28,725 bases of DNA from Vezdaea acicularis. Taxonomy: Eukaryota. The notes below the pieces were generated by a model. That model did no database searches, was not told where the DNA came from, and saw only the letters and a program-made list of their open reading frames with translations. Positions 1 through 28,725 of the stretch are shown piece by piece; position 1 is the stretch's first letter, and every line of letters begins with the position of its first letter. A program made the position numbers and the translations under genes. The stretch is taken from positions 310,001 through 338,725 of the forward strand of contig JAPEUI010000003.1 in the NCBI GenBank assembly GCA_026025075.1. Direction: 5' to 3'.

Positions 1-715
1 GTCACTTCATAGCTATTAGGGGCCACCCACTTTCAAGAAGGCTAGGAGTCCGACGCACCTGTCATCATGAAAGTCGATCTCCCAGCCGTTTACCTCGTCG
101 ATCGTGTGACCTGGCTTAGCCTTAACGTCATTGGCCACGATTTGGATATCCTTGGCTTCAGGACCGATCAGGTTCTCAAGGACCGCCCGGATGATTGGAA
201 CCATGCCTGACGAAAGAACAACGACGGGAATATTGTGCTCGCGAGTCCAGAAGTAGAACTGCTTGAAATACGGATCGAGCGTGATGCTGGCAACTAACTT
301 CTCCTTGCACTCAGGGAAGGATACCTTCGCGCTCACGCTGTCGAGCATGTCCTTGAATGCATCTCTGGAGTACAAGAGCTCCGCTTAGCAGCGCGAAGAG
401 GTTGTAGGTTGTCTATATGTTTACTTACCTGAACGTTGCCTGCTTTCTCAACACCTTGAGGTTCCCCTCTCGGCGCTTGGCGGGACCGTATCCAATATTG
501 TCTGTCTGTTAAATCGATTAGTCAATGAGTTCAGTGAGAGAAGGGAATTCAATACAAGAAAATCGTTGCCTGAAGATGCCCGTCAATCAAAGAGATCATT
601 GATATGGACTGACGAGTGAAGACCCACTGTCCTTTTGCGTAATTGTTCCATCAAAATCAGTGAAGAATATGAAAGTTGGCTTTGTTTTCATTGCCGGAAG
701 CGCGAAAGATGCCAT
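1..715 (-). CDS. HAD-superfamily phosphatase (MtnX / yeast YNL010W-like); 3' end lies outside the window. Exons 715-628, 569-556, 505-429, 364-59, 4-<1
   Basis: Spliced translation MASFALPAMKTKPTFIFFTDFDGTITQKD-SNDFL-TDNIGYG...FRDAFKDMLDSV...LDPYFKQFY...VVVLSSGM contains HAD motif I (DFDGT) and motif II (VLSSG). All four introns are GT-AG and keep the frame. Confidence 0.9.
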
Positions 716-1325
716 ATTTGATGAGTATAGGCTAGCCGATCAAAGAGCGGATATCACAGTCAATTCTCAGATGCAAGAAGCTTTCAAGATCTACTTGAAG
801 AGGAACGAAATTAGCACTAAAAAACGCCGTCTATCTCTATATGAGTTGAATGAAAGGTACAGAGAATTTGTAGTCTCATAAATTAGGTTTGAATCGGCGG
901 TGGTGCCCTGGTCAGTGCACTGGGTGGGGTGGTAAGACAGGAGTTGTGCTGTAGAAACTCGCTCGCATAAATTATTTCAGTGTCAAATTCACATCACTTT
1001 GCTCGGCAGATCAAGCTCTAGATTCAGGGCGTTGGGAGATTTCGATTTCAATTACAACGCTTTTGTTGCTACTGAAAACACTCATGCCCATTGGTAGCAT
1101 AGTGAAGAGCCCACGTGGAGACCTTAGGCCTGCGGGCCGTTTGCTCGAATGACCATACGTTGAGCCCCTTCTCAAATGCCGCCCACGCCCCTCTTCCAAT
1201 GCAACCTTGAGTATAGACAAACCTACTCCCGATGCAAAAAGAGTTTAAAGGGAAGAGAGAGCTACATTCTAAAGGACGAGAGAAAGCGGATATCAATACA
1301 ATCTATCAGAGGATATCTGAAATCT

Positions 1326-3609
1326 CTAGTTAGCTGCTTTCAGAACCTCTACTATCTTGCGGTCAATATCTTCCGTCTCTTCTACCGGCTCTTCTCCTTC
1401 TTCTTCTTGATTGTGGCCCTCGTCGATGGTGTCGCTGGAGCCTTCGCGAGCGGCTTGAGCAAGAATGTTGACACCCTCGATATGAGCGCGGTCTTCGTCG
1501 TTCAGAACCTTTGCGAGTTCTTTCGCCTCGTGCTTAGCAGCCTGACCAGGAGCCCTTGTTTTGAGCTCTCCTGTGACAAATTGGAGGTAGTAAGGAACCT
1601 CGATCCCACTCTTGAGAAAGAAGAGCTTCAGGTTACGCGCTTTATCTTTGAGCTGGACCTGATTACGATCCTTTAGGGACTCATTGATGGTACCACCGGG
1701 GCCAAACATTGCGAGTATTTGACTCCAGTGAGGTCCTTTTACTCTATCAAGGCCAGCCATCAGTGCATTCTCTTCTTCCGTAGTCCAAGGACGGCGCTGA
1801 CTGGGGAGTCCAGCACGGCGGTTATTCGGCGAAGCCTTAGCGGTAGCAGCGAGTCGAGCACGCTCATACAAAACCTGCGTTGGAGCGCTCTGAGTGTGGT
1901 ATGGGATATCTGGGACACCACCATACGATTGAGAAACGTAGCTTGCTTGTGTTTCACCTCCGTTTGCTTTGGAAGATTCCTCTTCGCTGCTTTGTTGACG
2001 TTCAGCACTCTTGTGAAAGTTCATCAGGGCTTGTTGGGCTGCGTGGGCCGCGTTACGAACGGCTTCCGCATGGCTCAAAGCTTCATCATTGCTGTTATTG
2101 TTGTGTGCTGGGATTTCAACTGAAAAACTTGCTGATCTTTCCACATTCCTCTGAACTTGGTCTGCATGATGGTACATGTCTGCATATGCTGAGTGGCGTA
2201 CTTTCGTCGGCTTCTGCTGTTAACAGGGCATTAGCATTATCATATGTTACTGCAGTAAATGCGTTGACGTACCTGAGCAGAAGTGAGCTCTTGAAAATTG
2301 CGCTGGACGTAGAAGATGATTTCTCTCAGAAAATTCGACCAAGGATACTTTTCTTGCAGAGTAAGAGCAGCTTGCTCATCTTCCGGGACATCAACCAGAT
2401 GGCTTCGTCGGCTTTGAGCACGGTTAACAAATTCAGCTTCACTAAGCGTAAGTTGCTTGGCTCCAGCACGACGGCCTAGTATCCGCTGCTCTAGATCATC
2501 AGGAAACAAGTCATCCAGGCATTGCTCCTTCGTCCGAGTTCGAGAGCCGTTGGTGAGTACGGAGATGAACGCTTGAGTCTTCAAATCAAGAAATAAAGCC
2601 CCTTGACTCTTCAGCAGGCGGCCGCCGTCCGGAACGAAGATGTCTAAGAAGTTTTCATGTAGCTCCCAGAACCCAATCTCCCCACAGCCGAATAGACTTG
2701 ATACCCACGTGGCTAAATTTGCTTTCCTTACGATATTTCGACATTCGCTATCCTGAGGATCAAGCGTGTGGATCGTCAGGAACGGTTCCTTCGTAGAATA
2801 AAGTTTCTTGGTCTGGTCGAAGAGTGACTTTAGGGCCTCATAAGCTTGACCAGGCTCAGAGTCTCCATCATTCACGATATCGATGGAGTCTTCATATGAA
2901 CCTCTCGTCAGGATCATAAGGAGTTGAATAGCCTGAGCTGCTGTTATTATAAGGCCACGAAAGCAAGCAACAAACTTATACTCACGAGGTTGTCTAGAAT
3001 AGGTAGACTTTGGATTTTGAGATGGATGCCCATATCCGTGAACAAACTGCTGGCACTTCCCAAAGGCTTCACGTTGTAATTTGGTCCTGACATGATGTTT
3101 TCACGGGCAATTTGCGTTTCAACCTGATCTTCACTATGATCCAGATCCGCAGAATTTTCTTCAACAGGGGCGGCGACTGTAGAAGTGGGTGCGTTTGCGG
3201 ATGTTTGGGGTTCATCCATGCGATCGCTTGATGGTGGTTCAACTTTAAATTGGGGAGCAATCTCTCCTCCCCGAACTTTTCCTGCAAGTTTTGTACCTTG
3301 ATCTTGCATCACAACATCCTCGATGGGCTCAGGAAGTTCGGCTCCGTCTTCCACAATGTCTCGTGTGGGCTCATCTGTCGGCCCATCAGCCGGCTCGTGG
3401 GCTGGCTCTACATTCTTCGGTAGTTCAGGCGCACTGCGCTTGTGCCTCAAACGTTCTACTCTAGCTGCTGCGCTTTTTGTAGGCGTTTTGATAGATTCGA
3501 TGTTGGATGAGGTAGTTCGTCGACGTTTCCTCGAGCCCACCGGTTCTATTGTCGGAAACGACTCTCGTTTGGGGCGCCTCAGATTATAGGACTGGGCACG
3601 CGTCTCCAT
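1326..3609 (-). CDS. TBF1: Telomere repeat-binding factor Tbf1 (TRF-like domain plus C-terminal Myb/telobox). Exons 3609-2986, 2932-2273, 2216-1326
   Basis: [13 protein letters not shown] and ANLATWVSS...[11 protein letters not shown] segments, plus telobox [28 protein letters not shown]...[20 protein letters not shown]. Three ORFs join in frame through GTGAGT..CAG and GTACGT..CAG introns. Confidence 0.92.
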
Positions 3610-5207
3610 ATTGTGCACCCCTTGCCAAGCTTTACTGGCGTAACAAGCAATCTGGGTGTGCTAGGGAAGACGAAAATACAGCTGATCGTTTACTGTACAT
3701 ATGCCACGTTCCACGTAAGCTTGAGACTTCACAAAGGTGCACTGAGGGTTTCATGAGGTACCTTGTGTGATAGTATAGCTGGTATCTAATACCCAGAATA
3801 GTAAAGTTTCGGGCCAAGAGAGCTCTACCGATGGGCTTTAGACGGTATTTCTAATTTTATAGCAAGACGACGACGAGTTGTAGCAGTACCACGATCTACA
3901 AGGGCAGACAAATTCTCTTAGGGCTAAGGTCAAGGTCAAAATTTCGGTTAACATTGTGTTTGGCAACGGCAATCGCCGTCTACCATGAACCCCTTCGTTA
4001 TCCCCGTCAGATCTTAATGTGCCATTTACTTTTACCCACCACGTTCCAACAATATAAAGTTATATATTCACAATTTCGCAAGAATTTAAACTCCTTTTTA
4101 AGTTATATGTGACACTTTCCTTTCATGCAGCTGAAGTATGAATAAACAACAAGACCCTGCGTAGTTTTTTCAGCATTCAAGCGACGTGATCTTGTATCAT
4201 TACTTGCATCTTAGAAAGTCTTCCCTAGGTTTCTGCTGATGTGCTTACAGAGAAGCATTAACAACTACTACGGAATCATACGGGTCTTCAGATCTCAAAA
4301 AATAATCACCGGTCCCAAACTCACGTCCTGATGAGTGGTCCATTCCCAGCCTCGCACATTTCTATCCGAGATTCTCTCGGTTAAATGGTGACGCGATTCC
4401 ACCACTTGCATGAGAACGCGCACTTCCGGGCGCTGATCCCTCGATAAGCTAGTGAGGAATAGACCAACGCTACAGTAAAGGCTCGAGTTGGCCTTGATTC
4501 AGACGGTCTTGAGCTTCGAGTGCATGTTGGTTGGTAGCCGACAATAATGGACAAGGGTCTTCCGTACCCAATCAAGTCTTGGCCTCTGCCTTGACAGCTC
4601 TAAACACAAGACACTGATAGAGATAGTCTTTTAGAAGGGCGGATAGGATCGCAGGATGTTTATAAGGAAAGTGAGATCTTGTTGCTTGTCTATGTCATGG
4701 GTATCGAGGCCTTCAGATCCGGTCGGAGGCCAATCCACGGTGGGACAAAGAAAGGCTAACCTGGATACGGTTCTCGGAGAGGCGGGGTGGGCGGCCCTCA
4801 CGCCATCCTGAGCTGACAAAAGGCTGGGCCTATCTCCGCAGATAGAGAAGATTCGCGCCAATTGGGAGCTCAGAGAGAGTTACATCACTGCGCGCCCATC
4901 CAGTGCCTTGAGGCCCTCGTACCGCACTCAAAGCCTTGCGCGGGCTGTGCCACTAAGCTCTATTGTCGAGTAGCTCGAAGCTTGCTACTTATAGCTGAGA
5001 GTTCCCTTTGCTTTCGCAATCATCGCAAGCTCAGTCGTGCTCCTCTTCATCTTACAACTACTCATCCGTAGCGGCGCATTGGAAGGCGGCGATAGCTGGT
5101 AGGTCGCTGAGTCGACTACCCCGCCCGCCTTTGCTTTGGGATCTCGCCTTGGTTGAGCTTTGAACAACATCACCTAGCTCAGGTTACGTCGCCCCCAACA
5201 ATCAGCG

Positions 5208-7084
5208 ATGTTACTAGATCTTTTCACTGTCGGCTTGGCCGGATTGCTTTTCGTGCGCTCAGCAATAGCACAGTCCGAGGAAACGATCCATGCCGCCGTG
5301 ATCCTGACCCGCCATGGCGAGCAAACTCCGATTATCTTAGAGGCCGATTCTATTCTCACCCCTCTTGGAGCACAGCAGCTCTACTCTGCAGGGTCTTATT
5401 TTCGCAATCGCTATGTGAACCCCACGTCGTCAAACCAGCCGGGCGCGATAACTGGCATTGATACCTATGTCATTGACAACGATCAGATTGTGACATTCGC
5501 TCTATCGGATGAGCCTATTGCTACTTCTGCCATTGCATTCCTCCAGGGTCTTTACCCTCCCACCAACCAAAGCTCGAGCAGCCTCATTCTCGAGGACGAG
5601 AACGTGCTCGCAAATGGGACGGTATCACTTGGACCACTTGGAGGATACCAGTACCCTCAGATTCAAACAGTGGGTACCCTAGAGAGCTTAATGGAAGGCC
5701 ATCTAGTTCTAATATAATCATAGTTCGGCCCACTTGATCCAAACGTCATTTGGATGGCTGGTAGCGCAAATTGTCCAGAAGCCGAGCTCAGCGCTTCAGA
5801 GTATTTTACCACAGCAGAATCCGAAACCTCTCAGCTAGTAAATGCCCAATTCTATAGTAACATCATCAACGAGACGCTAGGAAACGCCTCCTCTCCTGAC
5901 AAGGGCACCTATATCAATGTAAGTGTCAATTTGTTTCCTCACAGATGGCGAAGCCGCTGTTCCTGCGCCACTCTCTGAGAACCTTTATGTAGCTCCATTA
6001 GTTAAAGAGTTAGCTGCTAATGGACTTAAAGGCATATGCTATCTATGACTACGTGCTCTATCAACAATCCCACAACAGGACCTTGAAACTTTCCTCGGCT
6101 GATGTGAACCACCTACGGGCCCTTGCCGGACAAGAGCAATGGGGAATCAACGGTAATCTGTCAGCCAGTGGCCGCACAAAAGGCGATCGTATCCGAGCCA
6201 TCGCAGGGCAAACCCTAGCCGCTAAGGTGCTCTCTCTTCTTACGAGCAACATCCGCAACCAAGGAATCTACTACAAGATGAACCTCATGTTCTCGTACCT
6301 CGACCCGTTCGTGGCGTTTGCTGCTCTTGCCGAGCTGCAAGACCAAAATACTGACTTCATGGGCATCCCCAATTTTGGGAGCAGTATGGTCTTTGAGCTT
6401 TTCTCCATTGGTAACAACACGGCCATCGCAAACTACCCATCGACCGACAACTTGAAGGTGCGCTTCTACTTCCGCAACGGCACCGACCAGGACATGGTTT
6501 CCTTTGCGCTGTTCGACCGCCCCAAGTCGCAGTCCGACATGAGCTGGCACGACTTTGTTAGCGCCATGCAAGGTTTCTACCTCAACGATCTCGGGCAGTG
6601 GTGCGATACCTGCCAGAGCCAGAACTACTACTGCGAGCTTTTCAGCGCAGACTTCAACAACGGCACGAGCGGCATCGAAGGGGGCGATGGCGGAATGACA
6701 CACCAGATTGCGGGGGTGATCGGCGCCTCCGTCACCATCGGTGTATTCCTACTGCTGATTGCCGCGGCGATGCTGTTTGGAGGCGTGCGCTTCCACCGCG
6801 TGACGAAGCGGAAGTCGGAGTTGGGCGGATTCAAGGGATCGGAGAAGCTAGCCAGCGATGCCGATCTGACCAGCGGAAAGGCTGCAGAGCCTGTAGCTGG
6901 CGCGAGCGTTACGAAGGGACATGAACGTGTTGGCAGCTGGGAGTTGAGAGAGCAGGCGGGCCAGCGCAAGTTGGCTGAGGAGAACATTGGGAGCTTGAGG
7001 AGGTCGGAGAGTCTTAGGGATGATGATGATGAGTTGAGAGTTAATCCGTTCTCAGACCCGGTCAAGGTTAGAGAACACGTTTAA
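5208..7084 (+). CDS. Histidine acid phosphatase-fold type I membrane protein. Exons 5208-5669, 5724-5918, 6032-7084
   Basis: N-terminal signal peptide, RHGEQTP..LTPLGAQQLYSAG motif, several N-glycosylation sequons, WCDTC motif, TM helix IAGVIGASVTIGVFLLLIAAAMLFGG and a cytosolic tail. Two phase-0 introns. Confidence 0.88.
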
Positions 7085-7366
7085 GGGGCGGCTTTCTGTG
7101 CTTTTTGTGGGCGTGTTCATATTTTATGCGGCTTGGGTTACGGTACGCGTTATGGATATGGCTGAGATACACTCCTTTCACGGCTTGGGGGTAAACGAGG
7201 AGTACGTTCTATTTGATCTTGATTGGGTATATGTAAATGCAGATATGCCACGCTTACTAAACAACAATGAAACATAATCCTGGGTGCAGTTATTGCGGAA
7301 GCGGCGTTCCAAACGCTTAAGATGAGGCATGCCAAAAGGAACCTTCACTGATAAGTGAGTCCAGGG

Positions 7367-10300
7367 CTAGGTGTTCTTCCTGAGGCTAGCTCTGGCTCTC
7401 ATGACCTCTTCCTCCTTCTCGACGGCTTTCCTGCGATATTCATCAACCTCTTCCCTCTTGACGACTTTCTTTAAAGCATCACTAGCTTGTATCAGGCCAT
7501 CAATGCTGATGGCGTGATTTGTCATCTGGTGATTTATATAGCTGTACACTTCTGCCGAAGTCTTGCATTCCATCAGATGCGCCTCGTTGAGCTTGAGCAA
7601 CGCCAGCGCAACTTGGAATAGGAATGTAGAGCCGTCATTTGTGCAGAGCACGACGTCCCAGACGCGGAAGAGAGCTTCGGCGGACAGACAGTCCGTGAAA
7701 ACCGAGAGGAACCACTGGAAGGTAAGAGCTTCAAGCTCAATACGTAGTTGGTCTAGATGGCCCGAAAGCTTGGGAAGAATGGAGGAAACATATTGCCTAA
7801 GGACCTGTTGATCGGCACGGCTGGCGAGGAGTGCGTGGTCGTAATAATGGGCCGGTAGGATATTCTCAACCATGCTTGTCAGTACCCAGAAGGCGTCTTC
7901 TGGCGTAGGCATTATCAATAACAGTGACGCTGTGATCTGATTCATTCCCTGACAATAGCCAACTTCTGGGTTGCGACGAGCATACGCAATCAAGACCTCG
8001 TTGAGTTTGTGCACTCCAGGCCCTTTACGGAAGAAGATGTTATCGGTCAGAGTTCGATTGATGTCCATGCCAATCTGAGCGACAATTACTGGGTCATCAA
8101 CGCCATCCCGGATAAGGTCGTCGTAATAGCCAGGAATGCGCATGGAAGAGGCTCCGCTGCACTCGGCCCAGATCTTAGCACGGTATGAGACAGGAATGCC
8201 ACCGAGCACTAGGCTCTTGAACTCATTCCATTTCGCGCGGCCAACCTTTCCCTTGTTACCCAAGCCAGCGACGCCGATCATTTCACCATCGGCCAGGGAT
8301 ATTTCGGGCATTGTGCTTCGAGTAAGGCGGCCTTCAACTGGGGGTGCTGCCTCGTCTTCCCTGCGCCGTTCTGCCCGAACTTTGCGAAGGAACTCATTCC
8401 ACTTCGTAGTCTTCTCGCGTTGAAGCGAGTCGTGCACTTCAGTGAGTTGATCGAGGAGTAGTTTGACGGGCTCCCTTTGCTCTACGGGTGTTGAAGGCGG
8501 TGATGACGCAGAAGGTAGCCTTTCTGCAAGCATTGCGTTGTCAGACACGATTGAAGTCGCAGAGAGTTTCGGAGGTAATATGGCTCCAGCACCAGATACT
8601 CGGTCTGTAACCACGGTAAGGGGGTTTGGCGAAAGTTCCCCACTTGTCTTGCTTAGAGTTGGGATAGCAGTAGAAGAGGGCGTATGTGAAAGAAGTTCTG
8701 TTGGATGAGTGGCAGTTTTCAGGTAGTCTTGCCATTTACGAGGTTTAGACTCTTCCCCTTCATCAACTGATGCAGGGGTTACAGGTCGTGGTTCAAGGGT
8801 ATTGAGAAGGGAATCTGAGGGCTCGCTTGCTGCAGCACCTTTGCTAACATTCACGTCCTTATCCGTTTTCGTATGGGTAAGCATTTCGACGTGGAAAGCT
8901 CCGCTTGTAGTAGCATGTCGTCCCTCAGCTGCATCTCTTTGCCGTTTCTTGCGACGCTGGTCGTAAATAAAACCAAAGCGGTCAGTAAGATACTCTGCAG
9001 AGGTTTGTTGGTTATGGACTGCTGTCAATGTGGGAGGTCGAGTGTTTTCGGGGAATATGGTGTCCATCTCCACAGGACCTAGATTGGTGTCATTCAAAGA
9101 TGCTGGGCTTTGAGGACCGTTGTTGGGTTGTGGTAAGCTCGCAGACTTCGGTAGAGCTTTGACGGTGTTACTTCCGCTCATGGTTACGGATCGGCCATCG
9201 CGACGTGTAGACCCGTCGTTGACCTTACCATTGACTTTAGCTAAGGCAGCGCTTGCGGCACTTGCAGTGCTCATATTCTTTTGTCTCAAATTATTAGAAT
9301 CTGTTGCTGCTCTTACTCTAGTAGTCTTTGATAAATCATTGTCTCTGGAGCTTTGCGGTGCCCCTGCCACGAGCTTGACAGCCCAGGAAGCTACTGAGGA
9401 AGAGGATTTTCGAGAGTGAGCGTCTAAATCGGTTCCATCCTTTCTGTTTTTTATAGCAGCTTGGAGCTCACCGTCAAGGTCTCGGGTTTCTCCATCATCC
9501 GGTGGCTGGAAGAGGTCATGTTGAAGGACTCGTCTCCGCGCACCAGTGACACTGGATGCTCTGAGCTTCGTCGTACTCTCTGCATCACTCTGATCAGCGT
9601 TGATGCTGCTCGCTCTACTGCTCTTCTTGCTTGTTCCAGTTCCGAGCCACAGGTATTCTTTCCAGCCCCGAGTTGTCCCTGTAGGCTTCTTATCGTAGCT
9701 GCTCCGAGAGGCGATCGAACGGACCTCTGCGTCGGCCATGCCGGCCGCACGATTGGATGGCAATTCGCGAGTACTGAATGTAGAGGTTATGCCATTGTCA
9801 TCATCATCGAGTCCAACAGTGTCCCTCATAGCCTGTGTCATCATCTCGTTGATGCTTCCTTCAGTGCTCTTGTCTGTCTCCAGGTGCCCTCCCAAGCCCT
9901 GGTCAAGGGCCTTTCCTGACCCAGTAGAATGATTATCGCCCTCAGGGCTCTCACTGCTCCTTAACCTCATTTCTATATCCATGTTTGATACCTCGCACTC
10001 CAGCAGCATCTTCCTCAAGGTGCGCTCTCGTAACTCGGTCCGGCGTCTTAGTACTGTCATCTGGGCGTCCCGCTGAGCGACATCTTGGGCCATCTGTCTG
10101 ACAAGAGCCACAGCTCCATTACGTGCGATAAGACGCTCAATATGTTCGTCTGAGGTATGATGCAATGCTCCAGGAATATGTAGCCCGTTCGTGGGCGAGT
10201 CGTCAAACAGAGCACTTCGACTTCTCATCGACGGAGTGGCTGCCGTTAGGCTATCAACGATAGTAGGCGTAGACTTTGAAGATTTACGCGGAGTTGGAGA

Positions 10301-10546
10301 CAGTGACTCCTCAACTATGTTGCCTGCGAGAGTAGCGTGCCGTATATCTGTAGGAGAGTTGGTAGGTGATAAGGACGGAAACGAGGTTAACGATTTGTCT
10401 GAAGGCGTGGAAGTGATTGAAGAGCCGTAAGACGTCATCTTTCGGGGCTTTAAGCGCATAGTTCCTGACTTATGACTCCGTGTTGATGTTGTCGAATTAT
10501 GGGATGAAGTCCTTTGCAGGACCCCACCTCTATCAGCTTCCGTCAT
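7367..10546 (-). CDS. TBC-domain Rab GTPase-activating protein, 1059 aa, apparently a single exon
   Basis: C-terminal TBC domain GIPVSYRAKIW...IGMDINRT (IxxDxxR arginine finger)...GYCQGMN (glutamine finger)...FQWFLSVF...RVWD; TDRFGFIY motif; N-terminal coiled coil. Confidence 0.93.
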   Translation of the reverse strand: MTEADRGGVLQRTSSHNSTTSTRSHKSGTMRLKPRKMTSYGSSITSTPSDKSLTSFPSLSPTNSPTDIRHATLAGNIVEESLSPTPRKSSKSTPTIVDSLTAATPSMRSRSALFDDSPTNGLHIPGALHHTSDEHIERLIARNGAVALVRQMAQDVAQRDAQMTVLRRRTELRERTLRKMLLECEVSNMDIEMRLRSSESPEGDNHSTGSGKALDQGLGGHLETDKSTEGSINEMMTQAMRDTVGLDDDDNGITSTFSTRELPSNRAAGMADAEVRSIASRSSYDKKPTGTTRGWKEYLWLGTGTSKKSSRASSINADQSDAESTTKLRASSVTGARRRVLQHDLFQPPDDGETRDLDGELQAAIKNRKDGTDLDAHSRKSSSSVASWAVKLVAGAPQSSRDNDLSKTTRVRAATDSNNLRQKNMSTASAASAALAKVNGKVNDGSTRRDGRSVTMSGSNTVKALPKSASLPQPNNGPQSPASLNDTNLGPVEMDTIFPENTRPPTLTAVHNQQTSAEYLTDRFGFIYDQRRKKRQRDAAEGRHATTSGAFHVEMLTHTKTDKDVNVSKGAAASEPSDSLLNTLEPRPVTPASVDEGEESKPRKWQDYLKTATHPTELLSHTPSSTAIPTLSKTSGELSPNPLTVVTDRVSGAGAILPPKLSATSIVSDNAMLAERLPSASSPPSTPVEQREPVKLLLDQLTEVHDSLQREKTTKWNEFLRKVRAERRREDEAAPPVEGRLTRSTMPEISLADGEMIGVAGLGNKGKVGRAKWNEFKSLVLGGIPVSYRAKIWAECSGASSMRIPGYYDDLIRDGVDDPVIVAQIGMDINRTLTDNIFFRKGPGVHKLNEVLIAYARRNPEVGYCQGMNQITASLLLIMPTPEDAFWVLTSMVENILPAHYYDHALLASRADQQVLRQYVSSILPKLSGHLDQLRIELEALTFQWFLSVFTDCLSAEALFRVWDVVLCTNDGSTFLFQVALALLKLNEAHLMECKTSAEVYSYINHQMTNHAISIDGLIQASDALKKVVKREEVDEYRRKAVEKEEEVMRARASLRKNT

Positions 10547-11373
10547 AGTGCTTGCACAGACTCACTAATGCTAGCATCTGCGCGCTCTATATGTTCGAGC
10601 GAAGAAGGAAAGATATCGAGCGAAGGACTTGGTCTGCTGTAAAGACTGGTATTAAGAGTGTTGGTTTTGTGAGGGCGCAAATATCAGGAATGTTGACACA
10701 AAATGATGCGCTAGGTCACCATGACACGCACCCTCACGCGTCTACTCATTCATGCGAGATAAAAACTGCCAAGCCTCGACCTCTCTTCGATGTTGGCTTT
10801 CACACCATCCCGACATAGAAATGATATTGCAGAGAAATAAAATACCAAATTCTAGTATTCATAGTAGTTTCCTTCTTCTCTGTGAGAAGTGGTTTAAACT
10901 CACATGCCGATCTCGTTTTCTGCCGCGCCAGCACCGCTCACCGCCAACACTACGAGCGGGAACCCTTGCAAAAGGTGGAGGCGGGTGAAGGCAGCTACCG
11001 TATTCCTGCCACTTGTAGTGAGAGATGCGCCTTCTAGAGCACTAATACTTTGGATGTTCTGGCCATATTCTTGCCTCGTTGTCTAGTCTATGTTCTTGTC
11101 CTTCACCAGAGCATCTAAGCACAACTTTCCGCCAGACTTCCCCGAAACGCGGGCACGCTTCCGCGGTACTCTTGTGCCACTTCCCACGCAGCGTGAGACA
11201 CGCAGCCTTACCGGAAACCCACTTCAACCTTTCTTGATCAATTCGAGAGAGATTTGATGGGCGAGAAAGAAGTAACACAATTAAATGAAGAAAGTAATTA
11301 TTCAAAGGAGGAGAAAGGACGTAACCAATTGACCGAAAGGAAAGGCCAAATAGCGCGTGCGAAACGCCATATA

Positions 11374-12984
11374 ATGGCCACGGTGAATTTTATAACGTTT
11401 AATCAAGACCACAGTTGTCTTGCAGTTGGTCAGTTGTTGAGTCTCTTGCAGCAGCTCGAGCATACCTCAAAACAAGAACTGATTTCTTGCCTGCCACAGG
11501 AACATCTCGAGGATTCCGAATATATTACACAGACCCGTTCTCGAAATGCTACGAAAGCAAAGATGGGGACATCTCCCTGGTTGAGATGCTCTTCTCCACA
11601 TCCCTCGTAGCTCTGATACTCTCGCCAAGGCGCTTGCAAATCACGAATACAAAGGTAGGGCAAAAACATGATCCATATTACTCCGGCCGTGGGCACTTGC
11701 CGCCCTCAGAACGGGGTATAATACTTTTTCATGAGGACACTGGCCCCATCCGTTGATTTAATAGATCATGTTCTTGGTACTAACGACAATTCGTACTTAG
11801 AGAGCATCAACGATATGCGAGCTTACATTCCCCTCCTCAGTACTTGCAGTACGGTTGAATCGGAAACGATTAGTGGTGGTTCTCGAGGGGGAGATATATC
11901 TATATGACATTAGCAACATGAAACTTGCACACACAATCGAAACCTCACCTAATCCTCAAGGTATTATCTTATCCCGTACAACCCCCTACCTTTTAGAACA
12001 TACACCTCTAACAGCCGACCAGCGATATGCGCCCTCTCTTCATCCTCCGAATCCTGCTACCTCGCCTACCCCCTTCCCCAAAAAGCGATGCCCACCTCCT
12101 TTGCCCCCCCATCCCATGCACCTCCATCCAGCGGCGCCACAAACGCGCAGTTCATTGCCCCCACCACAGGCGACGTCCTCCTCTTCGACGCCCTTAAACA
12201 AGAAGCCATCAACGTCATCCCCGCGCACCGCTCGCCGCTCTCCTGCCTCGCCCTCAGCGCCGACGGCAAGCTCCTCGCCACCGCCTCCGACAAAGGCACC
12301 ATCATCCGCGTCTTCAGCGTTCCAGACGCCCAGAAACTCTTCCAATTCCGCCGCGGCACCTATCCCAGCCGCATCTACAGCATGGCCTTCAACGCAACCA
12401 ACACCCTCCTCTGCGTCTCCTCCGCAACCGACACCGTCCACATCTTCCGCCTCTCCGCCAGCCCCAACCCACCCCCCCCTAACCGCCCAGACTCTCCCAT
12501 CGAGCGCGGCCGCCTACGCGACTCCAGCCCCGCCATCCAATCCATCGCCAGCACCACCACCACCCAAGACCCCAGTCCCAGCCCGGACACTCCCTCGCGC
12601 AAGCACAACGGCAGCTTCGGAAGCATCATCCGCCGCTCCTCCCAAACCCTCGGCAAGTCCTTCGCCCAGTCCGTCGGCGGCTACCTCCCCACCGCCGTCA
12701 CCGAGATGTGGGAGCCCGCCCGCGACTTTGCCTACTGCAAGATCCCCAAGAGCGCGCTTGCCCAGAGTCCCGGGCCTGGCGGGGCGCCGCTGCAGCAGCA
12801 GACGCTTGGTGGCGCCCCCCTGAGGAGTGTGGTTGCGATCAGTAGCTCGAGTCCGCAGGTCATGGTTGTTACGAGTGAGGGCCTCTTTTATGTGTTTAAT
12901 GTCGATATGGAGGCGGGGGGGGAGGGCGTGCTGTGTAAACAGTACTCACTCGTAGAGGAGATGGGAAGTTTGGGGGATGAGTAG
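11374..12984 (+). CDS. ATG18: Autophagy PROPPIN Atg18 (WD40 phosphoinositide-binding protein). Exons 11374-11428, 11500-11654, 11801-11960, 12023-12984
   Basis: [54 protein letters not shown] and the lipid-binding FRRG motif. Three frame-preserving GT-AG introns. Confidence 0.96.
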
Positions 12985-13489
12985 GATGGGCAGACCTGGG
13001 GGCCAATGGAGGGTAGTGGGATGAGTTGAACGGATCATGTACTGTACTGTAAGAAATGTAGGCTGTTGAAAGGGCATCAAGCCCACGCGAACTCTCCCAT
13101 AACCACAAGCACAAGCACACAAGCAAGCAAACCACACACGTACACCCATTCAGAAAAGCCATACAATCTAACCCTCCCCCACCAGAACCAAATCAAAGGC
13201 AAAAAACAAATGGGGTATCTCCCCGCAATCCACACCCCCCCCCCGCGCAATTCCCCTGCGCTAAGAGTGAAAAACTCCATAGCCACCCAAACCCAGATTA
13301 CCCAGATGAAAGAGCCGTCCCGCGTGAGCATTGACTCACTAATCTCCAAGACATTAAGAGAAAAGGGTGAGTGAGTAGGTTGGTTGGTGGAGGGTTGTGT
13401 GTGTACAAAGCTGCGGAGGCCGCTGCAAGATGCAAGATACATGTATGTGCAAAACAAGAAAAGAAAATCTCCGGTCCGTCCGCGTGGAA

Positions 13490-13510
13490 GAGGAGGAGGA
13501 GGAGGAGGAG
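13490..13510. repeat. (GAG)7 microsatellite
   Basis: Read directly from the sequence. Confidence 0.9.
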
Positions 13511-13740
13511 GGGATATGAGCCGCTGGTCTCTGATAGGTTGGCTAGGGCGAAGGTGCGGGATATGTCCGAAGAAAGAGGGGGTGGGCGTAGTGCTGGGTA
13601 TGTTCGTTATGCGGACAGCCAGACAGAGAGAGGGATGGGTGGTGGTGTACCCTTCTTCTTCTTCCTCTGCTGCTAGTGACGGTGGTGATGGTAGCGGTGC
13701 TGGTGGTGCTGTTGTTCTAGATGTATCAACGCCGCGGTGT

Positions 13741-13984
13741 CGTGGTCCCCAAGAGTAAAGACCGGGTACTTTTGTTTTGTTGTCATGAAACCTCCTCTCC
13801 CTCCCCAGCCTTTCTTTTCCCGCTCCCGCTCTCCCGACGCGAAACGCCGTGGTCCCCAAGAGTAAAGACCGGATACTTTTGTCATGTAAAGCCCCCCTTC
13901 CCCCTCCCCCTCCCACCCACCCTGCCCTTGCTCCCCCAACTCAAAACGCCGTGGTCCCCAAGAGTAAAGACCCCATACTTTTGT
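13741..13984. repeat. Three direct copies of the 35-nt core CGTGGTCCCCAAGAGTAAAGACC-nnn-TACTTTTGT (13741-13775, 13848-13882, 13950-13984), separated by diverged C-rich linkers
   Basis: 32 of 35 positions are identical in all three copies; start-to-start spacing is 107 and 102 nt. A partial fourth copy AAAGACCGGATAC lies at 14138-14150. Confidence 0.95.
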
Positions 13985-14038
13985 CTATCCGCCAATTAAG
14001 CCCACCGTTCATCACATCATTCATCATTATCATACTCG

Positions 14039-14540
14039 CATTACTGCCCAACCTATCTCTACACATCACTCCAGCAACCACCGCACACGCATCGACGCCA
14101 ACACCGCTGTAGTAGCTGCCAGCAGCCACTACACCAAAAAGACCGGATACATTCCCAAAACCCCACCTTCACCGGTTCAACGCGCACAACGACCAGGCCT
14201 CCCAAGAGCCCCCGATGCCGTCTCCCCAAGCACCACGTAGTCTCCTTCCCACCGGCTCGCTCCGCGCGCACGCCAACATGCTGTCGTCAGCCTGACTGGC
14301 ACCGACGAGTGGACTCGTCGGGAGCAGGCATATCATCCTAGGCATGAGTGGCGGCAGCGGCGGAGGCGAGGGTCAGTGGGAGGGTAGCTGCGTGGTGCTT
14401 GGAGAGAGAGATCGGGTGTGGGAGGGTGCTGGTAGGGCTGCGTTGGGGGTGAAAGGCGGGAGGAGGGAGGTACCTGGTTTTTGGGGGTTGGCGAGATGGG
14501 AGGTGGCTCTGGACTGTACAAGAGAAAATGGTTAGTATGG
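14039..14540 (-). other. Long imperfect inverted repeat / predicted rod-like RNA fold-back downstream of the ULP1 stop codon
   Basis: Apical perfect stem 14302-14310/14313-14321; 20-nt near-perfect stem 14221-14240/14388-14407; more than ten further nested, collinear helices out to ~14039/14540; side hairpin at 14108-14133. Confidence 0.8.
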
Positions 14541-14594
14541 TTTGGTTGGAGGGGCGAAGTGGGGGGAGATAAAGCGCAAGGGGATAAGACGTAC
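14514..14594 (-). other. Putative 81-nt spliceosomal intron in the ULP1 3' UTR
   Basis: Minus-strand GTACGT donor at 14594, perfect TACTAAC branch point at 14537-14531, pyrimidine tract, TACAG acceptor ending at 14514. It starts 43 nt after the stop codon. Confidence 0.65.
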
Positions 14595-14637
14595 GATCTG
14601 TGCGGAGAGGGGGACAAGCTTAGTTACTGCTGTGGGG

Positions 14638-16794
14638 CTACTCGTAAGTAGCGCCCATCAGCTCCGCCGCCATCCTCCGTCGCTGGAGGGGAATATCGGT
14701 TTGGTCATAAGCGGTGAGGGGATCAAGGCCGAGTGAGAGCATCTTCGCCGTCGTGCACAAGAAGACGCCACAGTCGGAGCCGTTTTGCTGGCGGCCGCTG
14801 TCTGGGGGAAGGATGGTCCACTCTTCTCGTTTGAACTCAGTCTTGAGCTCGTGCTGCAGCCATTTGAAGGTTTGCATGATCTTGTGGGTGCCGGCGTCTC
14901 CGAAGCTGTCATAGTAGGCAATGGTCTTCTTGGTGGGGCAGGCGACGAGGATTGTCCAGTGCAGGCCCTGATTAACCGGAATGAAGACGTAGTCGACCTT
15001 GAGGAGGTTGCTCTTATCGATCTTGGCCCGCTTGGACCACCTGTCTAGCGACTTAACACCGCTCGAGGAAAGCTTCTTGTAGAAAAAGCTGTTGAAGGCG
15101 TGGAATTTGGGAGTTGTGCCGGGCGTTTGTCCGTGGTTGGCGTGTCGTGTGATTAGCTCGAGATAGTTGTTGATGATCTCGTCGTTCAGCCATCCATGGG
15201 CGGGATCACCTTTACCGGGGAGGAGCGTACCAAAATCTTTACGTGTTATGGTGGTGTTGGTGGGCGTCGTGGCAAGGATGGCTGCACGGTCATCGATCTG
15301 CATCGCGCGATCTACCTTCCAGTTCCATTCGTCGGTCAAAGGCTTGACGGCCCTTTGAGACGGCGGCACACGACCGTCGGCGATTGCCTTGAGGTGTTCA
15401 GCATGTTGCCGTTTAGCTGTTGTTTCCTTTACCTGGGCAATCGCTTCCAGCACCTCGCGTGCTTTACGTTCCTTCCTCATCTTTTCAATCTTGGCCTTCT
15501 CGACTGGGTCCATATCTTCTCTGAGAGGGATTTGTCGAAGCTTTTCTACGACACTCAATGGCCGACCTTCTGGGGTATGGGTGCAATAACGTAAACCAGG
15601 TTGGGGAAATGAACCTGGGTGAGGGACGAACCCCTGCCCTGCCTTTTCGGCGGGCCATTGGCCCTTGTGAGTCATTGCGTAGATATTCGCTGCAACAGCT
15701 CGAAAATCGATATCTTGGATTTTGGTCGGTATGTTGTTCGAATGGGATGGAGGTGATGGCAGGTCTTGCGAGGGATACGTCTTTGCTTTAGGCGTTTGCT
15801 GATACCTCTTTGGAATCGACACGCCCGCAAGCTCCTTAGGTGCCTGAACATGGCCTGGTGAAGGCGTTTGTCGATACCTCTTTGGAATCGATACGCCCGC
15901 AAGTTCCTTAGGTGCCTGAACACGGCCTGGTGAAGGTGTTTTGCGGACGGGCTCGGGCACCTGTTCACGACGCGATATGGAGGGCTGTGGATACCTTGCA
16001 AGAAGGGGAGCTCGTGGAAGTGGACTTGTAGGGCTAATCAGTGCATCGAGAGGGGGTACTGCATGTGGTCGGCGTTTTGGGTAAGTCACGGCCTGAGCCA
16101 CGCGGTCGGCAATCCTCATCGACCGCCTGAGTTGTATCGAGTCCTGTACAAAGCTCCTGCGATCTAGGGGAAGCGGCGTGAATTTTGCGTAGTGGAGATG
16201 CTGTTCTTCAGGCGAGAGGCCCTTCGGTGCAGCTGGTAGAGCGGTCCTTTTAGGAGGAGTAGCCAGTGAGCACATTCGGGCGATTTTCAACTGGAATGTG
16301 CTCAATTGTATAGGTGGATTCATTGGGACGGCTTCTAGGATCAAAGCAAGTCAGCCCATGACACTGGAAGCCACGAAAGACATTATTTCGAGCTCTGGAG
16401 GGATTGTGGAACTCACCCGGAGGGTCTATATCCATTTTCTCAGGCAATACAGGTTTCTCAGTCGTCTCTCCACGTTCGAGATCAACGCTAGCTATAAGAT
16501 CAACCGGGTACGAGCCAGGAAGAACCGGTTCGTAGTAGGGCAACAGGTCTTTGTCGGATTCAGCAGAAGCAGCGAGAAGTTCTCGAGAGCGTGTGAGACC
16601 CCAAAGAACAGCCATCATATGTAAGTTACGAACGATCGCTTGGAAGGCCGCTTTTGCCTTGAGAAGCAAGAGTTGTGAGTACCACACCGATCGGTCGGGA
16701 AGAGGAGGAGGAAACGACATACCCTTCGGACGATGGCCCAGTCCCGACGCATGAAGCGCCGGCGGGCCCCTCTGGCCACGTCCTTAAAGGACAT
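14638..16794 (-). CDS. ULP1: Ulp1-family SUMO protease (peptidase C48). Exons 16794-16723, 16657-16417, 16334-14638; the start codon is tentative
   Basis: WLNDEIIN, FNSFFY, catalytic His (GLHWT), Asp (YYDS), Gln/Cys (QQNGSDCGVF). Upstream ORFs join in frame through GTATGT..TACTCAC..AAG and GTGAGT..GCTGAC..TAG introns. Confidence 0.9.
15791..15934 (-). repeat. 72-bp tandem duplication (2 x 24 aa) in the ULP1 N-terminal region
   Basis: 15791-15862 and 15863-15934 differ at 5 positions; they encode TPSPG(R/H)VQAPKELAGVSIPKRY(R/Q)Q. Confidence 0.95.
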
Positions 16795-17228
16795 GCGGAG
16801 GGCAGATAGATTATCGAGTAGTTGATTGAATTGAGGTTCAGGTGAAGTATGAGAGCTGGCTGATCACCAGCGGAAGAATATGAAAGTTCGTTCACGAGTC
16901 ACTGTGTTGTGGTGTGTGTGGTGGGGGAGAGACGAGATGAAAGAAAAGAAGAGGGCATACGCGACACATGCATGCGTAACGGCAGGTCCCGTGGTGGGCG
17001 GTCGAAGCTTATGCGGAAGCGTGCCGCACTAAACTTAAATTGGGAGCCGAGGCTCATCTCACTGGGCGATCCCCTCTTGACCTCTATCCACAACCTTAAA
17101 ACGCCTCCCGCCTCGATTCATGTTTGGGGTTTTATTGCCCATAGTTCGCAATGACGCTTGACCCCAAGCGCCGAGTAGAGGAACAGCCCCAAGCCCCGCG
17201 GCCGAGCAATGTAGGCTCCGTCAAAAGC

Positions 17229-18407
17229 ATGCCCTCGCCGCAGAGACATCCCGAGGACGGACGAACAGAGTAAGCTCCCCTCTTCCCCCCCCTCACGCCT
17301 TCCACACTCCAACCACAACCGCAACGAGCAATCCGTGTAAGAGTCATCAACACCATACATAAACAAAACACCAAGCAACAAATAAAACAAACACTAACCC
17401 CCCTCCCACCTCTCACAGCCGGCTCTCCCAAAAAATCATAATCCTAACCGGCGCCAACTCCCCCCTCGGCATCGGGCTCGCCAGCGCGCACCAATACGCT
17501 TACCACGGGGCGCACGCGCTCTACCTCTGCGACCTCGAGTCCACCCACCTCGCCACGCACGCCCACACCCTCACTGCACAATACCCTAACGTAGAAGTAC
17601 ACATCCGACAGTTCGACGCGGCGGACGAAGCGGCGGTGCGCGAGGTGGTGCAGCATGCGTTAGAGCGGTATGGGCGGCTGGATGTGTTTCTGGCGAATGC
17701 GGGGACGGTGGGAGGGGGGAGTAGGGTGTTTGCGGAGGTGGGGGCGGAGGAGTTCATGCGCACGCTGAGGATCAATGTTTTGAGGTGAGTTTGTCTTGGT
17801 GTTGCTACAACGAGGGAAAAAGGGGAGAGGGGGTTACGGGGATATATGGGATAGGGCTGATTTGGCTTGGTTGAGCTAAAGTGTGTTTTTGGCGGCCAAG
17901 TACGCGGCGCCGGCTATGAAGCGGACGAGCGCTGGCAAACCCACTGCGTCGGGCTCGATCATCGGGATGGCGTCGGTCGCTGGGCTTCGATCGAATGCAG
18001 GTTCCAGTACGATACAACTCCCTAACCCCGGCCCCTATATTGTCCCTCTATTGCTAACCCAGAGTTCTCCGCTAGCCGACTATTCGGCCTCCAAGGCCGC
18101 CGTGATCTCGATCGTGCAGACGATAGCCTGGCAGCTATTCGGCACGGGGATCCGCTGCAACGCGATCTGTCCGGGGCTGATCGAGACGGGGATGACGTCG
18201 ACGATGTTCGAGCAGGCGCGGGCGCGGGGGATGGAGAAGAACGTCGGGCAGCTGAACCCGGCGAGGAGGGCCGGGCATGCCGACGAGGTGGCCCGCGTCG
18301 CGCTGTTTTTGGGGAGTGATGATAGCAGCTATGTTAATGGCCAGGCGTGGGCGGTGGATGGGGGCTTGAGCGCTGGTCTTCCCTTTGTTCCGGGGAAGTT
18401 GGCGTGA
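17229..18407 (+). CDS. Short-chain dehydrogenase/reductase (FabG-like). Exons 17229-17269, 17419-17784, 17882-18006, 18076-18407; the 5' half is missing from the ORF track
   Basis: [14 protein letters not shown] (Rossmann), [14 protein letters not shown], catalytic ASVAG and [31 protein letters not shown] introns with CTAAC/CTAAA branch points. Confidence 0.92.
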
Positions 18408-19309
18408 GGGAGATGGTGGGGAATTCGCGTATGACTTTTCCCCGCAAGAGCTCCTTCAGGGGCTTGTCGGGTGGAAGGGATACTCGAGAGAGGGGCGAGG
18501 TCGAGGCTTGAGTGGGATCGTGGAGGTAAAAGTCGTAGCCGTTCGACTTGCTCTCGGCTTCTCTCTCAACAGGTCTCGCCCCGTCTTCCGTCTCTCCTGC
18601 CTTGTCATTTGACTTGGCCTCGTTCCGTGTGTCCTCCCCCGCGTCACGTTTTCGCTTTCTCGACAGCCGCTTTCGCTCGTCCTCGACCTTTCGGGCTGCT
18701 TCAGCCAGGGTGTCTGTCTCCAACGCCTGGACCAGGTGGCGCTCGCCGTCTGGGAACAACCATTCCACAGTCCAGGATAGGCATTTTCGTCTGTACACAT
18801 TAGCCTCGTCACCCTACTGTCCCCTCCACCACGGTATATACGCACTTCTGATTCCAGCCCGTCCGATTCTCCCTCTCCCTCACCATACCCTTCGGTGCCT
18901 TGAGGACCCTGACCCCACACCTATCCAGCGCGGCCCTCGCATTCCCCTCGCCCTTCTTGAACCTCCTCCTCCGCCCCTCGAGCTCCGCCCCAACCTCAAT
19001 GCCCCTCCCCTCCAGCTCTCTCTCTGCCCTCTCCAAGCCCCTCTCCACGCCCACCAGAAAGTTGAAGTCGCGGTCGATACTAGCCGGGTTGGCAAGCTTG
19101 CTGCGGGGGAGGTACTCGGCCGGGTCTCGCACGCCGCTGCACTGCGCCCATTGCTTGTGCCGCTTGCTGCAGGCCAGCGAGCAGGTCCGGGTTAGGCACC
19201 GCGGACAGCGGTATTTGGGCACGTGGGTGTTGCAGATCCGACAGAGCTCGCTCAAGAGGGGTTCAGGGGAGGGTGAGTCCTTGGATACGGCTGCTGCTGA
19301 GGAGGCCAT
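18334..19309 (-). CDS. BCD1: Box C/D snoRNP assembly factor Bcd1-like (zf-HIT). Exons 19309-18846, 18790-18334
   Basis: zf-[27 protein letters not shown]...[46 protein letters not shown]. One GTGCGT..CTAAT..CAG intron. Confidence 0.88.
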
Positions 19310-20793
19310 GGCGTGGTGATGGGGAAGGCAGGGCGTGGTGAGATGATGTGCGTAGGGGAAGTTTTCTGGTAGGCGTGGACTCGAAATTTCCATGTCACGA
19401 CGCGAGCTCCCCACTCTTAGCGCGGCGTGAGCATGCGGAGGGCTAACGGACGTCACGAAAAGTTGAACAGTCCCGATTAAGTATGAAGTGCATAGAGTTT
19501 TCTCAATTTATCCAGTCAATTTCTGTATAAACAATGTAAGTATAAGGAGCTCGAACCAAGTCATGTCGAGTTGTTTGCTGCGTGTCACGACTATCTCCTG
19601 GCGATTGGAAGCACCACCTCAGCACACCATGCGCCAACTTCTCGATGCGACACTGTCTCAGCGCCGCCCGAACGCGGTCCGTTATCAGGGCGGGCGACGC
19701 TCGAGCCATCGAGGAGATTGGCGGGCCACGGAGAATAGAGAGCCACTGCCAGTGCCACCGACGGATGAGGGTTTTGGCGTCCCCATTCGAGTCAAAGTCG
19801 TTTGCGATGGGGAATAGGGGTCGCGCTAAGCCGCATCGACCGTAGCGTGCTTGAGGCTGCGGTAGTGTGCTGTAGTGTGCGCTAGTGCGCTGCCAAGCCG
19901 ACTATTGGGCAGCCCCCTCTGGTCCCCCTGCTGCGACGACCTCGACGGGTCCTGGTCTTGTCACACTGCATCGTGCCCTCGTCGACGCCAACGCCAGAAG
20001 ATGAATGGGAGACGGGGAGAGGGCAACGCTGGGACTGACGGGCGACCGACGGTTGGTTGGGGATGGGTTCGACGGCGCCGTTCGCGTGCGGGACCGTCGC
20101 GGCCCTCCCAGTTGTGTCGCTGCGGGCCAATCGATGCGCGCGCCCGTCGCCCGTAGCGGGGGCCCGGGATCAAGCGACTCAGGCACAGGAACCGACTCGG
20201 GCCAAGTCAAATCTCCCGTGGGCAGCTCGTGGGCAGTGGGCAGAGACTTGGGATCGTCCTCGTCCTCGCGTGCCGTATCGGGTCTTAGTCTGCCCTAGTC
20301 CGCTGCACTGTCCTCGCTCTCTCTCTCTCTCTCCTCCTCCTCCTCCTCTTCCTGCTCCTCACCCTCACCCTTCTCGGTCTGCTTCCTCTGCCTTTCCCTT
20401 CGACGAACTTCAAGTTCCCTCCTCGTTCGTGCTTCCTTTGCAATTCGCACCTTCTTGTCTCCGATGCACGCGTCGTAGACCGGCCCGGCACGCCTCTTCC
20501 AGCACCCATCGTCTGTTGTTTTCTGCTGAGTGCAGCTGAGGGGAGCTGCGCGACGGCGAGACGGGGGCAGGCACTACAGCAGCCCTATTGCATCGTCACT
20601 CACTAAGACCTGCACTCCGCAGCCCTTCCCTTTGCTTGCCCGTTCGATTGAACTTCTGCAGCCTCTGCTTCCTTCTGCTCTCCGCACCGCTCGTCAGCCG
20701 TCGGACACTTCTTTCCTCTCGTCCGCCTTCTCTCCCTCACTTCGCGTCTCGACCGAGTCAATTGACCTTTCTCAACGATCACCAATCGACGAC

Positions 20794-23700
20794 ATGGCTC
20801 CTTCTTTGACAAACCACGCCTCGTTCGTTCGGCCATGGACGAGCGACCGTCCGTCGACTCGCGATCAGAGCGACAATGGCCTCGTCATCCCAAGCCGCAC
20901 CTCTTCCCTGCATTCGAGAATTACACAGCCCATCCCGTCGACTCTCAATATGAAGACGACCCAGCGGACGCCCAAGACGCTCACCCATGCCTATATGGTG
21001 TGCGGTGTCGGTCGAGAACCGTCACAATGGGTCAAGGCACCGCCTCCAGCTCAAGGGAAGATCCAGCACATGAAGGGCGCAGTCGGACAATTCTGGCTGC
21101 CTGAGATTCTTGGGAGTAGCCCCAGGCTGGAGCAAGATAACGAGATCGCTCGCTCCTTACACGCTGCTATGAGGGTAAGAACCTATTCCGATATGACCAT
21201 TTCGGCAGTTTCCGAGGCGGGCAACTTTTCCTGTAAGAGCGAGCTGACATTACCGCGTTAGGCATGTTTCCCACACGATGTTGAGATTTGCACTGGCCGA
21301 AGCCAACCGCACTGCGTCCACCATTCCTTCGTCCTGCAACAAGACTCTTCCCACACCCTCTACGGCATTGCTCTTCGCGTCTGGTCTCGAGCGGACGACA
21401 AGCGTGCCGAGACGATTCGAGACCTACGAAAGCGTACCGAGTCGGACTTTTACGATTCGCCGGACGAAACATACTGGATTCCATACTGCTTGAGCTTCCT
21501 CTCGAGATACCCGCTTTACAATTTGCTTGGTGACTATCTTCGCGGCATGTGGATCCACTGGAACAAGGCGACCAACCTCTTCCACGCCGAGGAAGTCTCC
21601 CGAATCCTCAGCTTCCCCGCCCCACGATTGAATGACCTGGTACGAATCGACATGAAGGACTATGCCTTGTGCTATCAGTTCCCCTCCTCCCCTACGGGCT
21701 TCCAGAACTTCGCCATGTGGCCGTTGTTCACCTGTCTTTCCATTCCTAACATCGTGGGCGTGCTAGAAGCGGCTCTTTCACCAACCAGACGTATCATCTT
21801 CGTCAGCCACTACCCCGCGATGTTGACCGTTGCGGCCGAGACCATCCGTTACTGCGTACGTGTGTATGAGTGGAGTGGCCTCTACGTTCCGGTCGTACAT
21901 GCTCGCCACGCAAAGGAACTCGTCCAGGAACCTGGCCCATATATCCTCGGTATCACCGCCGAATGCAAGACTCTTTTCTCTGCGCCATCCGACGCCTTGG
22001 TCGTGGACCTGGACCGCAACTTTGTCCTCACCTCCAACCCGCCCACTGCCTTGTCTGCTGGCCAGCGGACGAAGATGATCACGCGGCTGACCCAAGCTCT
22101 CGCCGGCGAGGTTGCACCGTCAGGTGTTCCTCAGCATCTGAGATCCGCCTATGGCGGTGGTAAACTCGTCCCGGCTGGCCAGATTATCGTCATGCGGGGT
22201 GAGGTGGAGAGCATCCAGGATCCCGAATGGTGGAGCCAGGACTCAGTCATGGCCGTCATGGATCACGTTTGTGAGAAGATGGTGAGCTGAAGCATGCTAC
22301 TCGTATGAGAAACATAATACTGATATCTACTCCTAGGGCCGCAACACTGGCATCAAAGCTGTTTTTGGAGGTGCGATCAAGAAGCCACTGATGACAAAGG
22401 TCTCGATGAGACACCTCAACGAGATTGTGCGCGAGAGGAACCAGTACTCTCGAGATGCTTTGGAGGCATGGCAAGACTTTATCAACCTCAAGGGCCGCAT
22501 GGACACGGAGCTAGGAAAGGTCACCAAGAGGAACAACTTCTTGGTCGAGGAGCTTGAAAGCTGGAAGCAGCAGTTCCTCAAGTTCCAGGCCTTTGCCGAG
22601 CAGCTCACCAAGGAGACCACCGAGCTCAAAGCCAAGATTGAGAATGGAAAGCGCGAGAACCGCCGTCTTACCTCGCTCATCGACCAGCAAAAGGACGACA
22701 CGGCCCGCCTGACCGTCCGCCTTTCTGGTACGGAGAAGCAACGCGACGACGCCCTCGAAGCGCTCGTCCTCCAGCAGGAGATTGCCGAGGAGCTCGAACG
22801 CGAGCGCAAGCGCAACAAGAAGGAGCTTGCGGCTCTACAACACACCAACGCGACCATCCTCCGCCAGCGCGACGAGGCCAACCGCGTCGTCGTCCACCTC
22901 CGCAGCTTGATCAGCGGCCAGGCCCACCACATGGAGCACATTGTGCGGTCCCTCAACAAGGCGCCCGAACTGACGGACTTTATCGAAGAAGGCTTCGAGG
23001 ACCTCCCCGAAGACGACAACGATGGCGCGTCCCTCCCCGACACCAACACCACCGTCGCCGCTTCTGCCGGTCGGCCCACGTCCTTCCGCAACTCCATCTT
23101 CCGCGCCTCGTCCCGCACGTCCTCGCGCGCCTTCTCTCGCGCCTCGACCGTCGACGGCAACGGCAAGCCCCTCGACGGCGAGGACGTCAGCCCAGAGATG
23201 GAATCCCGCCTGCTGGCACACTCTCCCACCCCCGGCGGCAGCCCCGGCCTGCAGCGCAAGCGCCTGTCGCAAGCATCCGTCACGGACGTGGCCGACCGCC
23301 ACCTCCGCGACAAGACGGACGCCATCGCCGACATCATCCGCAACATCAGCGAGCAGTGCGCGGCCGCCGTCGAAGGGCTCCACATGGCCCAAGACGCCGA
23401 CGAAGAGGAGACGGACGCCCTCGACGACGACGAGCATGCCCACCACCACCACCACAAGACCGCCTTGCCCGCCGGCAGCGAAGACGGCCATCACGCCACT
23501 TCCTCGGTCGCGGGCTCCGAAGCCGGCTCCGAAAGCCAGGGCCTCCTCGGCGCGCGCGATATGAGCAACTCGTCCATCCCCCCCACCCCGGATCTCGTGC
23601 ATCGGAGTAGCACCTCGCTCAGCATGGCAAGTAGCAGCGGCACAACGCCCGAGCGCCACTCCGGCTCGTTTCAGCAGGCGGACGTCCCGACCAAGATTGT

Positions 23701-23839
23701 AGAGGATGAGGGCGAGGCGCTCGAGGGCCAGGATGAGCATGGCGATGAGCATGCGGGCGAGGTCTTTAGTGGCAAGGGCCAGGAGTCGCTCATTCGACGG
23801 CCTGGTGGGGCGCGGATCAGCGCGTTGGGCACGGTGTAG
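20794..23839 (+). CDS. DENN-domain protein (putative Rab GEF) with C-terminal coiled coil. Exons 20794-21174, 21262-22281, 22337-23839
   Basis: ACFPHD...HHSFVL...LYGIAL (uDENN), YWIPYCLSFLSRYP, WPLFTCLS..NIVGVLEAAL...RIIFVS, LYVPV...PGPYILG...LVVDLD (cDENN), long heptad-rich region. Two phase-0 introns. Confidence 0.9.
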
Positions 23840-26800
23840 AGGAGTGACTTGAGTTGGCAGAGGGAGGAGGAGGGGGAAAAAGTTTTTGAGGGCGGGTGTT
23901 TTTGTGTGTGTGTCTGGTGTGTGCGGGGCAGGGGAGTGTTTTGAGATTGTGTGTGATATGTGAGAAAAGATGGTCTGGAAGATTGTGAGATAATTGGCGT
24001 GTGTGGAGAACTATAAGACAGATTCGAAAGAGAGAGAGAGGGGGATGTAAGAAACTCCGTGGGCGGCTCATCTTCCTCGACTTTTTCATTTTCCTTCGTT
24101 TTCTTTGATGGTCCTGGCGCCGTGCTTGGGGCTCTCGTTTCGTTCTCGTATTTTGTTCACTCCTACTACCGCTGCTATTGTGGTGATTCACTGCTGCTAC
24201 TTTCTTTGTGATGATAATTCTAGATCTTCGTCCCCGTGGGAGGGGGAGCGCAAGCACAGTGTTGTAGGACCGTAGCAGGGATTGATCGATGGATCTCCCG
24301 TTTTCTAGCTCTACAATGGTATTCGCCGTTTCATACCGCTTTCTTGGGTTTGTGGTCTTTCTTGCCTTTCTTGCTACGTTCACGCCTTGCCTCCCCCCCC
24401 ATGATGGTCAATACATACATACATCATCCACCCTGCTCCTCGATCCTTAAGTACTGATAAGACCTCCCCCCTCTCCCCTGATACACTGGAAGCAAGGCAC
24501 AATTCTCATATATCAATAAACAAGAGACTTAAATAAACCAAAAGCAGGGGACAAGCACGCTTGAACCACCGATTGCTCCACGAATGTCGTTTCGGGTTTG
24601 ATCCTAAGTAAGCGTACGTGCTGCTAGCATGTTCTCCTTTCATGTAAGAGAAGTGGGATGATATATTAGAAGAAGAAGCAAGCCCCTTCCGAGGAGTTTG
24701 TGTATAATGCCTGCCCTTCTCAGGTTGGCGGATTGGTGAGCTCAGCCCTACCCCCCCCAAGCTCCTTGGTGGAGGGGTAATGATGATGATTTAAAGAACT
24801 ACACCCCTCCCCCCTCCCCCTCCCTTTCTTCCATCCCTCTTCCCTACAAGGCAGAGCAGAGCAGAGCGTCCGTCCGTATTTGGGTTTGACTTGCATTCCT
24901 TGCCCCCCCCTCCGCCCACGAAACTGCATAGTAAGATTCCCTAGCGAATATATAGGCAGATAATCGCCTCCAATCAATCCTTAATCCAGAAGCAGGACTA
25001 CTTATAAGTTCCGAGGAAACGCCCTTACCTCCCTCCCATGAAGATAAACTTGGAGCGGGAGTGGAAGGGGTTCGGGTTTTCGGGTTTCCGCTTTTATCGC
25101 TGGGTTAGTTAAGTTGATTGAGTTGGGTTTAATTGGATCCCCGCGTTTAGTGAATGGGTGGGGAAATCCTTCACGTGGAGAGATGCGGTAGGGCTCGATA
25201 CTTTCCCCCTTTTCTCCCACTTTGAGAGATGGCGGGAGAGGGAGAGGTCTCTGCATTGTCTAAGATATCAGGATTTCGTCAAAGTTGATTACTTAGTCGG
25301 TACATGTACTCTTCCCATCTTCCCCCTTTTCGATTGAAGGTTCTCACGAGGGCAGCTGTTTCCCCCTTTCCCTTCCTCCTCTGCCCTTCCTCCCCTGCCC
25401 GAGCCCCCCGCCCGAGGCCCCGCCCGCGCGTCTTCCGGGAGCAAGCGCGACGCGGTTCGCGTGTATAGCGCCCTTTACGGCAAGACAGCCGTGAAAAGAC
25501 AAAGAAGACGGCAAACGGTGGTAGCGTCCGTGTACGGCAGATTGCGGACGGGGATAATAGGGCGAGGGGTCCTGAAACGGCGGCGCGGAGGCGAAGGGGG
25601 GGGGTTGCACGTGCTTTTAGGAGGGGGGACGCATAGTGATAGATCCTGCACGCTTAACGGCTGTCAGCCGCGTAGAATATGGCACGGCTTGACCTAGCCT
25701 AGCGCAGCCTAGCTTAGTCTAGTCTTGCCTCGCGTCGAACGAAATGCATGGAAGGATCGCTCTCGCCGCTTTGAAGCCTGAATGGCTCCTTTTCCGTGGA
25801 GAGGAGGGAACCTGGGACATGCATCCTGGTGGGTGGATGTGTGGGAAATGGGAGCGCCTCCCGTGGCTGGACGTTCTTTGGGGTGGGAGGAAAAAGCACG
25901 AGGGGAAAGCCGTCGAACTTCGGTTGCGCGCGTTGCTTTTCGCTTTTTACTGCGTCGCACGCTTCGCTTCGCGCGAGGGGAGAGAGCCGTGGGGATGGAA
26001 TGTGGAATGTGCACCCCCCATTCTCTTCCGCGCAGAGGGAGACGGGGGCGCCGGCGGGATGGCTGGCGCGGCGCTTGCTTTTTTTTGGTGATGGAGTTCG
26101 GTTGGGAGAGGAAGCTTTGATACTGGTGATGTATTTGTACGCCTGGTGGTGGAGGGGCCGCGATGGGTGATAAGAAGTCTCGCCGCCGCTGCTGTTCGAG
26201 ACGGGGGGTCTCAGAATGAATGGCATGCCCAGACGTGATGTCTCGCTCGATGGAAAGACCGTCGCCACCCTACGATCTTCCCCTTCCGGTCGGATGAGAC
26301 TCGTCCATGTCGTGATCTTCTGGAGAATGTCTATCCCCATGGTGAGCTGAAGAAGTAGTGGCGGTACCCACTCCAGAGCCACCCGTACAAGGGCTGCCCT
26401 TTCTTCCAGTATCACCATCGCCCCAGCTTTCCCTTGAGACGACCACTCGTGCACAGCGTCAACGCCGCACGCTGGGTGGTCGCCCGTCGTTTGTGACTTG
26501 TGTGACGGCCCGGCGGTGCGTGCAGGTCGCTTGCCCCTCTCCACCAACGGGCGAGATGAAGGAGAAAATGGCTGCTCGAACGTACGAGGTTGCTCTGGTT
26601 GCGCGCTTTTGGGGAGCAACATCCCCTTGCCCCCCGACCACGCTGTCGAGGTCGGTCGGTTTTGTTTGGTGGTCAACGCGCAACGCAAAGCAAAGGAGCG
26701 CCCGAGTAAACAAGAGCGCAATAGACATACAAGTGTATATCCGTGCAGACGATCAAGGTTATCGCGACCGTTCGATCGGCGATAAGATGCCAGGAACGGG

Positions 26801-27655
26801 AACATGGACTGACGTTTTTTTTTTTCACCACCGTCTCTTCTATCCCGCCCGCGGTCGCTGGCCCTGACACCCTCTTCGGCGGGAGGGAAATCTAAGGCAA
26901 GCAGAGTTGTGTGCTTGCGGGTGGTGTGTAGTGCGTGCGGTGGACTTGCTGGGTGGGACTGTCATTCGGCCACTGGGCCACTCGGAAGCCCTGACAGGCC
27001 CCCCTCTCTCCCTTTTCCCTCGCTCGCGCTGGGCCAGGCACGAGAAGCAGCGACGGACCGCGCTAGGGCCCGATCGGGCATGGCCCTCTCGTCCCGCCGG
27101 CCAGAGGCAGCACCCAGACAGCCCAGCCAGACGAGACCACCACCACCCCCCATATTCCGATAGAAAGTCACCCCAGCATTTTCTTTTCGTCGCAACGCCA
27201 GACCCTCCCTTTTCCCGCAATCCGTGGGAGACTCCCTCTTGGCCCCATCGACCTCATCACATCTCGTCCACATACCCCGTCGTCACGTCGAGAACCTCAC
27301 TTCCGCCCGCGACCGGGTCGACCCACGACTGCAACCGCTCCCGAAGATCGCCTCGGCTCGTCAGGGGCACGTCGCAACGGCTCGTCGTCGACCTCTTCGC
27401 AGCGACCACGACAGGAGGGAGGCGGCGCGGTTCGCACGTTCAAGCCACCAATCCGAAACGTGTGATTTTTTCCAAAGCGCTTTCGATAACCGCTCTCCTC
27501 GATCACCATCTATCACATCCCTTATAGCAATCTCCCTTTCGCTCGCGACATCTCTCCGCGACGTGACCGACACCTCGTCACTTCACTGACCGTCACCGTA
27601 CCATTCTCGCATCAAAGTTCACCGGTTTGGCTGGCAAGGAGATCTCCACGGAGGG

Positions 27656-28725
27656 ATGGCCAGCTCCCCTCCGAGCTCGCCGCATGTGGCGCCGCAGCGG
27701 CCGATGAGTGCGATGATCCGACCGCCGAGGAGCCAGAGTCGAATGAGCTCGAGCAGCAGACATGGAGGTGGAAGTCGGGCGTCGGATGAGGATGGGAAGA
27801 CGTCGGTGAAAGTCGGTGAGTTTAACACCACGCACACATGGAATGCTACGACTGCATACAATACTGAAGAAGCCCTGATGCTAATGAGTTCCGTTTACTC
27901 TCAGCTGTTCGTGTCAGACCTCCACTCAAGCCCTCCGACCCGGGCTTCGAGCTCATCCCCCAACGGTTCCAGCGGTCGATGGTGAACGTCACGACGGCGA
28001 CAAGTCTAGCGGTCGATTCCCCCCAGGGAAGGAAACTCTTCGTGTTTGATAGAGTCTTCAGCGAGAAGGTCGATCAGGAGGGCGTCTGGGAATACATCAA
28101 AGAGAGTGTGAACGCGTTTGTCCAGGGCTACAATGTCTCAGTGCTTGCATATGGCCAATCAGGTGCCGGAAAGTCTTATACGATGGGTACTTCGGGCCCT
28201 GCAGAACAGAACGACTCAAAGATTAAAGGTAAGACACGATTTTGGAGGGTAAACATCCGCAGGACTGACAAGATCTCTTTTCTTCGCAGGTGTCATCCCA
28301 AGAGCAGCAAATGAACTGTTTGAGAGGCTCAACGGTGGAAATCGGAACCCGAGCTCCGGTATCAAGAGCCCTACACGGTTCTCCACCACAGCAGCATCCC
28401 TACACAAACAGGCGGACAAGACATGGGCCTTGAAAGCGACATATGTCGAAATCTACAATGAACAACTGCGGGATCTACTGGTGCCGGAACATGTCCCGAT
28501 GAATGAGAGAAGTCAAGTTAGCATTCGTGAAGACGCCAAGGGTCGGATTCTCCTTACCGGGCTCCACTCAGTCACGATCAACTCCATTGATGACCTCTTG
28601 GCGGCCTTGAATTTTGGTTCTACCATTCGACAGACTGATGCGACGGCAATCAATGCCAAATCCTCCCGCTCACATGCCGTCTTCAGTCTGAACCTCGTTC
28701 AGCGGAAGAACAAGAACCAGACCAC
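27656..28725 (+). CDS. Kinesin motor protein, probably kinesin-4 / KIF21-like; continues past the window. Exons 27656-27815, 27905-28228, 28290->28725
   Basis: SVKVAVRVRP, FVFDRVF, P-loop YGQSGAGKSYTMGT, GVIPRA, YVEIYNEQLRDLL, IREDAKG, switch I NAKSSRSHAVF. The subfamily is inferred from the motif pattern. Confidence 0.93.

Follow-up and report, generated by a model that had tools for sequence, protein, structure and literature searches.

An array of three near-identical 35-nt cores, candidate plus-strand pseudoknot modules, between the converging ATG18 and ULP1 genes of a filamentous ascomycete

The 28,725-nt stretch of DNA analysed here (the window) contains an array of three short repeats that is real, specific to its lineage, present at a single locus and probably constrained. 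The 35-nt cores are located at 13741..13775 (copy 1), 13848..13882 (copy 2) and 13950..13984 (copy 3). As the initial annotation stated, they are spaced by 107 and 102 nt and are identical outside one triplet, which is GGG in copy 1, GGA in copy 2 and CCA in copy 3. We estimate the chance that the cores are functional at about two thirds. Our best reading, which is based on predicted folding and which we favour only tentatively, is that they are pseudoknot modules of an RNA transcribed from the plus strand.

The conserved block extends 6 nt 5' of the core (AACGCC), so that copies 2 and 3, with their shared flanks at 13842-13847 and 13944-13949, are identical in 39 of 41 nt (core plus flank). 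The initial annotation proposed a genome-wide search for the motif. A 20-nt word of the core, with up to two mismatches allowed, finds only these three matches in the 18.9-Mb genome, and region 13700-14500 matches itself alone in a search of its own genome that skips simple repeats. Within its own contig of 338,725 nt, the array is one of only four local repeat groups with an exact 18-mer. A MITE or foldback transposon was considered and rejected, as there are no dispersed copies, the cores lie outside the long inverted repeat next to the array and no target-site duplication was seen by eye. Rfam, which covers snoRNAs, riboswitches, ribozymes and CRISPR repeats among others, gave no matches in the window at the gathering score. 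Eight weak matches (E up to 10) between 12950 and 14700 included none on a core and none near the cut-off, and we regard them as chance. SRP RNA, telomerase RNA, hammerhead and twister ribozymes and snoRNAs were dropped as candidates for lack of an Rfam match. No description of the array was found in the literature searched, which was largely without subscription papers.

The array is located in an interval of 1.65 kb between the stop codons of ATG18 (plus strand, 12984) and ULP1 (minus strand, 14638), whose 3' ends converge. It lies 650-900 nt 3' of the ULP1 stop and 750-1000 nt 3' of the ATG18 stop. The last coding stretch of ATG18, which encodes a PROPPIN, is at 12088..12984 (+), and the ORF of the SUMO protease ULP1 (Peptidase_C48) is at 14638..16344 (-). 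The host is a filamentous ascomycete and the best named ULP1 homologues come from lichen-forming and related Pezizomycotina, with 44-50% identity. The ULP1 protein continues for 45 residues past the DCG motif, compared with 44-67 residues (5th-95th percentile) in 120 homologue matches. Since it ends where its homologues end, the sequence from 14637 downwards is untranslated, and a C-terminal extension of ULP1 is unlikely. The N-terminal region of ULP1 contains a 72-nt in-frame tandem duplication at 15790-15933. Near window position 12000, inside ATG18, GC content jumps from about 0.49 to roughly 0.58, and a strong C-then-G skew runs along the genes to the right of it.

Predicted intron-like stretches are present on both sides of the interval. 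Past the ULP1 stop, the minus strand contains a canonical stretch (A, 14514..14594) at a distance of 44 nt that fits the strict pattern, and a weaker one (B, 14338..14473) that fits the loose pattern only and lies nearly entirely within the right arm of the long inverted repeat. On the plus strand, a canonical stretch that fits the strict pattern (13049..13185) is found 65 nt past the ATG18 stop and is followed by a weaker one (13367..13546). In 400-nt control flanks the strict pattern occurred in 0 of 39 in sense and 1 of 39 in antisense orientation. The intron-like stretches past ATG18 suggest, at the level of sequence, a plus transcript heading towards the array.

The array does not look like coding sequence. 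Its frames have dicodon scores of -0.25 to +0.07, whereas the 5th percentile of coding pieces is 0.12, which makes them non-coding or borderline, and no Pfam match at the cut-off was found in the 30 frames scanned of the 41 listed. As initially annotated, no reading frame is kept over all three copies, since 107 is not a multiple of three. A protein-coding repeat or a set of duplicated micro-exons was rejected because of this frame-breaking spacing, the absence of third-position changes and the negative coding statistics and Pfam search. A 279-aa ORF on the minus strand had no Atlas match. A 92-codon ATG-to-TAA frame on the plus strand (13721-13999) encloses the entire array; its score of -0.25 is non-coding. 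Another plus frame, 13030-13758, spans 243 codons that are interrupted by one stop only, at 13372 within the intron-like stretch 13367-13546, and terminates at a TAA within core 1. It might represent a small spliced gene; the piece 13186-13365 has a coding score of 0.24 and its homologue search was negative.

The linkers between the cores record how the array was formed. The initial annotation described them as strongly diverged, and linker 1 (13776..13847; C-rich on the plus strand, with G-runs on the minus strand) and linker 2 (13883..13949) indeed differ by 33% substitutions (44 matches, 22 mismatches and 9 gap columns), but they are still homologous, as none of 2000 shuffles scored as well. 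The linker interiors alone do not beat shuffles (570/2000). Since the linkers align end to end, the duplication unit was about 105 nt, and the alignment shows that the cores arose by local tandem duplication of this unit. Linker segments 13883-13949 and 13790-13835 each have at least five G-runs on the minus strand and may form G-quadruplexes.

Two more copies of the core, both decayed, are located at the two ends of the long inverted repeat. A fourth copy of the 3' part of the core, with a 4-nt deletion, forms the outer end of the left arm (14132..14153; 0/2000 shuffles). An inverted fifth copy (14466..14495, minus strand; 19 matches, 11 mismatches and 11 gap columns; 7/2000 shuffles) holds a donor-like site at 14473. 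The 13-nt identity of the array with 14138-14150, which had been described as an echo of one hairpin arm, is real, and none of 45 other 600-nt tiles of the window shares a word longer than 10 nt. Because the fourth and fifth copies sit at both hairpin ends, this echo and the complementarity of the cores to the donor region follow from descent. A small hairpin (14108-14133) is inserted in the left arm and splits the decayed fourth copy. The three array cores differ at only 1-3 of 34 positions (3-9%), against 22 of 66 in the linkers (Fisher p 3e-4 to 7e-3), and the decay of the copies in the hairpin arms is comparable to that of the linkers. Provided that the duplications happened at similar times, the decay of the arm copies argues against a core that merely mutates slowly.

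The long imperfect inverted repeat itself spans 14096..14493, with its centre near 14311, and is the strongest local one among 1353 windows of the contig (score 176, median 30). Region 14120-14500 has fold z-scores of -8.8 and -9.2 on the two strands. As the hairpin folds equally on both strands and has no G-U bias (12 on plus, 11 on minus), it does not reveal which strand is transcribed. No comparable inverted repeat was found in 39 ULP1 flanks of relatives, where the best score was 62 against 178 for the window.

The crossing plus-strand stems proposed by the initial annotation are present, one of 4 bp and one of 8 bp with one G-U pair. Together they fit an H-type pseudoknot of 12 bp, whose loops are 2, 2 and 3 nt long and which covers core positions 4-34 of 35 (13744-13774 in copy 1). 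A pseudoknot of at least 12 bp on either strand was found in 5 of 1500 dinucleotide shuffles and in 1 of 1500 35-mers drawn at random from the contig. The minus strand of the core permits 9 bp at most. The sole pair that is not Watson-Crick is G-U on the plus strand and would be A-C on the minus strand. Loop lengths such as these suit both grooves on the plus strand only. All three variable positions form the unpaired loop 3, and the paired positions are invariant over the three copies; hence there is no compensatory change. The variable triplet is also unpaired in the minus-strand hairpin and perhaps reflects two mutation events, which makes the loop-3 argument weak when taken alone. Each of the pseudoknot stems is weak by itself (-3.9 and -4.7 kcal/mol). 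In 60 kb of the contig a general descriptor gave 29 overlapping hits, which correspond to about 20 separate sites; within the 1.65-kb interval it picks out the three cores and nothing else. The 44,772 nt of relatives' ULP1 3' flanks contained no similar pseudoknot (53 overlapping hits in seven loci, none alike), and the pattern of both stems with variable loops had no match in viral, prokaryote and metagenome collections, from which records of very close relatives may be excluded. On the minus strand, each core taken singly has the hairpin proposed earlier as its structure of lowest energy (8 bp, about -8 kcal/mol), although z-scores of -0.7 to -1.05 do not set this hairpin apart from shuffles.

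In our best reading, a unit of about 105 nt was duplicated locally in tandem in the untranslated interval of the converging ATG18 (+) and ULP1 (-) genes. A core of 35-41 nt then stayed near constant, probably through purifying selection, while the linkers and the two copies caught in the neighbouring inverted duplication decayed. In a plus-strand RNA each core would fold as a compact H-type pseudoknot, spaced by C-rich and largely unstructured linkers. The RNA that carries them could extend ATG18 far in the 3' direction and be spliced, or it could be an independent RNA that is antisense to the ULP1 3' end. By analogy, the three modules might act additively as protein-binding or nuclease-slowing sites that set the stability or the 3' end of this RNA. 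The initial description of the cores as repeated structured elements is thus supported in that they outlast the linkers and have a pseudoknot that is rarer than chance; the protein binding that it included is suggested by analogy only.

Viral UTRs are known to use pseudoknots in tandem, and our literature search found none in fungal mRNA UTRs. The upstream pseudoknot domain of the TMV 3' UTR has a similar layout, with three small pseudoknots one after another in untranslated sequence, and it binds the host factor eEF1A and affects translation (PMC4683447). The TMV domain is viral, its pseudoknots are consecutive without long linkers and their structure was probed (PMC4683447), whereas the array is nuclear and fungal, with three near-identical cores about 105 nt apart and a predicted structure. 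The array would work like the TMV domain but is not a member of it, and no sequence relation is suspected. If the 31-nt modules fold and act, they would be a very small test object for elements born of local duplication.

Relatives have a structured element of their own in the ULP1 3' flank. We took 80 ULP1 loci, of which 45 were distinct and 41 of the distinct loci had enough flank. ATG18, the TBC gene, the dehydrogenase and BCD1 were neighbours in none of the 80 loci, and the array interval matched nothing in them beyond simple repeats or short chance words. Of these 41 loci, 27 have the word R[AT]TACCC within 700 nt on the downstream side of ULP1 (33 sense vs 4 antisense), and a bulged hairpin follows it at 7 of 34 such sites, compared with 1 of 86 sites elsewhere. 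The element was seen at L009:2606-2646, L032:4850-4886, L044:4903-5125 (three copies), L028:5446-5484, L020:4888-4929, L005:3162-3203, L010:5024-5064 and L013:5308-5346. In six hand-picked elements, 92% of the cells pair and three of eight pairs change on both sides. This covariation alone is not significant (47/500 shuffles), but it beats slid registers. When elements were left out in turn, seven of nine outscored everything in a background of 100 kb. The three copies in L044 are in tandem, 85 and 98 nt apart, and carry GNRA loops, and compensatory changes occur in the family. The hairpin had no Rfam match. The main texts of two surveys of fungal RNA structures mention neither ULP1 nor SUMO, while their supplements could list such loci (PMC8216456; PMC5640933). 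Literature searches for GATACCC/GAUACCC gave unrelated matches only, with the word absent from PMC4654594, and found no ULP1 3'-UTR element. From its sequence, the hairpin seems conserved in several distant filamentous ascomycetes and is apparently undescribed. With its compensatory changes and an independent triplication, it may matter as much as the array. Other structured repeats in two or three copies, unrelated to this hairpin, were seen in the ULP1 3' flanks of L013 (4890-5060) and L028 (4880-5090), and L013 has donor-like words 45 and 142 nt past the end of the match.

The hairpin of the relatives offers another explanation for the cores, which we consider possible but rather unlikely. 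Read on the minus strand in a long ULP1 3' UTR, they would be shortened descendants of the conserved element, multiplied as sites for an RNA-binding protein. The element would consist of RNUACCC and, after it, a hairpin whose 2-nt bulge is made of pyrimidines, and splicing of both 3'-UTR introns would remove most of the long hairpin upstream. The cores lie on the sense strand of ULP1 650-900 nt past its stop (relatives' elements: +120 to +750) and have the words TACCC, CCGGTC and CTC-YTGG in common with the element. R[AT]TACCC is sense-biased downstream of ULP1 in relatives, and GGCGTT (29 sense and 1 antisense in relatives) follows every core on the minus strand. The fold z-score of the minus strand changes from -4.0 to +0.9 once both predicted introns are removed (15 shuffles each), but 39 ULP1 flanks of relatives contain neither a strict sense intron nor, as mentioned above, a comparable inverted repeat. 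A 4-mer model of relatives' ULP1 3' flanks (33/41 correct when leaving one out) classified the array as a minus-strand 3' UTR with a score of -47, to which the G-rich linkers and the word GGCGTT contribute most. Another strand model, for which the own contig supplied the training data, lacked power (39/82 when leaving one out) and was not used. A relaxed profile of the three blocks TACC, CCGGTC and CTCCYGG, trained on relatives only, ranked copy 1 second in 677 kb (both strands, contig C223 only), while copy 2 was matched by 79 sites. This profile needs a shorter inner loop and an overlap that were chosen after seeing the core, so its rank overstates the case. With the spacing of the training set all copies fall to the background level (2.9 for copy 1), and copy 3 does not rise above it under the relaxed setting either. 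A covariance model of the six elements (R1) does not place the cores among its 10 matches in the window at E up to 10, although R1 also misses other likely members and finds only its six training elements. Compared with the hairpins of L009, L032, L044, L028, L020, L005 and L010, the cores share the gene, the strand and the words, and the triplication in L044 is a parallel, but they lack the upper stem, are missed by the covariance model and do not prefer the family-like fold (-4.0, -0.7 and +7.4 vs about -6.9 kcal/mol). Moreover, the only variable positions of the cores hit the TACCC run, in which the family does not vary. Nominally, the signals for the plus and the minus strand are of similar strength. 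We place the plus-strand pseudoknot ahead, as less tuning went into its test and the mutations occur where the plus fold predicts them and where the minus family forbids them. The two could also be combined, with the minus-strand ULP1 element as the origin of the cores and the plus-strand fold as their present constraint. In the most complete form of this view, which is hypothetical and which we find doubtful, a fungal RNA antisense to the ULP1 3' end would contain three identical 31-nt pseudoknots with C-rich spacers, followed by a 400-nt rod, and the pseudoknot would have arisen opposite an old ULP1 3'-UTR element, so that the core could serve both converging transcripts. A nuclear gene region would then contain a virus-like module of tandem pseudoknots that controls the stability or 3' ends of the messages of ATG18 (autophagy) and ULP1.

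It is also conceivable, though unlikely in our judgement, that the cores are not under selection at all. In this case the region would be prone to duplication, linkers with G- and C-runs would decay fast, and slow mutation or short conversion tracts would keep the cores alike; the array would then be a lineage-specific repeat of little interest. The single locus and the homology of the linkers fit this, and so do the lack of G-U strand bias in the long hairpin and the other decayed inverted repeats of the same contig. Local repeats are found in 9 of 39 ULP1 flanks of relatives, in 6 of 52 other flanks there that served as controls and in 5 of 115 flanks of the own contig. In a post-hoc simulation of uniform decay that takes the best window into account, the p-value for core conservation is 0.012 at 25% and 0.040 at 22% divergence, and it would be 0.4 if overall divergence were 15%. 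The initial annotation expected of a neutral duplication that the linkers would be as conserved as the cores once homopolymer slippage is allowed for, and that relatives would lack the motif. Homologue searches were indeed negative, but many of the linker differences are point substitutions outside runs, and in homopolymer-compressed linkers just 30 of 46 columns are identical, so that the gap between cores and linkers persists. The decay of the same core sequence within the hairpin arms and the fit to a 12-bp pseudoknot (p about 0.001-0.003) also speak against neutrality. Far less probable than either of these is the earlier proposal that the cores are Dscam-like selectors, with the splice-donor region at 14473 as the site for which they and the hairpin arm vie. 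On the minus strand this region shows partial complementarity to the cores (7/2000 shuffles), and 14473 can start an intron under the loose pattern. However, this complementarity is to be expected, since the donor region is itself an inverted core copy, and in the ensemble fold of 14637-13720 the donor pairs with the arm over 11.6 of 13 nt and with any core over 0.0. Donor-core duplexes have energies of -17.5 to -19.3 kcal/mol, compared with -25.2 kcal/mol for donor-arm, and such energies are common: 13% of 5737 random windows reach -18 kcal/mol, and roughly 10-15% of random windows match the donor-core values. The minus strand also has no branch point and acceptor between the copies and thus no exon cassette per copy. 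In Dscam, every alternative exon has a selector next to it, and the docking site lies unpaired in an intron (PMC4691838). As in Dscam (PMC4691838), several similar short sequences are complementary to one site near a splice junction, but the array lacks an exon per copy and its site is locked in a 130-bp hairpin. The selector model is therefore rejected on the modelled folds, co-transcriptional effects apart.

Structured non-coding parts of Pezizomycotina genes have been described before. They include 3' UTR structures of thioredoxin, RING-finger and thioesterase genes in fungi (PMC8216456) and motifs of hexA, ies6 and SART-1 (PMC5640933). Structure on the antisense strand thus has precedents in ies6 and SART-1, while in hexA a splice site is covered by a hairpin; further structures in UTRs, introns and antisense transcripts of fungi are given in PMC2467506. 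The array resembles the structures in the first two of these surveys in being a putatively structured, non-coding element, but those structures show covariation over many genomes and are mostly single-copy (PMC8216456; PMC5640933). Other foldbacks and repeats were observed on contig C223. These include a 300-nt intergenic foldback beside a tRNA-like gene (about 115,090-115,390), a decayed intergenic inverted repeat of 330 nt (about 233,750-234,080) and a MITE-like intergenic element of 240 nt with perfect 30-nt ends (about 307,310-307,550). Minisatellites with 8-nt and 19/38-nt units are present in 3' flanks at about 102,780-103,080 and 233,330-233,580.

What the first reader, a model, noticed from the sequence alone, without database searches (positions are those of the whole stretch)
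14338..14637. Apparent 3'-UTR introns of ULP1 whose splice signals are buried in the fold-back
Seen: intron A 14594-14514 (GTACGT, TACTAAC, TACAG), a 40-nt exon 14513-14474, then a candidate intron B 14473-14338 (CAG|GTACCT, CACTGAC, TAG). The branch point and 3' splice site of A pair with 14039-14065, and the donor of B pairs with ~14134-14150. Established: 3'-UTR introns are uncommon in fungi, and junctions more than ~50 nt past a stop can promote EJC-dependent NMD in filamentous fungi. Junction A is 43 nt past the stop and junction B would be 83 nt past it. Inference: structure-controlled splicing could tune SUMO-protease mRNA levels, and removing B would delete the inner 5' arm of the hairpin.
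Basis: partly seen in the sequence, partly recalled or inferred. Interest (0 to 1): 0.7.

Follow-up and report, generated by a model that had tools for sequence, protein, structure and literature searches.

The report
Hairpin-locked intron in ULP1 3' UTR
The non-coding tail of this fungus's SUMO-protease gene appears to hold two introns, and a long fold-back in the RNA covers the splice signals of the second one, which could decide whether the message survives or is destroyed, although nothing yet shows that the cell uses it as a switch.

Summary
The fold-back is real (z about -12; top of 15,255 positions scanned in this genome). But only 14513-14314 with 14309-14070 is specific: the 40-nt exon plus intron B. 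Intron A pairs no better than chance, and its branch point opens for 1.2 kcal/mol, so A is not buried. With A removed, the bases upstream of it extend the stem across the junction (p about 0.01-0.07). B's donor and branch point are buried (11 and 15 kcal/mol). Best reading: A is spliced early and constitutively; the stem, probably from a lineage-specific inverted duplication, then locks B in; the B-spliced minority (junction 83 nt past the stop) would go to NMD. Against a selected switch: no G·U strand bias, other single-copy inverted repeats in the genome, and 0 of 34 fungal ULP1 loci with such an intron (0 of 32 with such a stem). No spliced form restores ULP1's lost C-terminal tail. Splicing itself is untested.

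The parts
14638..16335 (-). ULP1 (Smt3/SUMO protease, Peptidase_C48) last coding exon; TAG stop 14640-14638; ends 5 residues after the last conserved helix, lacking the NGG(F/L)xG(D/E)FxP tail of most homologs
14595..14637 (-). 43-nt 3'-UTR exon; 14608-14599 pairs with 14056-14065 once A is spliced out
   Evidence: pair probability 0.84-0.99; p about 0.01-0.07
14514..14594 (-). Intron A, 81 nt, consensus donor, branch point and acceptor; predicted to be spliced early and constitutively; not a specific part of the stem
14474..14513 (-). 40-nt exon; outermost specific part of the 5' arm (pairs with 14150-14068)
   Evidence: z -4.7, 0 of 500 shuffles
14338..14473 (-). Candidate intron B, 136 nt; also the main 5' arm of the stem; donor and branch point(s) (14378-14372; weaker alternative 14348-14344) buried
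   Evidence: (z -3.0 to -7.5); a GTACCT donor also fits a frame-restoring intron in L024
14302..14321 (-). Apical 8-bp stem with a 4-nt loop; centre of the fold-back at about 14311
   Evidence: p 1.0
14056..14309 (-). 3' arm of the stem (G/U-rich); holds the partner of the 17-bp helix (14237-14221), the anti-donor-B element (14150-14134) and an 11-bp side hairpin (14133-14108)
13990..14055 (-). Outer G/U-rich stretch that pairs with intron A in the unspliced model only as well as composition predicts
13741..13989 (.). Three 40-nt direct repeats (83-100% alike, spacing 107 and 102); the middle copy shares 13 exact nt with the anti-donor-B element; weaker partners of donor B than the arm copy
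   Evidence: (-17.8 to -19.6 vs -22.0 kcal/mol)
13214..13219 (-). GATACC element of the kind found shortly after the stop in most fungal ULP1 loci; here 1,418 nt after the stop, hinting at a 3' UTR of about 1.5 kb

Best explanation
The ULP1 message of this fungus has a lineage-specific, enlarged 3' UTR. Intron A has near-perfect signals that stay open for about 440 nt of further transcription, so it is spliced early and constitutively, leaving a junction 43 nt past the stop. A local inverted duplication made 14309-14056 complementary to the 40-nt exon and intron B. As the polymerase moves on, this arm zips onto B, closing its branch point about 90 nt and its donor about 200 nt after B's acceptor is made, and ends in a stem of about 550 nt whose base is completed across the A junction. 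B, whose signals are weaker, therefore mostly loses the race and is retained. The main mRNA is A-spliced, B-retained and folded, with its long UTR physically shortened by about 470 nt. The minority in which B is removed first carries a junction 83 nt past the stop and is an EJC-NMD substrate. The stem is a lock on a leaky intron, not necessarily a regulated switch. Shown: signals, specific complementarity, predicted order of closure, presence of Mago and UPF1. Inferred: transcription through the arm, actual splicing, retention of B, NMD, origin by duplication.
For: A and B beat chance, and A matches this genome's enriched donor and branch-point words. The 300 nt after the stop are more C-rich (skew -0.62) than after any of 243 long ORFs of this genome; 4 of the 6 most C-rich of those had their stop inside a splice donor, so this composition is intron-like. 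The stem is the top score of 15,255 centres and survives dinucleotide block shuffles (z -12.5), while 8 of the 11 comparison sites fall to |z| <= 1.3. Specific pairing starts exactly at the first base after A's acceptor and is absent inside A. After removal of A the upstream 15-18 nt extend the helix better than 98-99% of shuffled or composition-matched pieces and rank 1st of 285 (15 nt) and 2nd of 282 (18 nt) windows of the same arm. Prefix folds and opening energies give the order of closure. Local duplication is common here: three tandem repeats next door and a 72-nt tandem duplication in the ULP1 coding sequence; other single-copy inverted repeats in the genome. Mago and UPF1 are present. 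Spliced 3'-UTR introns trigger EJC-dependent NMD in Neurospora (PMC10578600, PMC7746235, passages).
Against: The poly(A) site is unknown: no AATAAA, ATTAAA or AATGAA on either strand of 12985-14650. The stem is equally stable on both strands (-243.8 vs -241.7 kcal/mol; confident G·U pairs 6.8 vs 6.4), whereas this genome's RNase MRP RNA shows a clear sense bias (-162 vs -135; 12.2 vs 3.6), so nothing marks it as shaped on this RNA strand. The junction fit is modest: 115 of 2000 shuffles match it at 12 nt, and 179 of 1000 when the whole 43-nt leader is shuffled. Over a 150-nt window the C-richness is matched by 2 of 524 other ORFs. Not conserved in distant ULP1 loci.
Confidence: 0.45

Rival explanations
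1. Selected regulatory switch: the cell changes the balance between stem closure and B splicing (elongation rate, temperature, a helicase or a SUMO-sensitive splicing factor) and so sets how much ULP1 mRNA goes to NMD.
For: B's branch point closes only 84-91 nt past its acceptor, a workable race. B keeps a CAG|GTA donor while the mirrored copy in the other arm has no GT at that place (alignment). The stem fits the A-spliced RNA. NMD and EJC genes are present. Long-range pairing controls splicing in Neurospora (PMC3597705, abstract).
Against: No aptamer. The only alternative partners of donor B, the three repeats, take 1% or less of the pairing. No G·U strand bias. No conservation in 34 loci.
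Confidence: 0.2
2. The fold-back is a neutral DNA relic without effect on splicing: A and B are both removed before the 3' arm exists, or the message ends before the arm is complete.
For: Equal stability on both strands; 63% arm identity with many gaps; other single-copy inverted repeats in 790 kb; all B signals are open until at least 60 nt past its acceptor.
Against: A constitutive junction 83 nt past the stop should destabilise every ULP1 mRNA if the >=50-nt rule holds (PMC6173133, passages). The helix continues across the A junction. The GATACC element at 13219 hints that transcription passes the whole arm.
Confidence: 0.17
3. The unit is, or yields, a separate RNA: a Pol II non-coding RNA with a 5' intron packed behind ULP1 (or on the opposite strand), or a Dicer-processed milRNA/siRNA precursor.
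For: The C-rich to G-rich run resembles whole short genes of this genome. Two Dicer and three Piwi-domain loci are encoded. 173 predicted pairs in 444 nt.
Against: No Rfam family near its cut-off (best E 0.064). Longest unbroken helix 17 bp. No room for a promoter or for ULP1's own 3' UTR. No telomerase template on the minus strand; RNase MRP lies elsewhere. No other genomic copy or target found by DNA search.
Confidence: 0.1
4. The stop lies inside a weak donor (14641, GTAGCC): a 44-nt intron, a 3-nt microexon, A and the 40-nt exon extend the protein in frame, so A and B are coding-region introns; or one 657-nt intron, its ends joined by the stem, runs to 13985.
For: A branch-point-like word and a CAG acceptor at 14598; the frame stays open; the protein lacks the usual tail; other stops followed by C-rich DNA were often donors.
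Against: GTAGCC and CTAAG are not enriched in this genome (2 vs 1.96 and 41 vs 38 expected); 44 nt is below the usual 45-65; this grade occurs in 177 of 5000 shuffles. Spliced forms score 73.3-75.6 bits against a tail profile vs 76.3 unspliced, while real tails add a median 14.9. 3 other proteins of the 94 parsed also end 5 residues after the helix. The junction helix uses the very bases this intron would remove.
Confidence: 0.08

Closest known systems
Neurospora crassa 3'-UTR-intron NMD substrates (EJC-dependent; Zhang and Sachs 2015, seen only as cited in PMC10578600, PMC7746235, PMC6173133, PMC9801653)
   Same: Spliceosomal introns downstream of the normal stop in a filamentous ascomycete that encodes Mago and UPF1; about 3% of Podospora genes have 3'-UTR introns (PMC9801653, passage).
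   Different: Here the second intron is itself one arm of a stem of several hundred bases; the locus is not an NMD or EJC factor; splicing and decay are untested.
Fungal TPP riboswitch splicing control by long-distance pairing, N. crassa NCU01977 (PMC3597705, abstract); plant THIC 3'-UTR riboswitch (recalled)
   Same: Pairing over hundreds of bases near a 5' splice site sets splice-site use; in THIC the outcome is an unstable 3' UTR (recalled).
   Different: No aptamer, no ligand, no second structure of similar strength, no conservation across fungi; the pairing covers the donor rather than activating it.
Zipper stems of yeast introns (RPL7B, PMC12311795, abstract)
   Same: Pre-mRNA structure acting on a weak intron.
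   Different: Zipper stems lie inside the intron and bring donor and branch point together; here the intron pairs with the downstream exon and both signals are covered.
3'-UTR fold-back that suppresses NMD (PMC2689704, abstract)
   Same: A stem shortens the physical distance from the stop to the 3' end (1,337 to about 866 nt as far as the GATACC element).
   Different: That work used engineered human reporters; here natural, fungal, and the 3' end is not mapped.
MITE / fold-back DNA elements in introns and UTRs (recalled)
   Same: Decayed inverted repeat, equally stable on both strands.
   Different: Single copy, no target-site duplication or sharp terminal repeats seen, arms only 63% alike.

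Membership tests
EJC-dependent NMD substrate through a 3'-UTR intron | Intron signals downstream of a true stop codon | tested here: met
EJC-dependent NMD substrate through a 3'-UTR intron | A spliced junction about 50 nt or more past the stop | tested here: inconclusive
   A gives 43 nt, B would give 83 nt; splicing not observed; junctions under 50 nt can also act in vertebrates (PMC7310861, abstract)
EJC-dependent NMD substrate through a 3'-UTR intron | EJC and UPF1 encoded | tested here: met
   Mago, UPF1; Y14, eIF4A3, UPF2 and UPF3 not searched
EJC-dependent NMD substrate through a 3'-UTR intron | Isoform stabilised when NMD is lost | not testable with these tools
   needs RNA data
Riboswitch-type splicing control | Ligand-binding aptamer | tested here: not met
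   no Rfam match near cut-off in 12900-14800; an undescribed aptamer would be missed
Riboswitch-type splicing control | Two mutually exclusive structures of similar stability | tested here: not met
   repeats take 0-1% of donor-B pairing vs 88-90% for the arm, though they lower its opening cost from 11 to 6 kcal/mol
Riboswitch-type splicing control | Conserved, covarying pairing across species | tested here: inconclusive
   absent from 32 distant loci; no relative above 51% protein identity was available
Zipper stem | Both strands inside one intron, between donor and branch point | tested here: not met
   B pairs with the downstream exon
MITE / fold-back transposon | Several copies in the genome | tested here: not met
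   one match only; that search can miss diverged or simple-sequence copies
MITE / fold-back transposon | Terminal inverted repeats with target-site duplication | tested here: inconclusive
   none seen by eye at three possible end pairs; ends are decayed
Stwintron | An internal intron splits the donor, branch point or acceptor of another | tested here: not met
   A and B are separated by a 40-nt exon; no split signal apparent by inspection; definition from the listing
milRNA / hairpin siRNA precursor | Dicer and Argonaute encoded | tested here: met
milRNA / hairpin siRNA precursor | Discrete 19-25-nt products from the arms | not testable with these tools
   needs small-RNA reads
Pezizomycotina telomerase RNA | Template of about 1.5 telomere repeats in the transcript (PMC3592445, PMC3603654, passages) | tested here: not met
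   telomeres are TTAGGG; no match of 7 nt or more on the minus strand of 12000-17500; only 8-mers on the plus strand at 13168 and 12477

The most novel reading that the evidence does not exclude
An ordered, protein-free timer in a fungal 3' UTR: splicing of intron A completes the base of a stem of about 550 nt, and the race between closure of that stem and recognition of intron B sets the share of SUMO-protease mRNA sent to NMD, so that elongation rate, temperature or the SUMO state of the splicing machinery feeds back on ULP1 levels.
Probability: 0.15. Interest if true: 0.72.

Novelty: new variant of a known kind. Interest (0 to 1): 0.4.

Why it matters
If B is really gated, this is a natural case of an intron silenced by its own downstream exon, coupling co-transcriptional folding to NMD for a SUMO protease, and it shows how a local inverted duplication can create or neutralise an NMD signal in one lineage. 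It is testable with one RT-PCR and a heterologous reporter. If B is simply locked in or the stem is neutral, it is a curiosity of one genome, but the corrected gene end (3'-UTR introns, long UTR, lost C-terminal tail) still matters for annotation.

Tried and rejected
RNA evidence: no RNA holder was listed for 13000-16400; this is no evidence either way, and no reads were laid. Other genomes: an exact 22-nt repeat pattern found nothing in metagenome contigs; a 17-nt core-helix pattern hit 12 viral contigs, none extending beyond 19 nt; 80 ULP1-like loci showed no DNA similarity beyond simple sequence and none of four neighbouring genes tested. Known RNAs: Rfam gave 8 weak matches, all far below cut-off; the telomerase RNA model search of the genome was uninformative; RNase MRP lies on another contig; RNase P gave one weak candidate elsewhere. 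Hidden protein gene: 15 frames (14 from this interval, 1 control) gave no Pfam match at cut-off; two frames gave no atlas hit; no codon-model support, and period-3 signal in only 3 of 17 windows, not matching one frame. A resemblance between a frame of the repeats and the conserved tail was not significant (75.5 bits; 56% of 3000 random acceptors did as well). A supposed GTAGCC donor in L140 that would have supported the 44-nt intron turned out to be the antisense shadow of a plus-strand ORF. Self-trained splice matrices were too noisy to use (4 introns only in the C-rich class), so rule-based classes were used. The exact A deletion ranks 3 of 53 among 81-nt deletions and 9 of 441 within 10 nt, but 2240 of 5340 overall: not decisive. 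Literature: 0 papers held all of 'UTR intron, inverted repeat, hairpin, Ascomycota, nonsense-mediated'; 3 unrelated papers for ULP1 with splicing terms; 0 for the GATACC motif (whole-word matching, so weak); a search on the host lineage listed 6 papers, none on this locus by title. The Zhang and Sachs paper is not held, so its distance rule for fungi is second-hand. No supplements were read.

Full report
Setting. The window lies in an 18.9-Mb fungal assembly (G000) with TTAGGG telomeres. The minus-strand ORF ending at 14638 is a Peptidase_C48 protein (E 4.5e-26) whose nearest relatives, at about 50% identity, are Pezizomycotina Ulp1/Smt3 proteases. A public gene model, P0121, maps to three exons and ends at the same stop; it may be a pure prediction and is not evidence on splicing. 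A PROPPIN-family gene (ATG18-like; name recalled) ends at 12984 on the plus strand, leaving 1.65 kb between two convergent stops.

The introns. In 590 kb of this genome the donors enriched upstream of branch-point-plus-acceptor anchors are GTAAGT, GTATGT, GTAAGC, GTAAGA, GTGAGT and, more weakly, GTACGT; CTAAC, CTAAT and CTGAC are the enriched branch words; lengths peak at 45-65 nt. A fits this. Under a broad consensus rule, pseudo-introns occur at 0.10 per kb on the antisense strand of long ORFs, and 2 of 98 apparent terminal ORFs have one starting within 100 nt of the stop. Under rules cut to each candidate, A-grade signals occur 0 times in 234,921 antisense nt and in 1 of 5000 block shuffles, B-grade 6 times and in 15 of 5000; these rules are post hoc. 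B's donor lacks +5 G but has CAG before it, and the same hexamer opens a frame-restoring, C-rich 57-nt intron in a DUF202 gene. C-rich introns of 116-150 nt occur (3 of the 4 found). B's branch point is far from its acceptor (39 nt). I rate A as very likely real and B as likely splice-competent.

Is the stop real? 94 of 120 homologs could be parsed; their tails after the last helix have a median of 14.5 residues with a conserved NGG(F/L)xG(D/E)FxP motif, while this protein and 3 others end after 5. The 300 nt after the stop are extremely C-rich (skew -0.62, beyond all 243 long ORFs; over the first 200 nt the 34 homolog loci range from -0.27 to +0.39). In this genome such stops are often inside a donor (4 of the 6 printed), and here too the stop reads G|TAG with a CAG 44 nt on and a 3-nt piece before donor A, all in frame. 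I tested this. No spliced form gains on a profile of homolog tails (73.3-75.6 bits vs 76.3 unspliced; best of 83 acceptors 79.6; real tails add 11-17). The donor and branch words are not enriched, and this grade arises in 177 of 5000 shuffles. The stop stands, with about 8% left for an extension.

The fold-back. 14640-13990 folds at -290.6 kcal/mol (z -11.6; -7.5 and -11.8 with block shuffles that keep local composition). An arm-against-arm alignment scores highest of 11,535 centres and above 3,720 more. Short genes here run C-rich to G-rich and mimic stems, but that is composition: with dinucleotide block shuffles 8 of 11 comparison sites fall to |z| <= 1.3, while this one stays at -12.5; L127 (-12.0), L022 (-4.0) and L026 (-2.6) are other inverted repeats. 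Segment by segment, specific pairing covers the 40-nt exon (z -4.7) and intron B (-3.5, -7.5, -3.0) and weakens at the apex (-1.8). It is absent for both halves of intron A (-1.0, +1.0) and for the leader in the unspliced register (+0.5). The true core is 14513-14314 with 14309-14070.

The A junction. With A removed the fold loses only 13 kcal/mol, and 14608-14599 pairs with 14056-14065 (p 0.92-0.99), continuing the helix across the junction. For 15 and 18 upstream bases, 50 and 28 of 2000 shuffles and 25 and 28 of 2000 composition-matched genome pieces do as well; for 12 bases, 115 and 145. Shuffling the whole 43-nt leader gives 179 of 1000. This is suggestive, not strong. It is independent support that 14594-14514 is a discrete insert bounded by splice sites: either the stem was shaped on spliced RNA, or A entered one arm after the duplication. 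It also argues against the 44-nt intron, which would remove these bases.

Order of events. In prefix folds B's branch point is open 60 nt past B's acceptor (0.87 unpaired) and closed at 100 nt (0.15); the donor closes near 200 nt; A's signals stay largely open until the RNA passes about 14078 (distances). In the finished RNA, opening costs 15.4 (branch B), 7.3 (alternative branch B), 11.1 (donor B), 0.6 (acceptor B), 8.5 (donor A), 1.2 (branch A) and 2.9 kcal/mol (acceptor A). So structure can gate B, hardly A. These are equilibrium predictions on naked RNA.

Extent of the UTR. No common poly(A) hexamer was found. GATACC lies within 300 nt after the stop in 21 of 34 fungal ULP1 loci and in 0 of their reverse strands. 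Here the first minus-strand copy is at 13219; its flanks score in the top 11 of 337 sites of this genome against the homolog profile. The motif is also mildly general (35 of 318 ORFs vs 19 for the reverse motif), so it may belong to another transcript, but it hints that about 1.3 kb was added between the stop and the old 3' UTR. The stem would loop out about 470 nt of that, which could counter long-UTR decay (PMC2689704, abstract; human reporters).

Origin and selection. The arms are 63% identical with many gaps. Mismatches favour G·U on neither strand (11 vs 13; isolated ones 1-2 vs 2-4), and both strands fold equally, unlike RNase MRP RNA used as a control. Three tandem repeats nearby are related to the anti-donor-B element (13 exact nt in the middle copy), and the coding sequence holds a 72-nt tandem duplication. 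A local inverted duplication is the simplest origin. The unit is single-copy. Of the 80 ULP1-like loci fetched, I took 35 as Pezizomycotina by their tails; 34 had enough downstream DNA for the intron test (0 positive) and 32 for the stem test (best 59 vs 120-128). None is a close relative, so this shows only that the feature is not ancient. Whether selection keeps it cannot be told from one genome.

Machinery. Mago, UPF1, three Piwi-domain loci and two Dicer loci are encoded. In Neurospora, spliced 3'-UTR introns trigger EJC-dependent NMD and long UTRs trigger EJC-independent NMD (PMC10578600 and PMC7746235, passages); the 50-nt figure is the general rule in PMC6173133 (passages), and shorter distances can act in vertebrates (PMC7310861, abstract), so junction A is not certainly harmless. 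About 3% of Podospora genes have 3'-UTR introns (PMC9801653, passage).

Verdict. The best reading (0.45) is early splicing of A, then a stem that locks B in, with leak to NMD. A regulated switch is 0.2, a neutral relic 0.17, a separate RNA 0.1, a coding extension 0.08. It works like structure-gated splicing coupled to NMD, but it is not a riboswitch, zipper stem, stwintron, MITE family or telomerase RNA by the tests above. I found no description of such an element in the searches, which cover only the held library. Three earlier notes of this scan describe fold-backs inside fungal introns; they are unchecked, and suggest that such stems are not rare. New variant of a known kind; interest 0.4.

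Noticed in passing
window 13741-13989: Three 40-nt direct repeats separated by G-rich (minus-strand) spacers; exact copies of their core only here in the genome; each is a weaker anti-donor-B element.
   Followed up: partly
window 13740-13040, minus strand: A second C-rich to G-rich run with weak intron-like stretches (13769-13717, 13650-13594) and a 287-codon open frame without Pfam or atlas match; either the far 3' UTR of ULP1 or a separate small unit.
   Followed up: partly
L036-L066, L071, L073, L074, L078, L079 (after the ULP1 stop); window 13219: GATACC(C/T) is a strand-specific 3'-UTR element in 21 of 34 fungal ULP1 loci; I could not name the factor that binds it.
   Followed up: partly
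L127:5092-5390: Inverted repeat of about 300 nt directly before a tRNA gene, z -12, folding 31 kcal/mol better on the plus strand; no Rfam match. Possibly a structured RNA or a fold-back element.
   Followed up: partly
L132:6429-6563; L022:7136-7746; L121:788-1128: Further inverted repeats, one with a long perfect stem; copy number not searched.
   Followed up: no
L024:2037-2690; L140:545-1147; window 12000-13000: GC-rich genes of this genome run strongly C-rich at the 5' end and G-rich at the 3' end, introns included, which creates compositional pseudo-hairpins and intron-like shadows on the antisense strand.
   Followed up: partly
window 15790-15933: 72-nt in-frame tandem duplication (93% alike) in the ULP1 N-terminal region.
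   Followed up: no
window 17785-17881: The intron of the short-chain dehydrogenase gene is G-rich and seems to end in AAG rather than YAG.
   Followed up: no
window 14035-13985, minus strand: A donor-like GTATGA at the end of the 3' arm could form a 51-nt intron or, by back-splicing to acceptor A, a rod-like circle of about 480 nt; signals are weak and this was not tested.
   Followed up: no
G000:C41:32273-32736 (-); G000:C315:7399-7752 (+): RNase MRP RNA (96.6 bits) and a weak RNase P RNA candidate (18.8 bits); the telomerase RNA gene was not located.
   Followed up: no
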